NCBI GenBank assembly: GCA_964618935.1
Contig: CAZUDL010000001.1
Coordinates: 66,562 to 130,561, forward strand
From: an uncultured Actinomycetes bacterium
Lineage (GTDB): Bacteria; Chloroflexota; Dormibacteria; Aeolococcales; Aeolococcaceae
Length of the DNA: 64,000 nt
Direction of reading: 5' to 3'
Shown one piece after another: positions 1 through 64,000 of the stretch. Position numbers and translations under genes: made by a program. Positions within the stretch are counted from its first letter, which is position 1; every line of letters starts with the position of its first letter. The notes under the pieces were generated by a model. That model was not told where the DNA came from, did not search any database, and saw nothing but the letters and a program-made list of their open reading frames with translations.

Positions 1-763
1 GCTGGTGCATCTCGGCCGGGTCGTCGCCGGACACCCAGTGGACCTTGTGGCCGTAGCCCTCGAGGAGCGCGGTCAGCTCCTCCTCGGGGATGCGCGCCAG
101 GACCGCCGGGTTGGCGATCTTGTAGCCGTTCAAATGCAGGATGGGCAGGACGGCGCCGTCCTCGACCGGGTTCAGGAACTTGTTGGAGTGCCACCCCGTG
201 GCCAGGGGGCCGGTCTCCGCCTCGCCGTCGCCGACGATGCAGCAGACGAGCAGGTCGGGGTTGTCGAAGGCGGCGCCGTACGCGTGCGAGAGGGCGTAGC
301 CGAGCTCACCGCCCTCGTGGATCGACCCGGGCGTCTCGGGTGCCACGTGCGAGGGGATGCCGCCGGGGAAGGAGAACTGGCGGAAGAGGGCCTTGATGCC
401 CTCCTCGTCTCGGCCAATGTGGGTGTAGACCTCGCTGTAGGTGCCCTCGAGGTAGGCGTTGGCCACCGCCGCGGGGCCGCCGTGACCGGGGCCGATCACG
501 TACATGGCGTTGAGGTCCCAGTTGCGGATCACCCGGTTCATGTGCGCCCAGATGAAGTTCAGGCCGGGGGTGGTCCCCCAGTGGCCGAGCAGGCGGGGCT
601 TGGTGTGCTCGGCCTTGAGGGGCTCGCGCAGCAGCGGGTTGTCGAGGAGGTAGATCTGTCCCACCGACAGGTAGTTGGCCGCCCGCCAGTAGGCGTGGAT
701 GAGGTCGAGCTCGTGGTCGGAGAGGGGGCCGGCGGGGGCTTTGGCGGTGGTGGTCTGGGTCAT
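1..763 (-). CDS. xfp: Phosphoketolase (xylulose-5-P/fructose-6-P phosphoketolase), N-terminal part; gene continues beyond window start
   Basis: Reverse-complement translation from the ATG at 763-761 reads [39 protein letters not shown]...[18 protein letters not shown]...[36 protein letters not shown], the characteristic XFP N-terminus. GGAGGA RBS 6 nt upstream. Not in the ORF track because it runs off the window edge. Confidence 0.85.
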
Positions 764-925
764 GCGCTCCTCCGGGAGGTCGGGCTGCTGCCGAGGCTCT
801 GAATATGGCTCAGTTCCCCGCCATGGTGGGGCATCCGGGGGTCTGGCCGCCACTCCCCCAGATCACAACCGGTCGGGGGAGGGAGGCGCCGCTCCACCCC
901 CCGCCGGGTCCCGCCGCCGCCGGAC

Positions 926-2632
926 CTACATGATCCCCAGCGACATCATGGCGCCCAGCAGGGCCGAGATCACGTCGGGATCGGTGCTGACGTCGATGAG
1001 GGCGGGCACCTCGCTGGCGGCCGCGCGCTGCAGCGCCGGCCGCAGGCCCGCGATGCCGTCCACGTGCTCCCCGTACCCGCCCAGCGCCTCGGCCAGCCGG
1101 TCGTACCTGGTCGGTGCCAGCACGCTGCCGATCTCGCGGCCGTGCACCTGGCGCTGGTGGTGGCGCACGTCGCCCCAGCCGCCGTTGTTGGCGACGACGA
1201 CGATGACGGGCAGCCCGTGGCGCGCCGCGGTGTCCATCTCCATGGCCGAGAAGCCGAAGGCGCCGTCGCCGGTGATGAGGATGGTCCGCTCCCGCGGCCG
1301 GGCGAGCTGGGCGGCGAGGGCGAAGGGAAGCCCGACGCCGAGCGTTCCCAGGGCGGTCGTCGTCGACAGCAGATGTCCCGGCGCCTGCGCGTCCGCGTAG
1401 GCGAGGGCCCAGGTCAGCGTGTCGCCGCCGTCCGCCACCAGGGTGGCGGCGCCGCCGAACTCCGAGCGCGCGAAGGCCGCAACCTCGCGGGCCAGCGCTC
1501 CGGGGTGCACCAGCAGTCCCCGGTGGGCATCGACCTGCTGGTCCCACATGCCCACGGACAGCTGCACCAGCTCCCGGGCCTGGTCGCGCCAGGCGGTGCC
1601 GCCCCGGTTGGTCGGGGCGCGGCCGCAGAGGTCGGTCATCACCTGGCGGACGTCCCCGGCGACGCAGATGTCCGCGGCGCGGTTGCCCCCCATCTGGTCC
1701 GCCGCGATGTCGACCTGGATCACCGTCTGCTCGTCGGTGAAGAGCGGTGGTCCGCCGTAGATGAGGTTGGCGTTGAAGGTGCTGCCCAGCAGAAGGACGC
1801 AGTCGGCGGAGGCCAGGGCGACGCCGGCGTGGACCAGGGAGCCGAGGCACCAGGGATGCGAGTCGGCGACCAGGCCGCGCGCCGCGCTCGTCGTCGTCAC
1901 CGGGACCTCCGCCGTCTCGCAGAACCGGGCGATGGCCTCGCCGGCACCGGACCAGAAGGCGCCTCCGCCCGCCAGCACGATGGGCCGCGAGGCCTGCCGC
2001 AGCGCCTGCACCACGCGGTCGAGGTCCGCCGCCGCCGCGGCCGGCACCGGTGCCGGGTCGGGGAAGCCCGGCTGTGGCTCGGCCGGCGCCGTGCGGGTCA
2101 GGAAGACGTCGTGGGGCACCTCGAGGTAGACGGCGCCGGGACGTCCGCTGCGCGCCCGGTACAGCGCCTCGTCGGTGAGACGGGCGATCGCCGGGGCCGC
2201 GTAGGCGGACGCCGCCCACTTGGCGATGGGCGCCACCATGGCCAGCTGCTCCAGGTCGCCGACCGCCCCGCGCCCGCGCCGCTTCAGCGCCGTCCTGCCG
2301 GCGATCATGAGGAGCGGCATGTTCCAGACCGCCGCGTCGGCGAAACCGGTGAGGGCGTTGGTGAAGCCGGGACCGGCGGTCACCGCCGCGACGCCGGTCC
2401 GGCCGGTGGCCAGGGCCCACCCCTGCGCGGCCTGGGTGGTCGCGCCCTCGTGGCGCATGCCGATCACCCGCACCTGCGCGTCGATGCAGCCGTCGAGCAG
2501 CTCGACGATGTGGCCGCCGCCGACGGTGAACATGAGGTCCACGCCGTTGGCGCGGAGGCGCTCCGCCATGAGGCGTCCGCCGTGGACGGGAGCGCCGGGA
2601 ATCCCTGCTGTGGTCTGGCTCATGCCGGTCAC
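926..2632 (-). CDS. Thiamine-pyrophosphate-dependent enzyme, acetolactate synthase large subunit / benzoylformate decarboxylase family
   Basis: 568-aa ORF with the TPP-enzyme N-terminal domain (GVDLMFTVGGGHIVELLDG...GPGFTNALTG) and C-terminal TPP-binding motif (ILITGDGAFGFSAMEMDTAARHGLPVIVVVANNGGWG). An alternative start at MAERLRANG (about 2572) is possible. Confidence 0.8.
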   Translation of the reverse strand: MTGMSQTTAGIPGAPVHGGRLMAERLRANGVDLMFTVGGGHIVELLDGCIDAQVRVIGMRHEGATTQAAQGWALATGRTGVAAVTAGPGFTNALTGFADAAVWNMPLLMIAGRTALKRRGRGAVGDLEQLAMVAPIAKWAASAYAAPAIARLTDEALYRARSGRPGAVYLEVPHDVFLTRTAPAEPQPGFPDPAPVPAAAAADLDRVVQALRQASRPIVLAGGGAFWSGAGEAIARFCETAEVPVTTTSAARGLVADSHPWCLGSLVHAGVALASADCVLLLGSTFNANLIYGGPPLFTDEQTVIQVDIAADQMGGNRAADICVAGDVRQVMTDLCGRAPTNRGGTAWRDQARELVQLSVGMWDQQVDAHRGLLVHPGALAREVAAFARSEFGGAATLVADGGDTLTWALAYADAQAPGHLLSTTTALGTLGVGLPFALAAQLARPRERTILITGDGAFGFSAMEMDTAARHGLPVIVVVANNGGWGDVRHHQRQVHGREIGSVLAPTRYDRLAEALGGYGEHVDGIAGLRPALQRAAASEVPALIDVSTDPDVISALLGAMMSLGIM

Positions 2633-2731
2633 TGTGGTGGTTGCCGAGATCGAGCGGCCAGGGGAGAACGGCGTCAGTCTAGCGGGACCGTCGGGCGGTC
2701 GGCCGGCGGCGGGCGCCTTCCCCGCGTGAGC

Positions 2732-4060
2732 TCAGCCCACCGCCTGGGTCGGCGCCGGGAGGGCGTCCGGGTGCGCGGCGCTCTCGAGAACCGGGGTGGC
2801 CAGGACGAATCCCGCCGCGCAGGCGACGAGGAGGACGTTGCGCACCGCCACCGCCGGCAGCAGGCCGTCGGTGTACGCGGCCGGGTCGGTGTGCACGGCG
2901 ACATGCCACAGGAACGGGAAGATGAGCGCCGTCATGGCGAACGCGGGGATCCAGCGCCACCGGAAGCCCTGCACCGCGGCCAGGGCGGGCACCACCCAGA
3001 GCAGGTACTGGGGGCAGAGGACGCGGCTGGTGCAGATCACCAGCAGCAGGACCGCGACGGTGGCGTACGAGGCGGTGATGCGGCCCGCCAGCTGGCGCCA
3101 CAGCACCCAGAGGACGCCGGCCACGAGCACCGCGTCGCACGCCGCGGAGGCGACCGGGCCGAGCGAGCCCGTCAGGCCGAAGGAGCTGTGGCCGTACACG
3201 GGGGTGATGGAGACCCCGGCGAATGACCCCAGCCACATCAGCGTCGCCGGGATCGACTCCACCTCCACCGGACGCTGCACCAGGTACTGGATCGAACCCA
3301 GGGCATGGGTCGGGTCGACGAGCAGGGCGCCGCCGAGACCGGCGGCGACGACGACGGCGCAGAGGCCGACCCCGAGCGCCGGCCGCCGCCACGGCCGCAC
3401 GTCGCCGGAGGTCGCCTCCGCCCTCCACTGGGCGATGACGACGACGGGGAGCAGCGCCAGGGGGAAGAGCTTGAGCAGGGTGCCCAGCCCGATGAGCGCG
3501 TAGACGGGCCAGAAGCGGCGCCGCTCCATCAGCCAGATGCCGGCCACCACCATGAGGGCGGGCAGCAGGTCGTAGCGGAAGATCAGCGTGCCCATGCCGG
3601 CGAGCAGGGCGTAGACGACGTAGGTCCAGGCCTTGGCGTCGGTCGCCCAGCGCTCGAAGGCGAGGAAGCCCGCGGCGAAGAGGGCCAGCATGCCCAGCGC
3701 GAAGGCGTCGAGGCCGCTCCCGCCCGGCGCCAGCAGGGTCAGGCCGAAGGGCAGGACGGAGAGCGGCGGGTACTCGGTGGGGAGGCGCGGGTGGGCCAGG
3801 CTCTCCCAGAAGTGCTGCGCGTAGAACTGGTAGACGATGGGGTCGTTGTGCCGCCAGCCACCCTGCAGGTAGACGGCGGCGAGGCAGAGGGCGAGGCCGG
3901 CCACGACTAGGGCGCGGAGCCATCGCGGCACTCGGAGCGGGTCGATCGGCGGAGTATAGCGGCCGCCGGGACGGCCCGAGCGGAGCCCGCGCCGGGCTAT
4001 CCGGCCGCCGTCGCGGCTGCCGCCGGGAGCGGGGCGAGCCGGCCGTCGTGCCTCGCGCAC
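2732..4060 (-). CDS. Polytopic membrane protein, GT87/DUF2029-like putative glycosyl/mannosyl transferase
   Basis: 442-aa ORF with about 10 predicted TM helices and a short Arg-rich N-terminus. The hydrophobic pattern (LFAAGFLAFERW..., FPLALLPVVVIAQW) resembles the DUF2029 PimE-like family. The annotated start is GTG and uncertain. Confidence 0.5.
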   Translation of the reverse strand: MREARRPARPAPGGSRDGGRIARRGLRSGRPGGRYTPPIDPLRVPRWLRALVVAGLALCLAAVYLQGGWRHNDPIVYQFYAQHFWESLAHPRLPTEYPPLSVLPFGLTLLAPGGSGLDAFALGMLALFAAGFLAFERWATDAKAWTYVVYALLAGMGTLIFRYDLLPALMVVAGIWLMERRRFWPVYALIGLGTLLKLFPLALLPVVVIAQWRAEATSGDVRPWRRPALGVGLCAVVVAAGLGGALLVDPTHALGSIQYLVQRPVEVESIPATLMWLGSFAGVSITPVYGHSSFGLTGSLGPVASAACDAVLVAGVLWVLWRQLAGRITASYATVAVLLLVICTSRVLCPQYLLWVVPALAAVQGFRWRWIPAFAMTALIFPFLWHVAVHTDPAAYTDGLLPAVAVRNVLLVACAAGFVLATPVLESAAHPDALPAPTQAVG

Positions 4061-4150
4061 ACGGTGCCCATCCCGCAGACGTCGCTCTCCCGATGGCTGA
4101 TCAGCGCCAGCGACCGCCCCCGGGGGCGTGAGCCGGGCGGGACGTGACCT

Positions 4151-6874
4151 CTAGGCTGGCGTCGAGGGGCGCCGCAGGTGGCGGGTGGCCGCCAGGGGAT
4201 CGCGCGGCGCGGGCTCCAGCCGGATCTTCACGTCCACCGCCACCGCCCCCCCGGGACTGCAGATCACCGGGTTCAGATCCATCTCGGCGATCTCCGGCAT
4301 CGCCGTCACCAGGGCGCTGATCCGCTGGATGATCCCGGCCAGGGCGTCGATGTCACAGGGGACGCTGCCGCGGTACCCGAAGAGCAGGGCCGAGCCCCGG
4401 GGCTCGCGGATCAGCTCGCTGACGTCCACGTCGGTGAGGGGGGCCGCCCGGAAGGCCTGGTCTCCGCTCAGGCCGACCGCGGTCCCGCCCGAGCCGAAGA
4501 CGAGCAGCGGTCCGAAGTGGCGGTCGCGGACGACACCGACGATGGTCTCCACCCCGGCGCTCAGCATCTGCTGGACGATGGCCCCGCCCATCTCCTTGCC
4601 CAGACGCCGCTGCATCTCGTCGAAGGCCTGTCGCACCGCCGCCGCGGAATCCAGGTCGGTGACGACGCCGCCGCGCTCGGTCTTGTGCACCAGGTCCGGG
4701 GAGGCCGCCTTGAGGGCGACCGGGTAGCCCATGGCATCGCTCGCCGCCACCGCCGCCTCGGCCCTGTCGGCGCGCTCGGTGGCTGGCATGGTGACGCCGA
4801 CGGCGCGCATCAGGGCGTCGCAGTCGATGGGACCGAGCTGGCAACCGGCGGGGTTCTCCACCAGGGCCCGCTGGACGATGTCGTGGGCGGCGGCCAGGTT
4901 GATGTCGGCGGGGACCACCACGTGGCCGGGGTCGCGCTTGCGCCACGCCGCGTACTCGGTGACCGCACCGAGCGCGTAGGCGGCGGCCTCGGGGAAGGCG
5001 AAGGTGGGCAGCTCCCTGCCGCTGCGAAGCAGCTTCTCGGCCTCCCCGAAGAGGGCGGCCAGCACCGGTTTGGTGGACTCCCTGGCCACCGACGAGATGG
5101 CCTGGGCCACGGCGTTGGCGTCCACGTTGAGCGGGGTGAAGATGCCGATGACCGAGTCGATCGACGGGTCGTCGATGACGGCGCGCAGGGCCGCGGCGTA
5201 GACGTCGCCGGTGGCCATGGCCGTCATGTCCATCGGGTTGCGAAGCGCCGCCGCCGCCGGCAGCACCTCGCGGAGCCGCGCGATGGTCTGTTCGCTGAGC
5301 TCGGGGAGGGTGAGGCCGGCCGCCTCGCAGGCGTCGGCGGTGAGGATGCCCGCGCCCCCGGCGTTGCCGATGACGCAGACGCGGTTGCCGGCGGGCAGGG
5401 GGGACGAGGCCAGCACGCGGCCGACGTCGAAGAGCTGCTCCAGCGAGGAGACGCGGATGACGCCCGCCTGGCGGAAGAGGGCCTCCACCGAGACGTCCGG
5501 CGAGGCGAGGGCGGCGGTGTGCGAGGCGGCGGCGCGCGCCCCTGCGGTGCTGCGCCCGCCCTTCACGGCGACGATCGGCTTGCGCCGCGACACCCGCCGC
5601 GTGATCTCCCCGAACTTGCGCGGGTTTCCGAACGATTCGAGGTAGAGCAGGATGACGTCGGTGCGGGGGTCCTGCTCCCAGTACTGGATGAAGTCGTTGC
5701 CCGAGAGGTCGACCTTGTTGCCCGCCGAGACGAAGCTCGACAGGCCGATGCCCATCCTCTCCGCGGCGTCGATGACGGCGACGCCGAGGGCGCCCGACTG
5801 CGTGAAGAAGGCCACGTTGCCCGTGGGAGGCGGCTCCGCCGGGGCGAACATCGTGTTCAGCAGCACCGCCGGGTCGGTGTTGACGACGCCCATGCAGTTG
5901 GGGCCGATCACCCGCATGCCGTAGTGGCGGGCGATGTCCAGCACCTCCCGCTCCAGGGCCGCGCCCTCGGCGCCGATCTCGGCGAAGCCCGAGCTGATGA
6001 TGACCAGCGAGCCGACCCCGGCGATGCCGCAGTCGCGGACCGCGGCGGCGACGCCCGCAGCGGGCACGGCGATGACGGCGAGGTCGATCCGAGCCGGGAC
6101 GTCGCCGACGCCCGCGTACGCCGGAACGCCGCAGACGCTGTCGGCCTTGAGGTTGATGGGGTAGGCGCGGCCGCTGAAGGGGCCGCGGAGGAGGTTGCGG
6201 AGGATGTCGTGGCCGATGTTGCCCGCCGCCCGGCCGGCGCCGACGATGGCGACGCTCTTCGGCTCCAGCATCCGGCGGACGGCGGCGACGGCGGCCAGGC
6301 GCTCGCGCTCACCGCCCTTGTCGCGCACGCCGCGCTTGTCGGTGATGTCGAGGGTGATCTCCACCAGGCCACCCTGCGGCGGCCCGACGCGCTCGATGAA
6401 TCCGGCATGGCGGAAGACGTCGAGCATGCCGTGGTTCTCCGGCAGCGTCTCGGCCCGGAAGTGGGTGACCCCCAGGGCGGGGGCCAGCTCGCCGAGGTAC
6501 TCAAGGAGCAGGGAGCCGACCCCCCGTCCCTGGAACTGGTCGCTGACCACGAAGGTGACGTCGGCCTGGCCGGGCGAGACCACCACGCAATCGGCCACCC
6601 CGACCACCGAGTCGGCGTGCAGGGCGGCCAGATGGATCTGCGATGACGGATCGCCATTGGTGATGGCGAGCAGTTCCTCGTCCGTCAGCTCGTGGCGCTC
6701 GGAGAAGTACCGGAGGCGCACGCTCTGCGGCGAGAGCGAGGCGAAGAAGGCGCGGAGCGCCGGGGCGTCGGTGGGCCTCAGTGGCCGGATGGTGACGGCG
6801 GCTCCGTCGATCAGGGGGGCGTCGGCCGTCCAGGCCAGGGACACGGGGGTGGGGGGGATGGTCTCGATTGTCAC
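4151..6874 (-). CDS. Pat-like bifunctional protein: N-terminal GNAT acetyltransferase fused to an NDP-forming acyl-CoA synthetase (CoA-binding, ligase-CoA and ATP-grasp domains)
   Basis: 907 aa. GNAT signature QFQGRGVGSLLLEYLGE. CoA-binding Rossmann fold KSVAIVGAGRAAGNIGHDI. Succinyl-CoA-synthetase-like region FFTQSGALGVAVID. C-terminal ATP-grasp region (MGYPVALKAASPDLVHKTERGGVV). Domain order matches the Streptomyces PatA-type protein lysine acetyltransferases. Confidence 0.8.
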   Translation of the reverse strand: MTIETIPPTPVSLAWTADAPLIDGAAVTIRPLRPTDAPALRAFFASLSPQSVRLRYFSERHELTDEELLAITNGDPSSQIHLAALHADSVVGVADCVVVSPGQADVTFVVSDQFQGRGVGSLLLEYLGELAPALGVTHFRAETLPENHGMLDVFRHAGFIERVGPPQGGLVEITLDITDKRGVRDKGGERERLAAVAAVRRMLEPKSVAIVGAGRAAGNIGHDILRNLLRGPFSGRAYPINLKADSVCGVPAYAGVGDVPARIDLAVIAVPAAGVAAAVRDCGIAGVGSLVIISSGFAEIGAEGAALEREVLDIARHYGMRVIGPNCMGVVNTDPAVLLNTMFAPAEPPPTGNVAFFTQSGALGVAVIDAAERMGIGLSSFVSAGNKVDLSGNDFIQYWEQDPRTDVILLYLESFGNPRKFGEITRRVSRRKPIVAVKGGRSTAGARAAASHTAALASPDVSVEALFRQAGVIRVSSLEQLFDVGRVLASSPLPAGNRVCVIGNAGGAGILTADACEAAGLTLPELSEQTIARLREVLPAAAALRNPMDMTAMATGDVYAAALRAVIDDPSIDSVIGIFTPLNVDANAVAQAISSVARESTKPVLAALFGEAEKLLRSGRELPTFAFPEAAAYALGAVTEYAAWRKRDPGHVVVPADINLAAAHDIVQRALVENPAGCQLGPIDCDALMRAVGVTMPATERADRAEAAVAASDAMGYPVALKAASPDLVHKTERGGVVTDLDSAAAVRQAFDEMQRRLGKEMGGAIVQQMLSAGVETIVGVVRDRHFGPLLVFGSGGTAVGLSGDQAFRAAPLTDVDVSELIREPRGSALLFGYRGSVPCDIDALAGIIQRISALVTAMPEIAEMDLNPVICSPGGAVAVDVKIRLEPAPRDPLAATRHLRRPSTPA

Positions 6875-7034
6875 GGCCTCAGCCTACGGGACTGAGGGCC
6901 GTGATGTCGTGGGCCGATGGTCACGACTCGTGATCCACGATGGTCACAGCCGCCCGGGGAGCGTTGGGACCCGAGCCGGACGGCCTGTCCCACCCGGACC
7001 CGCGGGACGAGGATGATGGGGCCGTGAGGAAGCC

Positions 7035-7210
7035 ATGAGCGCCGTCGAGTGGCTGGTCGCCTGCGCCTGGGTCCTGGGCATCGTGGTGCTGATGGCCCTG
7101 ATCCTGGCGGCCATCGCTTTCGCCGATCCGAGATTCCGGCACGGGTTGCGCGAGCCGCGGCCGGGGGCGGACGAGCCCGCCGCGCCGGCCGGGGGGGACG
7201 CCGCCGGCTG
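7035..7210 (+). CDS. Small hypothetical membrane protein (58 aa)
   Basis: ATG at 7035 preceded by GAGGAAG. Translation MSAVEWLVACAWVLGIVVLMALILAAIAFADPRFRHGLREPRPGADEPAAPAGGDAAG has one TM helix. It lies inside a longer spurious ORF in the track. Confidence 0.3.
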
Positions 7211-7327
7211 AGTTCCTTGCCCGGCGGGCGGGGTGCCTCCCGGCCTCCGGCGTGGACCGGGGCCCCGCGGGTGAAGGGCCCATCCCACCGGGCCGCTGGG
7301 CTGCCCCGACTGGGGTACACTCGGCCC

Positions 7328-7996
7328 ATGAGCGAGGCCACCCCGATTCGGGTCGTCCTCTGTGATGACCACGAGCTGGTCCGGCTCGGCCTGCGCCGGC
7401 TCCTCGAGCCGGAGACCGGTCTGAAGGTGGTCGCCGAGGCCGGCGACGCCGCCGCGGCCATCGCGGCCGTCGCCAAGCTCTCCCCGGATGTCGTGGTCAT
7501 GGATGTGCGCATGCCCGGCCGCTCCGGCATCGAGGCCTGCCGGGAGATCCGCTCCTCCCACCCGGAGACCCACGTCCTGATGCTCACCTCGTTCGCCGAC
7601 GACGAGGCCCTCTTCACGTCGATCATGGCCGGCGCGTCGGGCTACGTCCTCAAGCAGATCCGCGGCGGCGACCTGATCGGCGCCATCCGCGAGGTGGCGG
7701 TGGGGCATTCCCTGCTCGATCCCCAGGTCACCGAACGGGTCCTCGCCCGGCTGCGCGGCGAGGTGGTCACCCCCGGCGACATCATCAACGACCTGACGCC
7801 GCAGGAGCGCAAGATCCTCGCCCTGGTCGCCGACGGACTCACCAACCGGCAGATCGCCGAGCAGGTGCACCTCGCCGACAAGACCGTCAAGAATTACGTC
7901 TCCAACATCCTCATGAAGCTGGGGCTGGAGAGGCGCGCCGAGGTCGCCGCCTTCGTCGCCCGGCGCAAGGAGAGCCAGCCGACCGAGTGGCCCTGA
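7328..7996 (+). CDS. Two-component response regulator, NarL/LuxR family (REC plus HTH_LuxR); no cognate histidine kinase in the window
   Basis: MSEATPIRVVLCDDHELVRLGLRRLL...VVVMDVRMPGRSGIEACREI...LTSFADDE followed by C-terminal LTPQERKILALVADGLTNRQIAEQVHLADKTVKNYVSNILMKLG, the LuxR HTH signature. ATG at 7328. Confidence 0.85.
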   Translation: MSEATPIRVVLCDDHELVRLGLRRLLEPETGLKVVAEAGDAAAAIAAVAKLSPDVVVMDVRMPGRSGIEACREIRSSHPETHVLMLTSFADDEALFTSIMAGASGYVLKQIRGGDLIGAIREVAVGHSLLDPQVTERVLARLRGEVVTPGDIINDLTPQERKILALVADGLTNRQIAEQVHLADKTVKNYVSNILMKLGLERRAEVAAFVARRKESQPTEWP

Positions 7997-8017
7997 GGCC
8001 GGTCGGTCCCTGACCCG

Positions 8018-8050
8018 GGCGCGGAAGCCGTTGTGCGCCCGCCGGGATGA
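8018..8050. terminator. GC-rich hairpin between convergent genes, putative bidirectional terminator
   Basis: GGGCGCggaagccgttgtGCGCCC inverted repeat lying between the response-regulator stop and the minus-strand cytochrome b C-terminal gene stop. Confidence 0.3.
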
Positions 8051-8094
8051 CCTGACGGTCCTCCCCGCTCACCGCCTCGGGCCTCGGTCCTCGC

Positions 8095-9078
8095 TCACTT
8101 CCTCAGGCTTCGGTAGTGGGTGCGCCAGATGAGGCGGTGGACGGGGATCCAGCGGGGGAGGTCGCGGACGCCGGGGATGAAGGGCACCAGCACCAGGGCC
8201 AGGCTCATCACCGTCATGACGAGGACGACGAGGAGGTCCGCGTTGCTTGCCGAGTTGAACGGCGGGATCTGGTACCAGAACGTGTAGAGCCAGAGCCAGG
8301 CCTGTCCGGGGTAGCGCCCGGTCTCGTTCATCATGCCCCACTGCGAGCCGGTGAGCTTCTGCTCCGCGGCGAGGCCGGGAAGGTAGCCGCCGTCGGCCAT
8401 GAAGAGGAGTGGCTTCGAGTAGTCCGTCTGGTAGAAGTGCCCGCTGGTGAGGAGGAGTCCGTCCAGGGCGCCCGACCGCCCCAGGCTGAGCATGCTGGCC
8501 ATCAATGTCGGCACCGGACCGTAGTCGCCGGATGGCACGGCGACCTCGCCGTCCACCAGCTGGGCATTGCCCAGCGCCGTGATGTAGGCGTTCAGCCACT
8601 GCTGCTGGCCGGCAGCGCTCTCGCCGTTGTAGGTCGCCAGCGCGGCGGCGAGCTGGCTGTTGCCGGACGTGGACTCGGAGAGCGGATGGAGGACGAAGTC
8701 GACGGGCGGGTTCACCGAGATGTGGACGCCGGCCCAGGTCTGCGGCTGGATGAACCCGATGCTCTGCACCGAGCCGGTCCCGCTGTTGTAGGGCGGGCCG
8801 TATTGGGCGGTGGTGCTCTGGCCCGCCAGCTCCACGGCCGAGGTGGTGACGAAGTCGATCGGGTCCGCCTTCGACCAGGCCTGGATCGTCGCCGAGGGGA
8901 CGTCGGGGGAGGAGAGGACGGCGGCGAGGACGAGGACGAGGACGAGGACCGCGGCCATGGCGATGGCCAGCTCCTTGACCAGGTCGTAGGGGACCATGCG
9001 GATCCCCCGGTAGTACGGTCCCTCGCCGTCTCCCGATCCCGCCCCGGCCCCGTTCATGCGGGGGGCGCGCGCGCTCAT
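8095..9078 (-). CDS. Cytochrome b C-terminal (subunit IV-like) protein with a ~230-aa insertion in the ef-loop region
   Basis: The start MSARAPRM at 9078 overlaps the upstream stop in an ATGA arrangement. PYDLVKELAIAMAAVLVLVLVLAAV resembles helix E preceded by P-x-DL. The C-terminal ...LWLYTFWYQIPPFNSASNADLLVVLVMTVMSLALVLVPFIPG aligns to the PEWYFFPVFQILR..NKLLGVL....VPFL motif of cytochrome b and PetD. Between the two lies a ~230-aa soluble segment rich in G/S/T/Q. Confidence 0.55.
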   Translation of the reverse strand: MSARAPRMNGAGAGSGDGEGPYYRGIRMVPYDLVKELAIAMAAVLVLVLVLAAVLSSPDVPSATIQAWSKADPIDFVTTSAVELAGQSTTAQYGPPYNSGTGSVQSIGFIQPQTWAGVHISVNPPVDFVLHPLSESTSGNSQLAAALATYNGESAAGQQQWLNAYITALGNAQLVDGEVAVPSGDYGPVPTLMASMLSLGRSGALDGLLLTSGHFYQTDYSKPLLFMADGGYLPGLAAEQKLTGSQWGMMNETGRYPGQAWLWLYTFWYQIPPFNSASNADLLVVLVMTVMSLALVLVPFIPGVRDLPRWIPVHRLIWRTHYRSLRK

Positions 9079-9770
9079 GCCTGCGGCTCCGCGCCGGCCG
9101 GCGCCTCGGGGACGTAGGGGTCGCCGATGGGACGCACCACGCCGCGGCTGCGCACTTGGACGATGTGCCAGACCACCAGCAGGGTGATGGCGATGGGCAG
9201 CAGCATCACGTGGATGCCGTACATCTGGCCGAAGTTGAGGACGTTGAAGAAGCCGCCCAGGCCCGTCGAGTTGACGGCGTCCTTGGCATTGACGGCGATC
9301 CACTGCGAGTCGAAGTTCTGCTGGATGAGGTAGCCGGTGAAGGCGGTGACGATGCTGACCAGGAAGATGACGGCGCCGACCATCCACGTCGTGGCGCGTC
9401 CGTCACGCCAGCCGGCGCCCCAGTACTGGCCCCACAGGTGCAGCACCATGAAGATGAAGAACATCTGCGCCGACCAGTAGTGGACGCTGTTGACGAACTG
9501 TCCCAGGGGCGAGGTGTGCCACCAGGCCGAACCCATGAAGGCGAGGACGACGCCGCTGGCGATACACCAGACGAGGGCGGCGATGGTGACCACGCCGAAG
9601 ACGTAGACCCACGAGCCCACGTAGGACGGCTGGTGGGTGGGCAGCAGCCGGGTGAGTGACATGCGACCCTCGAGCCGCTTGGCGACCGCCCCCGTCCACC
9701 CCGGGTTCTCCTCCGTGCCTGTGCCGCCGCCGCTCAGGGGCGCCGCGATCGGCTCGGCCGGCTCAGTCAT
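9075..9770 (-). CDS. Cytochrome b N-terminal (b6-type, four-helix, two-heme) subunit
   Basis: 231 aa. SYVGSWVYVFGV and SVHYWSAQMFFIFMVLHLW place two His 14 residues apart in helix B. GIHVMLLPIAITLLVVWHIV places two His 15 residues apart in helix D, the b6-type spacing. Confidence 0.8.
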   Translation of the reverse strand: MTEPAEPIAAPLSGGGTGTEENPGWTGAVAKRLEGRMSLTRLLPTHQPSYVGSWVYVFGVVTIAALVWCIASGVVLAFMGSAWWHTSPLGQFVNSVHYWSAQMFFIFMVLHLWGQYWGAGWRDGRATTWMVGAVIFLVSIVTAFTGYLIQQNFDSQWIAVNAKDAVNSTGLGGFFNVLNFGQMYGIHVMLLPIAITLLVVWHIVQVRSRGVVRPIGDPYVPEAPAGAEPQA

Positions 9771-15939: not shown

Positions 15940-18810
15940 CTAGCGAATGTCCCGGCCCTCGTCGCAGATGGTGCGGAACTCGCAGCGCCGGCACCGGTAG
16001 CTGCTCGGCTTGGGTGGGAAAGCTCCCTCCTGGTGGGCGGCGGCGAGGTCGGCGATGGACCGGTCCACGTGGACGAAGAACCTCTGCAGGGACCGGTTGT
16101 CGAAGGTGAGCCGGGTGGTTTCGGCGGTCTGGAGCCAGTGCAGCTCGACGGTCGCGGTGTCGCTGTGGCGTTCACGCGCCATGGCCACGGCGTAGGCGCG
16201 GACCTGGAGGTCGCGCTGCAGCTCCTCCTCGCCGCGGGGCGGCCCGGTCTTGTAGTCGACCACGACGCGCCCGCCGTCCTCCCCGCCCTCGTCGATGCGG
16301 TCGAAGCGGCCGGTGAGGTCGCCGGCCCCGACGCTGAGGACGAAGGACTGCTCGACACTGGCGATCCTCGCCAGGAGCCATCCCGGCGAGGCGACGTAGC
16401 GGCGCAGCTGGCTCTCGCCCAGGCTGCGCAGCTCGGGTCGGGCCCCCTTGGGACCCCGCGCCGACGCCCAGGCGTCGTTCCAGAGCCGCGCGGCACCGTC
16501 GGGATCGGGGTCCACGCCGCTCTGGCGCTGCGCGGCCAGCGCCTGCAGGACGCTGTGCATGAGGGTCCCGTACCACTGCTGCGGCGACTGCGGCACCGGC
16601 AGCTGGTAGAGGCTGCGGTAGGCGTAGCGGCGCGGGCATTCGCGGAAGGCGGCCAGGTCGGAGACCGACGCCCGGACGGCCGCCGGTGGCACCCCGAGCA
16701 GCTCCGGCGCGCGCCGCGGCGCGGGCGGCTGGGCACCCTCGATGTGGCGCCGCAGCACCGACGCCTGGGCATCCAGGCCGGCCAGGAACTGGCTGCGCCG
16801 CTCGTCGCGGAAGGAATGCTGGTAGCGCCGCGCGTGGACGAAGACGAGACGGTCCCGGGCCCGCGTCGCGGCCACGTAGAAGAGGCGGCGCTCCTCGTCG
16901 CGGCTGGCCTCCCCCTCCGGTGCCGGCTCGGGGACCAGCTCGTCGGGGAGGGACAGCCGCGCGCTGAAGCCGCCCGAGCCCGGCCAGCGCTCCTCGCTGC
17001 AGCGGGCGAGGAAGACGACCGGCCACTCCAGGCCCTTGGCGGCGTGCGCGGTCAACAGGTTGATGCCGGGGGTCGCCGACTCCACCGCGGCGATCTCGTC
17101 GGCCGCCTGGCTGTTGCGCAGCACCTCCAGGTAGCGCAGCGCCAGCGCCAGGCTGCGGTCGTCGCTCCAGTCGGAGAAGTCCTCGAGGAGCTCGCCGAAC
17201 TTGTTGAGGTTGGCGCCGATCTGACGCTGCTCCTGGGCGCCGGCGGCGTCGAGCACGCCGAGGAACTCGCTCATCTCCAGCACGGCGTAGAAGAGGTCGC
17301 GGACGTCCTCGCGGGCGGCCTGGCCGTGCAGCTCGACGAGGGCGTCGATGAAGCGCCCGGCCCCCGCGGCGTCCGCCTCGCTCAGCTCCGGCATCCCCGC
17401 GGTGATCACCGAGGCGAGGGGGATGTCGTGGTCGTGGGCGGCCCGGGTCAGGGCGAGGCGGCCGGCCCCGCTCACCGAGAAGGCGGGCAGGTGGAGGCAG
17501 CGCAGCACCGCCGGGGAGTCGTCCGGGTCCAGCACGGCGCCCAGCAGCGCCATCAGATCCTTGATCTCCCGGCACTGGAAGAAACCCCGGCCGCCGCGGA
17601 CGGTGTAGGCGACCCCCGCCTCCTGGAGGGCCCGCGTCGCCGACTGCATGTCCTCATGGCGGCGGAACAGCCAGGCGATGGCGCCGGGATCCGTGCCCCG
17701 GGCGATGAGGTCGCGGCACTCCCGCGCCACCTCGACGGCCTCGCCTCGCTCGTCCTCGGCGTGCCAGATCTCTACCGCGCCGCCGTCACCGCGGACGGCG
17801 AGCAGGTGCTTGTCGATGCGCGATCCCGGCGCCGCCGCCTCGATGATCGCCCGGCTGGCATCGACGATCTCGCGATAGGAGCGGTAGTTGCGGTCCAGGA
17901 CGATCTTCTCGTGCTGCGGGTAGATGCGCTCGAAGCGGTCCAGGTTGGCCAGCGACGCCCCACGGAACTTGTAGATGGACTGGTCGTCGTCGGCGACGAC
18001 GAGGAGGTTGCCGCGCTCGCCCACCAGCCGCTCGACGAGGCGGGCCTGGGCGTAGTTGGTGTCCTGGTACTCGTCCACCATGACGAAGTCGAGCGAGCCC
18101 GCCACCGCCTCACGGACGTCGGGGTGATCCTGGAGGAGCCGGGCGGCGTGGAGGATGGTGTCGTCGTGGTCGAGGATGCCGCGCCGGGTGAAGCGCTCCT
18201 GCAGGCGGCGGTACACCTCGGCGCATTCCCGGTGGCGGAGCAGCAGCTCGCGCTGCGCCGCGTCCTCGGTGGCATCCGCCCGCGCCTGCGCCCAGGCCGC
18301 GTAGTCCTCGGGTGACACCAGCTCCTGCTTCGCCTTCTCGATGACGTCGAGGATGGCGCCGATGAGGTCCTGGGGCCGCAGCGGGTTGTAGAGGGTGACG
18401 GGACGCAGCTCGGCGAGGATGGCGTCCACGACCAGCCAGCGCTCCGCCTCGTCGGCGATGCGGAAGGCCGGGGAAATGCCGAGTCGCCAGCCCCAGCGGC
18501 GGACCACGCGCTGGGCGAAGGTGTGGTAGTTGGTGAGCGGCGTCTCGCCCTCGAAGGCGCCGTGGATGCGCTCCACCCGGTCGTGCATCTCGTCGGCGGC
18601 CTTCCTCGTGTAGGTGAGCACGAGCAGGCGCTCCGGCGGGGTGCCCTCGCCGACCAGGCGGAGGAAGCGCTCGACGATGACCCTGGTCTTGCCCGAACCG
18701 GGGCCGGCGAGGACCAGGCAGGGCCCCTCCCCGTGCTCGACGGCTCGGCGCTGGGGCGGGTCGAGCAGGGACTCGGGCACGTCTGGCATGATACCTGCCT
18801 GCTCGTACAT
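15940..18810 (-). CDS. UvrD/PcrA-family SF1 helicase fused to a C-terminal PD-(D/E)XK (RecB/Cas4-like) nuclease with Cys cluster; AdnAB/AddAB-like single subunit
   Basis: Helicase motifs I (LAGPGSGKT), II (VMVDEYQDTN) and III (VVADDDQSIYKFRGAS). C-terminal RecB-nuclease motif VVVDYKTG and Cys cluster C..(AFRECPRRY)...CRRCEFRTIC. The ORF extends to 18897. The likely start is M at 18810 or M at 18789 (MPDVPESLLDPPQRRAV...). Confidence 0.8.
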   Translation of the reverse strand: MYEQAGIMPDVPESLLDPPQRRAVEHGEGPCLVLAGPGSGKTRVIVERFLRLVGEGTPPERLLVLTYTRKAADEMHDRVERIHGAFEGETPLTNYHTFAQRVVRRWGWRLGISPAFRIADEAERWLVVDAILAELRPVTLYNPLRPQDLIGAILDVIEKAKQELVSPEDYAAWAQARADATEDAAQRELLLRHRECAEVYRRLQERFTRRGILDHDDTILHAARLLQDHPDVREAVAGSLDFVMVDEYQDTNYAQARLVERLVGERGNLLVVADDDQSIYKFRGASLANLDRFERIYPQHEKIVLDRNYRSYREIVDASRAIIEAAAPGSRIDKHLLAVRGDGGAVEIWHAEDERGEAVEVARECRDLIARGTDPGAIAWLFRRHEDMQSATRALQEAGVAYTVRGGRGFFQCREIKDLMALLGAVLDPDDSPAVLRCLHLPAFSVSGAGRLALTRAAHDHDIPLASVITAGMPELSEADAAGAGRFIDALVELHGQAAREDVRDLFYAVLEMSEFLGVLDAAGAQEQRQIGANLNKFGELLEDFSDWSDDRSLALALRYLEVLRNSQAADEIAAVESATPGINLLTAHAAKGLEWPVVFLARCSEERWPGSGGFSARLSLPDELVPEPAPEGEASRDEERRLFYVAATRARDRLVFVHARRYQHSFRDERRSQFLAGLDAQASVLRRHIEGAQPPAPRRAPELLGVPPAAVRASVSDLAAFRECPRRYAYRSLYQLPVPQSPQQWYGTLMHSVLQALAAQRQSGVDPDPDGAARLWNDAWASARGPKGARPELRSLGESQLRRYVASPGWLLARIASVEQSFVLSVGAGDLTGRFDRIDEGGEDGGRVVVDYKTGPPRGEEELQRDLQVRAYAVAMARERHSDTATVELHWLQTAETTRLTFDNRSLQRFFVHVDRSIADLAAAHQEGAFPPKPSSYRCRRCEFRTICDEGRDIR

Positions 18811-18945
18811 GCGTTTGCCGCCTGCGCTTCCGCTGGCAGCCTGTTCGGGGCCTGGTAGAGTGGACGCCCTGACAGCCCTGCCGGGCGGTCGGAACACGGT
18901 CGATCATGCCGCCGACGGCGGCGCCAAGGAGGTGATCCCTCAGAC

Positions 18946-19128
18946 GTGTCGGAGGTCAAGGTCCGCGAAGGCGAGACCTTCGAGAGTGCGCTGCGACGCT
19001 TCAACAAGAAGATCAAGCAGAACGGAATCCTCTCGGAGGTGCGACGGCGCGAGCACTACGAGAAGCCGTCCGTCCGCCGCAAGCGCAAGCTGGTCGCCGC
19101 CAAGAAGCGCCGGGCCAAGGCTGGCTGA
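18946..19128 (+). CDS. rpsU: 30S ribosomal protein S21
   Basis: [48 protein letters not shown]... is the canonical S21 sequence. Confidence 0.9.
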
Positions 19129-19147
19129 CGTCGGGCATACGGACAGT

Positions 19148-19177
19148 CGGGCTCGCCGTCGCGAGCCCTTTTCTTTC
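19148..19177 (+). terminator. Intrinsic terminator after rpsU
   Basis: GGGCTCGC-cgtc-GCGAGCCC hairpin followed by TTTTCTTTCT. Confidence 0.6.
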
Positions 19178-19199
19178 TGATTGACATGGGCGTGCGCTG

Positions 19200-19727
19200 A
19201 TGCGGGTCACGGTTCATCGCTCCGAGTCCCTCGACGCCGGCGCCCTGGCGGTGGTCAGGGCGGCCGGTGTCGGCCCGCTGCTGCGCCGCAGCGGGGTGGT
19301 GCTCGGGGTGTCGGCGTCGGCGGGGTTCGCCGTGCGCCTCACCGACGACGCCGAGCTGCGCCGGCTCAACCGGGACCACGCCGGGACCGACGCCGCCACC
19401 GACGTCCTCGCCTTCCCCGGCGAGGGGAGCGGCGGGCCGGCGTGGATCGGCGACGTCGCCATCTCCGTGGAACGCGCCCGCGCCCAGAACCCGGCCCGGC
19501 CGGCCGACGAGCTGCGCCTGCTCGCCGTCCACGGCCTGCTCCACTGTCTGGGTCACGACCACGACCGGCCCGATCGGGCGGCGCGGATGACGGAGGCGAC
19601 CCGGGCGCTCCTCCCCGATGTGGAGGTTCCGGAGCTGGAGGCGCACGAGCCGCCCTTCCCCGCCGCCTCCGGCGCGCTTCGCCCAGCCCCGCAGACGGCC
19701 CAGCACTCCGGTGCGGGTCCCCGCTGA
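19200..19727 (+). CDS. ybeY: rRNA maturation endoribonuclease YbeY
   Basis: Zinc-binding motif HGLLHCLGHDH and DVLAFPGE. Confidence 0.8.
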   Translation: MRVTVHRSESLDAGALAVVRAAGVGPLLRRSGVVLGVSASAGFAVRLTDDAELRRLNRDHAGTDAATDVLAFPGEGSGGPAWIGDVAISVERARAQNPARPADELRLLAVHGLLHCLGHDHDRPDRAARMTEATRALLPDVEVPELEAHEPPFPAASGALRPAPQTAQHSGAGPR

Positions 19728-19737
19728 GGCGCTCCAG

Positions 19738-20328
19738 GTGGCCAGCCTCGTCATCGGCCTGGGCAATCCCGGGGGCGAGTACGCCCACACCAGGCACAAT
19801 GCCGGCTGGATGGTCCTCGACGAGATGGAGCGCCGGGGCCGGTTCGGTGGGGCGCGGCGGGAGGGACCGGCCAGGCTGCGCGAGGGCTCCATCGAGGGCG
19901 TCGAGGTGGTCCTCGCCCGTCCCCAGACGTTCATGAACCTGAGTGGCCGGGCCGGCGTCCACCTGGTGCGCGTCCTCGGGCTCCCCGTCTCCGAGGTGGT
20001 GGTGGTCCACGACGACGTGGACATCGCCTTCGGGAGGCTGCGCCTGCGGCGCGGCGGCTCCGCGGGTGGCAACCGCGGGGTCCGGTCCCTCATCGACTCC
20101 TGGAGGACCCCCGACTTCATCCGCGTCCGCGTCGGCATCGGCCGCCCCGCCGAGGGGGAGGACACCGTCGACCACGTCCTCGACACCTTCGCCCCCGTCG
20201 AGCGCCGCGCCCTGCCCGCCATCCTCGGCCGGGCCGCCGACGCCACCATCGCCATCGTGCGCGACGGGCTGGAGCTCGCCATGGGGGAGTACAACCGCGC
20301 CGTCCCCCTGGATCCGCCCGGTGGCTGA
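19738..20328 (+). CDS. pth: Peptidyl-tRNA hydrolase
   Basis: GTG start. VASLVIGLGNPGGEYAHTRHNAGWMVLDE...FMNLSGRAG is the Pth signature. Confidence 0.85.
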   Translation: MASLVIGLGNPGGEYAHTRHNAGWMVLDEMERRGRFGGARREGPARLREGSIEGVEVVLARPQTFMNLSGRAGVHLVRVLGLPVSEVVVVHDDVDIAFGRLRLRRGGSAGGNRGVRSLIDSWRTPDFIRVRVGIGRPAEGEDTVDHVLDTFAPVERRALPAILGRAADATIAIVRDGLELAMGEYNRAVPLDPPGG

Positions 20329-23300
20329 GGCTCCGACCCTTTCGTCGAGCCTGGATTGGGCCCCCGAGTTGGGACGCCTTCTCGACGGCTCCCTGCGCCG
20401 CCTCGGCGGCGTGCCCGGCGGCGCGGTGGGCGTCATCGCCTCCTGGCTCCTGGGGCGCGCCGGGCGGCATGTCCTCGTCATCGCCTCCGACCCCGAGGCG
20501 GTGTACGGCGACGCCCGCCTCTGGGGCGGCGAGGAGCGCCTCGCGCTGTGGCCCGCGGCGGACACGCCCGGTTTCGACAGGGTGCCGCCGTCGGAGGAGG
20601 TGACCCGGCGGCGCATCGCCACCCTGGGCATGCTGGCGCAGGGCGAGCCGGCGCTGGTGGTCGCCTCCCCGGCCGGGTTGCTTCGCCCCACGCTCCCCGT
20701 CGCCGCCGGCGGCGACCTGGAGCTGAGCCCGGGTCGCCGGGCCGGCCGCGACGCCGTCCTCCGCCGGCTGGTTGCCCTCGGCTACCGGCGGGTGACGGCG
20801 GTGACGGCGGCGGGGGAGATGGCGGTGCGCGGCGGCATCCTCGACGTCTTCGGCCTCGAGCGCTCCCGCCCCTGGCGCGTCGAGTGGTCCGGCGACGAGA
20901 TCGACGAGATTCGGCTCTTCGACGTCGAGAGCCAGACCTCCGTGGCCCGGCTGGACTCGGTCCGCATCCTCCCCGCCCGCGAGCTCGACCTCAGCCCCGA
21001 GGCGGTCCGCCGCGCCCTCGCCGCGGTCGACGGGCTGGACGTCTCCGCCTGCCGGCCGGAGGTGCGCCAGCAGTGGGAGACCGACCGCGCCCAGCTCGCC
21101 CTTGGCGTCTACGACGAGGGCGTCGACGTCTTCGCCCCCTACCTCATGGGGGGGACGACCCTCTTCGACCATCTGGGCGAGGGGGCCGTGGTGCTCGTCG
21201 CCGGCGGCGCGGGCCGGGCCCGGCGCGCCGCCGCGCGCCACGCCGACGAGATCGAGGCCCTCCGGGAGCAGGAGCAGGCCAGGGGCGAGCTCCCCACCGG
21301 GGCGCGCAGCGGCCTGCTCGACCCCGCCGCCCTCGACCCCCACCTGGAGCGTGCCGTCGAATTGGTGCCCGAAGCGGTGGAGGGGCCCCTGTCCGCGGAT
21401 CTCGGCTGGCAGGCCGCGGAGGCCCACGCCGGGCGCTGGGAGGCGTTCGCGGCGGCGGTGCGGCCCCAGCTCGCGGCCGGCGGCTGCGTCGTCGTCATCT
21501 CGCGCCAGGAGCGGCGCGTGGCGGAGCTGGCGGCGGACTTCGAGCTGGCCGTCATCAGCGTCGACGACCCGGACGCCTCCACCCTTCCCATCGCGCCGGG
21601 CGCGCTGGTGATCGGCGCCGGGGAGGTCTCCTCCGGCTTCCGCGCCCCCCGGCTCGGCATCTCGGTGGTCAGCGACCACGAGCTCTTCGGCGCCGTCAAG
21701 CGGCGCGGCTCCCCGCTCGCCCGCGGGGCGCGGCGGGCGGAGTCCACCTCGGCCCGGGGGGCACGGCAGGCGGCGGCCGGTCGCGCCGGCGCCAAGGACT
21801 TCGTCATCCAGTTCTCACCCGGCGAGCTGGTGGTGCACCGCGACCACGGCATCGGCCGCTTCCTGGAGATGCGGCGCGTCGCCGAGACGGAGGAGCCCGA
21901 ACCGGGGCGCCCCGCCGCCGACGGCGACGGGAGCGGGGCCGGCGGGGAGGGCGCGCGCACCGAGCACGAGTACATGGTCCTGGAGTACGCCGACTCCGAC
22001 CGCCTCTTCGTCCCCGTCGAACATCTGGACAGGATTGACAGATACGTGGGGGGCTCGGACTCCCATCCCGGCCTCTCCCACCTCGGCACCGGCGAGTGGG
22101 AGCGGACGAGACGGCGGGTCAAGGAGCGCACCGAGGAGGTGGCCCGGGAGCTGCTCGGCCTCTACTCCCGCCGGGAGATGGCCCAGGGACACGCCTACGC
22201 GCCGGACTCGGACTGGCAGCGCGAGCTGGAGGCCGCCTTCCCCTTCGAGGAGACCCCGGACCAGGAGCTGGTGCTGGAGGAGATCAAGCGCGACATGGAG
22301 GCGACCCGGCCCATGGACCGCGTGGTGTGCGGCGACGTCGGCTTCGGCAAGACGGAGCTGGCGCTGCGCGCCGCCTTCAAGGCGGTCACCGAGGGCCGCC
22401 AGGTGGCCGTGCTGGTGCCCACCACCGTGCTCTGCCAGCAGCACGTCCTCACCTTCTCGGAGCGGCTGCGCCCCTTCCCCGTCACGGTGCGCCAGCTGTC
22501 GCGCTTCTCCACGGAGGAGGAGCAGCGCTCCACCATCCTCGGCCTGAAGACCGGCGCCGTCGACATCGTCATCGGCACCCACCGCCTGCTCCAGCACGAC
22601 GTCGAGTTCCGCAACCTCGGCCTCGTCGTCATCGACGAGGAGCAGCGCTTCGGCGTGCTGCAGAAGGAGCGCTTCAAGGAGCTGCGCGTCGCCGTCGACC
22701 TGCTCTCCCTGTCGGCGACGCCCATCCCCCGCACCCTGCACATGTCGCTGGCGGGCATCCGGGACCTCTCGGTGATCCAGACCCCTCCGGAGGAGAGGCA
22801 ACCCATCAAGACCTACGTCACCGCCCGCGACGACGGCCTGGTCCGGGAGGTGGTCAGCCGCGAGCTGGCCCGCGGCGGCCAGGTGTTCTATGTCCACAAC
22901 CGGGTGCAGACCATCGAGCAGGAGGCGGGCCGGTTGCGGGCGCTGGTCCCCGAGGCCCGCGTCGCCATCGCCCACGGGCAGATGCACGAGAGCCTGCTCG
23001 CCGAGGTGATGCGGGCCTTCATCGACTCCGAGATCGACGTGCTGGTGTGCACCACCATCATCGAGTCCGGTCTCGACATCCCCAACGCCAACACCATCGT
23101 GGTCAACGACGCCCACCGCCTCGGCCTGGCCCAGCTCTACCAGCTGCGCGGCCGCGTCGGGCGCGCCGGCCAGCGCGCCTACGCCTACTTCCTCTATCCC
23201 GGCGGACGGACACTGACGGAGCGCGCCGACAAGCGGCTGGAGGTGGTCAGCGAGCTGCAGGACCTCGGGGCGGGCTTCCGCCTGGCGATGCGCGACCTGG

Positions 23301-23938
23301 AGATCCGCGGTGCCGGCAACCTCCTCGGCGAGGAGCAGCACGGGGAGATCGCGGCCGTGGGCATGGAGATGTACACGCACCTCCTGGCGACCGCGGTGCG
23401 CGCCCTCCAGGGCCAGCCCGTTGTCGAGGCGCCCGCCCACGTCAGCGTCTCGCTGCCCCAGCCCGCCTTCCTGCCCGCCGGCTACGTGGAGGAGGAGCGG
23501 CTGCGGCTCCGCTGCTACCAGGAGCTGGCCGCCTGCGCCACCGAGGCGGAGCTGGAGCGCCAGGAGCGGGGCCTCGCCGACCGCTTCGGGACCCTGCCGG
23601 TGGAGGCGAGGGCACTGGTCTACTCGCTGCGGGTGCGCATCCTCGCCGCCCAGGCCGGGGTGACCTCGGTGGAGACGTGGCGGGGCGCCGGCCGTCCCGG
23701 CGCCGGCGCGGGCGCCGCCCGCTCCCCGGGAGCGGTGATCCAGCTCTCCGGGGCCCACGGCTTCGACCTGGAGGCGGTGGCCCGCCAGGCGCGCGGCTAC
23801 GTCACCACGTCGCCGAGCCGGCTCTACGTCGTGCCGCCGCCCGGGCGCGGCGTGGACCCGGAATGGCAGGATGTCCTCCTGCGCGTCCTGCGCGAGCTGG
23901 GGAGGCTCGTCCGCGCGCGTCAACTGGTGCCCGCATGA
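20321..23938 (+). CDS. mfd: Transcription-repair coupling factor Mfd
   Basis: About 1200 aa. UvrB-interaction-like N-terminus. RNAP-interacting and helicase domains (motif I GDVGFGKTE, DEAD-box-like VVIDEEQRFG, TRG motif). The likely GTG start at 20321 overlaps the pth stop. The ORF track's 19943 start is an upstream extension. Confidence 0.85.
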   Translation: MAEAPTLSSSLDWAPELGRLLDGSLRRLGGVPGGAVGVIASWLLGRAGRHVLVIASDPEAVYGDARLWGGEERLALWPAADTPGFDRVPPSEEVTRRRIATLGMLAQGEPALVVASPAGLLRPTLPVAAGGDLELSPGRRAGRDAVLRRLVALGYRRVTAVTAAGEMAVRGGILDVFGLERSRPWRVEWSGDEIDEIRLFDVESQTSVARLDSVRILPARELDLSPEAVRRALAAVDGLDVSACRPEVRQQWETDRAQLALGVYDEGVDVFAPYLMGGTTLFDHLGEGAVVLVAGGAGRARRAAARHADEIEALREQEQARGELPTGARSGLLDPAALDPHLERAVELVPEAVEGPLSADLGWQAAEAHAGRWEAFAAAVRPQLAAGGCVVVISRQERRVAELAADFELAVISVDDPDASTLPIAPGALVIGAGEVSSGFRAPRLGISVVSDHELFGAVKRRGSPLARGARRAESTSARGARQAAAGRAGAKDFVIQFSPGELVVHRDHGIGRFLEMRRVAETEEPEPGRPAADGDGSGAGGEGARTEHEYMVLEYADSDRLFVPVEHLDRIDRYVGGSDSHPGLSHLGTGEWERTRRRVKERTEEVARELLGLYSRREMAQGHAYAPDSDWQRELEAAFPFEETPDQELVLEEIKRDMEATRPMDRVVCGDVGFGKTELALRAAFKAVTEGRQVAVLVPTTVLCQQHVLTFSERLRPFPVTVRQLSRFSTEEEQRSTILGLKTGAVDIVIGTHRLLQHDVEFRNLGLVVIDEEQRFGVLQKERFKELRVAVDLLSLSATPIPRTLHMSLAGIRDLSVIQTPPEERQPIKTYVTARDDGLVREVVSRELARGGQVFYVHNRVQTIEQEAGRLRALVPEARVAIAHGQMHESLLAEVMRAFIDSEIDVLVCTTIIESGLDIPNANTIVVNDAHRLGLAQLYQLRGRVGRAGQRAYAYFLYPGGRTLTERADKRLEVVSELQDLGAGFRLAMRDLEIRGAGNLLGEEQHGEIAAVGMEMYTHLLATAVRALQGQPVVEAPAHVSVSLPQPAFLPAGYVEEERLRLRCYQELAACATEAELERQERGLADRFGTLPVEARALVYSLRVRILAAQAGVTSVETWRGAGRPGAGAGAARSPGAVIQLSGAHGFDLEAVARQARGYVTTSPSRLYVVPPPGRGVDPEWQDVLLRVLRELGRLVRARQLVPA

Positions 23939-23953
23939 GGAGGCCGCGGCCGG

Positions 23954-24850
23954 ATGCGTGACGAGGCGGCGCAGTCGCTGCGCCAGCTCAACGAGGTCGT
24001 CGAGCGCTTGCGAGCGCCCGGCGGCTGCCCCTGGGACGGTGTGCAGACCCATCGGACCCTCCGCCCCTACCTCCTGGAGGAGACCTACGAGCTCCTCGAG
24101 GCCATCGAAACCGGAGAGTCGCCGACCCTGCGCGAGGAGCTGGGCGACCTCCTCCTGCAGGTGCTCATGCACTGCGCGATCGCCGCCGAGGCCCCCGACG
24201 CGTTCGACATCGGCGACGTCGCCGAGACCACCCGGGCCAAGATGATCCACCGCCACCCCCACGTCTTCGGCGACACCTCCGTCAGCGGCGCCGCCCAGGT
24301 GGTCGTCAACTGGGAGAGGCTGAAGCGCGTCGAGAAGAAGGAGCGCCTCTCCCTCCTCGAGGGGGTGCCGAAGGCGCTGCCCGCCCTCGCCTATGCCCAG
24401 GGGGTGCAGAAGCGGCCGGCCCGCGTCGGCTTCGACGAGAGCCCGAGCGTCGCCGACGCCCTTGGCCGGGTCCGGGCCGGGGTCGACGCCGTCGCCGCGG
24501 TGGCGGCCGCCTCACCCGTCCGGGCGGAGAGGGGAGAGGACTGGGCACCGGCGGAGACCGCGAAGGGCTCCCCGGCGGTGGTTCCCGCGGGCCTCGCCCC
24601 CGACGAGCACGTGCCCCCGCCGCCCCCGCCGCCGGCCGAGGTCGAGGCGGTGATCGGCGAGCTCCTCTTCGCCACCGTGTCGCTGGCGCGGCAGCTCCGC
24701 GTCAACCCCGAGGACGCCCTGCGGGGACGGGCGACGCTCTTCGCCGACCGCTTCCGCCGCCTCGAGGCGTCGGCGCGCGCCGAGGGCGTCGACCTGCACG
24801 ACGTGGACGCCGACTCGTGGCGCGCCCGCTGGGAGGCGACCGCCGTCTGA
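23954..24850 (+). CDS. mazG: Nucleoside triphosphate pyrophosphohydrolase MazG
   Basis: CPWDGVQTHRTLRPYLLEETYELLEAIE...IHRHPHVFG is the MazG EEXXE-type signature. C-terminal Pro-rich region, then a second MazG-like helix. Confidence 0.8.
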   Translation: MRDEAAQSLRQLNEVVERLRAPGGCPWDGVQTHRTLRPYLLEETYELLEAIETGESPTLREELGDLLLQVLMHCAIAAEAPDAFDIGDVAETTRAKMIHRHPHVFGDTSVSGAAQVVVNWERLKRVEKKERLSLLEGVPKALPALAYAQGVQKRPARVGFDESPSVADALGRVRAGVDAVAAVAAASPVRAERGEDWAPAETAKGSPAVVPAGLAPDEHVPPPPPPPAEVEAVIGELLFATVSLARQLRVNPEDALRGRATLFADRFRRLEASARAEGVDLHDVDADSWRARWEATAV

Positions 24851-24987
24851 CCGCGCGGGGGCGGGGCTCCCCCGATCCGCCGGCCTCCCGGCCCGAGCCT
24901 CGGGGCCCGGATCGACGGTCGTCCTATTCCTCTATGATCGGCGGCGATCTGGCGGCGGGATGCCGCGGTGGAAAGGGAGCAATCGTG

Positions 24988-26421
24988 ATGGGTCGACGCA
25001 CCTGGCTCAGCAGCTGCTGGATTGCCGCGGCCGCCCTGGGTGTCACCGCCCTCCTCGGGGCCACCGGCGTCGGGGCCACGACGAGCGGCTCCCCCACCGG
25101 GACGCCGACCCCGACCCCCTCGGCCACCAGCTGGTCGATCGTGACCTCGCCCAACGACGGCACCGACTCGAACGCCCTCGCCGGGGTGGCCTGCGCGTCC
25201 GCGGACCTGTGCTGGGCGGTCGGCTTCTACTACGACGACACCAGCAATCTGGACCAGACGCTGATCGAGGAGTGGGACGGCACCTCGTGGAGCCTCGTCA
25301 CCTCGCCGAACGGGAGCTTCGCCGACACGGACGCCTACAGCTACCTCACCGGGGTGGCGTGCGCCTCGGCGACGCTCTGCTGGGCGGTCGGCTACTACTC
25401 CGGGGACTACCAGCAGACGCTGGTCGAGGAGTGGGACGGGAGCGGGACCACGTGGAACGTCGTCTCCTCGCCGGATGCCGGCTCCTTCGACGACCAGCTC
25501 AACGGCGTGACCTGCGCCTCGTCCACCGAGTGCTGGGCGGTCGGCACCTACCTGGGCAGCGACGAGGGCCAGGACATCCTCATCGAGGGGTGGGACGGGA
25601 CCTCGTGGACCCTCAACGTCCCCGCGGCCGACTCCGAGACCGACAGCGCGCCCGGCGTTCTCGGCGGCGTGGCGTGCGCCGGTGCGGACGACTGCTGGGC
25701 GGCCGGCTACAGCACCGGTGACTTCGATCAGACGCTCATCGAGGGCTGGGACGGGACCTCGTGGAGCCCCGCTGCGTCCCCCGACAGCGGCACCTCCGAC
25801 AACGACCTGTACGGCGTGACCTGCGCCTCGTCCACCGAGTGCTGGGCGGTCGGCGACTACATCGGCAGTGATGAGGGCCCGCACATCCTCATCCTCGGCC
25901 TGGTGAGCGGTTCGTGGACCACCAGCGTCGGCGGCTACGTCGAGACGGAGAGCGCCGCCGGGTACCTCTACGGGGTGGCCTGCGCCACCGCCGGCGAGTG
26001 CTGGGCGGTGGGCCGGGCCACGGACGGTGACGGCTACGATCAGGTCATCACCGAGGAATGGACCGGGACGTCGTGGAGCTCCGTCGCAGCGCCGGACAGC
26101 TCCACCCCCGACACGCCCTACAGCGGCGACGTGAACAACGCGCTGGTGGCGGCGGCGTGCGTCCCCGCCGCGGAGTGCTTCGCCGTCGGCTTCTACGGGT
26201 ACGAGGCCGATCCCACCTTGATCGAGGAGTACCCGGCGGCTGCCGCGGCCACGCCCACCCCGGCGACCGTCCCCGTGCCGAACACGGGGGCGCTGGCGGG
26301 ATCGCCGTGGCCGGCCGGAATCGTCGCCGCCGTGCTCGGCGTCCTGCTCGCCGGCACCGCCGTGGCATGGCGCCGGCGGGGGCCGGCCGGATCGCCGGAC
26401 AGGTCGCGCATCGAGATCTGA
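24988..26421 (+). CDS. Secreted, probably sortase-anchored surface protein built from seven ~50-aa Cys-pair repeats (possible beta-propeller)
   Basis: ATG at 24988 with GAAAGGGAG RBS. Signal peptide MGRRTWLSSCWIAAAALGVTALLGATGVGA. Seven repeats of consensus SW(S/T)xV.SP....L.GV(A/T)CAS...CWAVG.Y.......QTLIEEWDGT. The C-terminal VPNTG is followed by a hydrophobic stretch and WRRRG, which looks like a cell-wall sorting signal. Confidence 0.7.
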   Translation: MGRRTWLSSCWIAAAALGVTALLGATGVGATTSGSPTGTPTPTPSATSWSIVTSPNDGTDSNALAGVACASADLCWAVGFYYDDTSNLDQTLIEEWDGTSWSLVTSPNGSFADTDAYSYLTGVACASATLCWAVGYYSGDYQQTLVEEWDGSGTTWNVVSSPDAGSFDDQLNGVTCASSTECWAVGTYLGSDEGQDILIEGWDGTSWTLNVPAADSETDSAPGVLGGVACAGADDCWAAGYSTGDFDQTLIEGWDGTSWSPAASPDSGTSDNDLYGVTCASSTECWAVGDYIGSDEGPHILILGLVSGSWTTSVGGYVETESAAGYLYGVACATAGECWAVGRATDGDGYDQVITEEWTGTSWSSVAAPDSSTPDTPYSGDVNNALVAAACVPAAECFAVGFYGYEADPTLIEEYPAAAAATPTPATVPVPNTGALAGSPWPAGIVAAVLGVLLAGTAVAWRRRGPAGSPDRSRIEI

Positions 26422-26424
26422 CCC

Positions 26425-26441
26425 GCGGCCCGCCGGGCCGC
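26425..26441 (+). terminator. GC hairpin after the repeat-protein gene
   Basis: GCGGCCCG-cc-GGGCCGC, with no U-tract (common in high-GC genomes). Confidence 0.3.
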
Positions 26442-26526
26442 CCAACCCCATTGCGCATTCCGCGGTGGCGGTTCAGACTAACCCACGCCCCACGGCCAGT
26501 CCCCCCCACGTCACCCAAGGGCCGTC

Positions 26527-26964
26527 ATGAAAGCCGCTCCTCCTGAGCGACCCCGCCTCTTCGCCCCGCGCCGCGTCCTCGCCATCGTGGTCGCGGTGGC
26601 CTGCGGCTGGGCCGCCTACGGCCTCTACGGGGAGACCTCGCAGACGCGGTCCCTCGACGCCCGCGTCGCCCAGCTGAAGGCCGGCAACGCCGCCCTCAGC
26701 TCGCAGATCGCCCAGCGCTCCCTGGAGATCGCCGAATCGAGCAGCTCCGCCTGGATCGAGGCCCAGGCTCGCAGGCTCGGCTACGTGATGCCGGGGGAGA
26801 AGGTGTACGTGCTCGACCCCGGCGGCAAGGCGACCCCCAGCTTCGCCGGCGTCCCGGCCACGGCGCCCACCTTCGACCCGCCGACGCCCGTCCCCACCCC
26901 GACCCCGACCCCGACGGCGACGCCGAGTCCCACCCCCGAGACGCCCCCGACACCCTCGCCCTGA
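26527..26964 (+). CDS. ftsB: Septum formation initiator family protein (FtsB/DivIC-like)
   Basis: N-terminal TM (VLAIVVAVACGWAAYGLY), coiled-coil region, (I)EAQARRLGYVMPGEKVYVL motif, Pro/Thr-rich tail. Sits at the conserved position downstream of mazG. Confidence 0.6.
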   Translation: MKAAPPERPRLFAPRRVLAIVVAVACGWAAYGLYGETSQTRSLDARVAQLKAGNAALSSQIAQRSLEIAESSSSAWIEAQARRLGYVMPGEKVYVLDPGGKATPSFAGVPATAPTFDPPTPVPTPTPTPTATPSPTPETPPTPSP

Positions 26965-27024
26965 GGGCGCGTCCTGGGCCCCGGGCCCCTGCTCGATGGC
27001 GCGCCCGGTGCGGTATGCTCCTCC

Positions 27025-27099
27025 GGCGGCGTGGAGCAGTGGAAGCTCGTCGGGCTCATAACCCGAAGGTCGCTGGTTCGAATCCAGCCGCCGCAACCA
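27025..27099 (+). tRNA. tRNA-Met (CAT), initiator-type features
   Basis: Cloverleaf with anticodon loop CTCATAA. Three consecutive G:C pairs at the base of the anticodon stem (GGG/CCC). A 1:72 G.A mismatch. T-loop TTCGAAT. CCA encoded. Confidence 0.8.
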
Positions 27100-27164
27100 C
27101 TCCTCCCCCCTGCGTCGGTGCCGATGTCGTCGCTGTCCGGCATCCGGCCCCCGGCGCTTCCTCC

Positions 27165-27237
27165 GGCGGTATAGCTCAGGTGGTAGAGCGCCCGGCTCAT
27201 ACCCGGTATGTCCCTGGTTCGACCCCAGGTACCGCCA
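27165..27237 (+). tRNA. tRNA with CAT anticodon, either elongator Met or Ile2 (lysidine, LAU)
   Basis: Acceptor ggcggta/taccgcc fully paired. D-arm GCTC/GAGC. Anticodon loop CTCATAC. T-loop TTCGACC. Discriminator A. No CCA encoded. Lies immediately upstream of tilS. Confidence 0.8.
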
Positions 27238-27251
27238 CGTGGGCCCGGCAG

Positions 27252-28046
27252 TTGCCTCCGGGCGAGCGGGTCGCCGCCGTCGGCCGGCTCCGCCGCGCCG
27301 TCGCCTCCGCCGCCGATCGGCGCGACGTCATCCGCCCCGGCGAGACGGTGGTGGTGGCCTGCAGCGGGGGGCCGGATTCGACCGCCCTCGTCGATGCCGT
27401 GGCCCGGCTGGCGCCGCCCCGCGGCTGGCGCCTTCACGTCGTCCACGTCGACCATGGGCTGCGGCCCGGGTCGGCTGCCGAGGCGGGACCGGTCGCCGCC
27501 CTGGCCGCCCGGCTCGGCCTCGGTTTCGAGGCGGTGAGGGTCGAGGTCGAGAGCGGCCCCTCCATTCAGGACCAGGCCCGCCGGGCCCGTCACGCCGGGC
27601 TCGCGGCGGTCGCCGACCGGCTCGGCGCCACCGCCATCGCGCTGGGCCACACCGCCGACGACCAGGCGGAGACGGTCCTGATGCGCCTCCTCACCAGCGC
27701 CACCCCCTGGAGCCTGCGGGCGATGGCGGAGCGCGAGGGTAGGCTGGCCCGCCCGCTTCTCCGCGTCTGGCGCCAGGCGACCCTGGACTACTGCGCGGCC
27801 CTCGGTCTCGAGCCGATCGACGACCCGAGCAACCGCGATCCCCGCTTCCTGCGCAGCCGGGTGCGCCACGAGCTCCTGCCGGCGCTGGAGGAGGTCTTCC
27901 CGGGCGCGCGCCGGCGGCTGGCCACCCTGGCGCTGCGGCAGCGCAGCCTCCTGGAAGAAGGTGGCGGGGCCGGACCCGCAGCAACCGGGAACAAGGCTGT
28001 CACTCCACGATCGCGCCTCCCGCGCAGTTCGGAGCCCCTGCTATAG
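27252..28046 (+). CDS. tilS: tRNA(Ile)-lysidine synthetase TilS (short form)
   Basis: PP-loop motif [41 protein letters not shown]. The TTG start at 27252 is uncertain. The track's long ORF from 27015 runs through the tRNAs and is not real upstream of about 27240. Confidence 0.75.
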
Positions 28047-28056
28047 ACTGGCTCGG

Positions 28057-29955
28057 ATGCGCAACTCTCGGCGCCCCTTCTCCTGGATGCTCGGCGTGCT
28101 CCTGGTCGTGGTCGTCCTGCTGGTCTTCTACGGGCGCTCCGGCCCCGCCTCGACCACCGAGACGAGCGGCCAGCTGCAGGCGGCGGTCACCCTCTGGGAG
28201 AGCAACCACACCGCACCCCAGGCCATCTCCAACAGCAAGAGCGACCAGACCCAGATCAGCAGCGACGGGAGTACGGTCACCTGGTATGACAATGCGGGGA
28301 GCCTCTACACCACCACCATCGGCGACAGCGACCAGGCCACCACAGAGTTCAGAACGGCCGGCTACAACAACTATCAAGTTGACGAGAGCAGCTTGTCCGA
28401 CATCCTGATCAGCCTCCTGCCGACGCTCGTGCTCGTCGGGATCATGGTGTTCTTCGTCTGGTGGATGCTCCGCCAGAGCCAGTCGGGCAACAACCAGGCG
28501 ATGTCCTTCGGCCGCAGCCGGGCCCGGCTGCTCGCCGGTGACAAGCCGTCGGTCACCTTCTTGGACGTCGCCGGGGTCGACGAGGCCAAGCAGGAGCTGG
28601 GCGAGATCGTCGAGTTCCTCAAGTACCCGGACAAGTTCACCGCCGTGGGAGCCCGCATCCCCAAGGGCGTCCTCCTCGTCGGCCCGCCCGGCACCGGCAA
28701 GACGCTGCTCTCCAAGGCCGTCGCCGGCGAGGCGGGCGTGCCCTTCTTCAGCATCTCCGGGTCGGAGTTCGTCGAGATGTTCGTCGGTGTCGGCGCCAGC
28801 CGCGTCCGCGATCTCTTCGACCAGGCAAAGAAGAACTCGCCGTGCATCGTCTTCGTCGACGAGATCGACGCGGTGGGCCGCCAGCGCGGCGCCGGCGTCG
28901 GCGGCGGCCACGACGAGCGCGAGCAGACCCTGAACCAGCTGCTCGTCGAGATGGACGGTTTCGAGACGTCGGTGCACGTCATCGTCATCGCCGCCACCAA
29001 CCGTCCCGACGTCCTCGACCCCGCGCTGCTCCGGCCCGGCCGATTCGACCGGCATGTGATGCTGGATCGCTCCGACATCCGCGGCCGACGCGCCATCCTC
29101 GAGGTCCACGCCCGCAACAAGCCGCTCGACCCCAGCGTGGACCTGCAGGTGCTGGCCAAGCAGACCCCCGGCTTCTCCGGCGCCGACCTCGCCAACCTCA
29201 TCAACGAGGCGGCCATCCTCACCGCGCGCCAGAACCGCAAGCTCATCGGCATGCCGCAGCTGGAGGAGGCGATCGCGCGCGTCATCGCCGGGCCGGAGCG
29301 CAGCAGCCGGATGATCAGCGAGAAGGAGAAGTCCACCATCGCCTACCACGAGATGGGCCACGCATTGGTCGGCATCACGCTGGAGCACACCGACCCGGTG
29401 CACAAGGTCTCCATCGTCAGCCGCGGCATGGCTCTGGGGTGGACGCTGTCGCTGCCCACCGAGGACAAGTACCTGGTGAGCAAGGCGGAGCTGGTCGACC
29501 AGCTGGCCCAGATCCTGGGCGGCCGCTGCGCCGAGGACCTCATCCTCGGCGAGGCCAACATCACGACCGGCGCCAGCGACGACATCCGCAAGGCGACCGA
29601 CCTGGCCCGCAAGATGGTCACCGAGTGGGGCATGAGCGAGAAGCTCGGCCCGCGCACCTTCGGCGAGCGTCAGGAGATGGTCTTCCTGGGTCGCGACCTG
29701 GGGGAGCAGCGCAACTACTCCGAGGACGTCGCCTCCGAGATCGACCAGGAGGTGCACCACCTGGTCGAATCGGCCTTCCTGCGTGCCAAGGGCGTGCTCC
29801 GCGAGCGCGAGAAGGTGCTCCGGGCCCTCGCCGCCCGCCTCACCGAGGTGGAGACGATGGAGGCCGCGGAGATGCACAAGCTCATCGCCGAGGTCGAGGG
29901 CAGGAAGGAGGCCCCTGGCGAGGTCGCGGCCGGGACGGTCGCCGTCGGCGGCTGA
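28057..29955 (+). CDS. ftsH: ATP-dependent zinc metalloprotease FtsH
   Basis: ATG at 28057 ([22 protein letters not shown]). Two TM helices. AAA+ Walker [19 protein letters not shown] zinc motif. Confidence 0.9.
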
Positions 29956-30212
29956 GCCCTCAGGCTCGCGCCGCCGCCTGTCGGGTCGCCGCCCGCCGCC
30001 CCCCGGCGTACACTCGATCCCAGATCGGTCCCGCGCAGCGGCCGTGGCCCGGGGACGCCCTGCGGCGCCTCGAGGCACCGGAATGCGGCCGCCGGACGGA
30101 GCCGTGACCGCCCTGTCCGCTTGGATCCGGAGGTGACCGAGACGGTGATGACCACCCGCGGCGCGAGGCCGCATGCCATTAGCGGCGCCGCCGCCGCCAG
30201 CGGAGCCGGGTC

Positions 30213-31007
30213 ATGGCGGTGACCATTCCCGGCCTCATCGAGCGCAAGCGTCGCGGCGAGCGCTTCGCCATGCTCACCGCCTACGACTACACCACGGCGC
30301 GAATCCTCGCCGAGGCGGAGATCCCCGTCATCCTCGTCGGCGACACGCTGGGCATGCTCATGCTCGGCTATCGCACCACGCTGCCGGTGACCATGACGGA
30401 GATGCTCCACCACGCCCGGGCCGTGGCCCGCGGCGCCCCCGAGCAGCTGCTGGTGGGGGACATGCCCTTCAACGCGTACCACGCCAGCGACGAGCAGGCC
30501 ATCGGCAACGCCGCCGACTTCCTCCAGGCGGGGATGCACGCCGTCAAGGTGGAGGGCGGCGGCAGGGTCAGCGGCCTGGTGGAGAAGCTGACCCAGCGCG
30601 GCATCCCGGTGATGGGGCACCTGGGCCTGACGCCGCAGTTCGTCAACCTCTTCGGCGGTTTCCGGGTCCAGGGCCGGGAGGCGGCCGCGGCGGCCCAGAT
30701 CGAGAGCGACGCCCGCTCCCTGGAACAGGCGGGGGCGTTCGCGGTCGTCCTCGAGGGGGTGCCGCGCATCCTCGCCGCCAGCATCACCCGGGCCCTCGCC
30801 ATCCCCACCATCGGCATCGGCGCCGGCCCCGACTGCGACGGCCAAGTCCTGGTCATCCACGACATGCTGGGACTGACCCGCGGCCCCGTCCCCAGCTTCG
30901 TCAAGGCCTTCGCCACGCTCGGCGACCAGGCGGTGGGGGCGGCCCGGGACTTCGCCGCAGAGGTGACCTCCGGCGCCTACCCCGACGATGCCCACAGCTA
31001 CTCCTGA
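30213..31007 (+). CDS. panB: 3-methyl-2-oxobutanoate hydroxymethyltransferase
   Basis: MLTAYDYTTARILAEAEIPVILVGDTLGMLMLGY...VKVEGG is the PanB signature. Confidence 0.85.
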   Translation: MAVTIPGLIERKRRGERFAMLTAYDYTTARILAEAEIPVILVGDTLGMLMLGYRTTLPVTMTEMLHHARAVARGAPEQLLVGDMPFNAYHASDEQAIGNAADFLQAGMHAVKVEGGGRVSGLVEKLTQRGIPVMGHLGLTPQFVNLFGGFRVQGREAAAAAQIESDARSLEQAGAFAVVLEGVPRILAASITRALAIPTIGIGAGPDCDGQVLVIHDMLGLTRGPVPSFVKAFATLGDQAVGAARDFAAEVTSGAYPDDAHSYS

Positions 31008-31911
31008 GGGCGCGCCCTCCGCGAGCTGGGGGCCGCCGCTGACCCGGGTCGAGACGCCGGAGCGACTCCGGCGCCAGTGCGAGCGCCGGCGGGCGGCCGG
31101 GCTCAGCCTCGGGCTGGTGCCGACCATGGGGGCGCTGCACGCCGGCCACCGCTCCCTCATCGAGCGGTCGCTGGCGGAGAACGACCGCACCGTGGTCAGC
31201 ATCTTCGTCAACCCCATCCAGTTCGGCGCCGGCGAGGACCTGGACCGCTACCCGAGGACCCTGGACGCCGACCTTGCGCTCTGCGCCGGGCTGGGCGTCG
31301 ACCTCGTCTACGCCCCCGCCGTCCCCGACGTCTACCCCCCGGGGTTCGCGACCCGGGTGCGCCTCGTCGGGCCGATCGCCGAGACCCTGGAGGGTGCCCA
31401 CCGGCCCGGCCACATCGAGGGCGTGGCCACCATCGTCGCCAAGCTCCTGGTCACCGTCCGGCCCGACCGCGCCTACTTCGGCCGCAAGGACGCCCAGCAG
31501 TGCGCCGCCGTCCGCCGCCTCGCGGCCGACCTCGACACCGGCACGGAGATCGTGGTCTGTCCCACCGTCCGCGACCCCGACGGGCTTGCCCTGAGCAGCC
31601 GCAACGGCCGTCTCAGCCCCGCCGAACGCCTCCAGGCGCTGGCCATCCCCGCCGCGCTGGCCGCCGCCGGGGCGGCCCACGCCGCCGGCGAGCGGGACCC
31701 CGAGCGGCTGCGGCAGATCATGCGGCTCCGCCTCGCAAGGAGCCCGGACCTCGCCGTGGACTATGCCGAGGTGGTGGACGCCGCCACCTTCGAGCCGGCC
31801 ACGGCGGCATGCGTTCGATGCGAATTTCTCATCGCTGGTAGAATTGGTGATACCCGGCTGATCGACTCGATGAGCCCGGGGGAGGATGACCGGCCGATCG
31901 TCGCCGGGTGA
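30988..31911 (+). CDS. panC: Pantoate--beta-alanine ligase
   Basis: LGLVPTMGALHAGHRSLI...FGRKDAQQ. A start later than 30988 is possible. Confidence 0.85.
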   Translation: MPTATPEGAPSASWGPPLTRVETPERLRRQCERRRAAGLSLGLVPTMGALHAGHRSLIERSLAENDRTVVSIFVNPIQFGAGEDLDRYPRTLDADLALCAGLGVDLVYAPAVPDVYPPGFATRVRLVGPIAETLEGAHRPGHIEGVATIVAKLLVTVRPDRAYFGRKDAQQCAAVRRLAADLDTGTEIVVCPTVRDPDGLALSSRNGRLSPAERLQALAIPAALAAAGAAHAAGERDPERLRQIMRLRLARSPDLAVDYAEVVDAATFEPATAACVRCEFLIAGRIGDTRLIDSMSPGEDDRPIVAG

Positions 31912-31950
31912 GTGTTCACCCTGACGGGCATGGGACGGGAAGGAGCCAGC

Positions 31951-32310
31951 GTGCAGCGCATCGTCGTCAAGTCCAAGATCCACCGCGCCACGGTGACGCG
32001 GGCCGATCTCGACTACGAGGGCTCATGCAGCATCGACCGCGAGCTGTTGCGCCTCGCCGACATCGTTCCCGGCGAACAGGTCCATGTGCTCAATCTGGCC
32101 AATGGGGAGCGCGCCGTCACCTACGCGATCGAGGGTGAATCCGGCGAGATCGGTCTGAATGGGGCGATCGCCCACCTCGGCAAGGCCGGGGACCTGGTGA
32201 TCCTGCTCAGCTACGCCCAGTACGAGGACGCCGAGCTGCGCGGCCAGGCCCCCAGGATCGTTCTCGTCGACGCCGCCAACCGCCCCCGCACCGAGGCGCT
32301 GACGCCCTGA
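31951..32310 (+). CDS. panD: Aspartate 1-decarboxylase
   Basis: GTG at 31951 after [37 protein letters not shown], with the Gly-Ser self-cleavage site. Confidence 0.85.
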
Positions 32311-32351
32311 TCTCTCTCCACTCCCCCCTCGCGACGCGCCCCGGCCCCGAC

Positions 32352-33902
32352 GTGGTGGTCGTCGGCAGCGGCATCGCCGGGCTGGCCGCCGCCCTCACGG
32401 CGGCACCCCGCGCCCGGGTGCTGGTGATCGCCAAGGGTGGCTTCGACGCCGGCTGCACCTGGTTCGCCCAGGGGGGCATCGCCGCCAGCGTCGGCGACGG
32501 CGACTCCCCCGAGCTGCACTTCCAGGACACCGTCGCCGCCGGCCGCGGCCTGTGCGACGAGGCGGCCGTCCGGGTCCTCACCGAGGAGGCCCCGGCCCGC
32601 ATCGCCGACCTGATCAGCTGGGGCGTCGCCTTCGACCGGCGCGGCGAGGCCCTCGACCTGCACCAGGAGGCGGCCCACAGCCGCCCCCGGGTCCTCCACG
32701 CGGGGGGGGACGCCACCGGGGCCGCCATCGAGACGGCGCTGATGGCCAGGCTGCGGGAGAGCGGGGCGGAGGTCCTCGAGGGCCATGCCGTCACCCGCCT
32801 CACCCTCGGCCCCGACGGCTGCACCGGAGTGGAGGTGTGCGACCTCGCCACGGGACGCCGGGCGAGGATCGGCGCCGGGTCGGTCATCCTCGCCACCGGC
32901 GGCTGCGCCGCCCTGTGGAGGCGCACCACCAACCCCGACGGGGCCACTGGCGACGGCGTGGCCCTGGCCTTCGAGGCGGGTGCCGACGTGGCCGACCTGG
33001 AATTCCTCCAATTCCACCCCACCGTGCTGGCGATCGACGGCGCCCCCCCCTTCCTCATCAGTGAGGCCGTGCGGGGCGAGGGCGCGCTGGTCACCGATGC
33101 GCAGGGCCGCCGCTTCCTCGTCGACGCCGATCCGCGCGGCGAGCTGGCGCCGAGGGACGTCGTCTCCCAGGCGATCTGGGAGGAGCTGGCGCGGAGCGGG
33201 GCCGCCTCGGTGCTCCTCGACTGCAGGCCTCTGGGCGAGGGCATCGCCGACCGGTTCCCCACCGTCGTCGCCACCTGCCGCCGGCACGGCGTGGACCCGG
33301 CGACCACTCCCATCCCGATCGCCCCGGCGGCCCACTACACCATCGGCGGGGTGGTGGCCGACCTCGACGGGGCGACCACCGTGCGCGGTCTCTACGCCTG
33401 CGGAGAGGTCGCCCGCAGCGGCGTCCACGGGGCCAACCGGCTGGCCAGCAACTCCCTGATGGAGGGGCTGGTGTTCGGCCGCCGCGCGGCGCTGGCGGCC
33501 GTGTCGCCGGGCGCGGACCGCCCGCGCGGCTCGATCACCGAGCTGCCGCCCACCACCCTCAAGTCCGGGCTGACCGATCTGGCCGCCGAGCACGAGCTCC
33601 GCGAACTGATGTGGGTGGCCTGCGGCATCACCCGCACCGGGCCCGCCCTGGCGGACGCAGCCGCCGTCATCGAGAGCATGTCGGAGGCCTCGGGCCCCGC
33701 CCAGACGGTGGCCGGACGCCGCCGTCATCTGGCACAGACCACGGCGCGTCTCGTCGTCGAGGCCGCCCTGGCCAGGGAGGAGAGCAGGGGGGCGCACCAT
33801 CGGGGGGACTTCCCCGAGATCAGCGACCGCTGGCACGCGTCGCGCGTCATGCGGTCAGAGACAGGAGTGCATCGTGACCGCGATCTTGCAGCCCACGGCT
33901 GA
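32352..33902 (+). CDS. nadB: L-aspartate oxidase
   Basis: FAD-binding VVVVGSGIAGLAAAL. FAQGGIAA. RPRVLHAGGDATG. HYTIGGV...LYACGE. RGAHHRGDFPE. Confidence 0.85.
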   Translation: MVVVGSGIAGLAAALTAAPRARVLVIAKGGFDAGCTWFAQGGIAASVGDGDSPELHFQDTVAAGRGLCDEAAVRVLTEEAPARIADLISWGVAFDRRGEALDLHQEAAHSRPRVLHAGGDATGAAIETALMARLRESGAEVLEGHAVTRLTLGPDGCTGVEVCDLATGRRARIGAGSVILATGGCAALWRRTTNPDGATGDGVALAFEAGADVADLEFLQFHPTVLAIDGAPPFLISEAVRGEGALVTDAQGRRFLVDADPRGELAPRDVVSQAIWEELARSGAASVLLDCRPLGEGIADRFPTVVATCRRHGVDPATTPIPIAPAAHYTIGGVVADLDGATTVRGLYACGEVARSGVHGANRLASNSLMEGLVFGRRAALAAVSPGADRPRGSITELPPTTLKSGLTDLAAEHELRELMWVACGITRTGPALADAAAVIESMSEASGPAQTVAGRRRHLAQTTARLVVEAALAREESRGAHHRGDFPEISDRWHASRVMRSETGVHRDRDLAAHG

Positions 33903-34740
33903 TCCGCTCGCGCCCGAGTACCTCGACCCGCTGATCCAGGCCGCTCTGGCCGAGGACATCGGCGACGGCGACGTGACCACGGAGGCACTGATCCCCGCCG
34001 AGATGACCTGCCGGGGCAAGATCGTCTGCAAGAACGACGGCGTGATCTGCGGCCTTGCCGTGGCCAAGCGCGTCTTCGAACTGGTCGATCCGCGGGTGCA
34101 GTTCGACGCCAAGACCAAGGACGGCGAGAAGGTCCAGGAGGACCAGATCGTCGCCCGCCTCTTCGGCCCGGCCCGCGGCATCCTCACCGGCGAGCGGGTG
34201 GCGCTCAACTTCCTCCAGCACCTCTCCGGCATCGCCAGCATGACGGGCAGGTACGTCAAGGCCGTGGACGGCACCAAGGCCAAGATCCTCGACACCCGCA
34301 AGACCACTCCCGGGCTCCGCGCCCTGGAGAAGTACGCGACGCGCGTCGGCGGCGCCATCAACCACCGCCTCGGCCTCTACGACTCGGTGATGATCAAGGA
34401 CACCCACCTGGCGCTCATCGGCGGCATCACCCCCGCCCTGCGCGCCGTCCGCAAGGCCTACCCCGACCGCGACGTCATCGTCGAGGTCGGCTGTGCCCAC
34501 GACCTGCAGCAGGCCCTCAGCGACAAGGCTCCCCGCATCCTCCTCGACAACTTCTCGCCGGGCCAGGTGCGCGAGGCGATGGCGACGATCCGCGGCAGGG
34601 CCGTGGTCGAGGTGAGTGGCGGCGTCCAGCCGGGCAACGCCCGCGCCTATGCCCTGGCGGGTGTCGACTTCATCTCGGTGGGGGCTTTGACCCACAGCGC
34701 GGTGGCCCTCGATCTCTCCATGAAGGTCACCCGCTACTGA
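33874..34740 (+). CDS. nadC: Nicotinate-nucleotide pyrophosphorylase (carboxylating)
   Basis: QPRTase motifs ...ILDTRKTTPGLRALEKYA...VMIKDTHL...ILLDNFSP. 29-nt overlap with nadB. Confidence 0.85.
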   Translation: MTAILQPTADPLAPEYLDPLIQAALAEDIGDGDVTTEALIPAEMTCRGKIVCKNDGVICGLAVAKRVFELVDPRVQFDAKTKDGEKVQEDQIVARLFGPARGILTGERVALNFLQHLSGIASMTGRYVKAVDGTKAKILDTRKTTPGLRALEKYATRVGGAINHRLGLYDSVMIKDTHLALIGGITPALRAVRKAYPDRDVIVEVGCAHDLQQALSDKAPRILLDNFSPGQVREAMATIRGRAVVEVSGGVQPGNARAYALAGVDFISVGALTHSAVALDLSMKVTRY

Positions 34741-35089
34741 GCCTCCGGTGGGAGGAGGGTGGGCCAGGCGAGGGTCCGGCACTGTCGCCAGATGCTTCCG
34801 CGCCCAGTGGGTCGCATAGTCGATGAGTCCGGCGACGACGCCGATGTAGACAAAGCCCATCGCCAGAAGCGCATTGTCGAAGCCAGCCCGCGTTCTTTCC
34901 ACACGCCCACTCCGACGGTCCACGCTACCGGGACGTCCGTACGCGGCTCCGATCACCAACCCCCCCGCCCCCAGCGATGGGGTGATCGAGTGCGATGACA
35001 GCCCCCAGAGCGCAGCTCCAGCGCACACCGGCGTTGCGATCAGTACCACGACCACGAACCACCGGATGGGATTCACACCTCTCGCCCTC

Positions 35090-35710
35090 TCAACTTGAAG
35101 AGGGACGAAACGTTGGCACGTCTCCCTTCCGGTCCGTCGCGCGTGCTCCCGCGGATGCCACGGCTCGCAACTCTACGAGCGCCTCGGCGACGAGCTGGCG
35201 CAGGGGCTTCAACTTGGTATCCGCAATCCAGCGGTCGGACGCCACACGCAAGGCGGTGATGCCCGACTCGGCGGCGAGGATGGCGGCGGGGTCGCCGACC
35301 CCCCTGGCTCGCAGTGCCCGTGCAATCGCTTCGGCCAGGGATGCGAACTTGATCAACTGACGCTCCCACAGCTGCGGGCTGGCGCGCACGATCCGGAAGC
35401 GCCGGGCGGCCTGCTCGCCCTCCTCGTCGAATCCGCCAGCCAGCACAGTGAGCCCGTAACTCACGGCATCGAGTGCACCAGCGGCGGTTGGTGCCGCTCG
35501 GACGGCGGCCACGAACGGCTCGTCGGCTCGCTCTCCACCTCCAAACAGAACCTCACGCTTGTCGGAGAACTGGCGGAAGAAGGTGCGCTTGGTCAGCCCG
35601 GCGCGCTCGGCGATCTCCTCGACGCTGGTGTGGTCAAAGCCCCGCTCGTCGAAGAGCGCGAGGGCCGCCTCCTGGAGTCTGGCTCGGGCGTCCGGCTTCC
35701 ACCTCGGCAT
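35090..35710 (-). CDS. TetR-family transcriptional regulator
   Basis: ALALFDERGFDHTSVEEIAERAGLTKRTFFRQFSDKREVL is the TetR HTH. ATG at 35710. Confidence 0.8.
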   Translation of the reverse strand: MPRWKPDARARLQEAALALFDERGFDHTSVEEIAERAGLTKRTFFRQFSDKREVLFGGGERADEPFVAAVRAAPTAAGALDAVSYGLTVLAGGFDEEGEQAARRFRIVRASPQLWERQLIKFASLAEAIARALRARGVGDPAAILAAESGITALRVASDRWIADTKLKPLRQLVAEALVELRAVASAGARATDRKGDVPTFRPSSS

Positions 35711-35730
35711 GAGCGTCAGTGTACCCGCTC

Positions 35731-35781
35731 TTGACACTTGGTGACATCACCTGGTATTCTGACGCCACTAAGTGTCATCAC
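35731..35781 (+). promoter_or_regulatory. Promoter of the SDR gene carrying a putative TetR operator
   Basis: TTGACA (35731-35736), 17 nt, TATTCT (35755-35760). The spacer holds the near-palindrome GGTGACATCACC (35740-35751). A related half-site AGTGTCATCAC lies at 35771-35781, before the GGGAGGGA RBS. Confidence 0.45.
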
Positions 35782-35802
35782 TGCCCTCGGGAGGGACACC
35801 CC

Positions 35803-36693
35803 ATGCGCATATTCGTGACCGGTGCGTCCGGTTGGATCGGCTCGGCACTGATTCCGGATCTCCTGAGTGCCGGACATGCAGTCGTTGGGCTCGCCCGCTC
35901 TGACGCGTCCGCGGCGAGGTTGGAGGGGGCTGGAACGGAGGTGCTCCGCGGCGACCTCGACGATCTGGACATGCTGCGTGCCGCGGCTGCCGGATCCGAC
36001 GGGGTGATCCACCTCGCATACAACCACGCTTTCACTGATTTCGCCGCCGCGGCTGAGGCCGACGCGCGCGTCATCGAGGCACTCGGCAAAGCGCTGGAGG
36101 GCTCGGACAGGCCCCTGGTCATCGCCTCCGGGACACCTGCCCTGCCCGGGCGTGTGGCAACCGAGCGTGACGAGTTCGATGCCGGGGGACCTGTGGCGGC
36201 GAGGGGCGTCAACGCCAAGGCGGCGATCGCGATGGCAGCGCGCGGCGTCCGCTCGTCCGTCGTGCGGTTGCCCAGGTCAGTGCACGGGGAAGGGGACCTG
36301 CACGGCTTCATTCCTCGGCTGATCGCCGTCGCCCGTGAGAGCGGCGTCTCCGGCTACGTCGGCGACGGGTCCAGCCGCTGGCCCGCCGTGCACGTCCTGG
36401 ACGCCGCGCGGCTGTTTCGCCTGGCCGTGGAGGATGCTCCCGGCGGTTCGGTGCTGCACGCCGTCGGCGACGAGGGCGTGCCGACCCGCGAGATCGCTGC
36501 GTGCATCGGCCGGCATCTGAACGTGCCAACGGCCTCTGTGCCGGCCGGGGAATACGGCTTTCTCGGGGTCGTGCTCACCCGCGACCAGCCGGCATCGAGC
36601 GCCCTGACCCGTGAACTGTTCGGGTGGCGGCCGGTCCAGCCGGGGCTCATCGAGGACCTGAACCAGGGCCATTACTTCGCCGAGCCGGCCTGA
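35803..36693 (+). CDS. NAD(P)-dependent epimerase/dehydratase (atypical SDR / NmrA-like) family protein
   Basis: MRIFVTGASGWIGSALIPDLL is the Rossmann GxxGxxG motif. Divergent from the TetR gene. Confidence 0.75.
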   Translation: MRIFVTGASGWIGSALIPDLLSAGHAVVGLARSDASAARLEGAGTEVLRGDLDDLDMLRAAAAGSDGVIHLAYNHAFTDFAAAAEADARVIEALGKALEGSDRPLVIASGTPALPGRVATERDEFDAGGPVAARGVNAKAAIAMAARGVRSSVVRLPRSVHGEGDLHGFIPRLIAVARESGVSGYVGDGSSRWPAVHVLDAARLFRLAVEDAPGGSVLHAVGDEGVPTREIAACIGRHLNVPTASVPAGEYGFLGVVLTRDQPASSALTRELFGWRPVQPGLIEDLNQGHYFAEPA

Positions 36694-37024
36694 CCGGCGG
36701 CGTGTGGCCGTCACCTGCCCGGTCACGTGTCATTCCCAAGCACCGGGTCATGCGGGGGTTCGGGAGTGTCTCGTGATCGGCACCGCTTCCTCCACGTCAT
36801 GAGTCTCATCCAGGTCAGCGCTGATCTCAGCGAATACGGCCGGCGTGAGGCTTGGACGACTTCGAGCAGGAGCTCGGAGGAAGCCCCGGCTCGGTGTCGG
36901 TTCACACCGTGGCCGGGTCACGCCCGTTCGTTCTTGTTCGGGCTCCTCACCGCCGCGCGGCTGCCCTGGGGTCTCCTCGGGGGAGCCTTCCCGCATCGCC
37001 CGCCCGCCGCCGGAGGATCGGCTG

Positions 37025-37852
37025 TCAGGGGGACGTCACTTTCCTGGCGGTGACCAGCCAATGATGGGGCAGCTCCCGCGCGGCCATGGAGACGGCCGGC
37101 AGCGGCCAGCGGCCGTAATGGGCGTCGGCGGCTCCGCACTGGGTGACGGCGGCCTCCCAGCCGAGGGCAGCCAGGTAGGCCACGGGGTCGTCGATGGTGC
37201 CGATCCAGGGGGCGCCAGCGGCGGCCTGCATCTCGATCCACGGCCTCGTCACGGGATGGGTGAACACCCCCCGGTCCGGGATGTCGAATCCCAGCACGCC
37301 TCCCGCCACCGCCAGCCGCGAGACCCGCCCGAGCAGGGCGGTGATCGCCTCGCCGTCGAGATAGAAGAGGAATCCCTCGGCCAGCCACGCGGTCGCGGCG
37401 CGGGGGTCGAAACCCGCGTCCAGCAGCTGGCCTGGCCAGGTGGCGCCACTGAGATCCGTGCAGAGGCGAACCAGGCGAGCGCAGCTCGCGGACGCGCCGG
37501 CGTCACCGAGCACCTCCTCCTTCTGATGGATCACCTCCGGCTGGTCCACCTCGAAGACCGAGGTGCCGGTCGGCCAGACCAGGCGAAGGGCGCGGGTGTC
37601 CAGGCCGGCGCCGAGCAGGACCACCTGGGTCGCTCCGCCGGCGGTGGTGACGTGAACCAGGAAGTCGTCGAAGAAACGGGTGCGCACGATCATCGGCGCG
37701 AGGCTCTCCGGCGCGCGCTCCTCGGCCCACCGGCGGCCCTGCTCACCGGCGAGGTCGGCTGCCCAGGGGTCCTCGAACAGCGCGTCCTGCCGCCTCGTCT
37801 CGACGGCACGGGCCGCCGCCGTCCAGCGCGCGGTCGCTCCGAGGTTGGTCAT
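37025..37852 (-). CDS. Class I SAM-dependent O-methyltransferase (Mycobacterium-type putative methyltransferase family, TIGR00027-like)
   Basis: ATARWTAAARAVE...DPWAADLAG..., SAM motif VVLLGAGLDTRALRL, FEVDQPEVI. The start is taken at the internal ATG at 37852, not the ORF's upstream extension. Confidence 0.65.
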   Translation of the reverse strand: MTNLGATARWTAAARAVETRRQDALFEDPWAADLAGEQGRRWAEERAPESLAPMIVRTRFFDDFLVHVTTAGGATQVVLLGAGLDTRALRLVWPTGTSVFEVDQPEVIHQKEEVLGDAGASASCARLVRLCTDLSGATWPGQLLDAGFDPRAATAWLAEGFLFYLDGEAITALLGRVSRLAVAGGVLGFDIPDRGVFTHPVTRPWIEMQAAAGAPWIGTIDDPVAYLAALGWEAAVTQCGAADAHYGRWPLPAVSMAARELPHHWLVTARKVTSP

Positions 37853-38306
37853 CCTGGCGCGGGGATGATGCGCCGGGGGCGGGTCGGATCGCCAGCGGCG
37901 CCAGGGCTTGAGCGACACCTCCACCCCGGCGCACCTGCCCCCTCGATCGCCGACGTGATCGATGGGCCCCGCTCCGCCCCCTCTTCCACCGTCCCTCGCG
38001 TGCGCCGCGCGCCGGGCTGTACATCGCAGGGTTCGGACACGGTCGCTCGCCCTTGCAGTCGTCGGACCGAGACGCGTCAGATGACAGCGGCCGGCGCGGA
38101 ACAGGCGAGTGCGCTGTCACTGGCGCAAGCCCTCCGCAGCGACCAGTCACCTCACATGCTGACCCCGGGCGGAGCTGAGCAGGATCCTCGGATGGGGTCG
38201 CCGACCATCTGGCCGTCAAGCCGGGCTGCCCCTCCGAGCGTTTGTTGGGGGTGGTAGGGTCGTTGGGTGGTGAAGATCAGCAGCGGATGCCGACCCGCAC
38301 TGGGGC

Positions 38307-39302
38307 TTGGGTTTGCCTGACGACGCTGCACCCTCCGTAGGGGAGCAGCAGCCGTCCGATGGCACGCCCCCAGCTCTGGTGGTCAGCCACCTGACGAAGC
38401 GTTTCGGCGACCGCAGCGCGTTCGAGGACGTCTCCTTCGAGGTCGCCCGCGGCGAGGTGTTCGGGTTCCTGGGACCCAATGGGGCCGGGAAGACGACGAC
38501 GGTGAGGACGCTGGGGACCCTCATCGCTCCGACCTCGGGGTCTGCGGTGGTCGCGGGAATACCCCTCTCGGCGGCCACCGGTGCCGAGATCCGGCAGCTC
38601 ATCTCCATCATGCCGGAGAACCCCGGCCTCTACCTCCGGCTCACCGTCCAGGAGAATCTGGAGCTCTTCGCCGGCCTCTACGGCCTGCATTCGCCCCGCG
38701 CGCGGATCGACGCCGCCCTCGAAACCGTCAATCTGGCGCCGCGAGCCCGTGACCTGTGCGGGCGGCTCTCAAAGGGCCTTCGGCAGCGGGTGGGCCTGGC
38801 CCGCGCCCTGCTGAGCGATCCGCTGGTCATGTTCCTGGACGAGCCAACGTCAGGGCTGGACCCCGTCGCGTCACGGGACGTTCATGATCTCATCGCCGGC
38901 CTGCGCCAGCGCGGGGTCACCGTCTTCCTCACCACGCACCGTTTGGAGGAGGCGGAGCGGCTCTGCGATCGCGTTGCCATTCTCAACACGCGGCTTCTCG
39001 ACGTCGGGCCGCCGGAGCAGCTCCGGATGCAGCTGTTCCGCAGCTCACTGGTGGTGGAGACGGCCGCGCGGCTGCCCGCCCCGGAGGCCGTCTTCACCCC
39101 GGAGATGGGAGTGGACACGTGGACCCGCGAGGGCGACGCCACCTACGTGCTCAGCGTTGCTGAGCCGAGGATGGCCGCGCCGAGGGTGACTCGCGCGCTG
39201 GTGGCCGCGGGGGCCGACGTTGTGTCGATCGCAGTCTCGCATCACTCGCTGGAGGACGTCTATCTCGAGCTGGTCGAAGCGGACCCGGAGGCAGGGCGAT
39301 GA
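38307..39302 (+). CDS. ABC transporter ATP-binding protein (ABC-2 exporter ATPase)
   Basis: Walker A GPNGAGKTT, signature LSKGLRQRVGLA, Walker B MFLDEPTSGLD. TTG start per the ORF track. An in-frame GTG near 38394 is an alternative. Confidence 0.8.
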   Translation: MGLPDDAAPSVGEQQPSDGTPPALVVSHLTKRFGDRSAFEDVSFEVARGEVFGFLGPNGAGKTTTVRTLGTLIAPTSGSAVVAGIPLSAATGAEIRQLISIMPENPGLYLRLTVQENLELFAGLYGLHSPRARIDAALETVNLAPRARDLCGRLSKGLRQRVGLARALLSDPLVMFLDEPTSGLDPVASRDVHDLIAGLRQRGVTVFLTTHRLEEAERLCDRVAILNTRLLDVGPPEQLRMQLFRSSLVVETAARLPAPEAVFTPEMGVDTWTREGDATYVLSVAEPRMAAPRVTRALVAAGADVVSIAVSHHSLEDVYLELVEADPEAGR

Positions 39303-40093
39303 TCGGGCTCGACGTGGGACGGCTGTTCGCCGTGGCGCGAAAGGAGGCACGTGAGTACCGCCGCACACCGTTCATCATCGGCGCGATGGCGGTGCTTCCG
39401 CTCATCTTCATGATCAACCCGGTGATCACGATCTTCGCGATCGGTGCCACCGTCAAGGCCGCGACGGTCAGCAAGGCGGTGGGCGCCACCTTCCTCGTCC
39501 TCCTGGTGGTGCCGGCGATCATCCCCGCCAGCATCGCCGCCTACTCGGTGGTGGGGGAGCGGGACCAGGGCACCCTGGAGCCGCTCTTGACCACGCCGGT
39601 GCGACGAGGCGAGATCCTCATCGGCAAGGCGCTGGTCGCCGCCGTGCCCGCGGTCGGGATCGCCTACATCCTGTTCGCCGTCGCGGTGATCCTGGCCCAC
39701 TTCTTCGCCGGCAACCCCACGGTGGCCGCGACTCTGACGGAAGGTTCGCACATCCTCGCCCAGGTCCTCTTCGCGCCGCTGCTCGCCGTCTGGTCGATCG
39801 GGGTCGGCACCGCGATCTCGGCGCGATCCAGCGACGTGCGCGTCGCTCAGCAGCTGGGGACGCTGGCCAGCCTGCCGCCCCTGGCGGCGACCGCACTGGT
39901 GTCGTTCCAGATCGTGCCCCTGGGGGTGTGGACGGCGGTGGGGTTCGGCCTCGGGTTGCTGGTCATCGACATCGCCATGTGGCGGGGGGTCGTGGCCACG
40001 TTCGACCGGGAGCGACTCATCACCGGTTCTCGGGCCCAGCGGGCAAGGGGAGTGGGGGCCGACTCGCACGAGGTTCGGCGCATACAGGCGTGA
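39299..40093 (+). CDS. ABC-2 family transporter permease
   Basis: ATG overlaps the ATPase stop. 264 aa with six TM helices. Confidence 0.75.
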   Translation: MIGLDVGRLFAVARKEAREYRRTPFIIGAMAVLPLIFMINPVITIFAIGATVKAATVSKAVGATFLVLLVVPAIIPASIAAYSVVGERDQGTLEPLLTTPVRRGEILIGKALVAAVPAVGIAYILFAVAVILAHFFAGNPTVAATLTEGSHILAQVLFAPLLAVWSIGVGTAISARSSDVRVAQQLGTLASLPPLAATALVSFQIVPLGVWTAVGFGLGLLVIDIAMWRGVVATFDRERLITGSRAQRARGVGADSHEVRRIQA

Positions 40094-40105
40094 GGAGGCT
40101 CGAGA

Positions 40106-40423
40106 ATGGGCGAAGCGATAATCCGTCTCTCACGGGCAGGAAGCGCCAGTCCCCTGCTGGGGATGGAGACCTATAACATCTCCATCGATGGCAGAGTGGT
40201 GGGCGCCATCGCCGCGGGAGAGACCGTCGAGGTGTCGGTCACCCCGGGCCAGCACTCGTTGCTTCTGCGGGGCCGGGGGCGGAACCGAAGCCCGCTCCGT
40301 GCCTTCGAGCTCGCTGAGGACGAGGTCGTGACCTACCGCTGCCACGGTCCGCGGTACGGCCCGCCGCACGTCGTGGCGGCACTCATCAAGCCAGATCTCT
40401 GGATCACGCTCAGGCCAGAGTGA
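40106..40423 (+). CDS. Hypothetical soluble protein (105 aa), co-transcribed with the ABC-2 exporter
   Basis: GAGGAGG RBS 8 nt before the ATG. MGEAIIRLSRAGSASPLLGMETYNISIDGRVVGAIAAGETVEVSVTPGQHSLLLRGRG.... No recognisable motif. Confidence 0.5.
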   Translation: MGEAIIRLSRAGSASPLLGMETYNISIDGRVVGAIAAGETVEVSVTPGQHSLLLRGRGRNRSPLRAFELAEDEVVTYRCHGPRYGPPHVVAALIKPDLWITLRPE

Positions 40424-40739
40424 TTGCGGAGGATTCAGGGGAACTCTGAGGTCGGTACTCCGCCAGTCAGCGGCGTTCGATCGACCGTCGAGCGTCGCGG
40501 GATCGTCAAGTTTGTCATCCCCCAACACCGGGCCAACCCAGTGCTGTCACCCTCTCTCGAGCAGCTCGCCCACATCGGCAAATCGCCCGGTCTCAGTCCG
40601 CCCCCCAACCATTCACGTCAGGGGCGTGGATGTTGACATCGACTCTCCAACGCCACCGTTTCGGCTTCCCTGGTGGGGGTGACGGCGAGCGACGCTGCAG
40701 TGGGGCTGCGCGGTGCCGCGATGGGCAGGCTGGCCGTTC

Positions 40740-41309
40740 TCACCCGCCACGCGGAGATGGGCCGCGACGCCGAGGCGGGCTGGTGCGCGCACGGCTGGTG
40801 CGCCACGCCGACAGCTCGATGATCTGGTCCAGATCCTCGAGATCCCCCGGCCGGCCGAAGCGACCAACAACCTCGCGCACCTCCACGACACGTGCTCGGC
40901 TCTTCCCGACGAGCAGCTCCTCGACGTCGGCCGTGTCCTTCCCGCGGGCCGCCAGCAGCTTCATCAGGACGAGGTAGGGCAGGGTGACGGTCGGCACGCC
41001 ATCCAGGACGTTGGTGCTGGCCATGTCGAGTGCCGGGCTCCCCCAGGAGTCTGGGAGATAGACGAGGTCGACCTGCCCTCCCCCCACAGCCCTCCACGTG
41101 GTCCCCGTCAGGTCAGTCATCACCAGTCCGCCGACCATCTGCCATCGCTCCGCCCGGAGATGCTCCTCGACCGCAATGGCATCCCGCTCCAGAACAGCGA
41201 AGTCGATGTCGGCGGAGTAACGAGGAGCCATGTAGTGATTTGCGGCGAGCGCTCCGATCAGGGCAAAGCGGAATCCGTGCAGGACCTTCGCCTCTCGCAG
41301 CTCGCTCAC
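40740..41309 (-). CDS. Nucleotidyltransferase-fold protein, AbiEii/DUF1814-like (putative toxin)
   Basis: GTG start overlapping the upstream stop in a GTGA arrangement. FALIGALAANHYMAPRYSADIDFAV matches the GGtAL.....pRfSeDlDf nucleotidyltransferase motif. GC3 is visibly lower than in the core genes. Confidence 0.5.
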   Translation of the reverse strand: MSELREAKVLHGFRFALIGALAANHYMAPRYSADIDFAVLERDAIAVEEHLRAERWQMVGGLVMTDLTGTTWRAVGGGQVDLVYLPDSWGSPALDMASTNVLDGVPTVTLPYLVLMKLLAARGKDTADVEELLVGKSRARVVEVREVVGRFGRPGDLEDLDQIIELSAWRTSRARTSPPRRRGPSPRGG

Positions 41310-41638
41310 CGCAGGGCCCGCTCCATCACCAGCCTCTCACGGCCGAGGGCCGCACGCCGAGCCCGGCGCTTCGCCTCCGCGACGTCTTCGGGCTCGAACC
41401 GCATCGGGGCTCCGGGGGGCGTGACCCGCCGCGGTCCGACGGAGACCCAAACGCTGATCGTCCTGCCCAGGGCTGTCGCGTACCTCTCCAGCCACGTCCA
41501 CGATGGCAGGAGCGCTCCGGACTCCGCGCGGGCGACCGCCGTCTGGGTGGTCCCCATCCGGCGGGCGACCTGGGCCTGCGTCAATCCAACCTCTCGGCGA
41601 GCCTGGGACAGAGCCTCTCCCACCAGATCGGGTTCCAC
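41306..41638 (-). CDS. XRE-family helix-turn-helix protein (putative antitoxin/regulator)
   Basis: LSQARREVGLTQAQVARRMGTTQTAVARAESG is a Cro/C1-type HTH. Coupled to the nucleotidyltransferase gene. Confidence 0.7.
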   Translation of the reverse strand: MEPDLVGEALSQARREVGLTQAQVARRMGTTQTAVARAESGALLPSWTWLERYATALGRTISVWVSVGPRRVTPPGAPMRFEPEDVAEAKRRARRAALGRERLVMERALR

Positions 41639-41646
41639 CGGGTGGA

Positions 41647-41681
41647 GTATAGCAGTAGCCGCTATACAACCTCACTCCAGG
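41647..41681 (-). promoter_or_regulatory. Palindromic operator upstream of the XRE gene
   Basis: GGAGTATAGC-agtagcc-GCTATACAACCTCACTCC. Inner TATAGC/GCTATA inverted repeat with 7-nt spacer, plus outer GGAGT/ACTCC arms, lying 9-45 nt upstream of the start codon. Confidence 0.4.
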
Positions 41682-41826
41682 TCAGCGGCTCTACTTCGCG
41701 GCCGCCCGTCCAGCTGAGGTCGCGGACCTGTTCGTCGACGACGACGACCCCGCTCGCCCGGCGCTGCAGAGGAAGGTCTGAGGATCGGGGCCTCGCCGGG
41801 CACAGGGAGGACGGGTCTGTCAGGGC

Positions 41827-42864
41827 TCAGTGAGCCTGGCCGACGCCTGCGTCGCCCGATCCCGCCGGAGGGACCAAGAGTTCATCCTCGGCACCCGAGC
41901 TCGACTGGCCGCTCACGGTCAGGACGACGTTCCCTGTCTTGCGCTTCGTTTCGACGTACCTGGTCGCCTCGACCACCTCCTCCAACGGGTAGCGCCGGTC
42001 GATGACGGCGTGGTACAGACCTGCCTCGATGAGCCCCTTCAGGAAGACGACGTCCCCCTTCGTGAAATGGGGCGGGATGACAAACGACACTCGCCTCTTG
42101 CCGATCCGCGTTGTCCACAGGGCCAGAGCGAGGTTCCGGAACCCGTCGGTGGCGAGGAAGACCCCGCCCCGCTTCAGGGAGCCACGGCAGCGCCGGAAGG
42201 TCAGGTTGCCGACGGCGTCGAGAATGGCGTCGTAGGTCTGGCCGTTCTTCGTGAAGTCCTCGTGCGTGGAGTCGATGACCTCGGCAGCTCCGAGCGACCT
42301 CACGAGCTCGGCCGTCTTCGTGTTGCACACCGCGGTGACCTCGGCTCCGAAGTACCGGCCCAGTTGCACCGTCGCGGTGCCGATGGACCCTGACGCCCCG
42401 TAGACGAGGATCGTCTGCCCCTTCTGGAGATCGGCCGGCCTCAGGGCGTTCAGGGCCAGGATCGCCCCGTCGCAGACCGCCGCCGCCTCCTCGAAGCTCG
42501 TGCCGGGGGGCATGGGCGCCAGGGCGCCGGCCGCGCGTATGCAGACGTATTCCGCGTGCGCACCGAATCTCCACGGATTGATACCGAAGACGCGGTCCCC
42601 GATGGCGAACTCGGTGACGGCGGCTCCGACCGCGTCGACCTCTCCGGCCAGGTCGCTGCCGAGGATCCTGCGCTTGGGCCGCCGCAGGCCGGTGACGGCG
42701 CGCGTGACGAACGGCTCGGCCGCGCGAAGGCCACAGTCGGTCCTGCTGACCGTCGTGGCGTGGATCCTCACCCGGACTTCGTCATCCCCGGGGATGGGAC
42801 GCGCAATCTCTTCCAGGCGCAGGATCTCCGGCGGCCCGTACCTGTCATGGACAACCGCTCTCAC
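41827..42864 (-). CDS. Zinc-type alcohol dehydrogenase-like / NADPH:quinone oxidoreductase (MDR superfamily)
   Basis: VRAVVHDRYGPPEILRLEEI...GDDEVRVRIHATTV...LVYGASGSIGTATVQL. The start is taken at an internal GTG (about 42864). The ORF's upstream extension is probably not translated. Confidence 0.65.
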   Translation of the reverse strand: MRAVVHDRYGPPEILRLEEIARPIPGDDEVRVRIHATTVSRTDCGLRAAEPFVTRAVTGLRRPKRRILGSDLAGEVDAVGAAVTEFAIGDRVFGINPWRFGAHAEYVCIRAAGALAPMPPGTSFEEAAAVCDGAILALNALRPADLQKGQTILVYGASGSIGTATVQLGRYFGAEVTAVCNTKTAELVRSLGAAEVIDSTHEDFTKNGQTYDAILDAVGNLTFRRCRGSLKRGGVFLATDGFRNLALALWTTRIGKRRVSFVIPPHFTKGDVVFLKGLIEAGLYHAVIDRRYPLEEVVEATRYVETKRKTGNVVLTVSGQSSSGAEDELLVPPAGSGDAGVGQAH

Positions 42865-43285
42865 GCCGTCCTCGAGCTCAGTGGTTGGGGACGGGCGGTG
42901 GCGCGGGCTGCAGAGCTGCGGCAGTCCCGACCGCCCTCGAGAGGATGGGGATGCCCTCGACTGCGCGCATGGCTCAGACACTACTCCGGCACTCGCAAGA
43001 CGGCGCCGCCCGCTCCTTCGCGACCGCAGACGACGGGGCCTGGACACGGCAGGTCCGAAGCCCCTCTCGAGCGCGTCAGGCGTCGCTGTCCGAGGCATCG
43101 CGCCGACCGGGTGCTTCCCCGTCGCCGTTCGCCCCGGTCCTGCTGCGCGGTCGCCGACTCCGCCCCGTCGCTGGCGGGTCAGCCCAGCTGGTCACCGGGG
43201 TCGGTCACCCCCATTCGCGAGTCGTCCCTGCGCGGACGTCAAGTAGTGTTCGATGGGCTTGGTACCCGAATGGGAGGTGAACAAC

Positions 43286-43675
43286 ATGGCCCATCCGCAC
43301 GTTGAGCTGCTGCGCCGAACCGACGAGGCGCTGGCAAAGGGGGACCTGGCGACCTACCTCGCCGGCTACGCCGACGACGTCGTCTTCCACATGGGAGGCG
43401 ACCACAAGCTGACCGGCGACTACCGTGGGATGGAGCAGCTGAAGCAGCTGCTCGGCCGCTTCATGGAGGTGGGCGGAGAGGTCTCCATCGTGACCCACGC
43501 ATACCTTGCCGACGATGAGCACGGAGCCGTCCTGCTGCGCGCGACGCTCAAGCGGGACGGCAAGACCTTCTCGAGCGACGAGGCCTTCATCTATCACTTC
43601 CGCGACGAGAAGATCTCCGAGGTCTGGTACCTGCCGGTGGACCAACCGGGCCTCGACGCCTGGTTCGGGAAGTAG
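43286..43675 (+). CDS. SnoaL-like / NTF2-like (ketosteroid-isomerase fold) protein
   Basis: ATG at 43286 after GGGAGGTG. ...GDLATYLAGYADDVVFHMGGDHKLTGDYRGMEQ... is the typical NTF2-like pattern. Confidence 0.6.
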   Translation: MAHPHVELLRRTDEALAKGDLATYLAGYADDVVFHMGGDHKLTGDYRGMEQLKQLLGRFMEVGGEVSIVTHAYLADDEHGAVLLRATLKRDGKTFSSDEAFIYHFRDEKISEVWYLPVDQPGLDAWFGK

Positions 43676-43784
43676 CCGCCGGGCACGGGGGGTCGGCCGG
43701 CCTGCCGGCTTGGACCGATCCTGGCGGCCGGTGCGCGCACAGAAGGCCGTCTCTCGCCGGATCCGAGCGGTCCGCGCGGGGTCC

Positions 43785-44702
43785 CTATTGGACGGCGACG
43801 CCGAGCTTGCCCAGCGTCCCCGCACGGAAGTCGCCGAACGCCGCGGGCACCTCGTCCAGAGGGTACGTCCGGGTGATCGGGACGCGCAGCCGGCCGGCGA
43901 CGATGTCGCTGGCGAGACGGTCGAGAAGTGCGGCGTCCGGATTGGCCATCACCGCAACGGCGGCCGGATGCTGTGCCGGCCCGTCGCCCACGGTCGACGC
44001 CAGCCGGCCTCCCGGGGCGAGCAGCGGTGTGAGCTGGGAGGCGTCGCCGGCCAGGTGGATGACGGCTGACACCCCGCCGGGCGCGAGCGCCCTCACCTGG
44101 GCGGCGAGATCGCCGCCGCGGTCGATGGCGTGCTGTGCCCCGAGGCTGGTGACGAACTCCGACTCGTCGCCGGGCAGCGCCGTGGCCAAGACGGTGGCGC
44201 CGGCTGTGCGGGCGTACTGGATGGCGAGAGCGCCGACACCCCCGGTCGCCCCGGTGATCAGGACGGTGTCGCCCGGGACGGGTGCCGCGGCCGCCAGCGC
44301 CGCGAGCGCGGCGGCTCCGGCCAGACCGGCCGCCCCGGCCGCCCCGGCCGAGGCCGCGTCGAGGCCATCCGGCATCGGAGCCACGCCGATCGTTTCACTG
44401 ACCGTGAGGTACTCGCCGAAGCCCCCGTCTCCCAGATAGGGCTTCGTCACGACACCGAACACGCGGTCCCCGATCTTGAACCGCGAGACCCCTTCGCCGG
44501 TCAGGGTCACCTCGCCGGCGAAGTCCTTGCCCAGCACCACCGGAAAGCGGTGCTCCATGGCTCCCTTCAGCATGCCGGAGCTCACGGCCACGTCGAACCC
44601 GTTGAGGGAGGAGGCGCGCACCCGGACGAGCACCTCGCTCGGAGCCGGGACGGGGATCGGGATGTCGGCCAGGTGGGGCCCGGCCCCGTCGTCGTCGATC
44701 AC
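43785..44702 (-). CDS. NADPH:quinone reductase-like MDR family oxidoreductase
   Basis: PAPSEVLVRVRASSLNGFDV...GDRVFG...VLITGATGGVGALAIQYA. Confidence 0.7.
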   Translation of the reverse strand: MIDDDGAGPHLADIPIPVPAPSEVLVRVRASSLNGFDVAVSSGMLKGAMEHRFPVVLGKDFAGEVTLTGEGVSRFKIGDRVFGVVTKPYLGDGGFGEYLTVSETIGVAPMPDGLDAASAGAAGAAGLAGAAALAALAAAAPVPGDTVLITGATGGVGALAIQYARTAGATVLATALPGDESEFVTSLGAQHAIDRGGDLAAQVRALAPGGVSAVIHLAGDASQLTPLLAPGGRLASTVGDGPAQHPAAVAVMANPDAALLDRLASDIVAGRLRVPITRTYPLDEVPAAFGDFRAGTLGKLGVAVQ

Positions 44703-44744
44703 GATGGCCCGATCGCCCTCTCCCTCTGGTCCGCGTTTGGATGA

Positions 44745-45605
44745 CTACCGGTTCGGGAGGAGTCGCATGTCCACGGCGTCGTGGTCGGCCACGTACCCGA
44801 TGGTCTGGTAGATCGAGTTGGACACCGGATTCGCAAGGTCAGTGTAGAGGGCCACGTGCATTGCTCCGGTGTGGAGCGCAGCGCGCGTGGCCGATGCGGT
44901 CACCGCCGTCCCGTACCCGCGGCGGCGGTGCTCCGGTGGTGTGTACACCGGTTCCACCCGGGCGACCCCCGCGGCGGGCGCGCTGTGGCCGGCCAGCGAC
45001 ACCGGCCTTCCCCCGTCCCACCACAGCCAGAGCTCACCAGCGGCCAGCCGCCGGTCCACGGCGGTGGCGGCCGCCTCCCGTGGCTGGTCGGGGTGCGTCT
45101 CGGCATTGAAGTGCTCGAACCACTCGATCAGGACACGGCGTTCATCCGGCCCCCCCTGGCGGGCGACCCCAGGGGTCGCCGCCGGATCGATCAGCTCGGT
45201 GAGGCGGTACATCCTCATCGTCATCAGCGGTGACGACGTCGATCCCGTCCGCGCCGTCCAGACGCTGACGAACTCGGCGACCGTTGTCGTCTCGCCGATG
45301 ACCCCGGACAGGGGGCGACCCGCCGCGGCCAGCGTGGTGGCGATCCGGGACCCCACTCCGGCCGGCAGCCGCGGAAGGAAGAGGTGGTACGGCGGCGTGT
45401 GCATGGCGGCTCCGAGCAGCCGGTCGCGCTGCACGGCCGCGATCCAGATGTCCTCCTCCCCCGGGGGTCGGACGCCGCGAAGGACGCCATCGAGCTGCAC
45501 CCCCATGACGTTCGTGCTGAAGGGCTCGGTGGCCAGCCACCGGGACGACAGCCGGGCGAAGAGACGGGGATCTCGCAGCACGCGCACGTCGATTCCGTCA
45601 GGCAT
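44745..45605 (-). CDS. GNAT-family N-acetyltransferase
   Basis: C-terminal RRRGYGTAVTASATRAALHTGAMHVALYTDLANPVSNSIYQTIGY is the acetyl-CoA binding motif. ATG at 45605. Confidence 0.7.
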   Translation of the reverse strand: MPDGIDVRVLRDPRLFARLSSRWLATEPFSTNVMGVQLDGVLRGVRPPGEEDIWIAAVQRDRLLGAAMHTPPYHLFLPRLPAGVGSRIATTLAAAGRPLSGVIGETTTVAEFVSVWTARTGSTSSPLMTMRMYRLTELIDPAATPGVARQGGPDERRVLIEWFEHFNAETHPDQPREAAATAVDRRLAAGELWLWWDGGRPVSLAGHSAPAAGVARVEPVYTPPEHRRRGYGTAVTASATRAALHTGAMHVALYTDLANPVSNSIYQTIGYVADHDAVDMRLLPNR

Positions 45606-45958
45606 CGGCCCGACTATCCCACGCGCCCGACCAGGGGGCACAGGTCCTCACGGCGCGTCCAGGCAGGGGCGGCCCCGGGCCCGGCCGGCGGCACCGACCC
45701 CGGTGGCCTCAGCGCCTCGACCGGACCCACCGAACCGTGTGCGAAACGCTGATACGGCCGTCCCCTGACCCCTTCCTGCCAGGGGTATCATGCCGCCGGA
45801 CCGGCATCAGATCGGTGAGAGCCAGGTGGCCGGGATGGGATGGAGGCGGAGGCGTTCAGCCTCGACAAGAGCGTGAGATGGCAGGTCTCGGCACCGCTCT
45901 CTTGCCGGTTTGAAGTGGTCGGCGAACTGGCAGCCCCTCTCGACCGGAGGCATGCGGC

Positions 45959-47311
45959 ATGACCCCCGACGCCGTCGCCTTCGACCCGCAGGGGCAGGCC
46001 CGCCTGGCCCTGGCCGCGGTGGTGCGCGACCGCGGCCCGGGCGTCCTCTCCAATCCCGTGTTGCTGAGCGACCTCCTCAAGGAACGGCTGCCCGGTTGGC
46101 GGCGTGAGGCGAGTCTTCTGGTCACGGCCTCCGAGGCCGGCGTCGCCTCCCTCCTCGAGCAGCAGGTCGCCGGGGTGGGCCCGGACGCCGCGGTCCGGAC
46201 GATCGCCGCAAGCGTCGCCCAGAGCCGGGGATTCGACCCCCGGGGAAGCCTCTGGGCGGTCGGCGAGTTCGCCAGCGCCATGGGCCACCCGCTCAGCGAG
46301 GCGGTTCAGCCTGGCACCCCGAAGACGGCGGCGCCCCCACCCGGGCCCGTCCCGGGGGCGGCCGCGCCCCCGCCGTCGCTGGCCTCCGCCATCGGGGTCC
46401 CGTTTCTCGTACCCGTCGCGCCCCCGCCGTCGATTGGCGCACCTCCTCCTCCGTCCGAGGTGGGCCCGTTCGGCGCTGCGGCCCAGATGCCGCCGCCGCC
46501 GGCCGCGCCGGGTGGTCCTCTGCAGCCTCCGCCCCCGTGGGCCGCGCCCCCGGCTCCGCCCCGAAGGCGCGGCCGACTGCTGGCGCTGATCTCGGCCGGC
46601 GCCGTGGTGGTCATCGTCGGTGGCTACCTCGGGGTCGCGGCCGCAACCGGCTTGCTTCCCTTCAAGGGGTCGGTCACCACCTGCTCGGGCGGCGACGAGC
46701 TCCAAGCGGGCCGGTGCGTCGCGCCGGCCCCGACGTCCACCCCGTCCCCGCCCGCGACCACCCCAACCGCAGGGATCGCGAGCATCCTGCCCAGCTTCGT
46801 CAGTGAGAATCTGAGGAACGTCTGCACCGACGAACCCAGCAGCTACTACTACTACGCCGGCGTGACCGACCAGCAGTGGTGCGCGCTGCTGGGCGTCACC
46901 GAGAACTACGTCCTCTACGTGGAGTTCCCCAGCGAGAGCCTCGTCAGCGACTACTACGACTCGCTGGTCTCGAGCAACGGCATGTCGCAGTCCGGGGGGG
47001 ACTGCTCCACCCTGACGCTGACGGCGACCTCGGACGGCAGCTCCCAATACTGCGAGGACGGCTACACCGACCCCACCGGCGCGTACCTGGGCGGCAGGGA
47101 CTTCATCTACGTGGGCAGCCCGAGCTTCGACCTCGGCTACAGCGCCCTGGTCTCGCAGGCGTGCACCGATGTCAGCAGTATCGGGGTCCTCGCCTTCACC
47201 GACCCGAACTACATGGCGGTCGGGGTGGCCATCGACTGCACCGGCGGCGCGGGAGTGGCCCAGTCCCTCAACACAGACTTCCTCGCCAAGAAGCTGAACC
47301 TGGGCAGCTGA
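45959..47311 (+). CDS. Single-pass membrane protein: cytoplasmic N-domain, Pro-rich linker, TM helix, Cys-rich extracytoplasmic domain
   Basis: 450 aa. Pro-rich tract (APPPGPVPGAAAPPPS...PPPPAAPGGPLQPPPPWAAPPAPP), then TM LLALISAGAVVVIVGGYLGVAAATGLL, then an ectodomain with eight Cys and Tyr-rich stretches (SSYYYYAGV). Confidence 0.55.
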   Translation: MTPDAVAFDPQGQARLALAAVVRDRGPGVLSNPVLLSDLLKERLPGWRREASLLVTASEAGVASLLEQQVAGVGPDAAVRTIAASVAQSRGFDPRGSLWAVGEFASAMGHPLSEAVQPGTPKTAAPPPGPVPGAAAPPPSLASAIGVPFLVPVAPPPSIGAPPPPSEVGPFGAAAQMPPPPAAPGGPLQPPPPWAAPPAPPRRRGRLLALISAGAVVVIVGGYLGVAAATGLLPFKGSVTTCSGGDELQAGRCVAPAPTSTPSPPATTPTAGIASILPSFVSENLRNVCTDEPSSYYYYAGVTDQQWCALLGVTENYVLYVEFPSESLVSDYYDSLVSSNGMSQSGGDCSTLTLTATSDGSSQYCEDGYTDPTGAYLGGRDFIYVGSPSFDLGYSALVSQACTDVSSIGVLAFTDPNYMAVGVAIDCTGGAGVAQSLNTDFLAKKLNLGS

Positions 47312-47413
47312 GGCGTCGGCGGCCAGATCGGCCCAGGGGCGACGCCGAGGGGTCGACCAAGCCGCTCAGCCGTGCCACCCGGCGGCGGCACGGCTAGAGT
47401 CGCCGCTGCGCAC

Positions 47414-47965
47414 ATGCACCGATCGGCGTCCGGCAACTGGCTCGAGGCGGCCCTCGGAGGCGTCGTCGCGCCCGTCGACTACGCGGGCCGGACCGCCTAC
47501 AGGCGCCCGCCCTCCCTGTATCGACACCTCCAGTGGCTGGGCTGGCTCCTGGCATCGCACGGCTGGGTCCCCGACTTCGTCGTCGTGCTGGAGGTGCGTG
47601 GCCGGCGGTCGGGCAGGATCCGGCGCACGCTGCTGGTCAGGACCGTTCACGAGGGCAGGCGGTACCTCGTGGCCCTGGCAGGCGAGTCGGAGTGGGTCCG
47701 GAATGTCAGGGCGGCCGGGGGGCGGGCCGTCATCCGGCACGGGAAACCCCGGCGGGTGAGGCTGGTCGAGGTGTCCCCGCCACTGCGGCCCCCGGTCATC
47801 CGCGAGTATCTCTGCGGAAGTGGCCGCCGAGCCGATCCCCGGGAGGCGGGGAGGTACTTCGGGGTAGGCGCGGAACCCAGCCTCGAGGAGATCGGCGCGA
47901 TCGTCGATCGCTATCCGGTGTTCGAGATCGTGGACGCGCCTCCCGCCGCCGGCCGGGTCCTCTGA
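47414..47965 (+). CDS. Deazaflavin (F420)-dependent nitroreductase family protein (DUF385/Ddn-like)
   Basis: LEVRGRRSGRIRRTLLVRTVHEGRRYLVALAGESEWVRNVRAAGGRAVIRHG matches the Ddn-type split-barrel core. Confidence 0.6.
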   Translation: MHRSASGNWLEAALGGVVAPVDYAGRTAYRRPPSLYRHLQWLGWLLASHGWVPDFVVVLEVRGRRSGRIRRTLLVRTVHEGRRYLVALAGESEWVRNVRAAGGRAVIRHGKPRRVRLVEVSPPLRPPVIREYLCGSGRRADPREAGRYFGVGAEPSLEEIGAIVDRYPVFEIVDAPPAAGRVL

Positions 47966-48121
47966 GGACCGTCGGGCGGCCTCGGCCTCCGCCGCGACTG
48001 CACACGCAGGTCCGCGACCGCCCCCGGGCGACCGCGGCATCCCCGGCGCTGGGCGGGCCAGCCGTTCTCGTATCCTCGGGCCGGCGCAGCGCACCGCCGC
48101 CGCGGACCGAGGAGGGAGCCA

Positions 48122-48424
48122 ATGGCCGAATGGATCTACTTCATCCACACCCCTCGGGACGACTTCGCCGCGACGATGACCGACGAGGAGCGGCGCGTCT
48201 GGGGCGAGCACTCCGAGCGGCTGAAGCTGCTCCTCGACGAGGGGACCCTGATCCTGGCCGGCCCGACGCTGGGCAGGATCAACATGGGCGTCGCCGTCAT
48301 CGAGGCGCCGGACGAGGCATCGGCGCGCCGCATCATGGAGGAGGACCCGACCATCGCCCAGGGCCTGGCCTCCGGCGAGCTCCGCGGCTTCTCCGTCGCC
48401 TACCTGCGCGGCCGCCGGCTCTGA
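48122..48424 (+). CDS. YciI-like family protein
   Basis: 100 aa. MAEWIYFIHTPRDDFAATMTDEERRVWGEHSERL...ILAGPTL is the YCII-related domain. Confidence 0.6.
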   Translation: MAEWIYFIHTPRDDFAATMTDEERRVWGEHSERLKLLLDEGTLILAGPTLGRINMGVAVIEAPDEASARRIMEEDPTIAQGLASGELRGFSVAYLRGRRL

Positions 48425-48426
48425 CG

Positions 48427-49212
48427 GTGGTGGGGGGCTCTGGACCGGGCACGCCCGACGGCGCCGACTGGGACGGCGCCCGCTACGACCGCGTGGCCGC
48501 TCCGCAGACGCGGTGGGGCCGGGCGGTGATCGAGCGGCTGGCACTGTCCGGCGACGAGACCGTCCTCGACGCCGGCTGCGGCAGCGGCCGGGTCACCGAG
48601 ATGCTGCTCAGCCGGCTGCCTCGCGGCCGGGTCGTGGCCCTCGACATGTCGGCGTCGATGCTGGCCGAGGCACGGCGCCGGCTGGCCGGTGCCGGCGGGC
48701 GCGTCAGCTTCCTGGAATTGGACCTCCTCGACCTGGGGCCCGAGCATCTGCCGGCGGCGTCCCCCCTCGACGCGGTGCTCTCCACCGCCACCTTCCACTG
48801 GGTGACCGACCACGACCGGCTCTTCACCAACCTGGCGAGCGTGATCCGCCCCGGTGGGCAGCTGGTCGCCCAGTGCGGTGCGCGGGGCAACATCGACAAC
48901 GTCATCCGCGCCGTCCGCTCGCTGGGCGTCGAGCGCGCCGGCACGTGGCTGTACGCGTCGCCGGAGGAGACGACCCGCCGCCTGGAGGCCGCCGGATTCG
49001 TGGACGTCGAGGTCTGGGCCCACCCCGAGACCACCCGGTTCCCCGATGAGGAGGGCTTCGTGGACTTCCTGGAGACGGTGTGCCTGCGCGAGCACGTGGC
49101 CACCCTGCCCCTGGACCAGCGGCATGGTTTCGCCGAGGACGTGGCGGCGGTCATGGCCGAGCCGGTGATCGACTACGTCCGCCTCAACATCGTCGCGCGC
49201 CGCGGCGGCTGA
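48427..49212 (+). CDS. Class I SAM-dependent methyltransferase (trans-aconitate methyltransferase-like)
   Basis: GTG start right after the YciI stop. SAM motif VLDAGCGSGRVTEML. The track's 47533 ORF is an artificial upstream extension. Confidence 0.7.
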   Translation: MVGGSGPGTPDGADWDGARYDRVAAPQTRWGRAVIERLALSGDETVLDAGCGSGRVTEMLLSRLPRGRVVALDMSASMLAEARRRLAGAGGRVSFLELDLLDLGPEHLPAASPLDAVLSTATFHWVTDHDRLFTNLASVIRPGGQLVAQCGARGNIDNVIRAVRSLGVERAGTWLYASPEETTRRLEAAGFVDVEVWAHPETTRFPDEEGFVDFLETVCLREHVATLPLDQRHGFAEDVAAVMAEPVIDYVRLNIVARRGG

Positions 49213-49229
49213 GACGGCGCCGTGCCCGG

Positions 49230-49679
49230 TCAGGACTCCAGGGCGGCGATCAGCTCCTCCTGGAGGTATCCGAGGGCGAGCAGGACGCGGAACTCCGGCT
49301 TGTCCCGCAGCGCGGAGTCGGGGCTCAGCTCCCAGCCGTCCTGCTCGACGCCGAGCAGGGCCCCGGCGGCGAGCCGGAGGTGGTTCAGGCCGCGGACCCA
49401 GGCCAGCGTCTGCTCCTCGGTGAGCGGCGAGATGTCCTCACCGGAGTCCAGGCAGTCGCGGATCACCGAGAGGTCGGCGTCGCGACCGCGATCGATCTCC
49501 GGACGGACCCAGTGGTCGTATTCCCTCTCCATCTCCTCGTCCGCGTAGGCGACCGGGGCCGTCCGGGAGACGTGGCCGAGGAGAGGGGAGAGCTCGTCGA
49601 CGATGTCCCGGATCGCCGTGCGCTCGTCGGAGTCGAGCTGGAGCTGGACGCGACCCCGACGCCGGCGGACCCTGGCCAT
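49230..49679 (-). CDS. DUF2017 domain protein (ClpS-associated)
   Basis: 149-aa acidic protein (RVQLQLDSDERTAIRDIVDEL...) directly downstream of clpS, as is conserved in actinobacteria. Confidence 0.6.
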   Translation of the reverse strand: MARVRRRRGRVQLQLDSDERTAIRDIVDELSPLLGHVSRTAPVAYADEEMEREYDHWVRPEIDRGRDADLSVIRDCLDSGEDISPLTEEQTLAWVRGLNHLRLAAGALLGVEQDGWELSPDSALRDKPEFRVLLALGYLQEELIAALES

Positions 49680-49689
49680 GCGCCTCTCC

Positions 49690-50001
49690 CTACAGGTGGG
49701 TGAGGGTCGCCTGGAGCCCGAAACCGTGAAGCTGGGAGACCGACACCTCGGCCTGCTCCCTCGGCTGGGTGGCCACCACCGCCTTGCCCTCGTGGTGGAC
49801 CTGGAGCATCAATCGGGTCGCCGTCTCGAAGTCATAGCCGAAGAGCCGTCGGAAGACCAGCACGACATATGACATCAGCGTGATCGGATCGTTCCACACG
49901 ACCACGCTCCAGCCCTGATCGCGGAGGCTCTGATCCTTCCCCGCCGGGGCCTCCACCGGGGCTTGGGTCGGAGCGGGGGGCCGGATGGTCGCCGGGGGCA
50001 T
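49690..50001 (-). CDS. clpS: ATP-dependent Clp protease adaptor ClpS
   Basis: WSVVVWNDPITLMSYVVLVFRRLFGYDFETATRLMLQVHHEG is the ClpS core. Confidence 0.85.
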   Translation of the reverse strand: MPPATIRPPAPTQAPVEAPAGKDQSLRDQGWSVVVWNDPITLMSYVVLVFRRLFGYDFETATRLMLQVHHEGKAVVATQPREQAEVSVSQLHGFGLQATLTHL

Positions 50002-50071
50002 CGGACCTCAAGCGTAGACCACCGAGGGGCTCGCCGGACGATCGTGGACGCCAGGGCTCAGCCCGGGCGGA

Positions 50072-50278
50072 TCACCTCGCCGAGGGGACGTCCGAGAGGT
50101 CGAAGATGTCCTTCCAGACGGCGTGGGTCTGAGCCGGCTTGGGGGAGGGGCACTCGAGGATCGCCTGGAGGGGCAGCTCGCAGGAGTGGCAGACGATCCA
50201 GATGGGCCCTGGCTCGGTGATGCGGCGCTCCAGGCGGTGCTTGTGGCCGCACTCTTCGCAGGTGATGGTGACCCTCAT
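50072..50278 (-). CDS. Small zinc-ribbon protein (two CxxC pairs)
   Basis: MRVTITCEECGHKHRLER...IWIVCHSCELPLQA. Confidence 0.5.
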   Translation of the reverse strand: MRVTITCEECGHKHRLERRITEPGPIWIVCHSCELPLQAILECPSPKPAQTHAVWKDIFDLSDVPSAR

Positions 50279-50512
50279 CGCGGTGCAGAGCGTCCCACCG
50301 GGGTGCGACGCGCACTCCTAGGGTCCTGTATTGCCCCGGTCACGGCTTGCAACGAATCCCTGACGCCAGGTCCCGGCAGGGCGGGACACCGGTGGACAAC
50401 CGGGTTGGGCTACCCTGCTATCCTGCCGATGTCGCACGGCAACGACGCAAACGCGTCTGTTCATCGCCTCCACGCGACATCCATTCAGGGCACCGCTGCC
50501 CGATCCCGCGGC

Positions 50513-50530
50513 GGGACGGACGTCCGTCCC
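50513..50530 (+). promoter_or_regulatory. Perfect 18-nt palindrome in the rpsA 5' leader
   Basis: GGGACGGACGTCCGTCCC, about 30 nt upstream of the rpsA RBS (GAAGGAG). As RNA it forms a 7-bp GC-rich hairpin with an ACGU loop. Confidence 0.4.
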
Positions 50531-50559
50531 CGGACGCAGGCGAGAACCGAAGGAGACCA

Positions 50560-51918
50560 TTGGCCCCCACGACGACCCAGGAGCACGAACCCCTCACCAT
50601 GGAAGACCTCCTCCGGGAGGAGGAGACGCGCGTCCGCTCGCTGTCGTACGGCGACATCGTCGAGGGCACGGTGGTGCGCGTCGATCCCGACGAGGTGCTC
50701 GTCGACATCGGCGCCAAGTCCGAGGGCATCATCTCCAACCGGGAGATCTCCGGCCGCAACGAGGCCGCCATCACCCTGAACCCCGGCGACGTCATCAAGG
50801 TCTACGTGCTCCAGCCCGAGGACGACGAGGGGCGGGTCATCCTCTCGCTCCGCAAGGCGCGTGCCGAGTCCATCTGGCAGGCGGTGGCCGAGAAGGAGTC
50901 GGAGGGGGAGATCCTCGACGCCGAGGTCCGCGAGCAGAACAAGGGCGGCCTCATCGTCAACATCATGGGCCTGCGCGGATTCCTGCCCAGCAGCCAGGTG
51001 GCGCGGCAGTTCTCCGGCAACCTCATGGAGCTGGTGGGCACGAAGATCCCCGTCAAGATCCTCGAGGTCAACCGCAAGCGGAACCGGCTCATCGTCTCGC
51101 AGCGCGCGGCCCAGGACGAGGACCGGGCGCGCCAGCGCGAGGAGCTGTTCGAGAAGCTCAAGGTGAGCGACGTCATCACCGGCAAGGTCAGCGGCCTGAC
51201 CAGCTACGGCGCCTTCGTCAACCTGGGCGGCGCCGACGGTCTGATCCACATCAGCGAGCTGTCCTGGGACCGCATCAACAACGTCTCCGACATGCTCAAT
51301 GTCGGCGACGAGGTGCGGGTCAAGGTCATCAAGCTCGACCCGGAGCTGTCGCGCATCAGTCTCTCGCTGCGGCAGATGAGCGAGGACCCGTGGGACACCA
51401 TCGAGAACCGGTTCCCGCCGGGCAAGATGGTCGAGGGCGAGGTCACCAAGACCAAGAAGTACGGCGCCTTCCTGCAGATCGCCGACGGCGTCGAGGGGCT
51501 GCTCCACATCAGCGAGCTGTCCTGGGACCACGTCGAGCGCACCGAGGACGTGCTCAAGGTCGGCGAGAAGGTCAACGTCATGGTGCTCAGCGCCGATCGC
51601 ACCCGGCGCCGCATCAGCCTGTCCCTGCGCCAGCTGCACGGCGGCGGTCCCGAGGGGCCCGGCGAGTACGTGCCGCCCACCTACGACTTCGGCGACGACG
51701 ACGACGAGGCGGAGGCCGGTGAGGCTGCCCAGGCCGTCGAGGCCGTCGCGGAGGAGGCCGCCGCGGTCGACGCCGCCGCGGAGGCCGAGGTGGAGAGCGA
51801 CACCGAGGCGGCCGCCCCCGCCGCGGAGCCGGAGGCCGAGGCCATGCCGGAACCGGAGGAAGCCCCGGCGGCCGTGGACGAGCCGGACGGGGCGCCCGGC
51901 GAGCCCGAGGCGGGCTGA
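50560..51918 (+). CDS. rpsA: 30S ribosomal protein S1
   Basis: Four S1 domains (DIVEGTVVRVDPDEVLVDIGAKSEG; GEILDAEVREQNKGGLIVNIMG; DVITGKVSGLTSYGAFVNLGG; KMVEGEVTKTKKYGAFLQI) and an acidic Ala/Glu tail. TTG start at 50560 after GAAGGAG. The ATG at 50599 is an alternative. Confidence 0.85.
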   Translation: MAPTTTQEHEPLTMEDLLREEETRVRSLSYGDIVEGTVVRVDPDEVLVDIGAKSEGIISNREISGRNEAAITLNPGDVIKVYVLQPEDDEGRVILSLRKARAESIWQAVAEKESEGEILDAEVREQNKGGLIVNIMGLRGFLPSSQVARQFSGNLMELVGTKIPVKILEVNRKRNRLIVSQRAAQDEDRARQREELFEKLKVSDVITGKVSGLTSYGAFVNLGGADGLIHISELSWDRINNVSDMLNVGDEVRVKVIKLDPELSRISLSLRQMSEDPWDTIENRFPPGKMVEGEVTKTKKYGAFLQIADGVEGLLHISELSWDHVERTEDVLKVGEKVNVMVLSADRTRRRISLSLRQLHGGGPEGPGEYVPPTYDFGDDDDEAEAGEAAQAVEAVAEEAAAVDAAAEAEVESDTEAAAPAAEPEAEAMPEPEEAPAAVDEPDGAPGEPEAG

Positions 51919-52094
51919 CCGGCGCCGGGCCCAGGGACGCCTCCTGGGTCGCACGGACGGTGACGGGATGGGCACGGGCCCAGGCCGGCGCGAGTAGCGA
52001 GACCCCCCGATGGGCATAATGGGGGAGGTCGGAGCACGCCCCGCACTGGCCCCTCCCGTCTTCAGGTGGGGCCGGCCGGAGCACGGAGGCAGTC

Positions 52095-54608
52095 TTGTAC
52101 CCATTTGAGCGGTTCACCGAGAGGGCGAAGAAGGTCCTCACCCTCGCCCAGGAAGAGGCGGAGCGCTCGCACCATTCCTACATCGGGACCGAGCACCTCC
52201 TGCTCGGCCTGCTCCGTGAGGGAGAGGGACTCGCCGCCAAGGTCCTCACCAACCTGGGGGTCGAGATCAACAAGGTGCGCAGCACGATCGAGTCCGTGCT
52301 CGGCCGCAACGAGCGCATCATCATCCAGCAGATCATCCCCACCTCGCGGGTGAAGAAGGTCATCGAGATCTCCTTCGAGGAAGCCCGCCGCATGGGCAAC
52401 AACTATGTCGGCACCGAGCACCTGCTGCTCGGCCTCCTCATCGAAGGCGAGGGCATCGCCGCCCACGTGCTCGAGGATCTGGGCGCCAACCTGGACAAGG
52501 TGCGCGGGGAGATCGAAAGGCTGCTTCACGAGTCGGGTCTCGAGGAGGAGACCAAGGAGACCCAGAAGAAGCCGACCAAGACGCCCCTGCTCGACCAGTT
52601 CTGCCGCGACCTCACCGAGCTTGCCCAGAAGAACCAGCTCGACCCGGTGATCGGGCGGGCCATGGAGATCGAGCGGGTGGTGCAGATCCTCTCCCGCCGC
52701 ACCAAGAACAACCCGGCGCTCATCGGCGAGCCCGGCGTCGGCAAGACCGCCATCGCCGAGGGCCTGGCGCAGGCGATCATCCTCGGCAACATCCCCGAGT
52801 CGCTGATGGGCAAGCGCGTGCTGACCCTGGACATGGGTGCCCTGGTGGCCGGCACCAAGTACCGCGGCGAGTTCGAGGAGCGGCTCAAGAAGATCCTCGA
52901 CGAGATCCGCCAGTCCCGCGAGGTCGTCCTCTTCATCGACGAGCTGCACACCCTGGTGGGTGCCGGCGCCGCCGAGGGGGCCATCGACGCCGCCAACATC
53001 CTCAAGCCGGCGCTGGCGCGCGGCGAGATCCAGTGCATCGGCGCCACCACCCTCAACGAGTACCGCAAGTACATCGAGAAGGACGCCGCGCTGGAGCGGC
53101 GCTTCCAGCCCGTCTACGTCGACGAGCCGACGCTGCAGGAGACCATCGACATCCTGCACGGCATCCGGCCCCTCTACGAGAAGCACCACCGCGTCAAGAT
53201 CACCGACGCCGCCCTCAAGGCGTCCGCCGAGCTGTCGGTGCGCTACGTCAGCGACCGCTCGCTGCCGGACAAGGCCATCGACCTCATCGACGAGGCCAGC
53301 GCCCGGGTGCGCATGAAGCTGACCACCACGCCGGACGAGCTGCGCGCCATGCAGCGGGAGATCCGCGAGCTCCAGTCGCAGAAGGACGACGCCATCGGCG
53401 GCCAGGACTACGAGACGGCGGCCGGATTCCGGGATCGCGAGAAGACCCTGAAGGAGCAGTACGTCTCGCTGGAGATGGCCTGGCGCGACAAGCTCGGCGC
53501 CAACATCCCCGAGGTCAACGAGGAGCACATCGCCGAGATCATCAGCTCGTGGACCGGGGTGCCGGTGTCGCGGCTGGTCGAGGAGGAGACCTCCCGGCTG
53601 CTCAGCATGGAGGAGGAGATCCACAAGCGGCTGGTGGGCCAGGACGACGCCGTCAAGGTCATCTCCCAGGCGGTGCGGCGTGCCCGCGCCGGGCTCAAGG
53701 ACGCCCGCCGCCCGATCGGCTCCTTCATGTTCCTCGGCCCCACCGGCGTCGGCAAGACCGAGTTGGCACGCTCCCTCGCCGCCTTCCTCTTCGACAACGA
53801 GGACGCCCTCATCCGCCTCGACATGAGTGAGTTCATGGAGCGGCACTCCACCGCCCGGCTGGTCGGTTCGCCGCCCGGCTACGTCGGCTACGACGAGGGC
53901 GGCCAGCTCACCGAGGCGGTCCGCCGCCGCCCCTACAGCGTCATCCTCTTCGACGAGATCGAGAAGGCGCATCCCGAGGTCTTCAACATGCTGTTGCAGA
54001 TCCTCGAGGACGGCCGGCTCAGCGACGCCAAGGGCAAGGCGGTGAACTTCGCCAACTGCATCGTCATCATGACCAGCAACCTGGGCATCGCCAACCTCAA
54101 GGGCAACATGTCCATGGGGTTCCAGCCGGCCATGCCCGACGAGCGTGCGGTCGACGCCGAGCATGGCAAGATGCGCGACTCCATCATGGAGGAGCTGAAG
54201 CGGGCGTTCCGTCCGGAGTTCCTCAACCGCGTCGACGCGGTGGTCGTCTTCCACCGCCTCACCCATCCGCAGATGCGCAGCATCGTGGAGCGGATGCTGG
54301 CCAAGGTGGCCGTGCACCTGGAGGCGCAGGAGCTGCAGTTCACCGTCAGCGACGCCGCCAAGGACAAGATCGTCGAGGAGGGCTTCGACAAGATCTACGG
54401 TGCGCGTCCCCTGCGGCGGGTGATCCAGCGGGTGATCGAGGACCCGCTCTCCGAGGAGCTGTTGCGCCTCAAGCACGGCCCCGGCGACCAGGTGGTCGTC
54501 GACGTTGCCGACGGCGAGGTGACCATGCACCTGGTGCCGAAGAGCTCGCGGGGCGAGAAGAAGGAGAAGGCCGAGGCAGCCGCGGCGGCTCCGTCCGCGG
54601 AGGCCTGA
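52095..54608 (+). CDS. clpC: ATP-dependent Clp protease ATP-binding subunit ClpC
   Basis: TTG start after GGAGG. Two Clp-N repeats ([18 protein letters not shown]...). AAA-1 [12 protein letters not shown] coiled-coil. AAA-2 GPTGVGKTE. Confidence 0.9.
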
Positions 54609-54615
54609 TCGCCCG

Positions 54616-56745
54616 GTGGGCTCCAAGCGGGACATCCTCGCGCTCGTCGGCGGCATGACGCTGGACGAGAAGGCGTCCCTCACCGCCGGCGTCGGCTTCT
54701 GGCACACGGCGGCGGTCCCGAGGCTCGGGATCCCCGCCGTCAAGTTCACCGACGGCCCCAACGGGGCGAGGGGGGAGACGGCCGACTTCCTCTCCGTCAC
54801 GCCCTCGGTGTGCATCCCCTGCGCGACGGCGCTGGGGGCGACCTGGGACCCGGAGCTGGTGGGGCGGGCCGCCGCCGCGGTCGCCCGCCAGGCCCGCGAC
54901 AAAGGGGCGCGCGTCCTTCTCGCCCCCACCGTGAACCTGCATCGCCATCCCCTGTGGGGGCGCAACTTCGAGGCCTTCTCCGAGGATCCGATCCTCACGG
55001 CCAGGCTCGCCGTCGCCTACATTGCGGGGGTCCAGGGCCAGGGCGTCATCGCCACCGTCAAGCACCTGGTCGGCAACGAGACCGAGTTCGAGCGCTACAC
55101 CAGCTCGTCGGAGATCGACGAGCGCACCCTGCGCGAGCTGTACCTGCTGCCCTTCGAGCACGCTGTGCGGAGCGGCTCGGTGCTGGCGCTGATGACCGGC
55201 TACAACCGCGTCAACGGCAAGCACGTCCCCGACACCCCGCGCTTCCTCCGCGACATCGTCCGCGGCGAGTGGGGCTTCCAGGGCTTCGTGATGACCGATT
55301 GGTTCGGCCTGGCGGACACAGTCGAAGCGGCCGGCGCCGGCCTCGACCTGGAGATGCCGGGGCCCGCCCGCGCCTTCGGCCCGGCGCTGGCGGCCGCGGT
55401 GCGCTCGCGGCAGGTTCCCGAAGCCGAGGTCGACGCCAAGCTCGGGCGCATGCTCAGTGTCCTCGACGGGGTCGGCGCCCTCGACGATCCGGCGGCGGGG
55501 GAGGAGGCCCCGGTCGACCGGCCCGAGGACCGGGCCACCACCCGCCTGGCCGCCTCGGAGTCGGCGGTGCTGCTCACCAACCGCGGCGTCCTGCCCCTCG
55601 ACCCCGGCGCGCTGCGGAGGATCGCCATGGTCGGGCCCAACGCCGACCGGCCGGCGATCATGGGCGGCGGTTCCGCCGGGGTCCGGCCCCACTACCTGCT
55701 GTCGCCGCTGGCGGCCCTCCGGGAGCGGATGGGCGACGGCGTCGAGGTCGTCCACGAGGCGGCCGGTGACGAGGCCGGCATCGAGCGCGCGGTGGCGCTG
55801 GTCCGCGGCGCGGACGCCGTCATCGTCGTCGTCGGCACCGACGCCAAGGTGGAGAGCGAGGGCTACGACCGCGACACCATGGACCTCCCCGGCGACCAGG
55901 ACGCCCTGGTCCGGCGGATCGCCGCCGCCACCCCGGCCGCGGTCGTGGTGGTCAACTCAGGCTCCCCGGTGACCATGCCGTGGGCCGACGAGGCCGGCGC
56001 CGTCCTCCAGACCTGGTTCTCCGGACAGGGGCACGCCGACGCCCTGGTGGACGTCCTGCTCGGCGAGGCCGACCCCGGCGGGCGCCTGCCGGTGACGCTC
56101 CCGCTGCGCATCGAGCACACGCCGGCATTCGGCAACTTCCCCGGCGAGAGCAGCCGGGTGCGCTACGGCGAGGGGCTGCTGATCGGCTACCGGTGGTATG
56201 AGGCCCGGAAGCTGCCGGTGCGCTTCCCCTTCGGCCACGGCCTCTCCTACACCACCTTCGAGATCGGGGCGCCGCGGCTGTCGCGCCGGCGCCTGGCGGC
56301 GGGCGAGCGGCTCCGGGTCGACGTCCCCGTCACCAACACGGGGACGCGAAGGGGCAGCGAGGTCGTCCAGCTCTACGTCGCACCGCCCGGCGGCGGCCAC
56401 CCCGCCCCCGACCGGAGACTGCGGCCGGTGCAGGAGCTGAAGGGATTCGCCAAGGTGCGGCTGGACCCCGGCGGGTCGGCCACCGTCAGCCTCGAGCTGG
56501 GGGAGAGGTCCTTCGCCTACTGGGACGTCGCCGACGAGGACTGGCCCCGGCTGGCGGGACGGCGCGCCAACCCCGGCCAGCACATCCACGACGGTCCGCT
56601 GCACCGGCGGCGGGCGGGCTGGTACGTGGACCCCGGCACCTACGACATCCACGTCGGACGGTCGTCGGCGGACATCTCCCACAGCGTCTCCGTCGAGGTC
56701 GCCGGAAGCCCCGAGCCCCTCGACCCCTCAGCCCGGCTGGACTGA
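54616..56745 (+). CDS. Glycoside hydrolase family 3 (beta-glucosidase / BglX-like), no signal peptide
   Basis: GH3 catalytic region KHLVGNE...GFQGFVMTDW. C-terminal GH3 and fibronectin-III-like domains. Confidence 0.8.
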   Translation: MGSKRDILALVGGMTLDEKASLTAGVGFWHTAAVPRLGIPAVKFTDGPNGARGETADFLSVTPSVCIPCATALGATWDPELVGRAAAAVARQARDKGARVLLAPTVNLHRHPLWGRNFEAFSEDPILTARLAVAYIAGVQGQGVIATVKHLVGNETEFERYTSSSEIDERTLRELYLLPFEHAVRSGSVLALMTGYNRVNGKHVPDTPRFLRDIVRGEWGFQGFVMTDWFGLADTVEAAGAGLDLEMPGPARAFGPALAAAVRSRQVPEAEVDAKLGRMLSVLDGVGALDDPAAGEEAPVDRPEDRATTRLAASESAVLLTNRGVLPLDPGALRRIAMVGPNADRPAIMGGGSAGVRPHYLLSPLAALRERMGDGVEVVHEAAGDEAGIERAVALVRGADAVIVVVGTDAKVESEGYDRDTMDLPGDQDALVRRIAAATPAAVVVVNSGSPVTMPWADEAGAVLQTWFSGQGHADALVDVLLGEADPGGRLPVTLPLRIEHTPAFGNFPGESSRVRYGEGLLIGYRWYEARKLPVRFPFGHGLSYTTFEIGAPRLSRRRLAAGERLRVDVPVTNTGTRRGSEVVQLYVAPPGGGHPAPDRRLRPVQELKGFAKVRLDPGGSATVSLELGERSFAYWDVADEDWPRLAGRRANPGQHIHDGPLHRRRAGWYVDPGTYDIHVGRSSADISHSVSVEVAGSPEPLDPSARLD

Positions 56746-56770
56746 TTCCCGCTTCCGCCGTTGCGCGGCG

Positions 56771-57007
56771 ATGCCTCGGGCGCGGCGCCGCTACGATGGG
56801 GGCGTGGCTGAGGTGGGCCGGGGGCGCGGAGCCGCGAAGCGGAGGATCGCTCAGGATGCGACGATCCTGCCCGACCTGGAGCGCCTGGACGAGAAGCTGG
56901 AGGGCCTCGACGAGGTGCCGCCCGAGGCGTTCGCGGCGGAGCCGCGCGCGCTCCGCCAGGCGCAGCGCAAGGTCTGGTGGAAGGCCCGCAAGGGCCGCTC
57001 CCGGTAG
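56771..57007 (+). CDS. Hypothetical small basic protein (78 aa)
   Basis: Strong GC3 periodicity. ...ILPDLERLDEKLEGLDEVPPEAFAAEPRALRQAQRKVWWKARKGRSR. Confidence 0.4.
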   Translation: MPRARRRYDGGVAEVGRGRGAAKRRIAQDATILPDLERLDEKLEGLDEVPPEAFAAEPRALRQAQRKVWWKARKGRSR

Positions 57008-57165
57008 CGGGTTCGGCTCGCCCCCGGGTCGCCGGCGGCTCAGGCTGGTGCCAAGGGGGTCCTGGACCCGCTCGCCGTCCCCGGATCCGGTCGCGGCGGG
57101 GATCGGGTGGCGGCGGACGTCTGCCGATGGAAGGTGGCCATCGGGACGAGCCGTCCCTGCTGGTG

Positions 57166-57858
57166 TCAGCGCAGGATCACGGGCGTCAGGGCCCAGGCGA
57201 GAAGGGCCGCCAGCGCGACCGGGAGGATCCACCAGAGGATGGCGGCGTTTGCCGAGGGGTTCAGACGGCGGAAGCCAGGGAAGAGGGCGATCATCTCGGT
57301 GACGGAGGGCATGTACTCCCAGTTGCCCTCGGGCGGGATGCTGAGCGCATCGGCGATGGCCGCCAGGTCGTCGTCGGTGTAGTGATCCACCTCGATCTGG
57401 GCCAGGGTGCGGTCGCCGTCTCCGGCGACGACCAGCAGCGGGTACCGGCCGCCGAAGCCGCCGCGGACCGTGCACCGTACCAGGCGCCGGACTTCCCGCC
57501 TCGGGATGATCCTCGCCTGCAGGGTGTATCGGAGACGCAGGATGACCTCGTCATCGCTGACCGTCACCCGAGCCAGCAGGTTCGGCAGGTCCCGGCCCAG
57601 ATACGTTCCCAGCCCGGCCAGGACCCAGAACAGCAGCAGTTCCACCCGCCACTGCCTTCCGCCCACGCTCATCACGTAGACCAATGCGAGCAGCACGGAG
57701 ATGAGGGGGACGCCGATGCGGATGATCCATTCGCTCCTCCTGATGGACCGGCGAGGGGCAGCCTCCCCTCTGAGGGGCGAGCGACGGACGGACCGCTCGC
57801 ACTCCCTGATCACCACGGGAAGGGTCGCACCGCTGAGCAGTGTCTCGGTCTCCGTCAT
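57166..57858 (-). CDS. Hypothetical membrane protein (two N-terminal TM, soluble middle, C-terminal TM)
   Basis: Start taken at MTETETLL (57858). The ORF's upstream extension overlaps the uvrA start region and is probably untranslated. Confidence 0.45.
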
Positions 57859-57997
57859 CGGCGGGATTGTCGCATCGGACTCAGACCCAAGATGGCGCCT
57901 CCCTGCCACCCGCGGTGGACAGGGTGACCGGCCACTGGTATCGTACGAATGTTCGCCGGGCGTCGACGCCGCGGCCAACTCGGCCCGCGTTGAGGTT

Positions 57998-61036
<3,039 letters not shown>

Positions 61037-61086
61037 GCCCGGCGGCCGGTTCCCCGATCCCGCGTCAATTGCGCTAAGTTTCTCCC

Positions 61087-61383
61087 ATGATCCAGCCGCA
61101 CGACGGCGACGACAGGCGCCAGCGGCTGCGCCGCCTCGACGACTGCCTGACCGTCCTGGAGCAGGCGCACGAGATGGACGTCACCGTGGTCAGCGAGGCG
61201 ATGGCGGCGGCGGTGGCCGACCGGGTGCCCACCGTCCAGGCCGGGATGCTCATCGCTGACGCGATCGAGGAGGTCCTGCGGCAGCAGGAGCCCTACATGG
61301 TGCAGGTCCGTCCCGAGGTGTCCCGCCGGATCCGGCGCCGCCGCGACCCGTTCGACGTTCGCCTCCTCCTTCAGAGGCGCTGA
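61087..61383 (+). CDS. Hypothetical small protein (98 aa)
   Basis: High GC3. MIQPHDGDDRRQRLRRLDDCLTVLEQAHEMDVTVVSEAMAAAVADRV.... Confidence 0.45.
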   Translation: MIQPHDGDDRRQRLRRLDDCLTVLEQAHEMDVTVVSEAMAAAVADRVPTVQAGMLIADAIEEVLRQQEPYMVQVRPEVSRRIRRRRDPFDVRLLLQRR

Positions 61384-61507
61384 GCACCCCGGCCCGGCCG
61401 GCCCGCCGGGGCCGGACCCCCGGTGCCCTTCCCCAGGGCAGGTGCCGGCGGGTGGACCCGAAGCCTAGGGTGGCCCTGCCCGCCAAGGGGATACACTCCG
61501 CTTGGTC

Positions 61508-64000
61508 ATGAGTGCGTTCGGTCTGGACCCCGAGCAGATGTTCCGTCGCCGGCCTCGGGTGGTCAGGAACCGGCCCCCCTCGAAGCTGCGGCGCATCCTC
61601 CTCATCGTGGCGGGCGTCATCGTCGTCCTGGTCATCATCGCCGGCTCGCTGATGCGCCTCCGCGTCAACTACCTCTTCCTCTCCAGCCTCGGCCACAGCA
61701 ACGTCTTCTGGACCCCGCTGATCACCCAGGTGATCCTCTTCATCGCCGGGTTCGTGATCACCGGCGGCCTGGTCGGGGTGAGCGTGCCCTTCTGGTCACG
61801 GGCGCTCAAGTGCATCGACGCCCGCACCGGCCGCTGGGGCTTCTGGGTCGGGGTGGCGGTGGCGGTGCTCGCCGCCATCGGTGGAGGAGCCCACCTCGCC
61901 GGGGACTGGCAGGACGTGCTCCTCTGGCTCCACGGCCATCCGTTCGGCGCCTCCGACCCCGTCTTCCACATGGACTACGGGTTCTTCGTCTTCACCCTGC
62001 CGGTGATCGACAGCGTCTCGGCGCTGCTCTGGGGGGCCGCCATCGTCGGCTTCCTCGGCGCCGCCGGCGTCGTCGCCCTCGCCCTGGTCATCATCCAGGC
62101 GCCGGACGAGATCGACATCCCGCTGAAGCCGGAGGCGGGCCGGACCACCCAGGACGGCCTGCGCATCGCGCTGCTCCACACCGGCGGGGCGATGGCGGCG
62201 ATCTTCGTCCTCGCCGCCCTCGGCGCCCACTTCGGCGCCTACCACCTTGCCACCTCCCCGCACCCCGAGTACTCGTTCACCGGTCCGGACGCCACCGAGC
62301 TCAACGTCACCCGGCCGGTGCTCGGTGCCCTGCAGGTGATCGCTCTCGTCTTCGCCGCCGGGACGATCGCCCTGCTCTGGCTGCGCATCCGGCAGAAGCC
62401 CGGGATGTCCGCCGTCTACATCCTGGGTGGTGTGCTGGGCGGCTGGCTGGTGCTCGCCGCGGCGATACAAACCATTCCCGCCGCCGTCTACACGGCGGTC
62501 TCGGTGAACCCCAACGCCCAGTCGGCGCAGGCGCAGTCGATCACCAACTATCTGAACGCCAGCCGCTACGCCTGGGGCCTGGGGACGGCGGGCGACACTC
62601 CCGACGTCGTCAGCCAGTCGTTCGGCACGGTGGGCCCGCCCGCCCTGGACACCCTGCAGAACGACTCGACGACGCTGAACAACGTCCGCATCGTGGATAC
62701 CAGCCAGCTCCCCGACGTCCTCGACCAGATCGACCGGAGCCGCAGCTATCAGAGCTACACGGGCATCACCGTCGACCGCTACCCCGATGCCAACGGGCAG
62801 GAGACCGAGGTGATGATCGGCGCCCGTGAGATCTCCGAGAGCAACATCCCCAACGACAACTTCGTCAACCAGACTTTCGTCTACACCCACGGCTACGGCA
62901 TCACCGCGGTCTCCGTCAATCAGGTCGCCGCCGAGGGCAAGCCGAACATCCTGGTGGGCAAGCAGCCCCTGACCCAGGTGGACCCCAACGCCCCGCCCGA
63001 TCTCAACCTCTCCGCCAGTGGTGGCAGCGCCGACATCTACTGCGGTGAGGAGACCACGCAACCGGTGGTGGTCAACACCAAGGTGCCCGAATTCGACTAC
63101 CCGGCGACCCCCGACCAGTACAACCACGCCGGCACCGGGATGGCCGGCTTCACCATCAACAACCCCTTCGACAAGCTGGCCACCTCGGTGACCGAGTTCG
63201 GCGGTCTCAACCTCTTCCTCAGCGACGAGACGACCAGCCAGAGCGAGGTTCTGATGCACCGGACCATCGCTGACCGCATCGAGACCGTCGCCCCCTTCCT
63301 CACCGTGGACGGCGATCCGTACATCGTCTCCGACCCTGAGGCGGGCGCCCTGATGTGGATCGCCGACGCCTACGTCGAGACGGGTAACTTCCCCGAGTCG
63401 GACAACGTCAACGGGATCTCCTACCAGCGCAATGCCGTGAAGGCTGTGGTGAACGCCCGCACCTGCGCCGTCAGCCTCTACGCCGTCGATCTGAACGAGC
63501 CGCTGACGGCGGCCTGGAACGCCATCTACCCCGGCCTGCTGCAGCCGCTCAGCCAGATGCCGTCCTCCCTGGTCCAGCATCTCCGCTACCCGCAGGACCT
63601 CTTCACAAACCAGGCGAAGGTGTACGCCCAGGTGCACGTCACGAGCGCCGCCGGCTTCTTCACCAGGAACGACTTCTACAGCCTCTCCCAGCAGCTGGAC
63701 AGCGGTGGCAACACGGTGACCACGTCCCCCCAGTACGTGGAGTTGACCCTGCCGGGCACGTCGGAGGCGCAGTTCGTCCTGCTGCAGACCTTCAGCCCCT
63801 ACCAGAGCGGAAGCGGCGGCACAGCCAACAACATGACGGCGTGGCTGGCGGCGGAGTCCGACTATACGACGACCAACCATCCCCAGCTGGTGGCGGTGCC
63901 GCTGAAGAACAACACCAACGTCCTGGGCCCGCTGCAGTTCGACAACAACTCCAACACCGATCCCACCATCAGCCAGGAGAAGACCCTGCTCAGCCAGTCG
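61508..64000 (+). CDS. UPF0182-family large membrane protein, N-terminal about 830 aa; continues beyond window end
   Basis: ATG at 61508. MSAFGLDPEQMFRRRPRVVRNRPPSKLRRILLIVAGVIVVLVII..RVNYLFLSSLGHSNVFWTPLITQ... Seven TM helices followed by a large extracytoplasmic domain. No stop before the window end, hence absent from the ORF track. Confidence 0.65.
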   Translation, partial: MSAFGLDPEQMFRRRPRVVRNRPPSKLRRILLIVAGVIVVLVIIAGSLMRLRVNYLFLSSLGHSNVFWTPLITQVILFIAGFVITGGLVGVSVPFWSRALKCIDARTGRWGFWVGVAVAVLAAIGGGAHLAGDWQDVLLWLHGHPFGASDPVFHMDYGFFVFTLPVIDSVSALLWGAAIVGFLGAAGVVALALVIIQAPDEIDIPLKPEAGRTTQDGLRIALLHTGGAMAAIFVLAALGAHFGAYHLATSPHPEYSFTGPDATELNVTRPVLGALQVIALVFAAGTIALLWLRIRQKPGMSAVYILGGVLGGWLVLAAAIQTIPAAVYTAVSVNPNAQSAQAQSITNYLNASRYAWGLGTAGDTPDVVSQSFGTVGPPALDTLQNDSTTLNNVRIVDTSQLPDVLDQIDRSRSYQSYTGITVDRYPDANGQETEVMIGAREISESNIPNDNFVNQTFVYTHGYGITAVSVNQVAAEGKPNILVGKQPLTQVDPNAPPDLNLSASGGSADIYCGEETTQPVVVNTKVPEFDYPATPDQYNHAGTGMAGFTINNPFDKLATSVTEFGGLNLFLSDETTSQSEVLMHRTIADRIETVAPFLTVDGDPYIVSDPEAGALMWIADAYVETGNFPESDNVNGISYQRNAVKAVVNARTCAVSLYAVDLNEPLTAAWNAIYPGLLQPLSQMPSSLVQHLRYPQDLFTNQAKVYAQVHVTSAAGFFTRNDFYSLSQQLDSGGNTVTTSPQYVELTLPGTSEAQFVLLQTFSPYQSGSGGTANNMTAWLAAESDYTTTNHPQLVAVPLKNNTNVLGPLQFDNNSNTDPTISQEKTLLSQS

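Follow-up and report, generated by a model that had tools for sequence, protein, structure and literature searches.

The solved structure nearest in fold to the protein described here is the C-terminal beta-propeller of CylK (PDB 7RON/7ROO), a cyanobacterial Friedel-Crafts alkylating enzyme; the Asp-box propellers Ycf48 and GH74 follow it in the fold search. In CylK/BrtB an N-terminal Ca2+-binding beta-roll is fused to the propeller, the catalytic residues are Arg105, Tyr473 and Asp440, and the active site needs the N-terminal Ca-binding domain as well as Arg105 (PMC8916777). The Asp-box propellers, among them Ycf48/HCF136 (2XBG), the GH74 xyloglucanases, sortilin (Vps10) and the sialidases, appear to have their blade order in common with our protein. 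Kelch propellers are mostly six-bladed and carry other blade signatures. The usual ligand-binding side of propellers is the 'top' face. Among systems that anchor proteins at the cell surface, the sortases of Firmicutes accept [LIV]PxTG variants (VPPTG and IPNTG, for example) as their motifs, and exosortases are found mostly in diderm bacteria.

The gene lies in a 64-kb stretch of DNA, analysed as a whole and referred to below as the window, from an uncultured peat-soil bacterium of the Candidatus Dormibacteria. It is a complete coding sequence of 477 aa plus a stop codon (24988-26421, plus strand; TGA at 26419-26421), as judged from the open reading frame, the start context, a third-position GC content (GC3) of 0.95 and its product, which is identical to P0001, a 477-aa protein of an NCBI metagenome-assembled genome that PGAP labels 'hypothetical'. 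The start codon is the ATG at 24988, with an alternative in-frame GTG at 24985, and a Shine-Dalgarno-like stretch, GGAAAGGGAG, is present 8-10 nt 5' of the ATG. GC by codon position is 0.60/0.62/0.95, and the neighbouring genes have GC3 values at the same level (0.94-0.96). A 686-aa antisense reading frame (24391-26451) overlaps the gene and was dismissed; its GC3 is only 0.69 against 0.95 for the plus frame, which is therefore the coding one. Both the open reading frame and its repeats are confirmed as real, and lie far beyond chance expectation.

The protein is built of seven repeats of about 52 aa with a mean pairwise identity of 44%, all on the plus strand: repeat 1 spans aa 48-100 (25129-25287), repeat 2 aa 101-155 (25288-25452), repeat 3 aa 156-206 (25453-25605), repeat 4 aa 207-258 (25606-25761), repeat 5 aa 259-309 (25762-25914), repeat 6 aa 310-362 (25915-26073) and repeat 7 aa 363-416 (26074-26235). 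A hidden Markov model built from the repeats finds exactly seven units in the protein, and at the DNA level six copies are recognizable at 62-73% identity. The motif C-x5-C-[WF]-A-[VA]-G occurs in 7/7 repeats, so that the first-pass annotation was right in describing seven tandem Cys-pair repeats; the pairs (C69/C75, C125/C131, C176/C182, C230/C236, C279/C285, C332/C338 and C391/C397) extend over 25192-26178 (plus strand). The sequence W[DT]G[TS]..W is found at five of the six junctions between repeats, the junction of repeats 5 and 6 reading LVSGSW instead. In the AlphaFold2 model each Cys pair flanks the hairpin that links the 'GV.C.S' strand to the 'CWAVG' strand, with strands on both sides. 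Among 1389 blades from 120 homologs, both cysteines are present in 1197, neither in 188 and a single one in only 4; this near-complete co-occurrence points to an intra-blade disulfide, probably one in each blade, as had been supposed from the sequence at the outset.

AlphaFold2 returns a confident seven-bladed propeller for aa 48-416 (25129-26235, plus strand), the extent of the seven sequence repeats, with a ring of seven antiparallel sheets of four strands each, and thus gives the fold that the first-pass annotation had expected. The last blade has only three strands of its own (383-391, 397-404 and 410-415), and an N-terminal strand (50-52) precedes blade 1; as read from this strand order, the modelled ring is closed by a 1+3 velcro between the termini. 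Fold searches agree: after CylK, Foldseek ranks Ycf48 (E = 2.4e-10), GH74 (8e-8), sortilin (3e-7) and sialidase (2e-6), and both Vgb lyase and Kelch structures are also among the structural neighbours. The early suggestion of an Asp-box-like character stands at the level of structure, where these families come just after CylK, but not at the level of sequence, since none of the BNR, BNR_2, PSII_BNR and Sortilin-Vps10 profiles (PF02012, PF13088, PF14870, PF15902) gives a Pfam match even at E<=10. Searching PDB sequences with phmmer and with a profile of the homolog alignment returned only dockerin tails, contributed by the homologs, and the Kelch-type designer protein SAKe, with SAKe2BE the only sequence-level match of the protein itself (E = 0.26, not significant). 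The Rax2 propeller model (PF12768) is touched by Cys-less homologs, again without significance.

The repeat belongs to no named family, in agreement with the first reading of the sequence. With the whole protein nothing in Pfam rises above threshold and nothing in NCBIfam matches; DUF6087 stays below threshold (PF19565; 26.0 bits against a gathering cut-off of 27.1, over 14 residues only), and DUF2510 (PF10708) reaches 7.1 bits. What these two models have in common with the protein is a short 'WDGxxW' hairpin; neither spans the blade, the Cys pair or the propeller, and multi-blade homologs pass their gathering scores by summing weak matches. The family itself is very large: 27,971 cluster representatives (50% identity) match the repeat at E<=1e-3, and the blade family search gave 1865 matches among the 8000 candidates scored. 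Blade counts in 120 homologs peak at 14 (60 proteins) and at 7 (29 proteins). The family profile, WsIV.SPN......N.L.GVtC.SAsdCWAVG.y......qTLIEhWnGt, has two stretches of low conservation. Homologs carry signal peptides and are fused to dockerin, SLH, WxL, TIG, FN3, He_PIG, Big_6/9/13, PKD, cadherin-like and InlB B-repeat domains, all of them surface or adhesion modules, with no catalytic domain among the fusions. A taxonomy look-up by cluster added only one further Acidimicrobiales label, and a literature search on the repeat itself found nothing relevant.

The propeller is framed by the features expected of an exported and anchored protein, in the places where the first-pass annotation had put them. 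The N-terminus (aa 1-30, 24988-25077, plus strand) resembles a signal peptide, with MGRR, a hydrophobic core and GVGA, and is conserved in P0004 and P0097; its hydrophobicity peaks at 1.79 (Kyte-Doolittle 19-mer, aa 10-28), AlphaFold2 places a helix of low pLDDT at residues 8-23, and we infer cleavage after A30. Readings as a Tat signal (RRTWLS) and as a lipoprotein (LSSC) were considered and dropped, a Sec-type signal being preferred: neither has a model match, P0097 has AR in place of RR, and the cysteine lies before rather than after the hydrophobic core. A Pro/Thr-rich linker with pLDDT <50 (aa 31-47, 25078-25128) leads into the propeller, and an Ala/Pro/Thr linker, also of low pLDDT (aa 417-427, 26236-26268), leads out of it. 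There follow VPVPNTG, a candidate sorting or cleavage motif (aa 428-434, 26269-26289), a hydrophobic membrane segment (aa 435-461, 26290-26370; Kyte-Doolittle 19-mer 2.14 at aa 443-461, AlphaFold2 helix 445-455) and a basic stop-transfer sequence RRRG with a short cytoplasmic tail (aa 462-477, 26371-26418), all on the plus strand.

The first-pass annotation took this tail for a cell-wall sorting signal, and it is possible, if doubtful, that the protein is a genuine sortase substrate, cut by a Dormibacteria sortase at VPNT|G and linked covalently to peptidoglycan. The tripartite architecture on which that claim was based is present (VPNTG at 430-434, hydrophobic residues 435-461, RRRG at 462-465, end at 477), and the VPNTG is the same in the 477-aa protein, P0004 and L088. 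Bacteria related to the Chloroflexota are considered monoderm (PMC10608941). Of the curated models, the one that the isolated tail matches best is an NPXTG anchor model (Rumino_NPXTG, NF033846), at 17.5-20.1 bits (E = 5.7e-4 at 20.1 bits); LPXTG_double and TIGR01167 (9.3 bits) match it more weakly. However, none of these scores reaches the curated threshold, set at 23.5 for NF033846 and at 15.9 for TIGR01167, LPXTG-type models find nothing in the whole protein, and the PGAP label does not name it as a sortase substrate. The scissile Thr, normally required by sortases, is not kept throughout, being Ser in the ortholog P0097 (VPVPPSG) and in L101 (VPVPESG), although VPVPx[ST]G as a pattern is kept across three lineages whose propellers are 39-49% identical. 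A regular-expression scan of 1.06 Mb of Dormibacteria DNA showed no other convincing C-terminal tail with a motif, a transmembrane segment and RR, nor any further LPXTG-like tail, and the same kind of scan of the 64-kb window showed no sortase or exosortase gene and no TLxTC-containing open reading frame. A database search with the 52-aa tail yielded only five candidates and a fragment of the protein itself, nothing informative, and literature on Dormibacteria with sortase, exosortase or envelope likewise yielded nothing relevant.

It is unlikely that the tail is instead a divergent exosortase or archaeosortase signal, PEP-CTERM-like or VPDSG-like rather than LPXTG. VPVPNTG does align with the VP[ED]x[PG] tails of other anchored family members, including VPVPESG; these tails (VVPESP, VVPEAP, VPEFP, EVPDTP, AVPDAP and VIPEAP) are followed by a hydrophobic helix and an Arg cluster, and in P0043 the tail scores 18.1 bits with the PExPT-CTERM/XrtJ target model, a weak match (cut-off 40). 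The tail of the 477-aa protein reaches only 10.2 bits with PEP_CTERM (cut-off 16), however, which is lower than its sortase-type scores, the VPDSG-CTERM model does not match the tails, and no exosortase gene was identified in the window. Exosortases are also mostly a feature of diderms.

We favour, as the probable reading, an exported and surface-anchored propeller encoded by an accessory gene and serving most likely as a non-catalytic binding or adhesion module. The analysis shows the gene, its repeats, the predicted fold, the co-variation of the cysteines, the size of the family and the synteny; export, the disulfides, the assignment of faces, the binding role and the chemistry of anchoring are what we infer. 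The Sec-type signal peptide would be removed on export from a Chloroflexota-related and presumably monoderm cell, and the Pro/Thr linker would lead to a rigid seven-bladed propeller whose N-terminal strand completes the last blade. Each blade would be stapled by a disulfide across the hairpin of its first two strands, and a W-D-G-x-x-W tight hairpin would join its last two strands, at the Asp-box position. To judge by strand order, the Cys-pair and WDG motifs would share one face of the disc, and two long, poorly conserved loops per blade, rich in Asp, Ser, Thr and Tyr, would project from the opposite face, the 'top' face of the disc. The second linker and VPVPNTG, hydrophobic helix and RRRG would tether the propeller to the membrane or wall; the tail would be either a simple C-terminal membrane anchor or a signal for cleavage by a sorting enzyme. 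The ligand may be a glycan, a cation or a surface, with specificity coming from the variable loops. With 57 Asp+Glu, 1 Arg and 0 Lys the mature domain is extremely acidic, which could point to a cation-binding or structural role in the wall rather than to specific ligand recognition.

With CylK, Vgb lyase, the GH74 xyloglucanases and the sialidases among the structural neighbours, the question arises whether the propeller is an enzyme, either a glycoside hydrolase or lyase similar to GH74, the sialidases or Vgb, or an alkylating enzyme similar to CylK. We consider this quite improbable. Sequence identity to these neighbours is 9-15%, no enzyme family of Pfam or NCBIfam matches, and the N-terminal Ca-binding domain that forms part of the CylK active site is missing. 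The strongly conserved residues (W, C, C, G and WDG) are structural ones repeated in every blade, with no polar constellation specific to any blade, and the fusions in the family are limited to adhesion and anchor modules.

The genomic setting bears on function as well. The first-pass annotation read the locus against an actinobacterial gene order, a frame (mfd-mazG-lpqU-eno-ftsB) that does not apply to a genome of the Candidatus Dormibacteria, and on that basis proposed that the propeller gene stands in place of enolase. We examined related loci of +-10 kb each. In the majority of 80 Dormibacteria species mazG and divIC are immediate neighbours, and in 78 of the 80 the slot between them has no propeller gene, which is immediately 5' of divIC in two lineages; L018, L031 and L087, the species nearest the lineage of P0097, are without it. 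Elsewhere the slot is taken by different, unrelated genes, which encode small lipoproteins, a HAD hydrolase or a TM protein. A search of 92 sequences, the window and the other 91 loci, for the enolase signatures PS00164 and SHRSGE[TS]ED came up empty, and none of the 80 related species has an eno gene, independent of the propeller, between mazG and ftsB/divIC. From the adjacency of mazG and divIC in most species and the lack of an enolase signature it follows that the gene is an accessory insertion of patchy occurrence and has not replaced enolase. In this lineage it was inserted after mazG and ahead of the divIC promoter region, with nothing displaced, outside the conserved mfd-mazG-divIC-tRNA-tilS-ftsH backbone. 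The intergenic region after the mazG stop (24851-24987, plus strand) is specific to the gene, its alignment being conserved with L088 only, and the native divIC upstream region (26422-26526, plus strand) is retained 3' of the insertion, where it aligns with the mazG-divIC spacers of L012, L013 and L021, genomes that do not have the gene. A consensus scan found no sigma-70-type promoter in 24851-24987, a promoter and terminator scan of this 75% GC DNA was empty, and no flanking direct or inverted repeats of a mobile element were found. Anchor-less family members are located just 3' of divIC-tRNA-Met in L065, L073, L075 and L091, and on the opposite strand in L040. That the protein is a division or wall-growth factor coupled to DivIC/FtsB, or the replacement of a slot gene such as enolase, is scarcely credible, for although its position beside divIC in two lineages and the anchor-less members nearby speak for such a role, the slot is nearly always without the gene or filled by others, divIC keeps its own upstream region, enolase signatures are lacking throughout, and an insertion hot spot would account just as well for the clustering beside tRNA genes.

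The finding has no bearing on glycolysis, enolase or cell division. Its interest is that it provides a confidently modelled surface protein for the Dormibacteria, abundant uncultured bacteria of soil and peat, and that variable loops on a disulfide-stapled scaffold could plausibly serve in adhesion or as a lectin, while the scaffold might prove useful for its stability. More tentatively, the protein may typify a huge extracellular family of 7- and 14-bladed propellers, with neither a curated model nor a studied member, in which a scaffold of disulfides and shortened Asp-box-like hairpins bears hypervariable top-face loops; such a family might be a major, so far overlooked module for surface recognition in soil Terrabacteria (Dormibacteria, Acidimicrobiia and others), some of its members anchored through an undescribed VP-x-x-[G/P] sorting signal. 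Because the diagnostic signature of paired Cys and WDG hairpin is missing from domain databases, a curated model would be useful, with the potential to annotate 'hypothetical' proteins by the tens of thousands.

Compared with the described systems, the layout of the protein is that of LPXTG/NPXTG sortase-anchored proteins, with a signal peptide, passenger domain, Pro/Thr linker, xPxTG, hydrophobic helix and basic tail, but it differs from them in falling below all curated thresholds and in the variable Thr of the related tails. It is only 9-10% identical to CylK, in which beta-roll and propeller together form the active site; in the 477-aa protein only a signal peptide and linker precede the propeller, whereas CylK lacks a signal-plus-anchor architecture and is not reported to contain Cys pairs. 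The D-G...W tight hairpin modelled between the last two strands of each blade appears to occupy the Asp-box position, but x-W-D-G-[TS]-x-W is one residue shorter than the Asp-box S-x-D-x-G-x-T-W, and a per-blade disulfide is not a feature of Ycf48, GH74, sortilin or the sialidases. The fold itself is an ordinary one, and what is new is a sequence variant of it, which belongs to a very large family, unnamed and unstudied.

The gene at 24988-26421 (+) is an intact reading frame of 477 codons followed by TGA, with GGAAAGGGAG 5′ of its start and an in-frame GTG at 24985 as an alternative start. Its codon-position GC contents are 0.60/0.62/0.95, and because the third-position value (GC3) equals that of the host genes mazG, divIC, mfd and ftsH (0.94-0.96) the gene is not a recent foreign import. 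An overlapping antisense reading frame of 686 aa, with a GC3 of 0.69, is spurious, an effect of the 75% GC content. An NCBI MAG protein, 'hypothetical protein ABSA40_06065 [Candidatus Dormibacteria bacterium]', is identical to the product, and at least 14 metagenomic contigs carry it.

The seven tandem Cys-pair repeats described in the first-pass annotation were recovered by ORF and repeat analysis as seven units of 51-55 aa (aa 48-416) with a mean pairwise identity of 44%, and 62-73% identity between the DNA copies. All seven contain C-x5-C-[WF]-A-[VA]-G, and W[DT]G[TS]..W occurs at five of the six junctions, that between units 5 and 6 being LVSGSW. In an AlphaFold2 model built on an alignment of 32 homologs (pTM 0.77; pLDDT >90 for most blade segments), 28 strands fall into seven groups of four, with three strands in the last, and ahead of blade 1 lies a short N-terminal strand (50-52); this predicted layout is the classical 1+3 velcro closure. 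Foldseek ranks CylK first (1.7e-13); the Asp-box propellers Ycf48 (2.4e-10), GH74, sortilin and sialidases come next, together with Kelch and DAIP. The seven-bladed propeller that had been anticipated is thus borne out, and as a fold it is ordinary. The repeat does lie outside named families, as had been supposed: no Pfam or NCBIfam model covers it, DUF6087 being the sole Pfam hit (26.0 bits, cut-off 27.1, 14 residues around WDGTSW) and the NCBIfam search of the whole protein giving no match; PD40, Kelch and BNR profile matches were looked for and not found, and PDB sequence searches with the protein or the family profile returned no solved relatives.

Since a two-residue D-G turn is too short to pass between blades, the hairpin '..TLIEEW-DG-TSWSLV..' would connect strands three and four within a single structural blade. 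The Asp-box of BNR propellers occupies the same position, but the motif here is one residue shorter; the likeness to an Asp-box noted earlier lies in the place of the hairpin in the blade, and no BNR/Asp-box profile matches. The cysteines flank the hairpin linking strands one and two ('GVACAS-ADL-CWAVG'). Judged from the strand order, these two tight conserved motifs would share one face, and two long loops of low conservation (SPN......N.L and Y......Q) would lie on the opposite one, the side on which propellers usually bind. Among 1389 blades of 120 homologs, both cysteines are present in 1197, neither in 188 and a single one in only 4, and this co-occurrence lends statistical support to the predicted intra-blade disulfide that the annotation had proposed. 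Of the 120 homologs, 29 have 7 blades and 60 have 14, the two numbers around which blade counts cluster. A 1367-bp metagenomic contig encodes a five-blade, 374-aa version of the exact protein (P0003) without blades 4-5, the breakpoint lying within the CASSTECWAVG-coding stretch that is identical in blades 3 and 5 (25507-25545 and 25816-25854). It reflects either recombination in the population or the collapse of a short-read assembly, and with five blades the product could not close into the same ring.

The protein clearly belongs to a huge metagenomic repeat family for which neither Pfam nor NCBIfam offers a curated model. At E<=1e-3 a phmmer search of 1.84 billion cluster representatives matched 27,971 proteins; a threshold of E<=1e-10 leaves 19,381 and one of E<=1e-30 leaves 7,184. 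Members that carry a taxonomic label belong to Dormibacteria, Acidimicrobiales and Actinomycetota, plus a single Verrucomicrobiota MAG. Many homologs have a signal-peptide-like hydrophobic N-terminus, and many (P0005, P0044, P0048, P0100, P0118 and others) share the motif SQSGIFNPRVLLAFxLCSVGxLLAMxSLA ahead of the propeller, which the window protein lacks; PF28238 is in the precomputed Pfam list of P0005. Partners in multidomain homologs are dockerin, SLH, WxL, TIG, FN3, He_PIG, Big_6/9/13, PKD, cadherin-like, InlB B-repeat and a second (SBBP) propeller, with no catalytic domain among them.

The N-terminus (MGRR, a hydrophobic core, GVGA) looks like a Sec signal. Neither Tat nor lipoprotein models match it; the twin Arg is absent from the ortholog P0097 (49% identical), and the LSSC Cys is N-terminal of the hydrophobic core. 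The mature propeller (25129-26235, aa 48-416) contains 57 Asp+Glu, 1 Arg, 1 His and 0 Lys, an extremely acidic, Lys-free ectodomain in a peat organism. The C-terminus is tripartite, with VPVPNTG (428-434), 27 hydrophobic residues and RRRG, and is certainly a membrane anchor. The tail may be cut by a sortase, as the annotation proposed, or by an exosortase-type enzyme; the layout fits a sorting signal, but formal prediction on the whole protein was negative and the isolated tail scored under every cut-off (Rumino_NPXTG 17.5-20.1 against 23.5 bits, TIGR01167 (LPXTG_anchor) 9.3 against 15.9, PEP_CTERM 10.2 against 16), leaving the sortase call unproven. VPNTG is unchanged in the homolog P0004 and the related locus L088, but P0097 has VPVPPSG and L101 (39% identical) VPVPESG, so that the conserved feature is VPVPx[ST]G, not xPxTG. 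Other anchored members end in VP[ED]x[PG], a TM helix and RRR; in P0039, P0043, P0109, P0111, P0123, P0200 and L101:1-1410 this motif precedes a hydrophobic helix and an Arg cluster, the variants from other lineages being VVPESP, VVPEAP, VPEFP, EVPDTP, AVPDAP, VIPEAP and VPVPESG. These tails are PEP-CTERM-like, pass no curated model, and may form an undescribed sorting-signal class. A tail search and regex scans of the accessible DNA for further substrates or a sortase were uninformative.

The gene order is uvrD-like (-), ybeY, pth, mfd, mazG, the propeller gene and divIC, then two CAU-anticodon tRNAs, tilS, ftsH, panB, panC, panD and nadB. The idea that the gene replaced enolase does not survive comparison: in a MazG scan of GTDB species representatives (80 loci, labelled Dormibacteria almost throughout) divIC follows mazG after ~100-170 nt in most, and no enolase signature occurs in the window or the other 91 loci (0 of 92 sequences). 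The order mfd-mazG-lpqU-eno-ftsB is actinobacterial (M. tuberculosis Rv1020-Rv1024), and in Bacillus subtilis mazG and divIC are separated by yabO, yabP and yabQ. This slot varies across Terrabacteria, and no gene has been displaced from it here; sequence 3′ of the propeller gene can be aligned with the spacer that separates mazG from divIC in genomes lacking the gene, and divIC thus retains its own 5′ region.

L088, collinear with the window (87.6% nt identity over 12.9 kb), is the sole one of the 80 loci with this gene in the slot; its ortholog (L088:7003-8482) is frameshifted and split into two frames, which makes it a pseudogene unless the long-read MAG carries an indel error. The P0097 lineage (L001-L004, L092) also has the gene there, and its nearest species (L018, L031, L087; Mfd 86-90% identical) are without it. 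Among L015-L030 the slot holds unrelated genes: for a HAD-type hydrolase in L019 and L026, for a small lipoprotein whose lipobox reads LAGCGG in L024, L030 and possibly L018, and for a small TM protein in L017. Family members that are 33-35% identical, predicted to be secreted and without a C-terminal anchor lie just after divIC-tRNA-Met in several Dormibacteria (L065:3002-4990, L073:6142-7482, L075:7094-8788, L091:7794-8738, and on the opposite strand L040:7620-8861(-)), and this neighbourhood thus repeatedly hosts propeller genes, whether as an insertion hot spot or by local rearrangement.

Divergence from the related loci L017, L012 and L013 steps at the tRNA genes (26997-29955 compared with 19751-24843): mfd-mazG-divIC is 71-78% identical in nucleotides, whereas tRNA-tilS-ftsH is 89-93% identical, with the TilS protein 100% identical to that of L017. 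Such a step in the alignments suggests that Dormibacteria species have recombined with one another at the tRNA-Met/divIC junction or close to it. Of the two tRNAs immediately 5′ of tilS, that at 27025-27099 resembles an initiator (GGG/CCC anticodon stem, 1x72 mismatch) and that at 27165-27238 could be an elongator tRNA-Met or a tRNA-Ile2, the substrate of TilS. A mechanical ORF (27015-28046) spans both, which places the true tilS start nearer 27219 or later. Divergent from ybeY-pth-mfd, at 15940-18897 (-), is a large UvrD/PcrA-type helicase gene whose product has a C-terminal PD-(D/E)XK nuclease domain (AddA/AdnB-like); the gene is conserved at the corresponding place of the related contig L003.

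Our best reading of the function is a surface binding or adhesion module, in which a rigid, disulfide-stapled propeller would present lineage-specific loops. A wall-structural or a cation-binding role is possible. An enzyme role is possible too, but the family-wide conserved residues recur at the same structural positions in every blade, which argues against a single active site, and the N-terminal Ca-binding domain and Arg105 that CylK chemistry needs (PMC8916777) are both absent from this protein. The protein matters mainly because it points to a family that no curated model describes and to the uncharted surface biology of the Dormibacteria. It falls outside the BNR/Asp-box profiles, the CylK enzymes, DUF6087 and the curated LPXTG or PEP-CTERM domains, and would work like other surface-displayed propeller binding modules.
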